From the NCBI GenBank assembly GCA_051047955.1, contig JBPGPT010000028.1:1-64000 (forward strand): a DNA stretch of 64,000 nucleotides, given 5' to 3'. The notes under the pieces were generated by a model. That model ran no database searches. It saw nothing but the letters and a program-made list of their open reading frames with translations, and was not told the DNA's origin. The position numbers and the translations under genes are program-made. The DNA comes from Cystobasidiomycetes sp. EMM_F5. Its lineage: Eukaryota. Below are positions 1-64,000 of this stretch, one piece after another (positions within the stretch are counted from its first letter, which is position 1; each line of letters opens with the position of its first letter).

Positions 1-890
1 GAGATCAACGGGGACGGAAGAGGAAGGAACGGAACGCTGGCCAAGATAAGTTGGTAAACCGCGAAGCTTATCAGTTCCGTACGCATTTCAGCTTCTCCCG
101 CTTGTGGTTTTGCCGTATCTGCATTCGGACATAGATAGCAGCTTGCGCCTCCAAAGCCGCCTCAGCGCCCCCACTTCAGGCCCGCCGGAGGTCGCGCCGT
201 CTTCAGCGCGCCGGGATACAGGAAGGAGGACGGCAGTCAGCGACATTCAACTCGAGCGTCACGACCATTGCTGTCGTTGCCTGGCTTAGCGCAGTCATGA
301 AATTTCAAGGAGAAGCTCGGTGCGAAAACTGTGGAGCAAAGGCGTGCTGTTACTCGCATTAACATACTAATTGCATTGGATTCTCGCTATATCCTCTACA
401 TTATAGTCCCCGTACTATTCATGCCTCAGTAGCTCTATGGAGCTGAAGCCTTTGATGGATTTTCGAATCTCGAATTTGGTCTAGTAGTATTTCGACCTGT
501 GTTGATGCAACGCTTCTCGAAGCCCTCGGTTATTTTACCAGACCCGCCGTGTTCAAGACCGCAGCGTGGCCGCAAAATCAGGCGTTTGAGATCCGGTAGC
601 CTGTCAGTCTGTGACAAGTGTGCCGCAATAGGCTGACGAGGGGAAGGTCGGCATATTCACATGCGAAACTCAAACAGGGTCGAAAGTTCTGCGATCACTT
701 CGTCGACTTCGACTGCGGACACATGTTACTTATATTTGCTTTGTTGTCGGCGATGGTGAGATAGGTGAGACTACCTTCGCTCTGCGCAGCGCTGGCTGGA
801 ATGTTCAGCGCGTTATATGAACCAAGGGTGTGAGAGGGGAGCTGAGCGCTGAACAGCAGGACGACTTGAAGATAGACGTGTTCCTCCACG

Positions 891-1767
891 TTATAGGTTC
901 CGCTTTTTAGAGATCGGGCCAGGTCGAGCTTCAGTGGATATTCGTCGCTTGTTCGAAATCGGCCTCGGTGTTTGCACAGCATTCTGAACATTCGCTTTCT
1001 GAGCTTTTTCCTTCAGTTCTTCTACTTCGAGGCGCAGAGCCCTCAATTTTTGGTTCTGCGTTCCAACGGTTTCCAGAGCAGTTTGCAGGGTTTCTTCTGT
1101 GTCTTGCAGCTCGGCGTAAGCTGTAACTAGCTTGATTTCACTATCTTCCGCCTGTTGGGTCAATGGCCTCAGATCGTTGAGCTCGAGTTGCATGGCTGCT
1201 ATGGTGGCGGTATCTGCAGCAGCCTTCACCTGGGCCTGCTGAACTTCGCCCATAGCACGATCCTTGTCTACCTTGGCGGAGCGAAGGTCAGTGACCAGCT
1301 TGTCATGCTGGGCCGTAAGGGTCTCAATTGTCCGAGTGAGATTTGCACTTCTCCAGGTGTTCTCGTCAACTTGGTTTTGAACGAGTACACCCGTTCTGCA
1401 GCTCTGTCAATCTGGCGGCCTGAGCTTCGAGAGACCTCGCCAAATTCGAGATGGTTTCTTTGTCTTTGGCTTTCGTGTCTTTGTATACGCTTATTGGTAG
1501 AGGGTGATAGAATGTTGGACCGGCGGGCCCAACGTCAACGCGCACCATGACCTGCCGACATAATGGACATTTTTGAGCTTCTGTACCTCCGCGGGATTGC
1601 GCTCGCTGAATGCACATGCTGTGAAAGAAATGCCCTGTCGTCCGCAATTAGCCTTGCCAGATGAAAAATGCATTTTCTAACTCACCGCATTTGTGTAGAC
1701 TGACAAACTTGTCTGTAGATTCATCGTCCAGACAGAGAGTACATTCAATCTCCGCTACAGTAGCCAT
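891..1767 (-). CDS. RING-H2 + coiled-coil protein, paralog 1 (apparent +1 frameshift near 1390; possible pseudogene or sequencing error)
   Basis: ATG at 1767 gives MATVAEIECTLCLDDESTDKFVSLHKCG. After intron 1685-1635 it continues HFFHSMC...CPLCR, a C3H2C3 pattern. The coiled-coil ORF 891-1253 (ELQDTEETLQTALETVGTQNQKLR) matches paralog 2. Confidence 0.7.
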
Positions 1768-2275
1768 ATTGCCTATCGAGTGTGTACTCTATGCAAGGGC
1801 ACTCGTTGACTGACAGCAAAGGCGGTCCGTGCGCATGCGCTACGCGTCAGCGACAGGCAGCCACGGCTTCCCACGATGTGCGGTACGTCAGATGCGATTG
1901 TTAGAAGGATGCGTCAGAGTCCCATATTTTATTAAGACGGGTTCACGGCGTTCAGTCAGTGTGAAGTCAAGGTGATTGCGAGTAAAAGAACGGCAGAGAG
2001 ACGATATGATCGACCGCTGAGATTGGGAGCCAAAGAAGTCTGTTTCAAGCAGAGCACCGTGCGTCAACGTGTGTTTCATCCGTCACCTGCCGTGCCGCGC
2101 TGCGTCAGATACGCAAACCCAACATCTATCACCCCAATAACAGAATATCCACATCAAATCCACATGGCAGGACTGCAGCCCAACCATCACACTTACAGCC
2201 AACAGCTCCGGTCTGTGCATGAGCATCGTGCCCCAAGCAAATTGGTCGTCGCATCAATTACAGATCCTGATTAAA

Positions 2276-2520
2276 GCACGACCGAGAAACTCACTGCGAT
2301 TTCCGCCTCCGTATTGGTCTGCAGCCGTGCACAAGAAAACAGCCACAGACATACATTTTGATAGAGGTCACGAGAAGTAGCTATAGGAGACTTTGTGAGA
2401 TTGCACGAAATTACGCTGCTCGCGGTTGCCAATTTGTCTGCGTGTCAGCGATGCCAGTGCTGCCTTTCGCCTCTGGGGATGGCACTGCCGGAGGATTGAC
2501 GCAAAGGGAAATAGTCTGTG
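2276..2520. repeat. Diverged direct repeat, copy A (homologous to ~4471-4715)
   Basis: Collinear blocks such as actcactgcga, acagccaca, taggaga.tttgtga, caatttgtctgcg and ggaggat are present in both copies. Confidence 0.75.
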
Positions 2521-3050
2521 GTGAGGCTTGCTTCCACGACTTCCTCAGCCACGACCACACTCCAGTCACAAGGCGCAGGATGCTTGGTCTGTTAGGCACT
2601 TGCAGGCAGATTAAGTACATGTCTGTGCGAGTATGGGCTGTGGAAGAAGAACAGTGCGACGGAATCTTCGACGATGCATTCATGCACCCGCGTTGAGTAG
2701 AAGAAGCCAGCCCGGCAGCAAGAGAAAGCCCAGAGACATGCAGTTTCCGATGGCGAGCGCGCCGCGAGACATCAGCTTCAGCACAGCTGATAGCTTCACA
2801 CCTACCTGATGACCGAAAGGCGTGTCGCAGCCTTTGCGTCAATGATCTGCTGTTCGCGGCAATAGATCAGCAATCAAGCCGGGAACCGCCTAAAATTAGC
2901 AAGTGATGGCTAACCGCGACTGCACGCGTAGACGGCTAATGTCTCTTTTGTTTACAGTTTACGCGGATACTTGTTCTAATGGAGATGCGTTGACTGATGC
3001 AACAGACCGCGTTCGTGTTCCCGCTTGACTCTGGCAGACTTAGTGCCGCC

Positions 3051-4328
3051 ATGAAGAAATGGCACAAATGGCTCGGACTCCTCCTGCTGCTCTCCCCTCC
3101 CTCTCACATTAGTGCCTTGCCATCTTGTACAGTGACGTCCTTTTCAGCCATTCCTGCCGCTGTTGCGAATTGCACGTCCATCACCCTGCAAGATATCGCA
3201 GTACCAGGTGGATCTTCGCTGAACTTGACTGGCCTCAAGACTGGATCCATTGTCAACTTCGCTGGGACGACCTCGTTCGGCTTCGCAAACGCAAGCTATG
3301 ACATGATTACCGTCAGCAATGCCATGAACGTAACGATCCAGGCAACATCAGGAGGTCTCATCAATGGCAATGGTCAGGCTTGGGTGAGTCTCGCTTCGGT
3401 GTCGTTGACGTCCAAAGCTCGTAGTCCTGATCTTCAGACAGTGGGATGGCCAAGGCAGCAACGGCGGTCGAGTCAAGCCAAACCATTTCTTTGCTTTGAA
3501 TAATTTGCAGAATTCCACTATCCGCAACCTCTTCATAACCTCCTGGCCGGTACACTGCTTCTCCATCTCCGGAGGAAATCATCTTCTTTTCGAAAATATT
3601 ACGCTTGATAATCGAGCAGGTGACGCGCCTAATGACATGTCAGGCGGACTTTCGGCAGCTCACAATTCAGATGGCTTCGATCTGTCAAGCACAAACAACA
3701 CGATACTGCGCAATTTCAGCGTCTATAACCAGGACGACTGCGTCGCCATCACGAGCGGTGACAACGTTCTCGTCGACAATGCCTACTGCAGCGGAGGTCA
3801 CGGACTCAGCATCGGATCGGTGGGGCTCAAGTCCAACAATATCGTTACAAACATTGTCTTTCAGAATTCAGTAATTGTCGATAGTGAGAACGGTCCGCGC
3901 ATCAAATCAAATTCCAACGCGACCGGATCGGTCTCAAAGTGAGCAAAGTCTGCTGAACTGTCACTTTTCGCTAAACTTTGGATCTCCAGCATTACCTACC
4001 GTAGTATTCGAGTTACAAATATCTCGACCTACGGCATCGATATTCAGCAGGATTATTTGAATGGAGGTATGCTGGACGGTCGCGTTGTGTACTGCATTTA
4101 CTGAAAGGCTTCCACGACATAGGGCCGACAGGCAATCCGACCAACGGTGTGAATGTCTCAAATATCATCATGAGTAATATTACCGGAACAGCTGCAGCGA
4201 GCGCACTGGACTACTACATTCTGTGCGGCAATTCCTCCTGCTCCAACTTCAATTTCAGCAACGTCAACATCACGGGAGGTAAGATAACCTCCAAGTGTAA
4301 TTATGGTAGCTTCCAATGCTCGCCATAA
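3051..4328 (+). CDS. Secreted endo-polygalacturonase (GH28)
   Basis: Signal peptide MKKWHKWLGLLLLLS. GH28 motifs NSDG (NTD variant), NQDDC, GGHGLSIGS and RIK. GT-AG introns at ~3384-3441, ~3939-3990 and ~4067-4121. Stop TAA at 4326-4328. Confidence 0.93.
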
Positions 4329-4470
4329 AGTGTAACTCTTGACAGTATTAAAAGTCATGTCTTGCAGAGTGTGTAGCGTAGTCCAAGGGCGTCAGGAGGA
4401 GATGCGGCATGCTGCGAGATCACCGTTGAGCAATCTAGTCGTCGTCGCATCAGCCACGACCTCTGACTAG

Positions 4471-4715
4471 AGTACGATCGAGACACTCACTGCGACATCC
4501 GCCTTCGTAATCGGCCTCCACCAGTGCCGGAGCAGACAGCCACATAGATTTCAAGAGAAAATCCAAGAAATAGGAGATTTTGTGAAAATCAAAAGGTTGC
4601 AGGAACGTTAAATTGCTCGCGCTCGGCAATTTGTCTGCGCGTCGACGGCTCAAGAACTACTTTCCGCCCTCTGAACATGACGCCGGCGGAGGATCAAGGC
4701 GGAGAGTAAAAGTCG
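4471..4715. repeat. Diverged direct repeat, copy B (homologous to ~2276-2520)
   Basis: Same shared blocks as copy A. Overlaps the predicted last exon of RING paralog 2. Confidence 0.75.
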
Positions 4716-6948
4716 CTTGATTGAAGTTGTGCAAACTCTGCGCGACCGCTTGCTCCAAGCGAAGTACCTTGCGCGAGAGTTCTTCGTGTTTGTCATTCAA
4801 TTCTGCGTGCGATCTGTTCCGCAAAGGCAAGTGAGCCCACCGCTGCGGTGGTTGGCACGTCTACCTACCTTTTCAATGCATGCAACTCTGACGGTGCCGA
4901 AATCGGTGTGGATGTCCCAGAGGAGCTCGGACCGCGACTAGGCCCAGCTGTATCAATGGCCAGTCCTAGTTGCAAGCCGTTATAAGGTGGATGAGCAATC
5001 GGAGCTTGCGGCTGGTTCATTGCCGCAGGTGGCGGCGCAGTTCCGACAGCGGTGAAATTCGGCGCGACGGGTACGACTGGAGTCTCAACGCCGGGTCGCC
5101 CTGGGAGGAGAAGACGGCGCTGATTCTTGAAGTCCGCGATCAACGCTTTTTGCTCGGCAGTGAGCACATCGTATACACTCTGAGAGTATTGCAGCTGCAG
5201 ACCCTGCGACATGTGCGAGAAGTGACCCCATCTATCGAAAGGTAGAACCTCCAGAGCACTGAAGCCAAGCTCGGCAATTGTGCCAGGAAACATTGGCATG
5301 TCGTGATTCGGAATAATGCGCTGTGCGGGAGCAGGATTATCTGGACCAGGATCTGCTGCCTGTGCAGCAGACGGTGACTCTGGCCGGCTTGACCGAGCTG
5401 CAGGTGATACTGGTCGCCCTTCTTCATGTTCTGTTTTGACGCGAACACCATCGTTATTATTCTTGCCGCCACGCTTCTTCGCACTGCTGGCTTCCTCGCG
5501 AAGTTCGCGAAGACGTCTACTCTGCGTACCGACGGTATCCATAGCCGTAGCGAGCGATTCTTGCGTCTCTTGTAAATTCGCAGTAGCATCGGCCAGCAGA
5601 TTGCGGGTTTCAGCGAGCTCTTCACGCAGCTTCAGGACTTCACGATCAGTTTCTTCGTCACTCATTTGGCTAGACGTTGCCTCGGAATTTGCCTGTCTTT
5701 GAGACCCGGCGATCGTATCGCGCAAGTCTGCAGCGCCTATCAGCTTCGACCTTGTAGCAGACCTTCCAAGCTTACCGTCCAGCTGAGCATGAGCCTTCTC
5801 CAGGTTTGTCCTGTCCTGGGTAGCTGATATCTCAGCATCTCTCTTGCTTGCATGCGCGTCTTCAGCTTCTTGGCGCAGACGTTCAATCTGGAAATTGGCC
5901 GCGCTGAGCTCAGTTCGGAGTCCTTCCATCTCCTGCGCCATGTCGGTGCTACGACCCGGCCCTAGGAGTATCTCGGCTTTGGCATCGGCTAATTGACCGC
6001 GAACTGCTTCGAGTTCTTCTGCCATAGCTCCATGCTCGACGGACAGTGTCTTATAGCTGAATAGAGCTTGAGCCAGCTGTTCCTTACTCGCGCTATCATT
6101 GCGCATTACTACATCTTGCAATCTTGCCGACAAGATTGTATTGCTCCTTACAGCTTCCTCGAGATTCTCTGTTTTACGCACGGTTGCCCCAGCGGTGTAA
6201 GCTCTACGTGACTGGATGCAATCGTACTTCATCCCCACCTTCTAGTCGTGCTTGGGCTTCCTCGCTTGTCCTTAGAGAAGCTTCTGTCCGCTGCTGCAAG
6301 GCTTGGAGCTCAGTCCTCCAATACTCACATTGGATTGATGTGGATCTTAAGTCCTCCTTTGCTGTCTTGTACTGTTCTGCCCTGATTTTCTGCATCTGCT
6401 CCATCGCTTTCATGGCGTCTTCCGACTCCATTTGCCGTTTCGTGGCATTTGCGCATCTCTTTTCGACACGATCAAGTTGCTCGTACAGTTTTGCAGAGGT
6501 TCTTCGTAGCTCTTCAATTCTATCGGCCTTGTCCTCGACTTGACGTTTTAGAAGAGCTGCGGTGAATCTTGTTTGTGCATTCGGCGACGTGATATTGCTA
6601 TTTCTGGGACGAGGAGGAGTAGGTTGTATAGGCGCCGCCTTTCTGGTGGTCAAGGGTAGAGGATGATAAAAGATAGGGTCGACGTTATCGTTCATCCTGA
6701 TGTTTACCATGGCTTGACGACACGTAGGACAATTGCCGGCTTCAGGCCCGCCGCGTGCATGGGCTCTCTCGATACACATGCAGTGAAAGAAGTGACCTGT
6801 CGTGTCCAGATTGTGAATATCCGTTAGTGTTTACTGTTGTTTTCGACGCGGTACTGGCAGGCTCACCACAGCTGAATAACGCGACGAAGCGGTCTGTCGA
6901 GTCATCGTCCAGACATAGATTGCACTCAATCTCTGCTACGGCAGACAT
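4657..6948 (-). CDS. RING-H2 + long coiled-coil protein, paralog 2 (putative E3 ubiquitin ligase)
   Basis: MSAVAEIECNLCLDDDSTDRFVALFSCG, intron 6866-6797, then HFFHCMC...CPTCR. Intron 6238-6169 joins ORFs 6204-6779 and 4865-6238 in frame. A predicted last exon follows a GTAGGT donor at ~4868; the 3' end is uncertain. Confidence 0.8.
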
Positions 6949-7231
6949 CGTTCTGTTTGGTTTGATTTTTTCCAATAATGTTTATTTGCCGCCCGTAAAG
7001 AGGGACCAGAGGTTTTAGCGCGCGACAACCAAGATCCAAGATGCCTCAACAGTGCATGCACATCCTTTGCACCGCTGCTGCTGCTGCATCGGCATACCAG
7101 TCTTCAGGCCTCAGCTTCCATTTCCAATTCGTAATAAATCAACAGGTCGTTACAAAAACGGAACGGCAACACTGTTTGCGACGAGCTTGTTTCGGACATG
7201 TCTGATGACAGAGGTTGATAATACAACAAAA

Positions 7232-9294
7232 CTACTGCCCTGGCGGACCCTCATTCTTCAAGCTCGATCTGCCCGCTCTAAGAATCTCGTCGCATGATAG
7301 CAGATTCACTGCAATGACTCCGCAACTGTGGAGGAGGTGTCTCTTGACGCGATAATTGTCAAATACACCCTCCGTGACGGGGTTCATCGGTTCGCCTGTC
7401 CGTAGATCGAGGCCTACAATGCCTCCTTCTGCTTGCTCATCCTGCAGACTCGCAATGGCGTCTTGAACATCATAACCTCCATTCTGCGCAAGAGTCTTCG
7501 GAATGATGAGTAAAGCATCCGAGAATGCTTGGATACCGAGCTTCGCACGCCCCTTTGCCTTTGGCTTGATGGTCGTCGCAAGATGCGCTGCGCATGCAAT
7601 TTCGAATGCACCGGCTCCTGGAATCAGCGACCCATCCTCTACTGCATTCTTGACTGCCCGTAATCCATCTCGTATAGCGTCCTGAATCTGCGAGATGGTG
7701 TATGCGTTCGGTCCCTTTACGAGCAGAGTTACCGACTTTGGCTCTTTGACCTCTTCGACAAAGGTGTACTTTTCTTCGCCGAGCGTATGTTCGTATACCA
7801 ATCCAGCGTAGCCTAGCACGTCTGGCGACAGGTCGTCTACCGAGTTTTGAGCAGTTCCACCGCAGACAAGCTGTAATCGTTCCATGTTGCGTCGTTTGGC
7901 TCTTCGTAGCGCCATGATGCCATTCTTTGCGAGTATGTCGAGGGAAAGCGGGTCGATGCCTTTCTGATTGATGATGACAAATCCTTTACTCTTGCCTTGC
8001 ACTCCATCCTTTGCATCCACGGCTTGATCACAGACATGATTTTTGAGCTCGACAATCTTCTTTAGTCGGGCATCGATAAATCTCCGTTCGCTCTCCACTA
8101 GCTTCTCGCGCTGTTCGGCGGAAGAATAGAAGAAGCCGGAATTGACCTCGCTGCAAGTACTCATATGTCAGATATGAACAGACACGCGGTTATGTCTATG
8201 ATAAGGTGCACTCACGTCTTCTCGTACTCTAAACTGACATTTAGCGTCAAGATGAAGCAATTCTCCAGCCTTTTCGGCATGTCGGGGTGACGGGTGCCGT
8301 GATCCAGCACCAGACCTTTGACAAGCCGCGTGTCTGTATCCGTCTTGTGCTGCATCTTCATAATCTCCACCATGTGCAAGTCGATCGGTTCAAACTTCTT
8401 CTTTTGCTCTGACGACGTTGACGCACTAGATTCAGCTGGTTGGCGGATAGCAAGGACTGCGTCGACAATAGGTCTAGCGAGACCTTTGGCGAGTTTGGCG
8501 TGCAGTTTCGTGGATAGGGACGTGTGGACTACGTTTGATAATGTCTCGATATCCGGTGTTCCTTCGTCAGTCCCACTCAGGGACTGCTTGTACGAGTCCA
8601 AGAATGCGAGTGCTTCCTTTTGTCCCGTCTCGATACCTTCACCAAGAACGCGTGGATGGACTCCTTCGCTCGTATAGCGTTCGCACTGCTTGAGTAACTC
8701 GCCAACAAGAAGCACTACTGATGTTGTCCCATCTCCAGTTTGCTCATCTTGCGCCACGGCCGTTCGTGCTATCATTGACGCTGTAGGATGCTGCCGGGAT
8801 ATAACATCAGCTCATGACTGTATGAAGACTGAACATTTCAAGGCAGACCCACCTGTATTTGCATTTCAGACAATAGCACTTTGCCGTCCTTTATGCAAAT
8901 AATGTCAGACCATCACGATACACCTCTACGTACGTCAACAGCCCACCTTTGTCATCTTCAAGTTCCCAGCACCATCTACAAGCATCTTGATTGTCCCTCT
9001 CGGGCCTGTTGCGTCCATGCAAGATATCCATTCGAAAAAAGTTGGGTCGGCGATAGTATCGTCAATCCGAGCTGTTGTAGCTCTAATAGGGATTCCTAAC
9101 GCACCAAGATTACTCTTGACGACATTTGCAAGCCCCATTGCTCCCGCTACATTGACGGTGAACGCCTGGTCCCGCCTGACCGCTTCTGCGCGTGGATTGA
9201 TGAGATTTAGACTGGACGACCTGCAGACATTTCCAGCGGAGAAGGGCGAGTCAGCGGGTGTTTCGTAGAGTAAGGATACCAGAACTCCTCACAT
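7232..9294 (-). CDS. CCT6: T-complex protein 1 subunit zeta (chaperonin CCT6)
   Basis: [55 protein letters not shown] and [15 protein letters not shown] are CCT-zeta motifs. About 5 introns; the start codon appears split by intron 9292-9221. Confidence 0.97.
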
Positions 9295-10011
9295 CTTGAC
9301 TGCACGCTCCAGAAGGTGTCGAAGAGAGCGTCAACAATGCACTGACTGTCCTTGAACGTAGCGATCGATGAGCAAGAGGTCTTGCACAAGACGTTTCGGG
9401 TTTCTCCTACAACCGACTGCAACACAGCATATGGCTGAACTGCTTATTCTTGAATGCTAAGCATGCGCACCGAGCCAGTCTGATGTCTAACAATCTGGAC
9501 GGTGCAATACGCTTTGAATGCTCAATGAACGCTGTTGCAGTGGATGGAATGGGAAACGCAATATGCACGGCGTGGATGCTAGACGAGCTATGTAGAGTCG
9601 CCATGAATAACATTCAGAGCATTCACCAGTCTCTGGATCAAGCAGACGCTAAATGATTGATTTGTGCCCGAAAGCCGCGACGACAATAACGCAAAACCCA
9701 AAGACGAAGACCTGCTGATTGGCGTCTTATAGGGATGTCCATATCAGACTGACGATGTAATCTATCCCAATACTCGGACGCCGCTCGCTATTCTCAATCA
9801 CGGCTCAGTCACGGCCGTCGGCGCGACGAATGGCCTATGACGCACATAGCAATATCGTGTACCACGGCTCCGGGATTCGGTGCGGCATACTCGTTTACAA
9901 GAAGAGACGGTGCAGCAGGCTTCTGTCATCTGTCTCTACCTCATTCCAATCCCGAGCCTTCTATTCAATCCAATTCACAGCTTTCAACAAAACCCTCATC
10001 TCCACCACAAC

Positions 10012-10588
10012 ATGGTCTATCATACCATTGTGAAGAAGGTAGCTCGCCAAAACTTTGAGCGCGTCAATGCACACGATGACGAAGCTGTCCTCAAGGGATG
10101 CACGTACGCTGACTTCCCCTCCGACATCTTGTACAATATACTGATTGTCTTGCATGCCAACAGGCAGGATATACAACATACATTCGGGGGCAGTCATGCA
10201 CTCGGCAAGAGGAGGCACGATAAGGATGCTCTGAGGAGATGGTTTCAGCGTCTGCATAACTGCGCTCCCAACCTGAAACTGACAGTAACGGACGTTTGGG
10301 TCAAAGTGGGTTGCTTCTCCACTTTTTCCTGACGAATGCCAATACTAATTTACGTCAATCCGTTAGGGCTTCCCATGGGATACGACGGTCATCATGCGAT
10401 GGGACGCAAGGACTGTCTTCCCCGACGGCTCACCGTACAAGAACCACGGCGTCCACATAATCAAGATGAAGTGGTTCAAAGTGTACGAAATTGACGCGAA
10501 CGAGGACTCGCAGCTCGTCAACGCTTTTTTGAAAGCGAGAGCAGCGGAAGGATGTGCAGAAGCGGCCATGCCTGCAATCGAGAGCTGA
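10012..10588 (+). CDS. SnoaL-like / NTF2 (ketosteroid-isomerase-like) family protein
   Basis: The spliced product (two introns) reads MVYHTIVKKVARQNFERVN...HTFGGSHALG...RRWFQRLH...VWVKGFPWDTTVIMRWD...DGSPYKNHGVHIIKMKWFKVYEIDANEDSQ. This fits the SnoaL_2 pattern. Confidence 0.75.
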
Positions 10589-10723
10589 AGCAGAGCACCT
10601 GCTAGTTGGCTTTCATTATTTTCCCGCGGCCTTTTCGTGTTGTACTATTGGTATAAATGTTCATGGACGGCATTTTCCATGCATAATTACAAATGCGCAT
10701 GCTGTTTAGACCTTGAGACGGTC

Positions 10724-11274
10724 CTAGGACCCTTGAGCATCCTTCTGCGAATTCGGAGAGTCGGCTAGCAGGACGTCCTTGAAAATAACGTCCTGGAACG
10801 TCTTGACCTGTTTGCAACATATTGTAAACGTATCGCGCATCAGGCTCGCGCTCAGCATATTCTTCCATCTGCAAAGCTTGTGTCCCGACTCACATTGAGA
10901 CAGAGCAGATCGAGCTCGTCTTTTCCGATAACGCCGATGGTATCGAGCATGAGTGACGTTCCACAGACATTACAAAAACGCACAGGCAGGCCGGACCTTC
11001 CATCCTTTCGTTTGTACTCGCCGAGCTTTTCCTTCAATTCATCGTCTGTACAATTGAAGGTGACTTTGTTTCGTGACACGTAGACGAGCCACCATCCTTG
11101 CTTGATGCACAGCGTACATGTACAGTATACTGGTTTGTAGCCCTCTGGATTCGATGTAGTCGCCAGTCGTGGTCCAGGGAGAGAAAATTGGACAGAGCCG
11201 CAATGACATGAACCACGGTAGTCTTGAGATGATCCACCGTCACCAACTACGAAGAGAGGCGGGAGAGAGGGCAT
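10724..11274 (-). CDS. GFA / CENP-V family (Mss4-like) zinc protein
   Basis: GSCHCGSV, CTCTLC and RFCNVCGTS motifs. One intron after LCLN; the last exon is VKTFQDV...GS*. Confidence 0.88.
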
Positions 11275-12688
11275 AAGTTCTATGAAGTGACTGAGATGAG
11301 GGCTCAATAGAGTAAGAAGTGTTTGTCTGGTCGAAAGTCAGCGTAAGGGAGACGTGTCTACCGGCTTCCGGCTTCGGCTATCGCTGTCGGTCAGGGGTCC
11401 AAGCGCGTCACAGGTACCAATGGGTAAGGTAGCTATAAGTCACACAGCGTTCAGCCTGCAATGGTGTTACTGTTTTTATAGTGTTGATCATCTTGCTGTT
11501 ATTATATCAGTTGACGCGGAAGCGATGCTGCGGACGTTGTTTGGTCACGGTATCGATTGTCCGGACATCTTTTATATGCATGCGTCTGCTGTGAACGATA
11601 GGTATACCTACACGCCAAACTGTACACATACTCGCCCAGTGCGTTACCGTACCGAGCACTGCGGCAGTCACCGTCTACCTTGCTTGAAACCGTTGAGCGC
11701 ATTGGCGTTTCTCGACTCTGAAAGATCCGCGTTTGCTGTAGGTGACGGCTGCAACGTCAAGGGAGATTGGAGCGAGGCCAGTGCATCGGGACTCTACGCG
11801 ACTTTGCTGCACATCCGCATCCGGGTGCTCGCTTGGTCCCATCTTGACCCAGGGGTCCTGCTGCCAGTTGGGCATATTGCGGTACTCGCAGCGGGGGAAG
11901 GGATTTCTCCAGCGTCGTTAGTGAGCCCACTACTGTTAGCCAACGGTGTCCACTGTCCATATCTGGTCGTTGGGCGTAAGAAACGCTTTCGAAATATATG
12001 CCCCGATCTTTGAGGTTGCTGCCAATTCCGGAATGTCTTCATCGAGAGCTGCATTTTCGACTGCCAAAAATGCGGATATATCAATGCTCGCAGTCGTTCC
12101 TGGACCGCGCAGTCAACGTTAACGTCGGAATTGCCCTGTCAAGTTCTTATGGGTCCGTTAATCGCCAAAAGGGCAAGGTACATGTATAAACGGCGTTCCA
12201 AGGCCAGGCCACGACATTGCGGATTTGAATTCGGAAGTTGACAGGATCTATCCAGACGACGAACATTGATGACTTTTCCTACTGATCCCCATCCAATCCC
12301 AATGCTCTGACCCTCCGCCGTTTTGTCATTTCCCACAGGACCTTCTCACAACGGCTCCGCATTCTTGAGTGACATCTTTGCATTTTCGGGATCCGTTGCA
12401 TTGCACAACGTGCATTAGCGAGTGTACAGTCGGACCTCCTCCGGACTTGCATAAGGCATTCGCAATTCTGTGCTAAAGTGCCCTCCCCATCTCGTGGTCA
12501 AGGTGTCGGCTATCGGTAGTCTTGATTGACGACGACGCCAGCTGAATAGGCGAGCCATCCAACTCATCACCACCAGGCCTCAAACACAAGTCTATCCTTC
12601 CAACTCTCTCCTTGAGTTGTTCCCTGTCGCGCTTGTCGACTCTCGACCCCCATACATCGCCACACTTCTCACTTTTTGAACCCCAATC

Positions 12689-13993
12689 ATGCCCCACATC
12701 ACTCTACCCACGGGCACGTCAATGCACTACCAGTTCTACGCTGGCGGACAGCCCATCAACGATATCGACGACAGACGACGGCCAGTAGCAGTCCTCATTC
12801 ACGCCTGTCTCTCCGATTCCACGCAGTACAGAAAACAAATCCAGGATCCAAGATTTGGACATTATACATTCGTTACGATGGATAGCAAGTTTCACGGCAA
12901 GTCGACAGGGCAGCTCAAGAATGGCTTCTCATACAGGGTGAGTGCCCCGTCTAGTCGTACCGCTCCTTATTTGAAAACCGGCATTCTACAGGATGGAGCA
13001 ACAGACATCGCGTCAGCGATGGACATGCTCCGTATCCCAGCTGCTCACTTTGTGGGAGAGTCGTGTGAGTGCCGTAGATCCGCCTTCGATCTTCTCTTGC
13101 TCATGTCCGGGCCATCTTTTCCGCTGTTCTGTCTGCAGACGGAGCAAGGCGCATCGTCCATCTGGCAGTTGATCGCCCAGATCTCGTCCTGTCGATGATG
13201 CTCATCTCTCCCGGTGTATTTGGGGAAGAGTAAATCTCCTTGTTGCTCTAATGTCTAACTCAACCACTGACAGTGTCATGAATTTACAGACCCGACGAGC
13301 ATCAGATCCCTATTCGAGAATTACGAGACTTGATGATGGAGACCAACAGACGCTGCATGAGTGGAATGGTCCCTGCTTCCGAATGTCATTTCCCTCGTGA
13401 CGTGTCGATGGGCTATGTACAGTATCATTTCGGTGATGTACGTCTCTTCTCCCCTCGTTTGCTCCGTCCATCCTCACTGACTATCTAATATGTCAAAAGA
13501 CACTCGACTCGGACACGCTCGAAGAAGAAATTGACAGGTTCGATCGACAATTCTCTCGCGTCCGTCCCGAGGTCACGGAAGAGCTCTTGAATGCCTATCT
13601 AGCAAAGAAGCCTATTGCAGGCTTACATACCGTCAAATGTCCAGTTCTCCTACTGAGAGGAAGCAAGAACACCACTGAAGATCCTTCGATAGCTTGTGAA
13701 TTGTGGAAAGAGGCGTTTTGTAACTCTACCAACTTGGAATTTCATGTGAGTATATCTTTCCGCTTGCGTTTACGATAATCCTTCGCAGAGTGCAGTCGAA
13801 GCTGAAGTAATATGTGGGATGTATAGATGATCCATGGTGCTCCACTACGAGCGACGGCGGCACTACCATTCTTGGTAACGCGGGTAAGCGACATTGTAAA
13901 GACATTTGCTGCCCTCCGCTAACGTCGTCCCTTGATCCTCATTCACAGTTCATGGCCGGTTGGCTGGGCAAGAACGCGCATCTCAAGCACTGA
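12689..13993 (+). CDS. Alpha/beta hydrolase fold protein (~6 introns)
   Basis: VLIHA, MDSKFHGKS, a spliced nucleophile elbow G-E-S-Y-G and KCPVLLLRG. Stop TGA at 13991-13993. Confidence 0.85.
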
Positions 13994-14355
13994 CAACGAG
14001 ACCCGAACGATGCTCGGCACCTTATCTGTCTACGCAACACGAGCATCCGAAGCAAGCAATGCTTATACTAGTTGTTATCATTGAGCGAAGGGAAGTGAAA
14101 GGAGACTATCATTTGAAGGAAAAATGTGCTGTCGCTGTCTGTACTAATTTATTGGTTGTTTGAGGATTACCCCCCTTATTCGTTGGCTCGATATGTTGTC
14201 ACCAGAAGGACTGGCTATATGGATTGTTATATATCAGAAAACACGTCAGGCGTCTCGATATCGTTGATATATTTGCTACATGCTGCATAATGCGTCGAGA
14301 ATGCTACCATCAACGACTACTTCTACTGTACAAGCAAGTTCTCCCTGCCAATCTT

Positions 14356-16519
14356 TCAATGGCCATACGGGTTCTGCGCATAGAAAACGCCAAGGACTGG
14401 GAGCTTGTGTAGTTCCACATCGCCAAACCCTCTGAGCGTTGCCTGAGCTTGACTGACGCCTTTGATGCCTGTTCTCACCCCTTTTCCTCCACTGAATACA
14501 ATCTTTGCAATCCACCTCCGTAAGACATCTGCTCGCAGAATCTCGAAGGGGACATTCTTGACGTGCGCTCGCATGATGGTCGTCCCGTCCTCCAATTTGA
14601 CCGTCTCGGCGGGGGTGTAATCGTTTGTCCTAAATCTCGCAAACGCATTGAGTGGAAGCGGGACTGGTGGGATCTTGCCATTCCCATCGTCTCCGTCTGC
14701 TGGTGGTGCGAGATTGTCGTACAAGAGGATATCAGGCCATACGGCTGTAATGTTTATAGCGTCGTCCAACGCATCCATCCCTTCGGGAAACACTATACGG
14801 CCTTCCATGAGTCCATCAATCTGTAATCCTCCGCTCCCATCTTCTGAGCCATGGACTTTCATATCCTTGATTTGTAGATCCTTGAGCAGATCCCGCTCGT
14901 CGGGCGGCAGGCCAGGAAGAGCATATGCCACTTCTACCTCTTTCAGAAACGGAATCAAAAAGGAGGGAAGTGAATCAGCGAAGGGAGAATCCTGATCGAA
15001 AGAGACGAGAGCTGTGTTGTTTTCGCCAGAGAGGAATCGCGTGACAAACAGACTGAGCGATCTACTGAGTGGCGTTGAGGCGTTGTCTGTCCTCTCCACC
15101 GTAGCATTGATGGACACGTTGAAGTGCTTGTGTGTCGACGGAATCTTGAAGGGTTCTACGACACCTCGAGCTAGCAGTGCGCGGTCAGGAGTAGACGTGT
15201 CGTTGTGCTTGTCACCCTTCTTCCTCTTCCTGTGTGAGACGGGCAGTTGAATACGATATGGCCATGCAAAGGGAATCTCTAGGTCTAGACCATACTTTTC
15301 AAGTTGCTCGTAACCCGGATTGGAAACACGTGCATCTGCATATACTGCTAGGGTCTCCACTGGAGCTGGACTGTTATCGGGCGAGGAGGGGGCCTGGGGA
15401 ATAGGAACGAGGGTATAGTTTAGTAGCTGGACGAGTTCTGCGGGATCGGATGGGATGTCTGGAGATTCTGGGACTGTATTGTATGACCAGACATGGCATG
15501 TATTTCAGAAGCAGATACAGACCTCAAGTGACTGGAAACGCACCTGCAAATGTCGAGTTTGCGAAAATGTCCCTTACAGACTTTGCGCCGTACTGGCGCA
15601 TGGTCCTTGCAAACCATGATCTATCATCGTCTCTGCCGAGTCCAACGTCGGCCTGTTGGATATGAACGCTAACTGAATTGCCTTTGTATTTCATTGTGTC
15701 GTTGATGAATGTAGCAAGCGTGTCTGCGTCTAGCACTTTGAGGGGGATTGACAGCTTGACGGGCTTCAGCCAGCTGTCGTCTTCGTTGACGATGTCTCTG
15801 AGGGATTTGGGAAAGTACAGGGGAAGGATTATCGGACCGGATAGGATAAATTGAGCCATTGTATCTGAAGGAGAGGAGGACGGAGAGAGCAAGACTGGCT
15901 CTGGGAGATCCACCGACACTTGACCCGTCCTCCTCGCTGCCCATGCTACCAATCTCCTCTCGATTCGCCGTGTGAACGATACCCTCCTGGTCGCTGTCCC
16001 GTTCCACCCAAAGACTGTGGGTACGTGTATGCCCATCCTCATATCGACGCTCAGCAACGCCCCGTCTCTCGACACCCCGCCCAGCTCCACCCTGTCGGGT
16101 CCTCGATACACGACTGCTTCTCTGGCTCTCGCTTGCATCGCTGCCCCATCCCTTGCATACTGCTCGCTCACAAACCTCCCCAGCCAGATGTGAATGACGG
16201 CGAATGCGATGAAGACGAGGGCGATGATTCCACACCCGGCATAGCATACTACAGTCTGTATCTTTTCTCGCCTCTGTCGACGTCGGCGATGAACACCATC
16301 CACATTACTATTACTGCTCGTGTCACTCGGAGCCAGTCTGTCGTTGTCGATATGATTATCGTCGTCGTCGCCGTCTTCATCATCGAGCAGCCCACGGCCA
16401 TGCCTCACTGTCGCACTCGCAGCGGAGGACTGGCCCAGCAAGGGAGACCTCTCGTCGGGTGCAGTGCGAGTGGTCGATGTCGATATCCCTTTGCCCTTCC
16501 TGTCGTTATTGGTTGGCAT
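14356..16519 (-). CDS. Single-pass type II membrane protein, probably Tag1/DUF3712-like
   Basis: N-terminal cytosolic tail with the dileucine motif ERSPLL, one TM helix (VCYAGCGIIALVFIAFAVIHIWLG) and a long beta-rich luminal region. One intron at 15543-15474. Confidence 0.65.
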
Positions 16520-17168
16520 GGTGTGAGTTGACAGCAAGAGAGGGTGGCGGATTACAACGAAGATTAATATCTTGTTTGATGTTGGCAAGTAGCTGACTGC
16601 TGAGATCTAACTCGTCAATTACAAGCAGATGATAAACTAGCACGTCCTCACTGTTTTATGAGAATCACATCCACATCCACAGAGCACGACTGACGGATAC
16701 TGACATCACATCCATACTCGCAATGGCCAGAGATGGGCATGACAGCCAAGAGTGAACACGCACAGCCTATCAATACCCCAGAGGCTACACAATCTGCCAT
16801 GGAAGCACCGGTGTCGTCGGCGTAGCCTTCCAGATCAGGCAGCACTGCGCCGGAAGGGGGAAGTCGCGCAGGGAAAGCTGTGCCATGCCCAGGTCGATGC
16901 TGTTATGAATAGTAAACACGTTACACCGTCTCTTGCTGACGTTTTCCTTGGCCTTATCCGGGGCGCTGACGGCCAAGAGGAATGGCAGCTGAGGGTTGAA
17001 GAATGGAGGATGCAACAACATAGACCAAACATCGCTCTCGACTTTGCTACTCCATCTCCTTCTCATCGTCATCACTAACGCATACGATCAAGCTGGTCTT
17101 GATCCCGTCTTTCCGCAGACTTCAGCCAATACATTCTTTATCGTCATTCCACTCTCCGCATCTTCACA

Positions 17169-19722
17169 ATGAAGCTCACCCTCCAACCTACTATTCTCTT
17201 CATGATAGCCGCCACAGGTCTGGCAGACGCAGGATACCATCGGCAGTACGGACGTGCTGGCCGCCTTTCTCATGAAAATATCCGGCGAGGACCTTTGTCC
17301 GATGACGGATCAAAGAACTACACTACCGTCCCCAAGTCTACTACCCAATCCTCCACCTCCTTGATCTCCGAAGTCGCAAAGAGCTCTGTACTCAGTACAG
17401 CTTCCGCATCTCTGTCAAAGTGGAGCACATCCTTCAGCACCCCCTCAACAAAGTCATCAGCCGAGTGGTCCGCGTCCAGTACCTACTCTACTGAATCATC
17501 AACCAAGACTACGACACAGACATCTGCTTCTCGAAGCAGCTCGATCAGTAGCAGCATGTTTGTCAGTTCAACTACAGTACCCAATTCTCCCACCTCGTTC
17601 AGCAATCAATCCGGATCGTCAGCGTTTCAAACTGCCAACCGCACTGCCGCTGTTACTAGTGCACCCCTTCCCATGTCTTCCACGAGAAATTCTACATCGT
17701 TCCGCAACGCAACAAGTATGCCTGCTGCTCTGGCTGATCTACCAGACGACGAGCTCTGGGCCTACTTGAATGAGATTGACAAATGCGTCCTACCGACGAC
17801 CAAGGATGTTCCCATCGACCACGTTCCAACACAATCTAATGGTTCGCCCTTGGATTTTGCGGATCTCGAAATGTGGTCGGTGCGTTAGAACAAGCCGTCG
17901 TTGTTTGACACTATACTAAGTAACGCGCCGGTACGTCTCACCGCAGGGATTGCGCATGAACGAGTGGCTCGACAAGGTCTTCCAAACCTGCCCAGCTGTC
18001 AAAGATGCTCGATGCAATGTGAGGAAGGGCGAAGGTGACAAGTGTGATTTCACCACCTCTTTTGCCCGCCTCATGATCGGGGGGCAGTCTACGAGGTCTT
18101 CGGCGACCCTTCAAGAGTTCCAGGGCTTCAAAGTGAGTCCGTACACCGGCGCAAAAACATTTATTCGGACACTGAGATTTCCGCCAATCAACTCGACAGT
18201 GTGACAGCTTGAGCTGCGCATGGGGAGAAGCCAGTACACGTCGAGGTACAATGTCAGCCAGTGACGTGTACCTCTCGCTGTCCAAGGATGCTTCAGCAGA
18301 CGAGATACTTACGTATCGACGTTGGTATGCCCTTCTGGCGATGCAAAACATCTGGCGCTACCACATGAATCTCAACAAGTTTGTGGAGCAGGTCTTCCTC
18401 GACAAGTCGCTCCAGATCCATGCGCTAGTCGAGGACTTTGGCGGAAAGGAGCTTGCTGCTGCCGAACCTCCGACGACGCCCGGAGACATCTTTGTGAATC
18501 TCATCAAAGGCATTGCAAAATTCGTCCCTTTTGGTGAAGGCATCATGACGGGCCTGGACATTGTCGACGGAATCGTAGCGGCTTCGAAGGGCGATCTCAG
18601 CAAGGCAGCCAGTCAAGCCAAGAAGCATCTTGGAAAGGCACATAGCACCCTTGGCGATGCAATCGTAGGCGTGAGTGTAAACAACCGAGCTGGAATTACT
18701 GCATACGCACGGCAAAGCTGATACCGGGACATGTGCCGCATATACAGATTGTCAGCGTCAGTAAAGAGCTGGGCCTCACGGACAATGGATCCAAGAAGCC
18801 AAACAACGACAAAGCGAAGTACAAGCCTGTCAAGATTTCCGACTTTGGAGAAACCATCAAGAACATGCTTACCGGCATTAGAGATGGCGCTGCTGCCTCT
18901 GCGGCTCAGTCTATCGATAACTGGGAGGGGTACTTGTCAATGGCCAAGACCGGTCTCTTCTCTTCGTGGCAGGCCAAAGGCTGGGTTGTACAACAAAAGG
19001 CTGCAAAGGCGTATGGACAGTGGTTGACGGACCGTCTCGTTATGGAAATGTATAGGGCCAACAAGCTCTGGCTCTTCCAAGCAAAGTACCCAAATCTCTC
19101 CGCCTGCCAGGCTGACATTGCAGCTCGTACCTATTTTCCGGGTGAGGTCTGCCATCCACAGGCAGACGGTAGCGCCATCATCATCATTCCCTTCACGGCC
19201 TTCAATGGCGTTGAAGTCAAGGAGCCAGTCAAGTCGTACTATGATGGCTTTACAGCCGAGAAACTCAGCAAGTGGGGCATCAATCAGGGACCGGTGATTA
19301 TCAAATCAAAAGAATGCTACCGCTCTACGAATGCAGCATGGCTCGCCGACGAATGGGGCGGGGCAGTGTGCTCGATGAATCGTAATCTCTCCCCAGCCAA
19401 GACGTGGCCAGAGGAGGAGGATGGTGAATTTGGCAGCGATCCGCGAGACCGTCTCTGTCATTGGAATATTCCGGTCCTCGAGACGGATATCAGCAACGTC
19501 AATGCCGCCATTCGCCGACCTTGGTACTACTCGCAGGACAGGCAGTGCCTCGATACGTTCCAGCGTACAGGGTGGCCATGCCAGGACCTCGCGTGGAAAC
19601 AGTATGGCTTCCTGCACGCAGGCTCGGTGTACGGGGAGCTCGACAATGTGGATCATTACCTGGCGATTCCTAGCTTTGACAACAAGACGGGCAGGAATGG
19701 CTTTGCAGACTATTTCTGGTAG
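17169..19722 (+). CDS. Secreted ~780-aa protein: signal peptide, Ser/Thr-rich region, Cys-containing domain of unknown function
   Basis: Signal peptide MKLTLQPTILFMIAATGLADA. Exons ~17169-17879, 17947-18132, 18200-18670 and 18748-19722 join in frame via GT-AG introns. Confidence 0.8.
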
Positions 19723-20605
19723 GTAACATTGGATAAGGTATCTCGAACAGCTGGCACTGATGCGTTGCAATGTCCAAAAAAGGGGTTCGTTCGTCCGTAA
19801 AGGCGGCCGTCCATTCTTGTCGTCTGGTCCAGCCATGTACTAGTACGTCCATTCGAGCTAGCAGTATATGCGGTGATTTGCTGATGAGCGATGTCTCCAT
19901 CTTTTGCAACGACACAGTGCTCGCGCTCTCTTCTACCCAGACAAGGACCAGTGCAGTATCAATTCCCTGGGTGTCTTGCCAGCGGGTGTTGCTAGAAAGC
20001 AGGCTCCGGTTGTGGGACAGACCATCTTCCCGTAAACTCAAACGTACATGACATACCCCCGTGCTCCCATTCGCTGGCAGCGGAGAGAATTCCCGATATG
20101 AGCCGGAAAAGCGAGAGAGGGCATCGGGTTGACGATTAGTATACGAGTCTACTGTGTGTATAGTTCAAAGCTATCCCTGTATCTACTTCTTGCCTGCTTC
20201 TTCTGTGAAAAGTGATCGGGCTGCTCCGGCACCTCCGGCCCTCTCCCTCGCGAGTCTCAAGTGCTGCTGTTTTTGCGACCAGACAAAGCTGCGTTGACTT
20301 GAGCACAGCGCAGAAGAGGTGAGCAGCCATGAATTAATGGAATGCCATACTCGCACACCTCGCACTGCACCCACTGCGACTCTGCACTCGGACTGCCAAT
20401 TCTCCGCATGATAATTGGACAGCCAGGCAGGCAGAGGAGAATGGCAGAGGAGGGTTGGGAGGGAATGATGAATGGCACTCACCATGCAGTGGATACAAGT
20501 TGGTACACCGTATACTGACCTGCTTTCCCTCTCTCTCCCTCTGTATTTGCGGTCCATCTCGTCGCCTTTGTTACTCAATCATCCTCAGATTCACAAGCCG
20601 CAACG

Positions 20606-23600
20606 ATGCTCTCGAGAGGTATTGCAAGGAGTGGGGCAGCAGTAAAGGCGGCAGCGCTGTCGAGGAGCTATGCGACTCCGGCGAGCAGGATTGGTGATAC
20701 AAAGGTGGCCATGAGGTGAGCAATGCGAGCAGTGCGAGTGGATAGCATTGCTCTTTCTTTCTCCGTTCTTCCTTCACCCTACTCTCTTCTTCTCTTCTTC
20801 TCTTCCTCTCCCCTCCCCCCCTCTCCCCCTTCTCTTCTTCGTATCTCTTTCTTTCCTCTCTCTCTCCTACCCTGTCTTTCACACGCTGACACCCTCCTCA
20901 CCCTGCAGCTTGCTCGAGCCAAATGCCTACATCCAGTACCAGCGCATCGAAGACAAGTAAGTGGCACGATACACATCTCTTCGATTACCTTCTCACCCAC
21001 TCACTCTCTCCACAGCCTCGCCGTCGTTCGACAACGCCTAAACAGACCGCTCACCCTGTCCGAGAAGGTGGTCTATGGCCAGTGAGTTGGAAATGCGAGT
21101 CGAATTGAATGCATACTCATCACTACCCGCAGTCTCGACAACCCCCACGATGCCGACATTCAACGCGGCAACTCATACCTCAAGCTGCGACCGGATGTAT
21201 GTACATCTCCGAGCGTATAATAGAGACTGCTCACTGATCATGTATACGTATCCACAGCGAGTCGCTTGCCAGGATGCCACCGCACAGATGGCGCTACTCC
21301 AATTCATGACTGCCGGTCTGCCTACCGCTGCTGTGCCAACGACTGTGCGTCACGTCTTCCCCTCACTTGATGAAGGACCGAGTGTCTAATGTATTTGATG
21401 CGGTTGTGCAGGTTCACTGCGATCATCTCATCGAGGCACAGACGGGTGGTAAGCAGGATCTCGCAAGAGCTATCAATATCAACAAGGAGGTGTACGATTT
21501 CCTCGCTACTTGCACTGTACGTCGATTCGTCCACTAGTCCATCCGCATCTACTGAGCCATAATCTACGTACTGAATCGCCGCAACTCCTTATTGAATCAC
21601 ACTCTCTCTGCTGCCAGGCCAAGTACGGTATCGGATTCTGGAAGCCAGGCTCGGGCATCATCCACCAGATCATTCTCGAAAACTACGCCTTCCCAGGTGG
21701 AATGATGATTGGAACGGATTCCCATACTCCCAATGCCGGTGGTCTCGGAATGGTAGCCGTCGGTGTCGGTGGTGCAGATGCAGTAGACGTAATGGCAAAC
21801 CTGCCATGGGAACTCAAGTGCCCAAAGGCGATTGGCGTTAAATTGACTGGAAAGATTGGAGGATGGACTACGCCAAAGGGTGGGTGGATGACACCTGCGC
21901 GACTCTACAACAAAGGCTGATCGTATGCGTCCTGGAAATGCAGACGTCATTCTCAAGGTCGCGGGTATCCTCACCGTCAAGGGAGGTACAGGTGCAATCG
22001 TAGAGTACACTGGCGAAGGTGTCGACTCGCTCTCGTGCACCGGTATGGCCACCATCTGCAACATGGGCGCCGAGATTGGTGCGACCACTTCTCTCTTCCC
22101 GTACAATGATCGAATGGGCGACTACCTGCGAGCCACCAAGCGTGGTGACATTGCGAGCTATGCGCAGAGCTTCAAGCACAACCTGACAGCCGACAAGGAC
22201 GCAGAGTACGATCAGATGATTGAGATCAATCTCTCTGAACTTGAACCCCACATCAACGGCCCCTACACGCCAGATCTCGCTACCCCAATCTCAAAGTTTG
22301 CAGACGAAGTAAAGAAAAACAACTGGCCTTCCGAACTCAAAGTCGCTCTGATCGGATCGTGCACAAACTCGTCGTATGAGGATATGGGACGTGCTGCTTC
22401 CATCGCTCAGGAAGCGCTCGACCACGGCTTGAAGACGGTCTCCAAATTCACAATCACTCCGGGTTCTGAGCAGGTTCGCGCTACTATTGCACGTGATGGA
22501 CAGATGGGTACCCTCGAGTCTGTTGGCGGAGTCGTGCTCGCCAATGCATGCGGACCGTGCATCGGACAATGGGACCGAACGGACGTCAAGAAGGGAGATA
22601 AGAACTCCATCATTACGTCCTACAACCGAAACTTTACCGGACGAAATGACGCCAATCCTGGAACCCACGCTTTTGTAGCTTCACCCGATCTCGTCACTGC
22701 CATGGCATTTGCTGGCGACTTGACATTCAACCCGCTCACTGATTCGCTAAAGGGATCAGACGGAAAGGAGTTCAAATTCTCTGACCCGAATGGCAAGGAC
22801 CTCCCACCACGCGGATACGACCCAGGTGAAAACACCTACCAGGAACCACCTGCCGATCGTGAATCAGTCAACGTCCAAGTCTCCCCGTCCTCCGATCGTC
22901 TCCAGCTCCTGAAGCCATTCAAGGCTTGGGACGGTAAAGATCCAACAGACGCACCCGTCCTCATCAAGGCTGTAGGAAAATGCACAACGGATCATATCTC
23001 GGCTGGTGGACCGTGGCTCAAGTACCGTGGTCACTTGGAAAACATTTCTCAGAATTGCTTGATTGGTAAGTCGGCATTTGCGGAAATGGCAAAAGCGAGA
23101 TGTTGACATGAGAATGACGCAGGCGCGATCAACGAGGAAAGCCAGATTGCAAACAAGGTGCAGAACCTCAAGACTGGAGAATGGGGACCAGTCCCGACGA
23201 TTGCCGCCCAATACCGCGAGGCGGGTATCCCATGGGTCGTCATTGGGTAGGCGGGACGCATTCGAGAGAGGGGACGTCACTGACAATCTATCCAGTGACT
23301 GGAACTACGGCGAAGGCTCTTCCCGAGAGCATGCTGCTCTGGAACCCCGTTTCCTTGGTGGTACCGTAAGTCGGACCTGAATGGTGGCGAAAAATACGAA
23401 TTTGACTGTCAAATGCTGATGCACCTATCACGAAAAGGCTGTCATTACCCGATCATTCGCTCGTATCCACGAAACCAACTTGAAGAAGCAAGGCATGCTG
23501 CCGCTCAACTTCAAGAATCCGGAAGACTATGAGAAGGTCAAGGGCACCGATTTCGTCGACCTAGTCGGCATCACGAAGCTAGCGCCCGGCAGTGAAGTCA

Positions 23601-23929
23601 CGATGGTGTGCAAGCACAAGGACGGATCAAAGACTGAGATTCCATTGACGCATACTTTCAACGAGGGTGAGGCAGACTCATAACAAGCCTGAGGCAGCAT
23701 AAGCGCTAAATGTGAACCTGTTCCATCAGGCCAAATTGAATGGTTCAAGGCTGGTTCCGCGTTGGTGCGTAGTCGTTATGGCTTCTATATTGGGTCCGTG
23801 CTGATTATCTGTACTCTGTACTTTTGTCTGCCATCGTCTACAGAACAAGAGTAAGCCTTCTTCAATCCAAATCGTGAGATATGTAATACTGACATTTCCT
23901 TCCTTGCAGTGGGTCAATCCAAGAAGTAA
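20606..23929 (+). CDS. ACO1: Mitochondrial aconitate hydratase (~13 introns)
   Basis: Mitochondrial presequence [10 protein letters not shown]. Motifs [49 protein letters not shown] and [17 protein letters not shown]-terminus GSALNKMGQSKK. Confidence 0.98.
20750..20880. repeat. Polypyrimidine/polypurine low-complexity tract in ACO1 intron 1
   Basis: About 130 bp almost entirely C/T on the + strand. Confidence 0.9.
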
Positions 23930-24384
23930 ATCGATCACTATCCACCTTCTTTGCAGCAATAGAAAGGTTCTTTATCCAAGAGTCCGAGTCTGCCCCTCCC
24001 ATCGGGCGAGCTCAGCTCATCCCTACCCTGTGTGGTCCCAGGCAACAAAGTCTTATGATGTATAGTGAATGTCGGTACATGGTCTGAAATGCACGCACTA
24101 CGAAGATTCGCATACTGATGACATGGATGAATTGCTGTTTTCCGAATTTAGCTGACGCATCACTGATGATACTGAGTGACTACTGATCACCATTTGCTTG
24201 CTGCTGCGTTTCCACTTCCGTCTTTGCCCAAACTGTACAGCTCCGCATCATCATCTATCCTTGCCGTTCAACGGTCCACTCGCCGCTCGTCTGACGCTTT
24301 TCGGGCAGAAGTTTGCTTTTGACGCACGCAGCTGCGAAGGAAAGTCTTCTTTTCTTTACGCTGACTGCTGCCAGCTGATTGACC

Positions 24385-27300
24385 ATGGCATACTACGACG
24401 ATAACGGGCTGGGTGGACAGTACGATACTGGCCTCGATGGCTACGGATCTTCCGGGACTGGACTTGGTGGCTACGGGTCATCTGGTCTCGATGACGACCT
24501 CGGCCTCAGTTCTGGTTTAGGGAGCTTGAACCTCGATAGTGGTGTAGACTATGGCGGATCAGGAGGGCTCGATAGCCTCGACAGCGGCATTGGTCGCGAT
24601 TCCGGAGGTATGTCTGACAGGAATCTCAAAAGGTTCTAGCATGAATGGCTGATGATCCGCTGGCTTTACAGGACTGGGAGGATACGGGCAAAGCTCACTT
24701 CTCGACGGCAACTACTCTCGCGACCTGCTCGACAGTGGACTAGACAATACGCTTAGCTTCACAGATGACTTGGGCTACGGCAATGGCCTGGGCGCTTCTT
24801 CGCTGGGTGGATTGGGAGATTCTTTCGATAGCTACGGTGGAGGTTTGGGCTCGTCTGGACTTGGAGGACTTGGCACTTCGTTAGATGACTATGGAGCTTC
24901 GCTTGGTGGATTGGGCGGCGTGGGCCTTGGTACTGGATCTCTGGGCGGATTCGACGATCCAAATTACAATATGAACAGCATAGACTCCCTTGGACTCTCC
25001 TCGCGTGGCCTCGATGGCTATGGTGACGGCCTCGGAGGCTTGGGAAGCGGTCTATCTGGAAGTCTTGACGGAATCACATCTGGATTAGGAGGTCTCGGCG
25101 ATTCCTACGGCCTGGACAATCTATCAGGTTACGGGAATGATCTCGGCGCGCTTGGTGGTTGGCAAAGCAGCTGGGATACCGGCCTCGGAGGTCTTGGAGG
25201 CGATCTCCTGCAAGACGCAGCTATCGGATTGGGAGGTGCAGCTCTGGGTGCAGCAGGCGCATCCGCATATCTCGGAAGTCGGGGTATCGGCAGCAATCTC
25301 GGTTACGGGACATCAGGCCTTGGTGGGTACGGATCGTCGTACGATGGCTATTACGGTAATTCGATGCTTGACTCCAATCTTGGAGCACTTGGTCAATCTG
25401 CTTTTGCTGGAGCGTATGATGGCTTTTACGGAACCAACAACGCCGCTGTATGTCATGTCACAACCATTGCATGAATATATCTACTAATTTCTCGAATAAG
25501 CTACAATATGGCGACCTGGCGAGTTTCGAGTCGAGCTTGTATGCCAACCAAGCGTACAATGACATCGAAAGAGATAGCATTTTCCGCGATCGTCTGGCTT
25601 TTGACGCACTTGATGATGCTGCCCGGATGTCCGCTTACGGTTCCTATTCGCCATCAATGAGATCCCGCTTAGGTCTCGATAACGGCTATTGGGGCAGCGT
25701 ATACGGCGGTGGTTATTCTTCCTTCTATGATCCTGCATACTCCGGCTGGAATTCATCCTCTTTCGGCAATCTAGGAATGGGCAGTTACGGCGGCATAGGG
25801 TATAGTAACGGCTATGGCTCACCATCATTCTACGACAACTACCTCGGCAATCTGAGCTATTCTCTCCCTTCGTCGCTCAGGAGCTACTATGGCGATTACT
25901 TGGGCTCGAACAGGACAGGTAGTCTGCCATACTGGTCGGACGATTCTCGTTTCCGAGAGCTGGCGGATCTAAGCTACTATCAGCAGAGACTGCAGACTGA
26001 TAGAGCTCTCGATAGCGCGGAGCGTAATGCAAGATGGCAACAACGTCTCGGGTGGGAACAGCTGGATGCTGAGCAGCGACGCTTGCGATGGACACAGATG
26101 GACGAGCTTCAGCGAGAGGTGAGAGCATGGATGTCTGCTCTGTCTGGACTTGAATGCACATTGACAAGATGTCGTGCAGAGACTTGGCCTTGGCTTGATT
26201 GGAAGTTGGCACGGGTCTAGATATGCCGGTAGCGGCCAGGCTTTGAGCTTGCCTTACGAGCTGCCTTCGTCGTTGTCGACGCTCTATTCACCATACATCC
26301 GTGGTAGTGCATCGACAGGACTGTTCGACCCAAACTATGCGAGATATACTGATCTTGCATCGTGGAGTAATGCATTGCGGTATGACCGGAGCTTGCAGGA
26401 TAGTGAGCGACTACGTAGATGGCAACAGCGTCTGCAATGGGTGAGTGGCCACCACGACTGGATCAGAAACGCCTGCGACATCAGATTTACTGCCTGCCCA
26501 CACAGGAACAACTGAACAATGCAGATAGACAATCGCGATGGGCCCAGATGGGCGTTCGCGACCGAGATCTGCTCGGTCTAAACTCGGGTTACTGGGGATC
26601 TCAATTCTCGTCCCTATTTGATCCTTCCATGCTTCGACCTATGCAGCTTCCAATTTCCAGTAGATTGGCCGCTGTCTTTCAGCCGTATCAGAGCAAGCGG
26701 ACTCTACTGTCTTCACTGCGGTCTGGAGAGGATACTGCATTGGCATTTGCAGACTTGGTGGCCTTTGAGAATGCTCTCATTGCTGATCGGTAGGTCTCCT
26801 ACATCTGGAGTTGAACATTCCACCCGTAGCCTGATATCCGCTACGCAGCCGCCTTCGCACGGAAGACAAATTGAGGCGATGGAAAGCCAGAGTCAAATTT
26901 ATGGAGCTCAACGAGATGGAGCGACGTCGACGATTCTTCAACATGCAGGAAGCTGAGCGGAGGATGCTGGGTAGGTGATGCGGCGTGCGTCTTGGCTACA
27001 TCTTGTGTTGAATACGATGGATCTGCCATCAATAGGTCTTGGTGTATCATCGTTCTTCGGAAGGCGCTACTCGGCACCATTGCTGTTCAATGGTCTACAA
27101 GGTCTTCCACCTCCCATTAAAGCGTACCCAGCGCTTCGTCATCAGTTACCGCCGACTTTGCAGAGTCGCTACGGCAGCTATATTGCTGGTCCGCGCCTCT
27201 CGACAGGTCCCGCATCGCGGTCTCTAGTAGGGCAAGACCCGGCACGCGATCTTGCAAATAGGATCAGGCTCAGCATTGCACAAAAGCAAGAACAGTTATC

Positions 27301-27491
27301 GGGTCTGCCGCAGAATCGTGAGGATATTGTGTACAGTGCCAGCGTCTTTCAGCTGATGTGGTATACTAGAACGAATGGCAGCAACAGACGAGAAGCGGAG
27401 AATCCTCGCACAGATGGATGCTGACCGAAACAACAACCTGAGTAGGCAGATGGGCGAAGATGAGAGGCTGCGCCGACTCGGCGGATACTAG
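24385..27491 (+). CDS. Uncharacterised ~895-aa protein: Gly/Leu/Ser/Asp/Tyr low-complexity N-half plus four Trp/Arg-rich repeats
   Basis: Eight predicted exons (24385-24607, 24672-25447, 25501-26118, 26180-26440, 26506-26789, 26849-26970, 27036-27317, 27370-27491) total 2688 nt and form one open frame. Internal repeats continue across the splice junctions. Confidence 0.85.
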
Positions 27492-27757
27492 GCCGTGTCA
27501 GGGTAGAGTACAGTGGAAAGGCCAGAAGTGCGGTACAAGATTGACGAACGAAATGATGTCAGAGTGAGATTGTGAGAAGGAAAAAGGTGTCAGAGTAAAA
27601 GATCCAAAAGAGCTGCGACATGTCAAAGTCTTTTAAGGTACCCCCGCCGGAGAAATACCCAGGCCTGCAGTTTGAGCCTTGCGAGCTGACCGCCATGCTG
27701 CTCGTAACCTGACACACATGCGGGAAGCTGGCTTGCGAGCTAGGACAGCGTAGCGAT

Positions 27758-30700
27758 ATGGGGGACGCTGATGCTGGAGACGCTTCGACGGCATCCGTGT
27801 CGCGCTTGAGCAGCAGCGCCAGTCACAGCCAGCTCGAAAACGGCAAAGAAGTCTCGCAGGACAGGCCATATCCACAGCACTCATCAGCAGACAGCACCTC
27901 TGCAGCGCCGCGAAAGGAATCGTCCAAGTCGGATGCTGCAATCAATGCCAGTACAGACTTGGGTCGCGGCGACGTCGTAGACTACCTCAACAGCGGCAGC
28001 GCTGGGCAGGCGGGAAGCTTGTCGTGCTCCTCGCCGAGTAGCCCAGAGAACGATGCAGTGCCAGAGTCTGGCGTCACCGTCAGGCAGGTTGTGGCCTTCG
28101 ACACGGCCAATATACAAGTTCCCTTGTTGCAACACGCACGGAGACAGGCGCTCGAGAGGAGTTATTCGGTGGGTGGTCTTGTCATTAGTTACTGAGAGCG
28201 CAGTACTGCAATACTGAGTCCGGAAAGATGGTCTGCAGGCTGTTCTCCACGATGCGGCGTCAAGACCCGGTCGTGTAAAGTCGCCCGTTGAGGGCTCTAC
28301 TCCCGTGGCTACGTCCCCCTCTCTGTCCTCTCACACTCGACACTACCTCGGCCCCGAGTCGATCCAAGAGATTCCAGATCAGAACGGCAACCAGACATAC
28401 CTGTTCCCCACCTTGACCGACTGCGAGCGACAGCGTCTCAACAGACTGTGGTACATTACAAAAGGCATCGAAGACGATACCGTACTCAGGGAGCAGCTCA
28501 CCCAGCTCGCTTCCATCGCGCGCGAGACGACAGGTTACGGCATAGCAATCGTAGGCCTCCTCGACAATGACGCCTTTGTACGTATTGCAGCGAAAGGAGT
28601 ACCTCTGGCCGTCATCTCTCGAAGAGAAGCAACATGCTCACATACGGTACTGGAGCCACCGGGCGTGAGTCTGCGTTGAGGCACGGTGCAGAAGAAGTCT
28701 GACACGTTTCGTCACGCTCTCATTTGCGTCACCAGACGGTCTTTAGCTTGCCAGACATGTTTGCAGATGATCGATTCAAACATAGTGCGCCGGTTAAAAT
28801 GGGCGGCCTGCGAAGCTACGCAGGAACATCTATGCTTTACGAACTTCCGGATACCGGGTTAGTGGACAAGGCAGCTCTTCATTACGTGGACTCTGTGTTG
28901 ATAACATATATCAACGGTCTTACAGCCAAAAATTCCCGATGGGGTCGCTCTGCGTCGCAGATTACGCCGAGCAGACTGCTCTGACAGAATCTCAACAAGC
29001 CGTTCTTGTCAAGCTGGCAGCAGCAGCCATGAATACCATGTGAGATTGACGTATCTGTAGGCCAACAGAAGTGCTAGATGTCTCACAATCGCTCATTGGA
29101 CACAGACTGAACCGGTCTTACACTCAACGTCAAAGCAAGCAGGGAAAAATGCAACAGTATCTAGCTCAGCTGAGCGAGTACCAGCTCGACAGCTCGTCCA
29201 TATTGAAGAAAGTCAGCAAAGTCTTGGAGTCTGTTTTCCCTGGAGACAAGATTTCTTTTATTGAAAGCTCGAACGGCGTTCTGGGACTGGATGGAGGGAT
29301 TCCTGTCGCTTATACTTCCTTGCGCAGTAACCTTTGGGAGAATACCGAATTTTTCGAGCGATTCATTACGGAGAAGAATCATATCTCTTCGCGAGGCAAA
29401 CAGAACCAGTCTGTTCGCGCCATTGCAGTCGATTTGCCTAGAAGCGACATACACTATTTTGTGGTAGAGACTGCCGATTTACGCCAAGTCTACGACGAAA
29501 CGGACGTCATGTTTGTCCGGTCGTGTGCCATGATCGCTTGCAATGGACTCCAAGCGGGCCTGCTGCGAAAGGCACTAGATGCAAAGGTTTCATTTCTGCG
29601 AAGCGTACAGCACTCGTTCCGGACTAGTCTCAATGGCATATTATCTGCATCCGAGATGCTACTTGATGAAGACAAGATGTCCGACGGGAAGATGTCAGAA
29701 AGGAGCTCGAGGCAATGTTCCGCTCCTAGCTTTTCGTTTTCAAAGGAGTATCAGCCAGACGACGCAGCTCGTCAAGGCTCGGCTCTGACGAGGCTTTCTA
29801 CAGCCTCAACGGTGGACGTAGCTCCACTTGGTCGCGAAGACAAGCAGATCTTACCTTCCTCATCCTTTCATCGATCGAGCCCTCCCATCATGCGTGGCGA
29901 GATCGTCTCTCCACCGTCCGGCAGATCTGCTAAAGACGACAGAAGTTCGCTCATCAATATTATCGATACCTCAGGCCGCGCTCTTCTCACTGTCATCAAC
30001 AACCTCATTCATTTTGATGCCTCGTCGCAAGTTGTCTCTGCCGAGACGGATATGTGTAACTTGTACGATGTCGAGGAGGAGGTACTGAACAGTGTATTGT
30101 CGACATGCTCGTTCCAAAAACAGACCCAAGTCCTCCTGCAGGTCGTGGCGCACGACCTACCGGAGCATATAGACGTGGTCATGACGGATGAAAAACTTTT
30201 ACGACAGGCATTGACAGCACTTGTGCAAAATGCAATGGACAACACAGAAACGGGATCGGTCCAGCTCAGCTCATACATCAATGATGACACTGGCTCGCTG
30301 GTATTTGATATCAAGGATACTGGATGCGGTATCCCGCCCAAGGACATCGATCGCATCTTCCAGCCCTTCGAAAAGGTACATGCATACAGTCCCAATGCTG
30401 GACTGGGCCTCACTTTTGCAGCACGCTATGCGGCGATACTCAGCGGCTCTGTCTCCATTGTAACCACGGCCGTCGGGCAAGGCACAGTCATGCGACTGAA
30501 TCTGCCGCACCCCGTCTTCGCTTGTACTCAACAAAGAAGGGAAAATTCTCGCCGTTTTCTGAGGTGGAAGTATTACATCGCAGAATCTAGTGAGTTGGAG
30601 GAGGGTCGACAGCTAAGCGAGAAATCCATGGTCGGTATTGCAAAGTATCTGGAGCTTGCTGGACTCAAGCGAACAGACAATCTCGAGGAAGCCAGAATCA

Positions 30701-31431
30701 TCCTCGTAGACACCGAAGAATCGAGAAGTCACTGTGCCCAGCGCCTCGAACGTACCCCAAGGCATGTCTTCGTCACCATCCTTCCCCTTGCTGAGAACTA
30801 CAGACGATACCTCGAATACAATCCAGACGATCGGTTGTTCTACCTAGGCTTACCGCTATGTCGATCTCGTGTCGCGGCCTGCTTGGAACAGGCTAGAGCC
30901 GTCTTTCAACAATACGGCACACAGGATGCAGTGACCTTACATAGTATGACAGCGGCCGCCGAATGGACCAATGCAGTAGCGGCTGCTGCCGATACGACAT
31001 CTTCCAGGATGTCGGACACTTCGGATGCTCCACCTCTGCAAACGTTGCAATGTCTTCTGGTCGATGACAACGATACCAATTTGAGTATACTTCAAAAGTA
31101 TTGCGTCAAGCGTAGCTTCGGCCACGAAATAGCACGAGACGGCAATGAAGCTTTCGAACAGTATCGGAGGTCACATCAACAGGGACAGTCGATAACGTGC
31201 TGTTTGATGGATCTGCAGATGCCGCACTGTGATGGAATCCAATCCACTTTATATATACGCAACTATGAGAAGGAGCACGGCCTGCGACCTTCCAAGATAT
31301 TCATGGTATCAGGTCAGAGTGGAGACGAAGAGCGGAGTCTGGCACTGGCTGCCGGCTGCGACGGGTACTATGTGAAGCCATTACGCATCAAGGCTCTCGA
31401 CGAGCTGCTCGCAGTACATTTTCACATATAG
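27758..31431 (+). CDS. Hybrid histidine kinase, copy 1 (GAF-HisKA-HATPase-receiver)
   Basis: GAF (SRREATCSHT...DDRF...LRSYAG), H-box SVQHSFRTSLNGI, N-box LVQNA, G1 DTGCGI, F-box IFQPF and G2 AGLGL. Receiver LLVDDN...MDLQMP...KP. Four introns. Confidence 0.93.
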
Positions 31432-31840
31432 ATGAGGGGACGACGGCGGGCAAGACCGTTCAGGGAGACGCTCCAGGAAGCTGTGTGGGAGCCGCAGGCA
31501 TACATCAACATCGATTGCGCAAGCATATAAGTCAGTCAGGCATTGGTTCCAGTTGAGCTGCACGGGGACGGAATGATTAGTGTTGATGTAGAATAATGTA
31601 TACAACCTTGAGCCCTTCAGTACATGCTACCGTGATATCAAACAATGAACTTGGATGAGCTGGGAAATAACCCAATCACTGGTCATTCGACTCTGCTTTT
31701 TCAAGTCAACCATCATCGGTCAATCCATCAAACATCTTGCTCAGACACCCACTCTGAACGCACCGATTTCACTGAGTAATACTCTGGCAGACATCCATGT
31801 GGACATACTGCTTGGAGCTGGCTAGGACGGGATAGAGAAT

Positions 31841-34800
31841 ATGGAGGCTCCTGATGCTAATGCTGGCAACGGGAAGAGCAGCACCTTTCAAAGCAAGCAG
31901 CCCGACGACAGCGACAAGGGTTCGCATGATACGCCAATTCCACAGCAGTCGTTAGCAGAAGGTACTCATATTTCCCTGCGTGAGGTATCATCAAAGTCCG
32001 CTGCTCCGATGGCCAAGAATGCATACACCAACTTGGGTCGCGGCGATGTTGCAGACTACTTCAACTTTCATAGCGGCAGCAAGGTGTACGGCGGCCATTC
32101 TCGCGGGTCATCCATTAGCTCTCAGGGGGACGTTCCAATGCCTGGTCCATCTGCCAGAGAAGTATTGGCATTCGACAAGGTCAATGTAGGTGTAGCCCTG
32201 TCGCAGCCTAGTCGTAGGCATGTAATGGAGAGAAGCTACTCGGTTGGTCATTTCCACTGAGCTCGAACATGCACTATCCAAACTCACAATGTTGATGGCC
32301 TCAGGCCAAATTGACTAGCGCTTCTGTTGGACCGGGACGAACAGCTCCTCCCGCCGAAAGCTCAGCAGCCGTCACTACGTCCCCCTCGCTTTCTACGCAC
32401 ACTCAGTCTGTACTCGACTCTGCATCGGGGCGAGGGAACGAAATTAGAAAAGATGATCATACGTCCTACTTGTACCCTACACTGACTGATTGCGAGCGAG
32501 AGCGGCTCAACAAACTCTGGTATGTCACCCAAGGCATCGAAGACGACGAAAGTTTGCGAGATCAGCTAGGTCAACTGGCATCTATTGCTCGCGAGACGAC
32601 AGGGTATGGCATAGCCATCATAGGGCTGCTCGATAACGATGCCTATATCCGCATCGCTGCCGAAGGCGCTCCTCTTGCTGTACTGTCTCGCCGGGAAGCA
32701 ACTTGCGCACACACAATCTTGCAAACACCAGGCGTGAGTCTTGTTTTGATGTCCCGGCTCAAGACTTGACGGTGCTGAATGCTGGATGGTCGTTTGTTTG
32801 CGTTACATGCCATTCAGACTGTCTTCAGCGTACCAAGCATGCGTACCGACGAGCGCTTTAAAAACAGCCCACATGTGAAAGAAGCGGGCTTGCAGAGCTA
32901 CGCAGGTACCTCTCTCATTTACGAAGTTCCAAACAGCGAGTCAGTACAATTCATTCACATCTCACGATTCTCGGTTAACGCAACGCTCGCTTGTATGGGT
33001 TTGTAGTGAAAAGGTGCCGTTCGGATCCTTATGCGTAGCAGACTACTCGGAGCGAGATGCTCTGACCGAGTCTGAGCAAATGGTTTTGGTTCGGCTGGCC
33101 AGGGCCGTCATGAATACTATGTAAGTGGCTTTGGCTGTCAGTTCTTTGACATAGTATCTAATTTCAATCTAAACTAGCATGTACCGCGCCAATGCACAGC
33201 GGCAGCAAGTGCAGAGGAAGATGCAAGAGCATCTAACGCAGCTTAGCAATTATCAGAGCGACAACTCAGCGATACTGAAAGAAGTCAACAAAGCTCTAAA
33301 ATCAGTTTTCCCTGGAAACAAAGTCTCTTTTGTCGAAAGCCAAGATGGTCACATCGAGTTGAACAAGGTCGGCCCAGTCGCTATCAAGTCCTTCCGTAAC
33401 AATGTCTGGGAGAATACCGATTATTTTGAACGTTTCATTGCGGAGAAGAATCATACTTCTTCGAGAGGCTTGCAGAGCGAGACGATTCGCGCCATTGCCG
33501 TTGGATTACCAAGAAGCCACGCACACCATTTTCTGATCGAAACGGCAGATTTGCGGCAAGTTTACGATGAGACGGACACGATGTTCGTACGATCGTGTGC
33601 AATGATTGCCTGCAATGGACTCCAAGCTGGCTTACTGCGAAAGGCACTCGATGCTAAAGTTGCATTCCTGCGCAGTGTACAACATTCCTTCCGCACCAGT
33701 CTAAATGGCATACTGTCGGCTTCGGAGATGCTGCTCGACGAAGAGAAGGAGTTTGATGCAAAACTTTCCGAGAGGAGCTTTACGCCACGCTCATTGCCCA
33801 ACTCAACATTCTCAAAGCAGTATCAGCCAGAGGACGCGCGTAGCGTAATAATGCCGTTGACCAGGCGGTCCACGGCGTCAACCGCAGACATGGTCGCTGG
33901 TGGAAGCAATGAAAGGTACATCCTACGTTCCGCTTCCTCTCAGCAGTCGAGTCTTGCAGCCACCCCCGGCGAACGTGCGTCTCGAGCGACCAATAGATCA
34001 GCTAGAGACGAGAAGGGTTCCCTTCTCAATATCATTGATACTTCAGGACGCGCTCTGCTCACCATCATCAACAATCTCATCCACTTTGATGCCTCGTCGC
34101 AGCTTATCACGGCAGAGACGAACCTCTGTAATTTGTTCGATGTCGAAGAGGAGGTACTCAACAGTGTCCTATTGGCATGCTCATTCAGAAAACAAACTCA
34201 AGTAGCCTTGCAAGTCATGGCTTATCAGCTACCTGACCATGTAGACGTGGTCATGACGGATGACAAGCTTTTACGGCAGGCTTTGACAGCCCTTGTGCAA
34301 AATGCGATGGACAACACAGAAAAGGGATTGGTACAGCTCAGCTCGTACATCAACAGTGACACTGGATCGCTGGTATTTGATGTCAAAGATACTGGATGCG
34401 GTATCCCGCTCGAGGATATTGATCGCATCTTTCAACCTTTTGAAAAGGTGGATACATTCAGTCAAAATGCTGGATTAGGCCTCACTTTTGCAGCACGCTA
34501 TGCGACAACACTTGGGGGCACGGTCTCAGTAGTGAGCACTGCGATTGGCCAAGGTACAGTCATGCGCTTGGATCTGCCGAACCCCGTCTTCGCATGCACT
34601 CGACAACGAAGGGACATTTCTCGCCGCTTTTTGAGGTGGAAGTACTACGTCGCAGAATCTAGTGAGTCGGGCGAGGAGCGACAGCTGAGTGAGGAATCTA
34701 TGATCGGCATTTCAAGATATCTAGAGCTTGCTGGACTCAAGCGAACAGACAACATCGAGGAAGCCAGAATCATCCTCGTTGATAGTGAAGAATCTAGAAG

Positions 34801-35503
34801 CCGCTGTGCCCAACGCCTCGAACGTACCACAAGGTATGTATTTGTCACCATCCTTCCCCTTGCGGAGAACTATAGACGATACCTCGAATACAACCCGGAC
34901 GATCGGTTGTTCTACCTGGGCTTACCGCTCTGTCGATCTCGCGTTGCGGCCTGCTTGGAACAGGCTAAATGGGTATTGAAACACGATGACACGAAGAATG
35001 CAGCCTTTCGACGAGGTATAACTGCGACTGCCGAATGGACTAATGCAGTAGCGGCTGCTGCAGATGCCACATCTTCCAGGATGTCGGACACTTCGGATGC
35101 ACCACCTCTGCAGACGTTACATTGTCTACTGGTCGATGACAACGATACCAATCTAAGTATACTTCAGAAGTATTGCAAAAAGCGCAAATTCGCTCATGAA
35201 ATAGCCAGAGACGGCAACGAGGCTTTCGAACAGTATCGAAGGCTACATCAACAGGGACAGCCGATAACGTGCTGTTTAATGGACCTGCAGATGCCACACT
35301 GTGATGGAATCCAATCCACTTCATATATACGTAACTATGAGAAGGAGCATGGCCTCCGGCCATCCAAGATATTCATGGTATCAGGTCAGAGCGGGGACGA
35401 AGAGCGAAATCTGGCATTGGCTGCCGGCTGCGACGGGTACTATGTGAAGCCATTACGCATCAAGGCTCTCGACGAGCTGCTCGCTTTGCATTTTCATATA
35501 TAG
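31841..35503 (+). CDS. Hybrid histidine kinase, copy 2 (tandem paralog)
   Basis: Same domain order, motifs and four intron positions as copy 1. Confidence 0.93.
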
Positions 35504-36050
35504 ATAAGGGAAGGCGGGAGGAATGCACACATGGTCAAAGGAAGCCGGTAGGAAAGTCGTCGAGTGAAGCGTCAGAGAAGCTGTCAGGAAGGCGTGGGCA
35601 AGCATATAGGTCAGTCAAGCCATGATACCAGATTATTCGCATGTGGAATGTTGTTGTTTAGGACACGGTACGTAGCCTTAGCCATCCACAAATACAAGAA
35701 TGCCAGGTTGGTCCGCCTCAGAATGGCATGGAGCCTCCTACAACTTTACTGAATTTCTGCTGAAGGATTCAGGGCACAACGACTGATAGCGACCGAGAAG
35801 CGCAGAATTGTCGCACACTAACTCACTGACCAAAGCAGTGACCTCAGCATGCCAATGGAAGACGACAGGCTGCTCCAACGACCTGGGGGATATTAGATGA
35901 GTCTGTGTCAGCATGAAGCATAGCGGATGGAAAAGAGAATCTGAGGCTGGTTGAAACTTATGTAACGCAGGCACTACATGTAAGCGAGATTATGAAAGAC
36001 GAGTTTGAGTAGAGTGCCAGGATATTGGATTGAACTCTTTTATCTGTTGT

Positions 36051-36446
36051 TTATAGACGCATTGCTTGCATTTTGAGGATTGCTAAGCGCGGTGAGCCAA
36101 TATGCAAGCTGATTGACTCTGCACTCTCGTCATTTGCTGGATCCGACACGTCAACAGCGGTAACGATTTGGCAACGACAAGCAATCTGCGTTGGATGAGC
36201 TGCCTTGTTGACGCTCTTGCTACGCTTCGACGTTCGTGTCGTAGATGCAGAGGTTTCTGGAGTGGAGAGCGTATTGCTGAATGGCTCGTTGGGGTTGGTG
36301 ATCATGGAAAGCCCTGCAAAGGACGACAGCACAGGGCTAGAATGCGTCGGGGAGAAGATGGATTGGAGCGTGTTGTGAGCTGTGGATTGGTGGCCAGATG
36401 CGGAGACACGCATTGCGGTTGCTGGTCTAGTTGAACGAGTGTGCAT
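36051..36446 (-). CDS. Possible orphan Ser/Thr-rich protein
   Basis: 131-aa ATG-initiated ORF preceded by a CT-rich stretch, in otherwise unassigned space. No recognisable domain. Confidence 0.25.
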   Translation of the reverse strand: MHTRSTRPATAMRVSASGHQSTAHNTLQSIFSPTHSSPVLSSFAGLSMITNPNEPFSNTLSTPETSASTTRTSKRSKSVNKAAHPTQIACRCQIVTAVDVSDPANDESAESISLHIGSPRLAILKMQAMRL

Positions 36447-36790
36447 GATAAATGAGAGGTGGAGATAAGAAGTTTGGGCCTATGATTAGCGAGGATTAGG
36501 GAAGTGGATGTTGCAATGAGTTGTTATAAGGAGAGCAAGCGCAGCGGCTAGACCTGCGTCCATCTCACTTAGCGGAGACACAGCATGCGACATCGCCGCG
36601 CTGGACCCTTTCACGCAACTTGAATATGGAAAGTTGCGCGACCTATTCAGCGCACATTCAGTACGCGTCTCTGCAAGTAGAGGTGTTTCAAAGTCGTCAG
36701 CAGCGCAGTGCATCCCATCCGAATATGCTCGGTCGCCACTGCTCGCTGACTGTCGCGCTGACTGTTGTCTCGGGATTATGTTAATATTCC

Positions 36791-38188
36791 ATGACATATC
36801 TGCTGCTTCTTGCTGTGCTTCCACTTGCATTCTTCCTCTTGCACACATCCAGAAACATGGCTCCGGCTCCCCGAAATCCACTGGGAGTGCTCGCAAGCCG
36901 TGAAGAATGGCTGCCCATTCTAGAGGGTCTGCCGGATCTTACGGAAACTAGCGGGAGGATACCTGCGTTCTTCTGTGCAGTGATATCCCATCTCCTAAAC
37001 GATAGTAGTGTACTGACTATTTCTCCGGACAGTTGCGCATGGCCGTTGGTCTACTTTGTCGTTCCGCGAATGATGGTATAGTAAATGCTGATTGACCGAC
37101 GCAGACCCGACGTTGTTATGGCCGAAAGACACGCCATTCAGCCGTCCTGGAATGTTTGGCGAGATCTCGAAACCGAATGGCATTCTCTGCCAGTTCCTGC
37201 AAGATTTCGGAAAGGTCCTGCTGGAAAAGTACACACATCGTCTCCATACCCGCATACGATAGTTGACGTAATGTCATGTCGACAGATACAAGCCCAAGGC
37301 TATTGTCGTGTTTAGTGCGCACTGGGAGACGCACGGGGAACGATTAGGTGAGTCGAGCGCGTCTGACTTGCTGTCCTGTTCTAACAAATGTATACAGTCT
37401 CCGACTACGGCGACGAGAATCCACTGCTCTACGACTATTACAACTTTCCGCAATCATTGTACGACATTACATGGCGCAGTCGCGGGTCGTCATCTCTGGC
37501 CCAACGCGTCGTGCAAGAATTCCATAAAGCAGGAATAAAAGCGAGGACTACGCCCGTGACTGAAGATCGCGGCGAAGATGGACGGCGAGTGAACCGGCCA
37601 TTGCATAATAGTGGACTTGATCATGGGTGAGGCGGCTTAAATGACATCGGTGGCTTACAATGCTAACATTGATACTCCTCAGCGTATTCATTCCGTTCAA
37701 GATCATGTTTCCGGACGACCAAGGCCCATTCCCTATACCTGTCGTGCAAGTCTCCATCGACTCGGACTTTCGACCGGAGCGGGAGTATGAGATTGGCAGG
37801 GCTCTCAAGAGTCTGCGCGATGAGGGAGTTCTGATTCTTTGTGGTGGTCTCGTCATCCATACATTCAAGGATCTCGAGTCGTTTCATGAAGGGAAAGCCA
37901 AGCCGGTGAGTCTGTCATAGTTATCTCGAGGTGACTCTGGCTGACGATGGGTATCCTTAGTTATATCATGACTGGAACGACAAGATTGTCAAGGCTATTC
38001 AGATCTCTGGGACTGACGAAGAGCGTAAGCAAGCTGTCTTTGACCTTACAAAGGAGCCAGAGTTTCGAAAAGCGCATCCCAGGGAGGATCACTGGGCTCC
38101 GATCCATGTAGCTCAAGGAGCGGGAGAGGGCAGTAGAGCCATACTTCTTTCCGGCATGTACGGTGCTACGAGTGTAGCGTATGTGTAG
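36791..38188 (+). CDS. Extradiol ring-cleavage dioxygenase class III subunit B (LigB / DOPA-dioxygenase-like)
   Basis: Spliced FFAHGHP, VVFSAHWE, LYDYYNFP, GLDHGVFIPF, PVVQVSI, GGLVIH and AHPREDHWAP. An alternative start exists at 36857. Confidence 0.92.
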
Positions 38189-38389
38189 ATGAGTGTGTGC
38201 GGTGTACAAGCCATTCTCGTTGCGTTTCGTCTGTCGATGTTTGCCTCACCAATTATTAACAATCTTCAAGCCACCCATCACATGCCTCTGCTCCAAAACA
38301 AAGCTCGACGGGGCCAGCACATCGAGCAATATCACCTAAGTCACCCAACACAGCGACACACTTACACGCATACAGTCACCCAGCCAGCC

Positions 38390-41386
38390 ATGGCCCAGGT
38401 GTATGCCAGACCATCGCCCATGGCAGCCAGAAACCAAGACACCCAACAAGAACAGCGAGCAGCCCAGGCATCGGCCGTTGAAGCGCACGCTGCCAAACGC
38501 GAGGACGCCGCTATAGACTTTGCCAACAAGCGAGATGCGTGAGTGGGATGGGTTTGCGATGGCTGCCTTTGTCGGGGGACAGTCATCGAAAAGCCAGGAC
38601 GGGGAGCTCAGGCTGACCCTACGTTGATATTCCCAGACTACTGGCATGCCTGCAAGAGTCCACGTCCCTCGTATCGAGTCTGGCCAGCTTCAATGACGCC
38701 CGATGGACACTGCAGTATCCCCACGACAAGCTCGGCTTTGCAGGAGCAGCCAGCAAGACTGACGGCAGTTCTGCGCTTCAGTCTGCAGCAACCACGCCGT
38801 CACTGCAACGCAATGATCCCTTAGCTGCCTCGAACCCGTCATCTTTATCGACAGCCGGGCCATCCCGTCCTCCAATTTCAGCAGCTTCTGCAATTCTGCA
38901 CCGCGAACAGCTGCCTCGCAGATCTGCTAGCATGTTTGGCGAAGATCAGGGTAGCCATGCTCGTCTATCGCAGTCTACGCCCATCAGACCAGGTCTGCAC
39001 GCTCGTTCTGCTACGACCATGGTTCCGTCCACCGGCGATCTGGTCGACTCGCCACAGAGCGCTCCCGCGACTGCGCCTGCAAATTCGCACCCTCTGGCTA
39101 TCGATCTCCGTCTAGGTGCGCCCGGTCAGACGGCAGTGGCTGACCTCATGGGCGAGATGGCGGCGTCGGAAACTGCTCGTCTGCTAAACAAGCGGTTCGA
39201 AGTAGCTAAAAAACAACTAAACAACCTCACCTCTCGCGTTCGAGACAATCAATCTCGCATTCTCGTCACGGGAGATTTGAATGCCGGTAAATCGACATTT
39301 GTCAATGCTCTCTTACGAAGGGATGTTCTTCCGACAGACCAACAACCCCTGACTACCGTCTTTTGCGAGGTCCTCGATGCTCAGGCGTACAATGACGGCG
39401 TAGAGGAGGTGCATGCGGTCTATGCCAGCAACATCGAGCGATACGATCGTACTGCTGCCGACTCGTATGACAAGTTTCCCATGTCGAAACTCGAGGAGAT
39501 TTCCACAAACGAAGATCAGCAGTACGGGATTGTCAAGGTTTACCTAGAAGATGCACGTGCTCCTCTCGACTCTACACCCACATCAGTTGTCGATGGTCAG
39601 ATCTCACCGGAAAGGGAAGCCAAAGTCAACTCGTCCTTTATCCGCAACGGCATTGTATCTATCTCTCTCATCGATGGTCCTGGCCTCAACAAGGACAACT
39701 ATACGACTACGGCAGTCTTCACTCGCCAGACTGAGATTGATGTCATCGTCTTTGTCGTGCAAGCTCAAGATGGCTTTACGCTGTCCGCGACTGACTTTGT
39801 ACGGCACGCGTCCATGGACAAGGCGCTTGTATTTGTGGTCGTCAATAAGTATAGAAATATCCGCGACAAGGCACGCTGCGAGCGACGAGTCATGCAGCAG
39901 TTGAGCTTGATCCTTCCCAAGACCTGGGAACAGCGTGAGGAGCTGGTGCATTTCGTAGAAGCTGGCGCCATTGTCGACAATCTCCCATCAATGGTCGGCA
40001 ACAGTGATGACAAGTCACAAGATGGGCCAGATGAATTGGCGTTTGCATATCTCGAAGAATCGTTGCGGTCCTTTTTGCTCCTCAAGCGATCCGTGTCGAA
40101 ATTGGCGCCCGCTCAGCACTATCTCGCAAATCTCCTCGCAGATCTTGCAGTCACCGCAGAGGTCAATGTCGATGCTGCGATTGAGCAGGCGGAAGAAGCC
40201 GAGCTCCGCTTATCGCATCTCGTCCCGATCCACGAAAAGCTCAAGCAGCAAAAGGAGATTGTGGAAGAGGCGATTGGCAAGGAGGAAGAGGAGAGAGTGA
40301 TGCAGGTCCGAAATGCTGCTGTTCAGCGTCTATCGAAGGCTATTGCGTCTATTTCGGTTGGTGGCATTCAAGATGCATTACCAGCTTACCCTGGTGTGCT
40401 CGATCTTTGGGATTGGGCTGGCCAGGTCAAGGCTTCTCTACTGGACTACCTCGAGTCTCAGGTGGTCGCTTCTGAAGAGGATGCACGAGAAAGCACGATC
40501 GAGGGCGTCAAGATTGTGCAGACTGAATTATCGGCTCGCTTCTTACCGACAATCAGCCAAGCTGCTGAAGGAGCCGGATCTACCGTATCTGGTGCAGCGG
40601 CAGCTCTACCACAGCGCGTCTTCAACTCGCAAAACATGTTTTCACGACGCAGGGAAGCGCTCAAGAAGGCTGCTCGCGGCAAAGCTTCGCTTGCACAACA
40701 CTCGTTTGCACTCAAGCATAACGATATTGAACTGTCTGTCCTGGACATGTTGGACCTAGATCGCTTGCTTGCGCTGCCGACTACGTTGGCAAACCAAGGT
40801 AGAGCCGCAGCAAAGGGTAACGCTCTGATTGAAGCCACCTCGGCATCGGCTTTGAGCGCCGTCAGTCTAGGTGTCGGAGCGATTACCATGTTTGGAACGC
40901 GCATCGTCGGCATCAAGACCATCATCGAAGCTGTCACAACTTTGACGGATATTCTTGGCAGTAGGGCTGCAAGGAAATGGGCCGGTCCAGCTGCAGCTGC
41001 GCTGAGTGAGTCTGATAATATGGACAATTTCTTGTACAACTACTGATGTTTCCCGTTTCGTAGCACTTGGGCTGGGAGCGTACCTCGTCTACGATCTACC
41101 GCGTGCTATACCTCACAATGTCGGCAAGAAGCTGCATGCGTCGTTGACCGAGAGCCACTTTACATCTGTCGAAAGTGATCGTATCGCATTCGAGACGCGC
41201 AAGGTGCTCCGCCTGTGTGGCTGGGACTTGCGAGAACGCTTCCGTGCTGCGTTGGAAGCGTCTGAAAAGGATCGAAAAGACGTCGAGGGCCGTCTGTCGC
41301 AAGCCGATGCTGCTCTCGAGTTTTTGGAAAAGTACATGGACAGCGTCGACAAGCAACAAAAGGTAGTGGCCAGTATTGCGCTGTGA
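38390..41386 (+). CDS. FZO1: Mitofusin (transmembrane GTPase Fzo1)
   Basis: G1 GDLNAGKST, LPTDQQPLT and G3 LIDGPGLN. Two C-terminal TM segments and a heptad-repeat tail. Introns at ~38539-38637 and ~41006-41063. Confidence 0.95.
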
Positions 41387-41595
41387 GGAGATTCGAAACG
41401 GAGATAGATGCGCCGTTCGACCCTGGGTACCCTTCTAATGATTTATATGTAACTTGATGCCGGACACCACTCTTTGTTACTCTGTGTACGTTTAGTGTGT
41501 ATATCAATTGGAAAGAAATGCACATTCACTGCTCTGTATGTTGATCTAATATTTGAGTATGTCCTTGTCGCCGACCAACCTGGGCAATACAAAAC

Positions 41596-44043
41596 ATGCT
41601 CCAGGCTGCGCGGACGTCGACGAGGCAGACCCCGCTGCTGTCGACGCTGATACGGCGGACGTCGACAGCTGCGATATCGTCCAATGATCCATGGTCGCCG
41701 TCGATATTGTCGATAACCAATTATGCGTCACCCAGGCAGGGCCGAGTGATGCTGGAACTCCAGCAGCGGAGAAGGCTGCACGGTCACAGCAGACGATGGC
41801 AGAGTGTCCAGTCGCAGTCGCAGCAGCAGTCGAGTGACGCTGCCCCGTCGCCGTCAAGGATGGGCAAAGATATTCCCCCGCCAGGATACAAGAAACCATC
41901 GACCATTAGCAAGTCTGGTGGTAGCAGTAGTGTTCCAGCTAGTACAGCGAGCTCGTCGATGGAAAAGACTGGCATTACCGATGAAAAGCAGTCGCCGAGC
42001 ACCAGTACATCCGTCGAAAAGGGCAAGGACAAGGAAGTAACAAGCAGTCCTTCGTCGAGCAGCAAAGCCGTATCTTCAAAGACATCTAATAAACCTGCAG
42101 AACCTCTAACTACGCGTATATGGGCCAAGGTGAAGCACGAAGCTCAGCACTACTGGGCAGGGTCAAAACTGCTAGGCAAAGAGATTCGCATCTCGGCTAG
42201 GCTGCAGATGAAGCTGCTCAGAGGCAAAAGTCTCACCAGACGAGAGAAGAGACAGGTATGTTGCTACATGGTGGGGATCTGCCGAAGACTGACGTGGTGC
42301 CTGATGCGATAATTACGAAATATTCAACATGTACAGCTCAAACGCACAACGCAGGATCTCCTCCGCCTGATCCCCTTCATCCCCTTCGTCATCATCCCCT
42401 TCATGGAATTCCTTCTTCCAGTCGCTCTCAAGCTATTCCCCAACATGCTGCCGTCCACGTTTGAGGACAAGCACGCTGCCGATGAAAAGAAGCGCAAGCT
42501 GTTGAAAGTAAGGCTAGAAATGGCCAAGTTCTTACAAGAGACGATTCGCGAGTCTGGTCTGTCAAACAAGACGGAACAGTTGCAAAACAGCGAAGAGTTC
42601 AAGCGCTTCTTCCGCAAAGTCCGCTCGACCGGGGAAGAACCGTCTACGGATGAAATTGTCAAGGTCGCACGATTGTTTGAGGATGATCTTACTCTCGACA
42701 ACCTCTCTCGACCACAGCTCGTCAGCATGTGTAGATATATGAACATTAATGCCTTCGGGACAGACAATTTCCTGCGCTACACCATCAGACAACGTCTAGC
42801 GGATCTTGGACGGGATGACAAGCTGATTGACGCAGAGGGTGTAGATTCGCTGTCTCCTGCAGAAATTGCTCATGCCTGTGTTTCTCGAGGTATCAGGACG
42901 ACAAACAGCTCTCCTGAGCGACAGAGTGCCGAGTTGGCACAGTGGATCGACCTGCATCTTCATCACAACCTGTCTGGTGTCCTTCTCATTCTCTCGAAAG
43001 CATTTGCATTCACTGAACGCCCCGATGGAACTGTCGACCATCTGGAATCGCTCAAAGACACGCTGAGCAGTCTGCCCGACACGCTGCTCAACGAGACGGA
43101 GTTGCAAGTATCGTCCGAGGAAGGATTCAAGCAGCGTCTCGAAGTACTGCAACAGCAGGAAGAGCTGATTGAAGATGAAGCTGAGCAGGAGCAAGAGGAA
43201 GAGGAAGCCCGTAAAGCGCGGAAATTGGAACAACTCGAAGCTGAAGCTCGGCTAGCTTCGGAAGAGGACGCGTTGAAAGAAAAGGAAAAGGCACAGAATG
43301 AGTTGCAGCAAGCTCAGGACATGCTCCCGGAACAGCTTGCAGCGGAGACTGTGGAGGATAAAAAGGCAGACAGTAAAAAGGATGCTCGTATGACAACGGA
43401 ACAGCTCTCGGAACTGGGTGAAGCTCTTCGTATCCTGTCGGCAAAGAGTAGTGTCAAGAAGGAACGTGAAGATCTCGCCAAGCTCATGGAGGAGAGCGTC
43501 TCGGGTTCTGATATAGCGGACGAGGCGGTCGCGTCAGCTTCTGCTAACCCAGACGGTTCCGAAGCGACAACAGAATCTGGCGAGACTATCGTCAAGGAGG
43601 AGCGCAAAGTGTCTGCACTGGAGAAACGCATACGAAAGATGATTGGACAGATTGATGAGCAATTGGAAGCGTATGATGCAGAAGTGTCCCACAAGCTCGA
43701 GAAGTTCGACTGTCCCGAAGGCAAGATTTCAAAGGACAATCTCCGGACGGCCTTTATGCAAATCAGGCATCGACCAGACGATGAGACGATTGATGCGCTG
43801 ATTGAGAAGCTCGATGTCGACAATGATGGGTTTGTCCCGCTCGAGGATGTCACTTCTCTGGCGGAAGTGGAGGGTATCGGTGTAGTCATTGACGATGCAG
43901 CCGGCGAACTCCTCGACAAGGGACATCAGATTCGACAGGACGAGGGCCTGACGAGCACATCGTCTGCATCGGCATCTTCTGCGTCCGAAGAGAAGAAGGA
44001 GTCCAAAAAGTCGAAACCCAAGCGGGAGGAGATTGTGGAGTAG
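41596..44043 (+). CDS. MDM38: LETM1/Mdm38 mitochondrial inner-membrane protein with EF-hand
   Basis: KVKHEAQHYWAGSKLL, LTRREKRQLKRT, PFMEFLLPVALKLFPNMLPSTF and LDNLSRPQL. EF loop DVDNDGFVPLED. Confidence 0.95.
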
Positions 44044-44185
44044 GGTATATACAAGTGCGCAGCGTATTTCAGTCAATCTTTCGCAGTCTTTCGTGTAAAC
44101 ATATTCGCTTCTACAATCCCATTTCAATGCTGTTTCATCATACGTTGCCCTTTTGCAAACTACCGACATCCAACCAACTCTGCCA

Positions 44186-46399
44186 ATGCTCTCGCGGGCT
44201 GCGACGTCGCTCGCACGCACAGCAATGGCAGCCCCACGCCCATCGTCGTCGTCGTCGTGTCTGGGCTGCAGTCCGGCTGAGCGTAGTGTCTGCCAGTTCA
44301 GCACTGGGAGGTACTCTGGCAATGGCAGCGTCCTCAACAAGTATTCAAGGAATATCACAAAGCCAAAGGACCAGGGAGCGTCGCAGGTAGGCTGGCTGGG
44401 TGGTCGCATTCGAGGAGGATGCGATTCGCTGGAAATTGGTGCATATTGACCATGTTTTGTATTGCAGGCAATGCTGTACGCGACAGAAGGAATCGACAAA
44501 GATTCCGATCTCGACAAGCCCATGATTGGGGTAGCGAGCGTGTGGTGGGTGACGGCGACGTTTGAAGGGATTTATTAGTCAAGCTGACAGCCGGGTATTC
44601 ATCAGGTATGAAGGGAACCCGTATGTATAGGCAATCAACAGGCTCCCTACAATGGATCAGCTAAATTATACCGCGCCCCAGCTGTAATGCCCATCTTCTC
44701 GGCATGGGACAACGAATAACACGGTCAATTCGAAAAGCTGGTCTGACAGGCTATCAATTCGGAACGCCCGCCGTGTCGGATGGTATCTCAATGGGTGGGG
44801 ATCTACGCTGTTCAAGCTTGACATCAGGCTAAACAACGTACGGTCTTTCAGGCACCTTCGGAATGTCATACTCGTTACAATCACGAGATCTGATTGCAGA
44901 TTCTGTGGAAACTGTTGCAGGGGGACACTGGCTGGACGGCGTTGTTGTGGTGCCGGGATGTGATGTGAGCTGCTTATGCTCTCGGAGCGGCGTGCCAGAC
45001 AGCAACTAACGTCTGAATGCAGAAAAATATGCCCGGTACCTTGATGGCGCTTGGAAGACTGAATCGACCCGGTCTTATGGTTTACGGGGGTACGATCCGA
45101 CCAGGCAGCTGTTCGGGCATGCCTCAGTTGGACATTGTTTCCGCCTTCCAATCCTACGGCACATACCTAGCCGAGGGTGAGACGGAGGAAGCGGAAAAGA
45201 AGCGATACGACGTTGTACGCAATGCCTGTCCTGGTTCAGGAGCATGTGGAGGAATGTATACCGCCAACACTATGGCATCCGCGGCGGAAGCAATGGGAAT
45301 GACACTACCTGGATCTTCCTCCTTCCCCGCTGAATACCCAGAAAAGCAAAGAGAATGCGATAGTATCGGAGAGGCCATGAAGATTCTGCTCGAAAAGGAC
45401 ATCAAGCCAAGAGACATTATGACGAAAGCGGCATTCGAGAATGCAATTGTCTTGACAATGATTCTCGGGGGATCAACAAACGCAGTTCTGCATCTGATTG
45501 CCGTAGCTCATAGCGTGGGCATCGAAATCACAATCGACGACTTTCAGCGCGTCTCGGATAAGACACCTTTTATTGCCGATCTGAAACCGAGCGGAAAATA
45601 CGTCTTTGAGGATGTACACAAAATTGGCGGTATTCCTTGTACGTGATGTGTTCGTCCTGTCAAATCACACTGACTGAAGTGATTGTTTGCAGCCGTGTTG
45701 AAGTACCTCCTGGAAAATCGCTTGATTGACGGATCCATCATGACTGTCACTGGCAAGACGCTGGGTGAAAATCTGGAAAAGGCGAAACCTCTACCTGCTG
45801 ATCAAAAAGTACTGAGACCGCTCAACGACCCCATCAAAGCCACTGGGCACATTCGCATCTTGAAAGGTTCGCTCGCGCCGGGAGGCAGTGTCGCCAAAAT
45901 TACTGGCAAAGAGGGTCTTCAATTTACCGGTAAAGCGAGAGTCTTTGAGACTGAGTCAGACCTCGTGCACGCTATTGAGAACAAGGAGATCAAGGTTGAA
46001 GAAAAGACGGTCGTAGTATTGCGCTACATGGGCCCGAAGGGTGGACCGGGCATGCCAGAGATGCTGAAACCAACTTCACTCGTCATGGGTGCCGGACTCG
46101 GCAACAGTGTCGCTTGCCTGACGGATGGCCGCTTCTCCGGCGGCACACACGGATTCTGTATCGGGCACGTTGTGCCAGAGGCTTACGAAGGCGGACCCAT
46201 CGCCTTAGTGGAGGACGGCGACATTATCGCCATTGACGCAGAAAAGAACACGCTAGAGTTGGAGATTTCAGCAGAGGAGCTGGAAGCGAGAAGGAAAAAG
46301 TGGCAGCCCAGAAAACCAAAAGTGACGCAGGGTACACTGCTCAAATACATCAAATTGGTCAGCGACGCTTCTCACGGTGCAGTGACTGACTTGTACTAG
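44186..46399 (+). CDS. ILV3: Mitochondrial dihydroxy-acid dehydratase
   Basis: [67 protein letters not shown] and TDGRFSGG. Confidence 0.97.
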
Positions 46400-46538
46400 T
46401 CTATCCGTGGTGTATACAATGTCTGCCTATTCGACTATAGCTGTGATTTTACATGATTCCAAGAAGTCTTTGTACAACGACAGGATACATACCAGATACT
46501 ACCAAGCCTGCTCGGATACTATTTTCTATAGACTGCGC

Positions 46539-48216
46539 TTATTTGGCCATTTGGGCCATCCTCAATTCCGCAGCCCGGTTCACTCGAGGAGTAATAGAGG
46601 GAGGGCGAACGGCTGGGGGAGGTGACCTGAGCCCGTCTGAGCGGTCACTGGGCGGAAGAGGACTCGCCCGAGATGACAATGATGGTGTAGCCCTTCCGTT
46701 GCTATGCGGTGAACGAACGGATGATCTCCTGTCCCCGTCTTCTCCGTCCATACCGTTCCGTAACGCGGTTGCTCTGTTGACGCGAGGCTGTATACTGGGC
46801 TGCATCAGACTCGACACACTGGAACGCCTATCTATGCCGGGCAGACTCCTCCCCGAACTTGCAGCAGACTGAGCAGCTCTTTCTGCGGTACTCAATGCTG
46901 CCCTCGGAACGGTAGGTGCGTGCGGTTTCCAAGAAAGTCCGCGGCCGATAGTCTCCGACATGTCGAGTCCATTGGGCACTGCCACTTTTGCTCTTACCTG
47001 AGACGATGCAGTGCTTGTACTAGCTACTGATCTGCGACGATTCCCGAACCCAGCTAGACCCTCGTACATTGAACTGCGTTCGCTCGTTCCGCAACTTTCC
47101 CTCCGTTTTGTCGGCTGTCGTACAGTAAAGGAATCATTGACAGATCCTCCCGCTCCTTCTTGTCGTAATAGACTGGCTTTCGTACCGCGCGGCGTGATAC
47201 CAGGTTTAGCTAGACTTTTGGGTGGCGTTACTGGCCGTCGTGTAATGCCTGGTAGAGGCCTGTCGTTGAGTCGATCACTTTCAGCTGTCGCTGGACGTCT
47301 AGGGGTGACCTCGGGTAAAGGAACGCCCATGCGCAGTGCTGCCGCTTTTGACAGACGTGGGGTAATGGTGGGTCCCACCCCGCGGGGTTTGAGCGGCGTT
47401 TGAATCATGTTGGATGACAACAACGATTTCCGACCATTTACTCCAATGGGAGACGCGCTTTCTGTACGCATAGCTGTAGAGACTGTGTGCTTTGCACTTT
47501 GGCTGTGAGCGAGTTGTGTCACAGGATTGTGCTCGTCCTCCTCCTCCTCTTCGGCAATATAAGTAAAGACGCGTCGCTCCTGCTCTGGAGTGATGACGGA
47601 GTCGCTGGACGCTGTTGCCGACGTATCGGCTTCCATGGGAGCTGAGGACGGGCTAGGAAACAGACGTTCAATCTCGTTTGCATCGGTGCATACATGCAGA
47701 GCTCTTCTATGTTCTTCGGGAATGCTAGACCGCGTGAAATCAGCAGAATGCACAGTGATTGCGATAGCATTGCACCCTTTACCTGTCGTCTCTCAGCAAC
47801 GTCTCGAGTGCCTACATGTCCCCAAAACAGTCAGGCACATCATAACATCAACAAACAAATGGCGGGCAACTCACGTCGAGTGGAGCGTGTCCCGTTACGA
47901 GGTATGCCATGGACGGGCTATGAGTGCTGTGGACGCAATAAACAGGTCAACATGGCCGTTGTTGTCAGGGTATACCGTTCCAAACTGACCTGCCATTGTC
48001 GCCAACCAGTCTCGCCGCAACGAGGCTCAGCCCATCCATACCTTCTATACGCTCCTGGATACCGCTGCTATCAGCGTGCCCTTCGAGGAATATCACTGCC
48101 TGCTGTCCAGCTATCGCTCCACTGTCGTCGCCAACATCAAGGCTTGCCATCCTCCCGACCACCGCAGAGTCGTGGATCAAAGACAGATTGGCAGCAAAGG
48201 CAGACCGGCGTATCAT
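46539..48216 (-). CDS. Uncharacterised basic disordered protein with four P-x-I-x-P-R-x-x-[KR]-A-x-x-L-R repeats
   Basis: Three predicted 5' exons join in frame to the long ORF 46539-47753 through GT-AG introns. The start codon is uncertain. Confidence 0.75.
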
Positions 48217-48451
48217 TATGAATCAGTAGCCTGGCTGGGAGTGCTGGTGTCGCGGTGTTGGTTGGGAGCAGACGTGGGAATGTTGGATTATTGACGGAAC
48301 ACGGAACACACAAAGGGAGTTTAGCATGGGAATATCGACATTAATCAATGGATATACCGTACACATGTCTGGCGAGGATGCATTGCTTTTCAGATTCCAA
48401 CCACTGCCCGGTGCTCTTTTGAACCACGTCAATCCGACAACATTCAAGAAA

Positions 48452-50025
48452 ATGACCATTGTCGATATACTCGACTTTCTCGAGCGATGGTACTTGTGGA
48501 GTACTGGTGATCCAGTGCGCAAGAGCGAGAACGCGCTCCGGATAGGGATTCTTTCAACAGGTTGTTTAGAAGATTGCAGACTGAGACTAACGACTGATAC
48601 TGACATTGTATATCGCTGTGCTCGCTGACAGCTAACGTCAATACTGTCGCTATACTAAACCCGGCAAAGGCGAGCTAGGCTGGAGATTATTCCCGGAATG
48701 ACCTCAGCTAATCTCCCGCACAGACACATCCCGATGTCATCGTATCGGCAGTCGCTTCACGCAACCTCGACAAGGCCGAGAAGTATGCAAAGCTTCACGG
48801 CATTCCGAAAGCGTATGGTTCGTACGAGGAGTTGCTGGCAGAACCGGGGATAGATGCCGTGTACATACCTCTACCCAACTCGATGCACTACGAGTGGACG
48901 AAGAAGTCGCTAATGGCAGGCAAGCACGTCCTATGCGAAAAGCCATTCACGTCAAATGCAGCTGAGGCGAGAGAGCTGGTAGCTCTCGTAAGCTGGACTT
49001 CAAATCGCCGTGGCATCCTGGCTGATTCGGTACATTAGGCAGTCCAGAAAAACTTAATCATGGAAGAAGCCTTCCACTGGCAGTTTCACCCGGCAGCGCA
49101 TACCTTTGCGGAACTTGTCAAGGAGAATGGCAACGTGGTCCGAACGTACGCCGAGATGACGGCGCCCAAAGGCTCTGTGCCCGACAGCGATGTCCGTATG
49201 CAGTACGATCTGTCCGGCGGCTCGATCATGGATCTCGTAAGTATTCCACGTAAAGCTGTCTGTATCTCACTCAAAATCAATGTCTGTTGAATAGACGTAT
49301 GTCCTTTCCGCGACCCGATTCTTTCTGAAAGCAGGAGAGCCAAGCTCTATTCAATCGGTCGAAGCGCGACGTGCACTGCACGATGAACGGGTAGACACAT
49401 CAATGCGTGCAAAAATGACGTTCAGCGTCGATGGTCGTGAGGTGCAAAGGTGCGCTTATCATCCATCCTAACTGCACCCAAGACAGCTTATCCCCGGTCT
49501 TACCTATTCATACTCAGCGAGATTTACGGAGATTTAGCACGACCGCCTTGTAAGCCATACTTGACGACACTCATAACTGTTGAGTTTGCTAAAAGTGCTA
49601 ATCAGTATACGGCCTCGTACCACGTATATGGGATATCCCATATTTTCGAGCGGAAACCGATACCGGAGCAATTCTTACCTTCAGTGTCTTCCCCATGCCT
49701 GCCTTCTGGCATAGCATTTGCATAGAGCGCAATGGCAAGAAGACATATCACAAGGTCCGTAATGCATGTAGTAACCCCTTGTCGAGCCGCGGCCGCCTCT
49801 GACGGTCCGAGCACGCAGGCCTATACAAGAACAACGGGCAAGTGGGCCAATCGCGGGAGTGATAGGTGGACAACGTATCGCTGGCAGTTGGAAGCGTTTG
49901 TCGATCAGATTAGGAAACGAGAGCCCATTCACTGGGTGTCTTTACAGGATTCTATCGATCAAATGGCGACTATCGATAGCCTCTATCGAAGTGCTGGCAT
50001 AGCCCCTCGTCCTTCTCAAGTGTGA
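48452..50025 (+). CDS. Gfo/Idh/MocA family NAD(P)-dependent oxidoreductase
   Basis: LRIGILSTA, AVASR, IDAVYIPLPN, GKHVLCEKPF, EEAFHWQFHP and GGSIMDL. Confidence 0.92.
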
Positions 50026-50364
50026 TTCACTAGCCATGACATCGTTCACCGTTTCAGGGCGTACAACATCACGGACTGCAAGATATAATGATGTGCGTTG
50101 AAGCAAATGTCAGGCTGCGTGATAATCTTGGCAGCGGGTACATATGTCGAGACTGCTGCCGCTTTGTATGTCGAACGCTGCAGCACCGGTATGCGAACGC
50201 AGGGCGCTTCGACCGGTGTCAACTTTTTGACGCGCGAATTTGCACAGTGTTGTCTAGTGTCGACGACTGATCTTAGCTGGCTACCGACCATTCAGGTCAT
50301 TGCCTTACTGAAGACTAAGCGTTGACCACCGTGCTTCCATGCTTGAGCTGTGACAGACTTGCGT

Positions 50365-51045
50365 TCACCGTTGGGCTGTCGCGACCGGGTTCCCATTACC
50401 GATGACGAAATCGTTTATTCGCAATCTGGTGAGCATAGGCTTTGTCTTGATAGTCTTCTGGTATCCCTTTCGCTTCTTGAATTTGACAGTCGCCTGCATT
50501 ACGGCTTTTGTGTGTTCGATGACTGTCGCTTTGCAGCTGATGATCTCCTTGCCTAGCGTCTCTCCTTGGCTTGCCCGGACGGTGTAGTCGCGGGATCCGA
50601 CTTCGTGTACACGGTCTAGACTGACAATATCGCCAACGCGGACATCCTTGAGTCGCGGTACTGTCAGGATATCTCTGGGCGTCAGGAGGTAGCGCCGTTG
50701 ATAGAGGGACGCGACAATGTAGTGCGAAGGCTGGGAGCGAAGTAGGGAGAGTGCACGGGATGCATCGTATTCAGAGGATGGGTTGCTCCGCTCAGGATGC
50801 AGTCTGCTTTTTCCTGTTGATGGGCTGGAGGGCGAAGCAGACGACGACGACGACGACGACGATGACAAGGGTTGCTGTACGGATATCTGATGGCCTGGCA
50901 GCTGTGTAGCGAGTTCAGACATGTTGGCTTGGGCGTTGAAGGCAGTATTTGATATCGCTCGAGCTGGATTCGGGGAATACTGAAACCTGGCCGCCGTTCG
51001 GAGGATACTAGCGGCGCAGACTGAGCGCGACAGTATTGTATTCAT
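50365..51045 (-). CDS. MRPL49: Mitochondrial ribosomal protein bL21m
   Basis: Presequence-like N-terminus, then DILTVPRL, VGSRDYT, KATVIEHTK and KFKKRKGYQK...TRLRI (L21p family). Confidence 0.88.
   Translation of the reverse strand: MNTILSRSVCAASILRTAARFQYSPNPARAISNTAFNAQANMSELATQLPGHQISVQQPLSSSSSSSSSASPSSPSTGKSRLHPERSNPSSEYDASRALSLLRSQPSHYIVASLYQRRYLLTPRDILTVPRLKDVRVGDIVSLDRVHEVGSRDYTVRASQGETLGKEIISCKATVIEHTKAVMQATVKFKKRKGYQKTIKTKPMLTRLRINDFVIGNGNPVATAQR
50840..50860. repeat. (GAC)7 microsatellite encoding poly-Ser in bL21m
   Basis: Seen directly in the sequence. Confidence 0.9.
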
Positions 51046-51174
51046 GATTGCACCGCTCTTGTCAGGTTTTGTTGCGGATTGCCAGCTGGTCAAGAAGCCA
51101 ACCTGGATTACAATCTGTAAATTACCTGGTTGGACAATTAACAACTGACCGGACATCCCCCACACCATGAAACT

Positions 51175-53567
51175 ATGAGCAGTCCGATGCAGAGTCAAGG
51201 CGGAACACCAGACAGCCAGGACGGGGCAGCCGCGAAGTCAGCAGCCTCGTCCAAGGCTGCGCTTCCGAGATATACTGACCATCTGGAAAGAGACGGCTGG
51301 CAGCGCATGGGCGACAGCGGTCAGCCCGTCGCAAGCACGAGCAGGGTCATACAGGCCCCGACCAGCATATCCTCCTTGACGCTGCAGGATTTCCGCTCAA
51401 AAGACAGGAATCGCGAGGCACGATTGACGCAATTGTACGAAACTTTGCGCCAAAAGCAATGGCAGCCTGTAGAGTCTGCTGGTGCTACCAGCTCGAAAGA
51501 CGTATCGAAGGATGGCAGAGCATCGCAGAAACAAGCACAGACGCCCGAGGAGAAGCGCCGACGAGCTGTGCGCCGGGCGTATCTGCAAGAACTCTACAAC
51601 CACATAACGGACGACGGAGATCCAGACAGTCAATCTTCGGGTGTCCCCTCGTATGCTCGCTTCACTCGTTTCATTGAAGAGAAGGAGGAGGCCCTTTGGC
51701 GGTTGTTCTGCTCTATCGACAGTGACAACGACATGCAGCTATCTCTGGACGAGATTCAGCATTCCTTGAATAAAGCTGGTGGGGTTCCATCAGACTGAAG
51801 CGATTCAATGTCTGATTTGGCTGATGTACATCCATATACGCAGATATCAGAATATCACGCGAGAGGCTAGCAGACATGGTTGCCGAGATGGACAAGGATG
51901 GGTCAGGGCATGTCACGTTCGATGAATGGCGAGACTTTCTGCTCGTAAGGACCGTACTCCTCGCGCGAAAACGCTTACTAAGCCTTTCTTCTCTCAGCTT
52001 TTACCGCGGCCTTGCTCTATGTCGAATGTGTATACATATTGGCAGTCCTTCTCCAGTCCTCGATTAGCATCGAGTATTGCAACACAAGACCTTGATGTCC
52101 TTTTAGCAGAACGTCCCGCAAACTCCAAGTCTAGCCCTTCTCCTGCATCCGCTGTTAGTAAGGGTAAACAACGAGCAGCTCAACTCGAGGAGCACGGCCA
52201 AGATGGCGACGCCGGGACGGGCTCGAGCATGTCTACAGAGCGAAAGACTGGAAATGCGAAAAGCGAAAAGGGCATATTTGAGGGGTCTGGCGTGTATCTG
52301 CTCGCTGGAGGTATAGCAGGAGCCGTGTCAAGGACAGCCACTGCGCCTTTTGACAGGCTGAAGGTCTTTCTCATCAACGTGACGGACCGTTCGGGTGTGC
52401 GCTTGCCGTCTGCGAGCACTACAGCGCATCACCCTTTGCAAGCTGCAAAAGTATTGGCTCACTCTGGCAACAAAGGCATGGGAGCTTTATTCAAGGCTGT
52501 CAGCAGTCTATACACAGAAGGAGGTTTCAGAGCTTTCTTTGTTGGTAATGGGTGAGCTTACTGTTTTAAAGACTCATATCATCTCGCTCACATAGTATTT
52601 GACATTGCGCAGTCTGAACGTCATCAAGATTTTCCCTGAATCAGCTATAAAATTCTGGAGCTACGAATACAGCAAGAGGTGGTTTGCACGTAATGTAGAC
52701 CGATGCAATGTTGCCGATATTTCAGGATCGTCTCGCTTCATAGCAGGTGGTATCGGAGGCGTGTCAAGTCAACTGTGTAAGTGGACATGTACCTGTTCAG
52801 ACTCCGCTGGCTAAAGTCGAATTGCGCCAGTAATATACCCGCTGGAAACATGGTAAGTGATGGCATACTGATTAGGTCGAACTTCTTGATCCTTATGTGT
52901 TTCGACTGCAGGAAAACCCGGGTCATGTCCTCTACCTCTTCTGCACCTGGTGCACTGAAAGGAAATGCATTATATGTCGAGACAGCCAAACAGATGTACA
53001 TCAAAGGTGGAATGAGATCGTATTGGGCAGGCTTAATCCCCGCTCTTCTGGGCGTCTTTCCGTATTCAGCTATTGACATGTCGCTCTTTGCGGCATTCAA
53101 GAAGGCGTACTGCCAATATACCGGAGATGCCGAGACGGGACCTATGGCCAGTCTGTCATTTGGTGCCTTGTCGGGAGGTCTCGGCGCGACTAGTGTATAC
53201 CCACTGTGAGTAGCACGCAGTTCGCTCCCATATTTACCTTGTTGACAAAGACTTTCAGTAATCTTGTCCGGACACGCATGCAAACGCAAGGGACGAAGGC
53301 GCATCCGCAACGGTATACCGGCTGGAAGGATGTGGTGACGACATGCTTCCGCAATGAAGGAATTCGTGGCTTTTACAAAGGCTTAATGCCGACTCTTCTC
53401 AAAGTATCGCCTTCCATGGGCATCAGTTGGGTCGTATGTGAGTCAAAATTTTGGATAACAGCATCAACGAGGAGCATCATGCTGACTCTGTTGCAGATGA
53501 GTCCACGACTGCATTGATATTCAAACAGTCGGAATCAGCGCAGTCAAACGATGTGAAAGAAGGGTAA
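51175..53567 (+). CDS. SAL1: Calcium-binding mitochondrial carrier (SCaMC/Sal1-like ATP-Mg/Pi carrier)
   Basis: EF loops DSDNDMQLSLDE and DKDGSGHVTFDE. Three carrier signatures: PFDRLK, PLETWKTR and PLNLVRTR. Confidence 0.88.
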
Positions 53568-54246
53568 AGACGCATGCATTTCACGGGCTTTCCGCATCAG
53601 TATAAGCTAGAGCTTCTAGAGTACAGTCCACAACGTTGTGTACGTTAACGCCTTAGACAAGGCACCTTCGTTGGATTGTCTATGCAGTCTTCTGTTCACC
53701 TGCGATAGTGTTACAAAGTCCAATTTCGGCAGCTTGCCATTCTGCCGCACGGGTCGTTATATATACGTCGAGGCTGAGCGACTGCTGATCAATCGTAAGG
53801 CCAGAGTGCTGAAGCTTCGCCGTTTTGCCATAGCAGTTGCTGCCTGTCTACCCTCCCTTCCCATCTTGGATACGTCCTGGGGACATTGCAAACTCCTTCC
53901 GCTTCGCAGGTGCAAAGAAAAATTGTTTGAGGATAGCATCAGACGAGCAAGGTCCAGCCCGGAGAACCCCCACCAGCCCGGAGGACCCTCAGACTGCGAT
54001 AAGACATGCGCCGTGGTAGAAATACGTTAAGCTTGATTATTACGGCTATTTTCCTGCCGCAGCTTACATCACTCGCGAAGTGTCGACATTCGACAACGTC
54101 TCGGCGGACGATTGTGGTGCGAGGCATACAACCCAGTTTTGTGGACAGATGTAGCAGCAGATCCAGTATGCAAGGCCTTTCAGCTTGAAGTGGCTTAAGA
54201 GCACGACTGTAATGTTTCAGGAGCATCGATGGATGCGCGCAGTCTA

Positions 54247-55512
54247 TCAAGTTCGCAACAGCGAGATATCGCAGCAAGATACTTTGCCATCCAGAATGAG
54301 TTCAGACATGGCCATTCCTGTCGCGGGGCCTTGCAAAATGCCTGGAAGTGGACGCTTAGCCCGCTAGAAACTGCTCACACAGGAGCACTCACCCCAGCAT
54401 GAGTGGCCGGACGCAAAGTACACTCCTTGCTTGACTTGAGCCAGTATAGGGCTACCTGTACTTCTAGAAGTAGGTAGGTAGCAAGCCTGTTTGGCTTCGA
54501 CGACAGCTTTCTCGCCAAGGGCAGTGGGTGAAATGATGATTGCTTCTGCAATGAGCCGCTTTATTGCGCTCTCGTCCACTTGAACCTGGTCTGCTCGCTC
54601 AGGAATCGGTAGATCATCGGTCGGCCCACAGAGATAGCCTGTGCCATCGGGTCGCGCGTAAAGTTCTGGTTCGGCCGTCTTCTTTCCGGTCTTTATGGAT
54701 GTGAATAGCGCGTGAGCACTGAGAGGCTCGGAAGAGCGGACTACGATCTATCAAAGGATACACACACAAGTCAGTCCCAGTTCGTAAAACTATGTAGCAA
54801 CCCTACGGAATGCGCGCGAGATCCTCCAATGTCGTAATCCGTGGGATCCACTTCCGCATCTCCCTCAAATAGTCTCTTCATGAATTTGCCAGACCAAGGT
54901 CCTGTCGCAATCACAACATCCGTGCAAGGCAGCTCTTGCTGATTGTTGTCCGAATCCGACGCCACTACAGCAACAGGTCGACCATCTGCATATTTGATCT
55001 GATGTGCTTGTCCAGTGACTACCTTCAAGTCTCTTGCCATGCGTTGAGTTAGGAGACGGGGGTGTACCTGTGCATTCGTTGTCGGATCACCCAAAAGACC
55101 ACTGCGAGTAACAGCTTCTGTGTTGATCCAAGGAGCTCCTGGCACCTTTTTCCCGCGCTTGTTTGTCAGATCAAAGGCTACGGAGGCAGTGGTCATTGTC
55201 CTGTAGCCAATGCTCTCGGCTCCAAACTCGTCGGCCAGTTCTTTATGTAATTTATACGACAATGTCGACAAGGACGCGGTTGCAGCACCATGCCAGTCCA
55301 GAGCCTGCGGTCATGTCATCAGCAATTAGGCTACGAATTGTTTAAGAGACTCTGCCAACGAGAAACCCGCCAGCTTTGCCTGAAGCTCCAGCTGCGATAC
55401 TGCATGCTTCCAGGATGGTCACATCGCAACCGCGTCTTTGGAGATAGAATGCAGTGCTCGTCCCGACAATACCGCCGCCAACGACGACGACCTTGCGACT
55501 GGAGCGGGCCAT
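54247..55512 (-). CDS. FAD-dependent oxidoreductase (DAO family, Tda3-like)
   Basis: VVVVGGGIVG, GASGKAGGFL, AQVHP, QACYLP and SGHSCWGILQGPATG. Confidence 0.9.
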
Positions 55513-55717
55513 GGTTTGGATGGTCAGAAGCAAAGGAGATATCGCTGATATGATTGAAGGTATATTGTGGCGGAGAGTATCCCCACAACGTGATATTCGT
55601 TTGAAATTGGCTACAATGGGCTATACTACGACTTGAACGAACTGAGGACGATGGACCATGTACTATAGAAGTCGAAAGCTCGATAGGCCCGAAAGAGCGA
55701 TATGCAATACTTCTGGC

Positions 55718-58700
55718 TCAAACTGGAGTAGGCTCGGCCGGTGGAGGAACGGCAGCATCTGCAGCCTTCTTGACGCCAACGGTACGACAGGCGGGACAGT
55801 TGTTGGCTCCTTCGACCAACCAGCGGTCGACACAATTCTTGTGGAAGCAGTGCTGACAAGCCAAAACGCGAACATCTTCATCGTCTGCATAATCTTCCAG
55901 ACACACTGAACCCGGGACAAGCAGTCAGCGACAATCATGCATATATCACTCGATATAGTCCTACCTAAACATCGCTCTGCTGTGATCGGTAGCACTTTAC
56001 CGTCTTCCTGCAGCCGCCCGATCGCTGTGCCCTTCACCACTGACAACCCGGATGCTTCCACTTCGTCTGCGGAAGCAGTAGGCGGCTTGTGCTGACCGAG
56101 AATATCGGCGAGGCGTAGCATGTCCTCGTATGACAGTGCGCCGTCGCCCACGAGGGATGGTGCAAGAGCGATGGGATGATGGGCTGGCCATACTCCTCCC
56201 TGTAATCAATGCTATATCATCAGAAGTTGAGTCGGATGCGATATGTCACTGCTCACCATGATCCATAGCGAGAAACCAGAAAATGGAACCCGCGACGCTG
56301 GATTTCGAGTATGCAAAGGGTGTTCAGCAGCAGGTAGAGCCGCGGACGGCCCCGGCGAGGTAAGGGGGTCTGTATGGTGCGCAGAAGCGGGGCCTGCCGA
56401 AGCGCTTGACGAATGTGCTTCGCTGGATGTGGCAGAAATGACTGTAGCAGTAGAGGTCGAAGGGGCTGAGGCCGATGTCGTCTCGCTAGTCGGCGGCTGT
56501 AGGCTACGCACACCAATGAGAAGTAGAGGCACATATTGTGTTTCAGCCGCAGGTTGGGACGTGCCCGCTGTTGAAACAGCAGGTACAGACTGAGACCCGG
56601 CATCATCGCCGCTGTTACTGGCAGGAGTCGTATGTGGGCCTGCCTCTACCGGTGACGGCGCCTCTGGAGGGGACTGTGTAGGAGTAGACGACAATGGCTC
56701 CGTCAAAGGGATACCCGAACTATTCGTCCCAGAAGACGGTGGTGCTACCATCGAACCCGGCGGTAAATCGGCCAAAGAGCGCGCTGGAAATCTGAAGGAT
56801 CTGAAGAACGAGAATGGGCGTCCAGTGATTGACGCGCTTGCCGTCAATGGCGTTGCTGTTGCAGGCCTCTCTGAGCCCGGCACCGTTGGCACGTCTGCTG
56901 GCGGAATTTCCGCAGACAGCTCGCTGACAGCCTCCTCGGCGTGGTCGGAGTGAGCATCCTCCATGACAGAGTCAGCTGACGTATCTAGTGTTCCGCTTCG
57001 TCCTGATGCGTCGTGAGCGCCCGCGAGCGGCAGCATAGCTGATGCATATTCATTGGGCAATGCGGGTAAGGGTACGGGTGCGGGTGCGGGTGCAGGTGCG
57101 GATGCGGATGATGGAGACATCGATTCTGACAATGGCGCAGTTATTGTAGTAGTAGATGTGGAGCTGGAGGAATCGGCACTCAAGATTGCCGTGGCGACAC
57201 TAGAAGTCAACGTTAGCCATCATATTGTTTGTCAGAATTGTATAAGTCTCGCCTACTCGAATTGCAGATCTGCCAAGAATCTCTCAAATGTACCTTCATG
57301 TGCGTTCCTGTTGGTGACAAGCGCCGGATTCGATGCCAGTGCTGATACAGAGACCGCACCTACAGCACCCGCTGGTGGACTTCGACTGTTGCGGCTTGCC
57401 GGCGGCGATGATACAGTCGGGGCGATAGTGGGTCTGTTTTCTGTGGCTCTTGCTTCTTGCGCATTCGAAGAATCGCTGAGCGAGCTTGAAGTAGCGGAAG
57501 AGGCTCCGCTCTCGTTCGCAGAGTTACCCCCGAAAGCTGAAGCTAGAGCGTTTCTCAATATTTGCTGAAGCGCAGCTCTGCCCGGACTGATGCTATTGCT
57601 GCTGTTGCCGCTTGGACTGGCCTGGCTCTCATTACGAGGTGAGGCGAGACTATCTCCTGTTGAGTTTGCCGTAGTTGATGTTGATGTAGTATCAGTCGCT
57701 CCCACAACTGTCGAGGGTGTGCTATCAGATCTCGGCCTCGAAGCATTAGCGTTCGCTTCCGATGTCGACCTTGGCGCTTCAGACATGGATCCGAATATTC
57801 CATCACTTCCATCTTCATCGAATCCCGAGATGACGCTCCCATTCAGGGTAATGAGGCCAGGTAACAAAGTAGCCGCGGTCGAAGCAGCAGCGATACTCAA
57901 CAATCGACCGATGAGGTGAGCTTGATGTGACACAGTAGACTCCTCATGCGGCGCATTGTCTGTAGTATTGCTTTGCGGAGCAGGCGTAGCTTCCGGGGGC
58001 GCGTTGACGACTTCGTCGACAGCATTGTCCCACTCCGAAGAACTTGCTCCGTCACTGTTGCTCGACACTAAAGGCGTCCGCTCATCGTCCAAAGCATTGT
58101 CTCTAGTCCGATCGCCTTCCTGGACGAGCTGTGTATCAGATCTCGATGTTGCCTGTACGGGTACCGTCTGCGGAGGTATCGGTGTAGGTGCTCGCGATAT
58201 AGCCGGTGTTGGATTTGGTGACGAAGCAACGATGCCCTGTACCAGAATCCGCCGTGGTATAGTAATGACATTCGCAGAAGGCTGCGTGTCTGTGGGTGTT
58301 GCGTTAGCTGCCTGAGTGCCGGATTGTTGTGCCGATACATGTGAATCCAATAGATTTTCAGTCTCCATGTCCGCCTCGTGATTGCTTACGGCAGAAGGAG
58401 CCATCTCAATATCAGCCGCTGGTATGTGGTCTCTCGCTGATGAGAAAGATTGGGAACGGGTGGAGGGCTGTCTGGTCGATCGACGACGCTGCAGGATATC
58501 ACTTGACTCCAAGAGGATGGGTAGTATCGACGGCGCGGCGATATGCCCGTCATCAATATTCATACCATCGTTGTCAATGATTGGTATCGAAGCCATATCG
58601 AGCGCTTCCGAAGTCTGTGAGTCAGCTGGAGTTTGCGCAGACATGACAGTCTGTATGAGATGTCGCATACGCTGCCTCTCGTCGAGCATCGAGTCATCTT

Positions 58701-59349
58701 CCGCAGGAGGCGTCATGGGGATCTGTCCAGGCGTATATTGGCTTGTCGCGCTGATTCTCTCTTGTTGACTATCATCGAGTGGCGCCGTATTCGGTGGTGA
58801 CGGTGTGACGGATGCGTCTGATTGTGCGACTGCATTGGCAGAGTCATTGGATGCTTGTTCAGACTGGGAAGACGATACGACAGGCTGTAAGGAAGTCGAA
58901 CGACGCCGATCTCTCAACTTGGCCAAGATGGATTGCCGTCTGTTCTTGTATACATCGTCGTACGTTGGCTCCATCTCGGCGTCCACGTCCATTGACGACG
59001 TCGTCACAAGGTCACTCGGTGACGGGGTGAGCGTCTTGCTGAATCGTCGCTTTGCGGCTCCAAGGAGACCTGATGACCTTGATCTGGCGTTACTTGATGG
59101 TCTTGCCGGCTTTGAAGCGCGCTCTTCCCTGAGTACCGGCTCTGATGCTGAGCGTGCATTGTACGGTCTCTTACTCGGACCAGCTTCAGCCTGCACATTG
59201 CCATCGATATCGCGGTTATTGTCCAGTGACGTTGTAGGGTCATTCCTGGCGTCAAGAGAGGGCGTGTCGCTCATCGTCGAAGCTGCAGGTTGCCCGCGAG
59301 ATGACCGCGTAGACTGCAATCTGGACGACCTGCTGCTCGACTGGCCCAT
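55718..59349 (-). CDS. RING-H2 E3 ligase with a long disordered N-terminus and predicted N-myristoylation
   Basis: Starts MGQSSS (MGxxxS). Contains HHPIALAPSL...SYEDMLRLADILG..KPP and the C-terminal RING C-L-V-C...CQHCFHKNC...CPAC. Three introns. Confidence 0.88.
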
Positions 59350-59825
59350 TGCTGGTGTTGGGGCCTTTACGCAGACTGTTCAGCTCGCTGTTGCCATGTC
59401 CTTGTCTGCGAGCAGTATTCCCTAAGTCTTTGTTGCAGGTCGGGTGTCTCGTTTCTTGCCTTGTTGTTGGTTGGAAGGAGAGCATCAAGTCATTCAAAGT
59501 AGTCATCATTGATGAAGTTTGCCACTGAATACGCCATGCAAGGTATGCTTTGCACAACGACGATGTAGACCTCTTGATCGTATTTACTATCCCACAAGGT
59601 TTGGATAATCTTACATTGGTAGCCAGTACCGCTTTATCGATACACCGTCACTGAATATTGCCCACAACACGTATGCGACCGACTGCACCAAGGACTGACG
59701 TATTGTACCGATCCGTATACTATACAATCTTGATGCGATGAGAAAAAGTGTTCGAGTTTATGCGCGTGTATAAGAAAATCGACGATTCGCCCTTCCAAGA
59801 AGAAAGTGTGTGCAAGTCTGCTACT

Positions 59826-62800
59826 TCAAGCCGCAGCCTTTTTGGCCGACGTCTTGACCCTTTGAAACGCAGTCTTCGGAACACTCAAGATCTTTGACCA
59901 TCTATTCGAACTTCCACTTCTTGACCGAGTGTGGTGGTATTCCCCATTTCCAGATTGACCAGCTCCGTTTGACACTCCATTCACCGAACTGCCAGCACTG
60001 CTCTGAGTAGTGATGGACGTCAAGAAACTCTCTTGCTGACGTTGCATAGACCCAGCAGATGTGGCCGATGCTGGACCCTGATGCGTCGAACTGGCAGACG
60101 ATCGGAAACTTCGTGTACTTCTCGCAGATGACGGCCAGAAGGGTAGATCTTTCCGTCTACTCGACCCAGGTGATGCCGCTGGAGATTCGCTACGACGACT
60201 TGCTGTTGGTTCGGTATTGATCAGAGGGAAGGGTATGCTCGTCAACGTCTCTGACACACTCTGCTTTGCCGTATTTTGTTCAGACATTTCAGCATGGCGG
60301 GGATCACCTGGAGGCCAGTGTGCAGAAGGAGTATGCAGTAACGGTGGACGACCTGATTCCCCGCTTTTTCTCGCTGTCGGATCGCTGAGCCGGCCCCTGC
60401 GTCTTGAGGCTGATGACACACCGCGAGCCAGTGTCGGACGCGAGTCCGATACGTCGGCCGCTGAGGAATCAATGTCGGCTTCTGCTGAGAGGCCATCGTC
60501 TTCATCATCGTCGAGACCATCGCTCGACATTGAGACTTCCTCGAGCGCAAGAAGCTGTGTGGGAAACACCGTAGGAGGCGTTATGCCCGTCCGCATAGCT
60601 GGGACTTCACAGGTCCATATATTGGGCCAGTCTACGCTTTCAAAGAACGGATGCTGCTTGACGGCCTCTACCCCTCCTCTGACACCAAGTCTCTCGAAGG
60701 GATCAAGTACAAGCAGTTTTTGTACCAAGTCTTTCGCATCGTCTGGAAAGTCTGGCGGGAAGTCATAGTCGAGCTTTGTGATCTTTTGAAAGATGAGGTA
60801 CTCGTTTGATGCACGAAAGGGGGTGCGACCGCAGATGAACTGGTACAAGACACATCCAAATGCCCACATGTCTGCGGCGTGCACTGGAGGAGCTCGATAG
60901 TCGTCTTGGCCTTCCTTCGAAGCGGTCTTGACAGGCTTGGCAGTAAGGAGCTCCGGACAGACATACTGTGCAGTACCGACAAACGAGTTTGAGCGCGTCG
61001 TTGGTTCTTCAGAAGCTGTGGCTATTGCAATATAGTACGTGAGCCACAATTCCGATACTGCCAGAATACATTCTTACAAGGTCCGCTCTCGTTAGTGGGC
61101 GAAGTGGGTAATAACTTTGCTGTCCCAAAGTCAGTCATCTTTATGCGCATATTCTCGTCGAGTAAGATGCTGCGACCGCGACAATCAGTCTTGGTCCCAT
61201 CATTCCAAATGTCGACACATACTTTTCAGGCTTGATATCGCGATGCACTACGCCTCGCTTGTGCATATACTCGATGACCGCAACGAGCTGAGCCGCGTAG
61301 AAGCGAGCGACGTCGACATGCAATGATCCAAGCTCTTTGAGGTAACTCAGAATCTCGCCGTTCCTGGCGAGTTCCAAGACAAAGTACAGGCTTCGCTCAT
61401 CGTGAAAGGTCCAATAGAGCCGTACCACCCCAGGATGCTTGTCGAGCCGAGCAAGCGTATCCTTTTCGACATTGACATATTTTACTTTACGTTCCTTGAT
61501 GATGTGTTTCTTGTCGAGCACTTTGAGTGCATACTGCTTGAAGGGCGGAGAACGATCAGTAGCGAGAAAGACGGTCGAGTATGACCCTTCTCCAAGTATA
61601 GTGCCTAGCTCAAAATCGTTGGCGCGTTTGTGTGCTGCTCCACTTAGACTCGTCGCGCTGTTTGTACGGGACATTGGCCCGCTGCCAGTAGCGCCTTTAC
61701 CACCGCCTCCTACTGCTCCTCCTCCTCCTCCTACAGGTGCAAGATGGCGTCCACCAAGGCTGCCTGGTCCACCGATAGGCGGCAAGAGGAGCAAATCCGC
61801 ACCAGGACTCGGTGGCGCTTTCGGCATATTTGGAAGACCGTCTGCGCCGAGGACCATAGCAGGAAGATTGATGGACATTCCTCTAGGCGACGGCCTTCTC
61901 GATCCATCGGACGCAATGACCGTAACTGGAGGAAGTCTGCTCGTCTTGATTGCCGGACTCTTTCTCGGCAGAGGCGGTTGTAGGGGCAGTGTCGAAGGAC
62001 CAGCTTCTGCTCCGAGGGCGTGCATTGCGACATCGTGAGCTGTAGCTCCGTCTCGTGCAGCAACGACGGCTGCATGGTGAGCGGCTCGAGCAGAACCAAA
62101 ACTACCGCTAAAGCTGCTTCGATTGCTCGCCATTGCTGCTGCTCCTCCCCGCCCGACATATCTGGCAGGCATTGGCGGAAAGTACGGATTGCGATTGTCG
62201 GACGATGTACCGCCTGACGGTAGGGGTGCGTTATTGATATAACTCCCCGTTCTGCTCATTGGGGGAGCGGGCGTGCGAAAGGGTGTCATGCGGAATGGCG
62301 TGGCGTAGACTGATGAAGATGAGGATGCTCGAGATAGACCCGACACACTCGAGTCGCTCGATGTGCTATCGCCCCGCTGCAGTGCTACAGACTTGGGGCC
62401 GGCGAGTGGTCTGTCCAAGTCTACGTCTGGGGATGACACCTCTGAACGGTTTGCCGAGCCTGTCGAACGGTCGCCGGCACTGTCGTTGTGTGCGTGAGTC
62501 TCGTCGTCGTCGTTGGAATGGTATGCGTGATGCGCCGAGCTGAATGCAGAGTCGACGGGCAGAGATGGGGAAGGGGGATGATTCAAATTTCTGCGAGCTG
62601 CATCTCCAACCTGCAGAGCGCTAGGTTGACGCGGAGTGAGAGCGAGTGCTGCAGCCGTGACGGCGTCAATGTCTGCATCCTGAGCTTGTATCGCCTCGCC
62701 ATTCTCAGACTCGCTCAACGCTGCCATATCAGTAATATCATGCAACACTGCCAGCCTCGGTATGCTCTCGTCGTTGCTGTTGGCGCGTGTGGGTGTTTGC

Positions 62801-62925
62801 GGGTCATCTGCGACAGCGAGGCCGCGACCAGCTGGATGGATATGGCTGTCGATGGCTGCAGATGGCAGGCTCAGTCCGAGGATAGGCGTCCTCGACGTCG
62901 ACGTGGCCGTTGCTGTGGCCGACAT
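59826..62925 (-). CDS. PDK1-family AGC kinase (Pkh/Ksg1-like)
   Basis: LGEGSYSTV, YALKVLDKKHIIKE, HRDIKPEN, DFGTAK and the activation loop RSNSFVGTAQY. Two introns. Confidence 0.95.
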
Positions 62926-63210
62926 GCTGGGTTATGTTGGATGTATCGATATTGATGTCGCCCGTTTCCGTCGTTATAGCACGCCGACCCTCCAGCCTTC
63001 CAGCGCTGCGGCACTCGTCCTCATATCATGCCCATGTCCATGTTTGCGTCTATAGCCTGCATATCAGACTGGCGTCAAGGCTCAAATTATTATTTTTCAT
63101 GCGAGGGCCTCGACCACCAAAGCCAAATGGCACCGTCGCCCCGTCGCCTAACAGGCACCGACCCGCAATTTATATCCAACTGGCACGGCATTACAGTTGG
63201 CACGGTCATG

Positions 63211-64000
63211 TCAGCACACCACCCAACTCTGAGCAGATTGCTCGCCGTCCTCTCCAACTCTCCACGTCGCGTCAACCTCCAGTTCACGCGAATTGTCTCC
63301 TCGCTTCCTGCAGTACAGCGTTCCAGAGATGACATCGCCCTGCTTGACGGCGATGGGGTGCTTAAACATAAACAACGTCTGCTTCCAGTGCGTTGGCGTC
63401 CCTCGCGGACCAGTAGTAAAGGCCACTTCGCCAGTCTTGGCCTTGAGACTGTCTTGAGTCTTGTCGAGCGTGCTACCATCGACTAACCGGCCATCAGTCG
63501 TAAAGAACGTGTCAAACCACCCAAGGAAGCCATGCACGGTCGTCGAGCCAGCTTGGGAGATGGTCAATGAAAACGGCGAGGAGAAATCGCTGTCTTTTGC
63601 ACTGTCGAGCGAGACGTGCACATTCTTGATGACTGCAGACGAACTGACGATACAGTCACTCGGAAACACGGCAACATGCGCTTCTTTGTGCACGTCTTGC
63701 GCCATACTTCTCATCTGGAAACCGTACACGTCCGACCAGTACGACACCGTTTCCTGGTAGAAGGCTGGAGTACTTGCTGCAGCCAGCAGTATCGAGCACT
63801 GTGACGGCACGACCAGACCGTCGGGTTTCAGAAATCGATTACGAGCATGCATGACAGAATCGACCATCGATTCATACCTGAAACACACCACTCATCAGCT
63901 ACGACTTTTCCGCTCGATCCACCAACACCCACAGCAAAAAGTAGCCCATCCATTCGCTGATGATGACATCGACCTCATCCAGCTCTTCCTCTGGGAGGTC
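63211..64000 (-). CDS. Type I protein arginine methyltransferase, 3' part only (PRMT3/Rmt3-like)
   Basis: VDVIISEWMGYF, then an intron, then YESMVDSV..ARNRFLKPDG. THW loop FTTGPRGTPTHWKQ. The gene runs off the window end. Confidence 0.9.

Follow-up and report, generated by a model that had tools for sequence, protein, structure and literature searches.

The spectrin repeat is a contiguous three-helix bundle of about 106 aa with a conserved Trp, and a continuous helix runs from one repeat into the next. The protein predicted from the gene described here, which lies in a window of 64 kb (the whole stretch of DNA that was analysed), carries tandem units that resemble this repeat in their period (108–112 aa for units 2–4), in being all-helical, and in the conserved aromatic residues of their helices. 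However, only 66–70 aa of each unit are folded, the rest being a Ser/Tyr/Pro linker modelled at low confidence, and we could not find any Pfam match to spectrin, either in the exons of the window or in 21 core sequences, nor any spectrin chain in the 50 best rows of the VIA-align comparison. Solenoid repeats (TPR, HEAT/ARM, Sel1, PPR) are also made of tandem helical units, but in the window protein low-confidence linkers of 38–83 aa separate the units, and the unit also occurs alone in other proteins; none of these solenoid families has a Pfam match in the window exons, the homologues or the cores.

FUS-like scaffolds combine a Tyr-rich low-complexity domain with Arg-rich regions and assemble through Tyr-Arg contacts. 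As a comparison of how the protein may work, they share with it the union in one chain of a Tyr/Gly/Ser-rich low-complexity N-terminus and an Arg-rich C-terminal half. In contrast to these scaffolds, however, the low-complexity region of the window protein is Leu/Asp-rich, Gln/Asn-poor and strongly acidic, and its Arg residues lie in predicted folded helices rather than in disordered RGG tracts. Moreover, Pfam detected neither an RRM nor a zinc finger in the exon translations, nor any further named domain for RNA binding.

Our overall reading, to which we give a probability of about 0.5, is that of a real gene coding for a low-complexity N-terminus, four helical domains with their linkers and a basic tail, which belongs to an undescribed family, carries an old array, and may function as a scaffold.

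Gene structure and the four cores

The gene spans positions 24385–27491 of the plus strand and comprises eight exons (24385–24607, 24672–25447, 25501–26118, 26180–26440, 26506–26789, 26849–26970, 27036–27317 and 27370–27491) and seven introns, the joined frame being open from ATG to TAG. The spliced translation is a protein of 895 aa devoid of Cys. All introns are short (52–65 nt) and of the GT..AG type (7/7), with donors GTATGT, GTGAGN or GTAGGT and branch sites of the CTAAT, CTGAT or TTGAC type, and the frame is open only once all seven have been removed.

The placement of these introns relied on inspection by eye and on the reading frame, which would suit an artefact, be it a pseudogene or a fortuitous open frame produced by introns chosen to fit. 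We consider this very improbable, given the canonical signals of all seven introns, the conservation of the core between distant fungi, the clustering of same-position units across sources (see below), and the fact that intron-less homologous ORFs from other sources run uninterrupted through six of the seven junctions (2–7). The junction within the second core (R2; intron 26119–26179) is crossed by P0011, P0027, P0031, P0032, P0034 and P0035, and that within R3 (intron 26441–26505) by the same six as well as by P0014, P0017, P0020, P0028 and the metagenome orthologue L001. Within R4, the first junction (intron 26790–26848) is crossed by P0020, P0028, P0013 and L001, and the second (intron 26971–27035) by P0013, while L001 has an intron at the same site. 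Overall, L001 has introns 3 and 6 in common with the window gene and is devoid of introns 4 and 5. Junction 1, inside the low-complexity N-terminus, is based on splice signals and on a stop met on read-through. Judged from its sequence, this is a real nuclear fungal gene, and it illustrates how intron-split repeats missed by ORF tracks can be recovered through intron-less relatives.

The initial annotation had proposed, after manual splicing, four copies of an ~110-aa Trp/Arg-rich repeat at 25501–27180, concealed in the ORF track by introns. Its splicing was correct, and all four quoted cores appear in their place once the introns are removed: R1 (aa 334–399) at 25501–25698, R2 (aa 483–552) at 25948–26118 and 26180–26218, R3 (aa 591–658) at 26333–26440 and 26506–26601, and R4 (aa 703–770) at 26734–26789, 26849–26970 and 27036–27061, all on the plus strand. 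As claimed, introns split the repeat, one each in R2 and R3 and two in R4. The gene extends beyond the annotated interval on both sides, where the low-complexity N-terminus of 333 aa and the conserved tail at the C-terminus had been missed.

All four cores match the profile built from the core alignment (alignment A1) with i-Evalues of 1e-18 to 8e-27, the last for R1, and this profile has no match outside the gene over the 64-kb window. Their global identity is 25–46%. Aligned in pairs by Smith-Waterman (six pairs), they score 56–139 against shuffle means of 23–35 (z 8.1–19.9), the observed score being reached by none of 500 shuffles in each pair. At the DNA level, we could not find any repeat in 25501–27180 (no rows in TRF); the repeat is therefore visible at the protein level only, and old.

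The description as an ~110-aa repeat holds for units 2–4, start-to-start spacing being 149, 108 and 112 aa, but not for the first spacing. Similarly, Arg richness applies to R2–R4 but not to R1 (6, 12, 11 and 12 residues in R1–R4), and Trp richness to R2 and R3 but not to R1 and R4 (1, 4, 5 and 1 residues), which have Phe or Tyr at most Trp positions. The net charge of the cores rises from -4 in R1 to +1, +3 and +5 in R2–R4. Three Arg residues (R24, R31 and R42 in R1 numbering) are invariant or nearly so in the 21-row core alignment.

An undescribed family in single- and multi-domain proteins

Using exon 3 as a query, we found that 26 of 1.84 billion representative proteins match at E<=1e-3, and a profile built from the four window units alone, as had been proposed earlier, recovers all 26, the core being present in each of them. 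The same query restricted to the 'longer' protein lengths gave no match at E<=0.001 among 2329 candidates. A search with the core profile gave 21 proteins, of which six (P0036–P0041) are NCBI 'hypothetical proteins' of ~370 aa with one core each, from Rhodotorula (R. glutinis, R. kratochvilovae, R. sphaerocarpa and R. pacifica), Rhodosporidiobolus nylandii and Puccinia striiformis. The family core is 66–72 aa long, with the consensus DL..Y...L..D.AL.E.ER..RW..RL.WE.LD...RR.RW..M....R.RLGL..G, and the window units share with this unnamed family of Dikarya the core, a Tyr/Pro linker motif behind it (LP[SP][ST]L..Y..Y in the window protein, in variant form after R3) and the tail.

These six proteins of Pucciniomycotina have several features in common with the window protein. 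They have the same core (matched by the core profile with i-Evalues of 2e-20 to 2.5e-26), followed by a linker motif of the '...RRYSPYFS' type that matches the window linkers by eye, an Arg-rich helical C-terminal tail in five of six (z 7.0–9.4, P0040 being weak with z 2.1), and an acidic Tyr/Gly/Asp-rich N-terminus that opens, by eye, with M-x-Y/L-Y-D. However, they have one core instead of four, a far shorter low-complexity N-terminus and a longer coiled-coil-like tail. Since basidiomycete proteins of ~370 aa carry the conserved element just once, it is not confined to repeat arrays.

As to multi-domain relatives, a locus search with a single protein gave one locus, that of L001, whose order (R1–R4 followed by the tail) is that of the window gene, R1 being cut by the start of the contig. 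Residues 226–585 of P0027, searched against lengths of 321–1024, matched five proteins, none of them named or full length, and we could not find any annotated full-length four-unit orthologue among the proteins found. The core represents an undescribed family, present in single-domain proteins of Pucciniomycotina yeasts and a rust and in multi-domain proteins that include the window gene and its unnamed orthologues.

A tree of 52 units places R1, R2, R3 and R4 of the window in separate clades, each with same-position units from elsewhere (SH-aLRT 98, 93, 89 and 94, respectively), although it is based on 71 columns only and leaves 24 of 49 inner branches unresolved. Since the window units group with same-position units of other species, the fourfold array is old, and these groupings show that every unit has been conserved in its own position. 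Module number ranges from one to four, and each module retains its place, which suggests a role for valency.

The earlier statement that no named domain is recognisable was borne out by sequence and structure searches alike. In a Pfam-A copy with models to 2025, none of the core-bearing exons among the six window exon translations matches any family at E<=1 (exon 7 gives noise at E 0.24), the three matches among 13 homologues (E 0.046–0.079) are far under the cut-offs, and no family matches more than one of the 21 core sequences (best E 0.0089). A sequence profile search of the PDB gave at best E 0.042, to designed proteins. The Foldseek search of the core model against the PDB, which had been called for together with AlphaFold modelling, gave no match at E<=0.001 (best E 3.7) for a fold predicted with confidence (pLDDT 94.5), and VIA-align gave no match with Z>=5 among 48,161 chains (best Z 4.8). 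Finally, we could not find any paper on the core family or its six NCBI proteins in a literature search by locus tags, composition and short motifs. The proteins of the family are already in NCBI and UniRef, and the core might belong to an already described family, such as an InterPro or PANTHER entry, a recent Pfam DUF or an AlphaFold database cluster; the lack of consistent Pfam-A, PDB profile, Foldseek and VIA-align matches makes this quite unlikely.

An undescribed family thus remains our preferred reading. It is 'new' only in this sense, its relatives having already been deposited as 'hypothetical protein', and because no named family matches it, yet it is conserved in other fungi, it can be counted as fungal protein 'dark matter': a domain with a confident predicted structure, conserved between distant fungi, for which we found no name, solved relative or literature. 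Among fungal families restricted to a lineage, many others are no better characterised, and this one is of moderate interest.

Predicted fold, linkers and tail

An AlphaFold2 model of one core (R1), computed with the 21-row core alignment, is a compact bundle of five helices (pLDDT 94.5, pTM 0.81). In a model of a two-unit homologue, the cores are again confident (pLDDT 81–92) and the linkers have little regular structure (42–53). Helices 1 and 2 differ between the two models, forming a hairpin in the single core and one long helix in the two-unit protein. Both models agree with the earlier claim that the units are helical, and present each unit as a compact all-helical domain of 66–70 aa followed by a flexible linker. 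With its confident cores, low-confidence linkers and pTM of 0.34, the two-unit model agrees better with beads on a string than with a solenoid, and no continuous superhelix is therefore predicted, although low confidence between units is no proof that packing is absent. Of the 'new helical repeat family' put forward initially, the helical nature and the lack of a named match stand, whereas the unit is also a single-copy domain, agrees better with a string of separate domains than with a solenoid, and has relatives already deposited.

The linkers are of a Ser/Tyr/Pro type with an LPxxL...Y..Y motif. Linker 1 (aa 400–482, 25699–25947) is Gly/Tyr/Ser-rich and has LPSSL..Y..Y at 25864–25899 (aa 455); linker 2 (aa 553–590, 26219–26332), aligned with nine homologues, has the same motif at aa 567; linker 4 (aa 771–827, 27062–27232) is Pro/Arg-rich with a net charge of +7 and has LPPTL..Y..Y at 27146–27181 (aa 799). 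In linker 3 (aa 659–702, 26602–26733), we could recognise by eye a looser variant, LPISS...F.PY. The LPSSL..YxxY linker announced after each core is thus exact after R1 and R2, modified after R4, and loosened after R3. The linkers resemble one another to differing degrees: pairs L1-L2, L1-L4 and L2-L4 give z 4.4–5.5 (score reached in 0–1 of 500 shuffles), while L2-L3 (z 2.7, 12/500), L1-L3 (z 1.7, 36/500) and L3-L4 (z -1.5, 496/500) score lower.

The protein ends with a basic, Arg-rich helical tail (aa 828–895 and stop codon, 27233–27491), split by intron 27318–27369. The similarity of aa 771–895 to the tails of single-core proteins was assessed for 11 of these; it is significant in nine (z 6.6–9.4, 0/300 shuffles) and weak in P0021 (z 2.9) and P0040 (z 2.1). 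A fifth repeat at aa 828–895 was considered and rejected, as this segment gives z -0.9 to 1.5 against R1–R4; its likeness is to the tails of single-core proteins.

Possible functions and the N-terminal region

The N-terminal low-complexity region (aa 1–333, 24385–25447, with intron 24608–24671 inside) consists of 30% Gly, 17% Leu, 14% Ser, 11% Asp and 7% Tyr, with a net charge of -33. Its 333 residues include 101 Gly, 47 Ser, 23 Tyr and 4 Arg, against 65 Arg in the remainder of the protein. From this composition and architecture, we tentatively propose that the window protein may be an intracellular multivalent scaffold, a reading that falls well short of an even chance. With four similar folded modules strung on flexible linkers, the protein would offer four binding surfaces, each enriched in conserved Arg and aromatic residues, and the acidic Tyr-rich N-terminus might pair with the Arg-rich C-terminal half, within or between molecules, through Tyr-Arg and charge contacts that could lead to assembly or to a condensate. 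The proposal draws on the charge contrast between the N-terminus (-33) and R2–R4, linker 4 and tail (+1 to +7). However, the net charge of R1 is -4, and 'Arg-rich basic module' therefore fails as a description of all units together; also against a scaffold, a Leu/Asp-rich and Gln/Asn-poor N-terminus is unlike classic prion-like domains.

The three near-invariant Arg residues of the core alignment, the 11–12 Arg of each of R2–R4, and the arrangement of small tandem domains on flexible linkers beside a Tyr/Gly-rich low-complexity region would also suit modules that bind nucleic acid, most likely RNA, in a multivalent protein like many granule proteins. Yet the cores are hardly charged overall (-4, +1, +3 and +5), no RNA-binding family was matched in Pfam, no such fold is prominent in Foldseek or VIA-align, and the conserved Arg, which occur in ER/RW/RL patterns, have conserved acidic residues next to them and could as well form internal salt bridges; we regard RNA binding as unlikely. 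Still less probable is an association with membranes through aa 253–276, with the four modules as a cytosolic docking platform. No other 19 consecutive residues of the protein are as hydrophobic as those in this Gly/Ala-rich stretch, which has seven invariant columns (D, A, G, G, A, A and L) in six sequences, amid variable low-complexity sequence, but its hydropathy averages 1.38, less than is usual for a membrane span (about 1.6), the six NCBI single-core proteins have, by eye, no such stretch, and we could not find any signal peptide or clear membrane span in the 895 aa, whose N-terminus is hydrophilic.

A bolder version of the scaffold proposal, which we hold to be rather doubtful but less so than RNA binding, is that the module represents a Dikarya domain family new at the level of the fold, which would recognise itself or a partner and build, together with the acidic Tyr/Gly head, an intracellular assembly peculiar to fungi, in the form of a condensate or gel. 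Valency would then be tuned by domain number, from the single module of red yeasts and rusts to the four of the window protein.

An alignment of the N-terminus with five orthologue fragments reveals conserved islands, and because of these its role may go beyond that of a disordered sticker. Three families of short direct repeats are present in the DNA of the gene, all within 24427–25341.

A spliced and conserved gene

No single frame stays open throughout positions 24385-27491 of the forward strand, in a region of fungal nuclear-type DNA with a G+C content of ~52%. Removal of seven short introns, all on the forward strand (introns 1 to 7: 24608-24671, 25448-25500, 26119-26179, 26441-26505, 26790-26848, 26971-27035 and 27318-27369), yields one ATG-to-TAG frame of 895 aa. 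The introns are 52-65 nt long and follow the GT..AG rule in seven cases of seven, with GTATGT, GTGAGN or GTAGGT donors and CTAAT-, CTGAT- or TTGAC-type branch sites 15-25 nt upstream of the acceptor. The initial annotation had spliced by hand four copies of a Trp/Arg-rich repeat, and the start that it proposed, 25501, is the first base of exon 3 in the final gene model.

Splicing was judged comparatively, from ORF fragments of other sources that lack given introns and read across the window junctions. Junction 2, between the low-complexity region and the first repeat core (R1), is read across by P0012, P0027, P0042, P0043 and P0044, and junction 3, inside R2, by P0011, P0027, P0031, P0032, P0034 and P0035. 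Junction 4, inside R3, is aligned through by P0011, P0014, P0017, P0020, P0028, P0031, P0032, P0034 and P0035, and is also crossed by P0027 when this is read directly, outside that alignment. Junction 5, inside R4, is read across by P0013, P0020 and P0028, and junction 6, at the end of R4, by P0013, while the spliced tail around junction 7 is matched by the tails of single-core proteins. Junction 1 lies in low-complexity sequence and is based solely on splice signals and a stop codon on read-through; the N-terminus that it gives, M-A-Y-Y-D-D..., resembles by eye the starts of single-core homologues. Judged from these comparisons, the gene is real and conserved, and we consider it very improbable that its reading is an artefact.

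Repeat units and relatives

The four cores R1-R4 (aa 334-399, 483-552, 591-658 and 703-770) share 25-46% identity, and all six pairs score far above shuffled sequences (z 8.1-19.9; the observed score of no pair was matched in 500 shuffles). The linkers carry the motif LPSSL..Y..Y twice, LPPTL..Y..Y once, and a looser version after R3; three of their six pairs are clearly similar, the other three weakly or not at all. No DNA-level repeats were found within 25501-27180. Introns interrupt R2 after core position ~57, R3 after ~36, and R4 after ~19 and ~60, and since these positions differ among units, the introns were not copied along with them. The tail (aa 828-895) was considered as a fifth copy and rejected, its similarity to R1-R4 not being significant.

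A HMMER search of 1.84 billion representative proteins with exon 3 (206 aa) gave 26 matches at E<=1e-3, eight at <=1e-10 and one at <=1e-30, and a profile built from R1-R4 detects the core in all 26. A 21-row core alignment has the consensus DL..Y...L..D.AL.E.ER..RW..RL.WE.LD...RR.RW..M....R.RLGL..G, in which one Arg and two Leu do not vary and a D, an L and two more R hardly do. Its profile found 21 proteins among 8000 candidates scored, six of which bear NCBI names, each ‘hypothetical protein’, and come from four Rhodotorula species, Rhodosporidiobolus nylandii and Puccinia striiformis. These six (254-379 aa) resemble the window protein in four features, namely the acidic Tyr/Gly/Asp N-terminus, a core domain, a Tyr/Pro motif downstream of it and an Arg-rich helical tail, but they contain one core instead of four. 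In tail comparisons with single-core proteins, nine of 11 are similar at z 6.6-9.4 and two weakly. No full-length annotated four-unit protein was found in the homologue searches, and outside the window the multi-unit form came solely from unnamed fragments and from L001, a metagenome contig carrying an orthologue.

The window protein contains a four-copy tandem array of an undescribed small helical domain, which also occurs singly in other fungi. The relatives’ sequences are public but unnamed, and the literature searched yielded nothing on this domain family. The domain family is real and cleanly delimited, and deserves a Pfam-style entry and a structure. The architecture, a low-complexity region joined to small domains in tandem, is of an ordinary kind, and without a function the family is not surprising enough to rate highly.

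Age of the array and intron turnover

From 65 core matches extracted from all the sequences gathered, we removed 11 covering fewer than 50 profile positions and two from P0029, the window’s own ORF, and built a tree of the remaining 52 (71 columns, IQ-TREE quick). R1, R2, R3 and R4 fall into four distinct clades of eight, eight, 12 and four rows (SH-aLRT 98, 93, 89 and 94, respectively; the R3 clade with two further rows, 14 in all, has 81), each window unit clustering with its positional counterparts from other sources. None of the four clades includes the single-core proteins, whose placement is unsupported. The tree comes from a short alignment and leaves 24 of its 49 inner branches without resolution, but the position-specific grouping agrees with direct alignments of the homologues and L001. 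Since units group by position across sources, the duplications are older than the split between these sources, and every unit has kept its own position.

L001 has the same unit order as the window (R1-R2-R3-R4-tail), its R1 being clipped by the contig start, and is 57-67% identical to the window protein over the longest segments. It has introns at window sites 3 and 6 and another near site 7, lacks window introns 4 (26441-26505) and 5 (26790-26848), and contains two of its own (1038-1087 and 1733-1792), one following the ‘GGY’ that closes R3 and the other in the tail. The comparison indicates intron turnover between the two orthologues. At 1990-2020, L001 has TAG in place of the window’s GAT, nine codons ahead of the window stop (27462-27491); this shortens the tail, although the following bases would still code E-R-L-R-R-L as in the window, and is due to a recent nonsense mutation or else to an error in sequencing. 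L001 3064-3186, at the contig end, is a reverse-complement copy of the first 123 positions (1-123), with the same peptide on the minus strand, most likely an assembly artefact.

Predicted fold, composition and proposed role

AlphaFold2 models the core (R1, 70 aa, first row of the 21-row alignment) with a mean pLDDT of 94.5 and a pTM of 0.81, the five models ranging from 92.5 to 94.5, and predicts helices at residues 2-15, 21-36, 39-48, 51-56 and 62-68. For the two-unit homologue P0013 (237 aa, 16-row alignment), mean pLDDT is 69 and pTM 0.34, with 81-92 in the cores and 42-53 in the linkers; such a pattern is expected of separate domains joined by flexible linkers, although low confidence is not proof of them. 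Helices 1-2 form a hairpin in the R1 model and a single 38-47-residue helix in that of P0013. Foldseek found no PDB match to the core model at E<=0.001 (best E 3.7), VIA-align none with Z>=5 among 48,161 representative chains, and a PDB sequence-profile search of the core reached E 0.042 at best, with designed proteins. The top VIA-align match, the lambda-integrase core-binding domain (Z 4.8, rmsd 4.2 Å, 66 residues), falls in the range that the program itself calls common for helical models. Membership of an already described family beyond the databases searched seems unlikely.

The N-terminal 333 aa contain 101 Gly, 55 Leu, 47 Ser, 37 Asp, 23 Tyr and only 4 Arg, with no Lys or Glu and a net charge of -33, whereas the remainder has 65 Arg; net charges are -4, +1, +3 and +5 for R1 to R4, +7 for linker 4 and +3 for the tail. 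Cys is absent from the whole protein. Within this ‘low-complexity’ N-terminus, conserved islands lie at 25157-25276 (aa 237-276): a GW.SS[WY]D.GL motif, and a hydrophobic Gly/Ala-rich stretch, D-A-A-x-x-L-G-G-A-A-L..., with invariant columns among six sequences.

We tentatively propose, with a probability of about 0.3, that the protein serves inside the cell as a multivalent scaffold. Its four similar modules with flexible linkers between them, its Tyr-rich acidic head and its Arg-rich body are together typical components of proteins whose assembly relies on numerous weak contacts. RNA binding is a less probable role. Membrane association is less probable still: the Gly/Ala-rich stretch is the protein’s most hydrophobic window, is conserved in orthologue fragments and might associate with a membrane or pair with itself in the manner of a glycine zipper, but residues 1-30 are hydrophilic and 19-aa hydropathy peaks at 1.38, so that the protein is read as intracellular, without a clear membrane span.

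An aconitase-family ORF (21892-23106, forward strand; Pfam E 1.3e-86) lies just upstream of the gene. Downstream are tandem hybrid histidine kinases, with long forward-strand ORFs at 29050-31431 and 33173-35503 that each contain HisKA, HATPase_c and Response_reg; ORFs at 27713-28679 may represent the 5' part of the first kinase gene.
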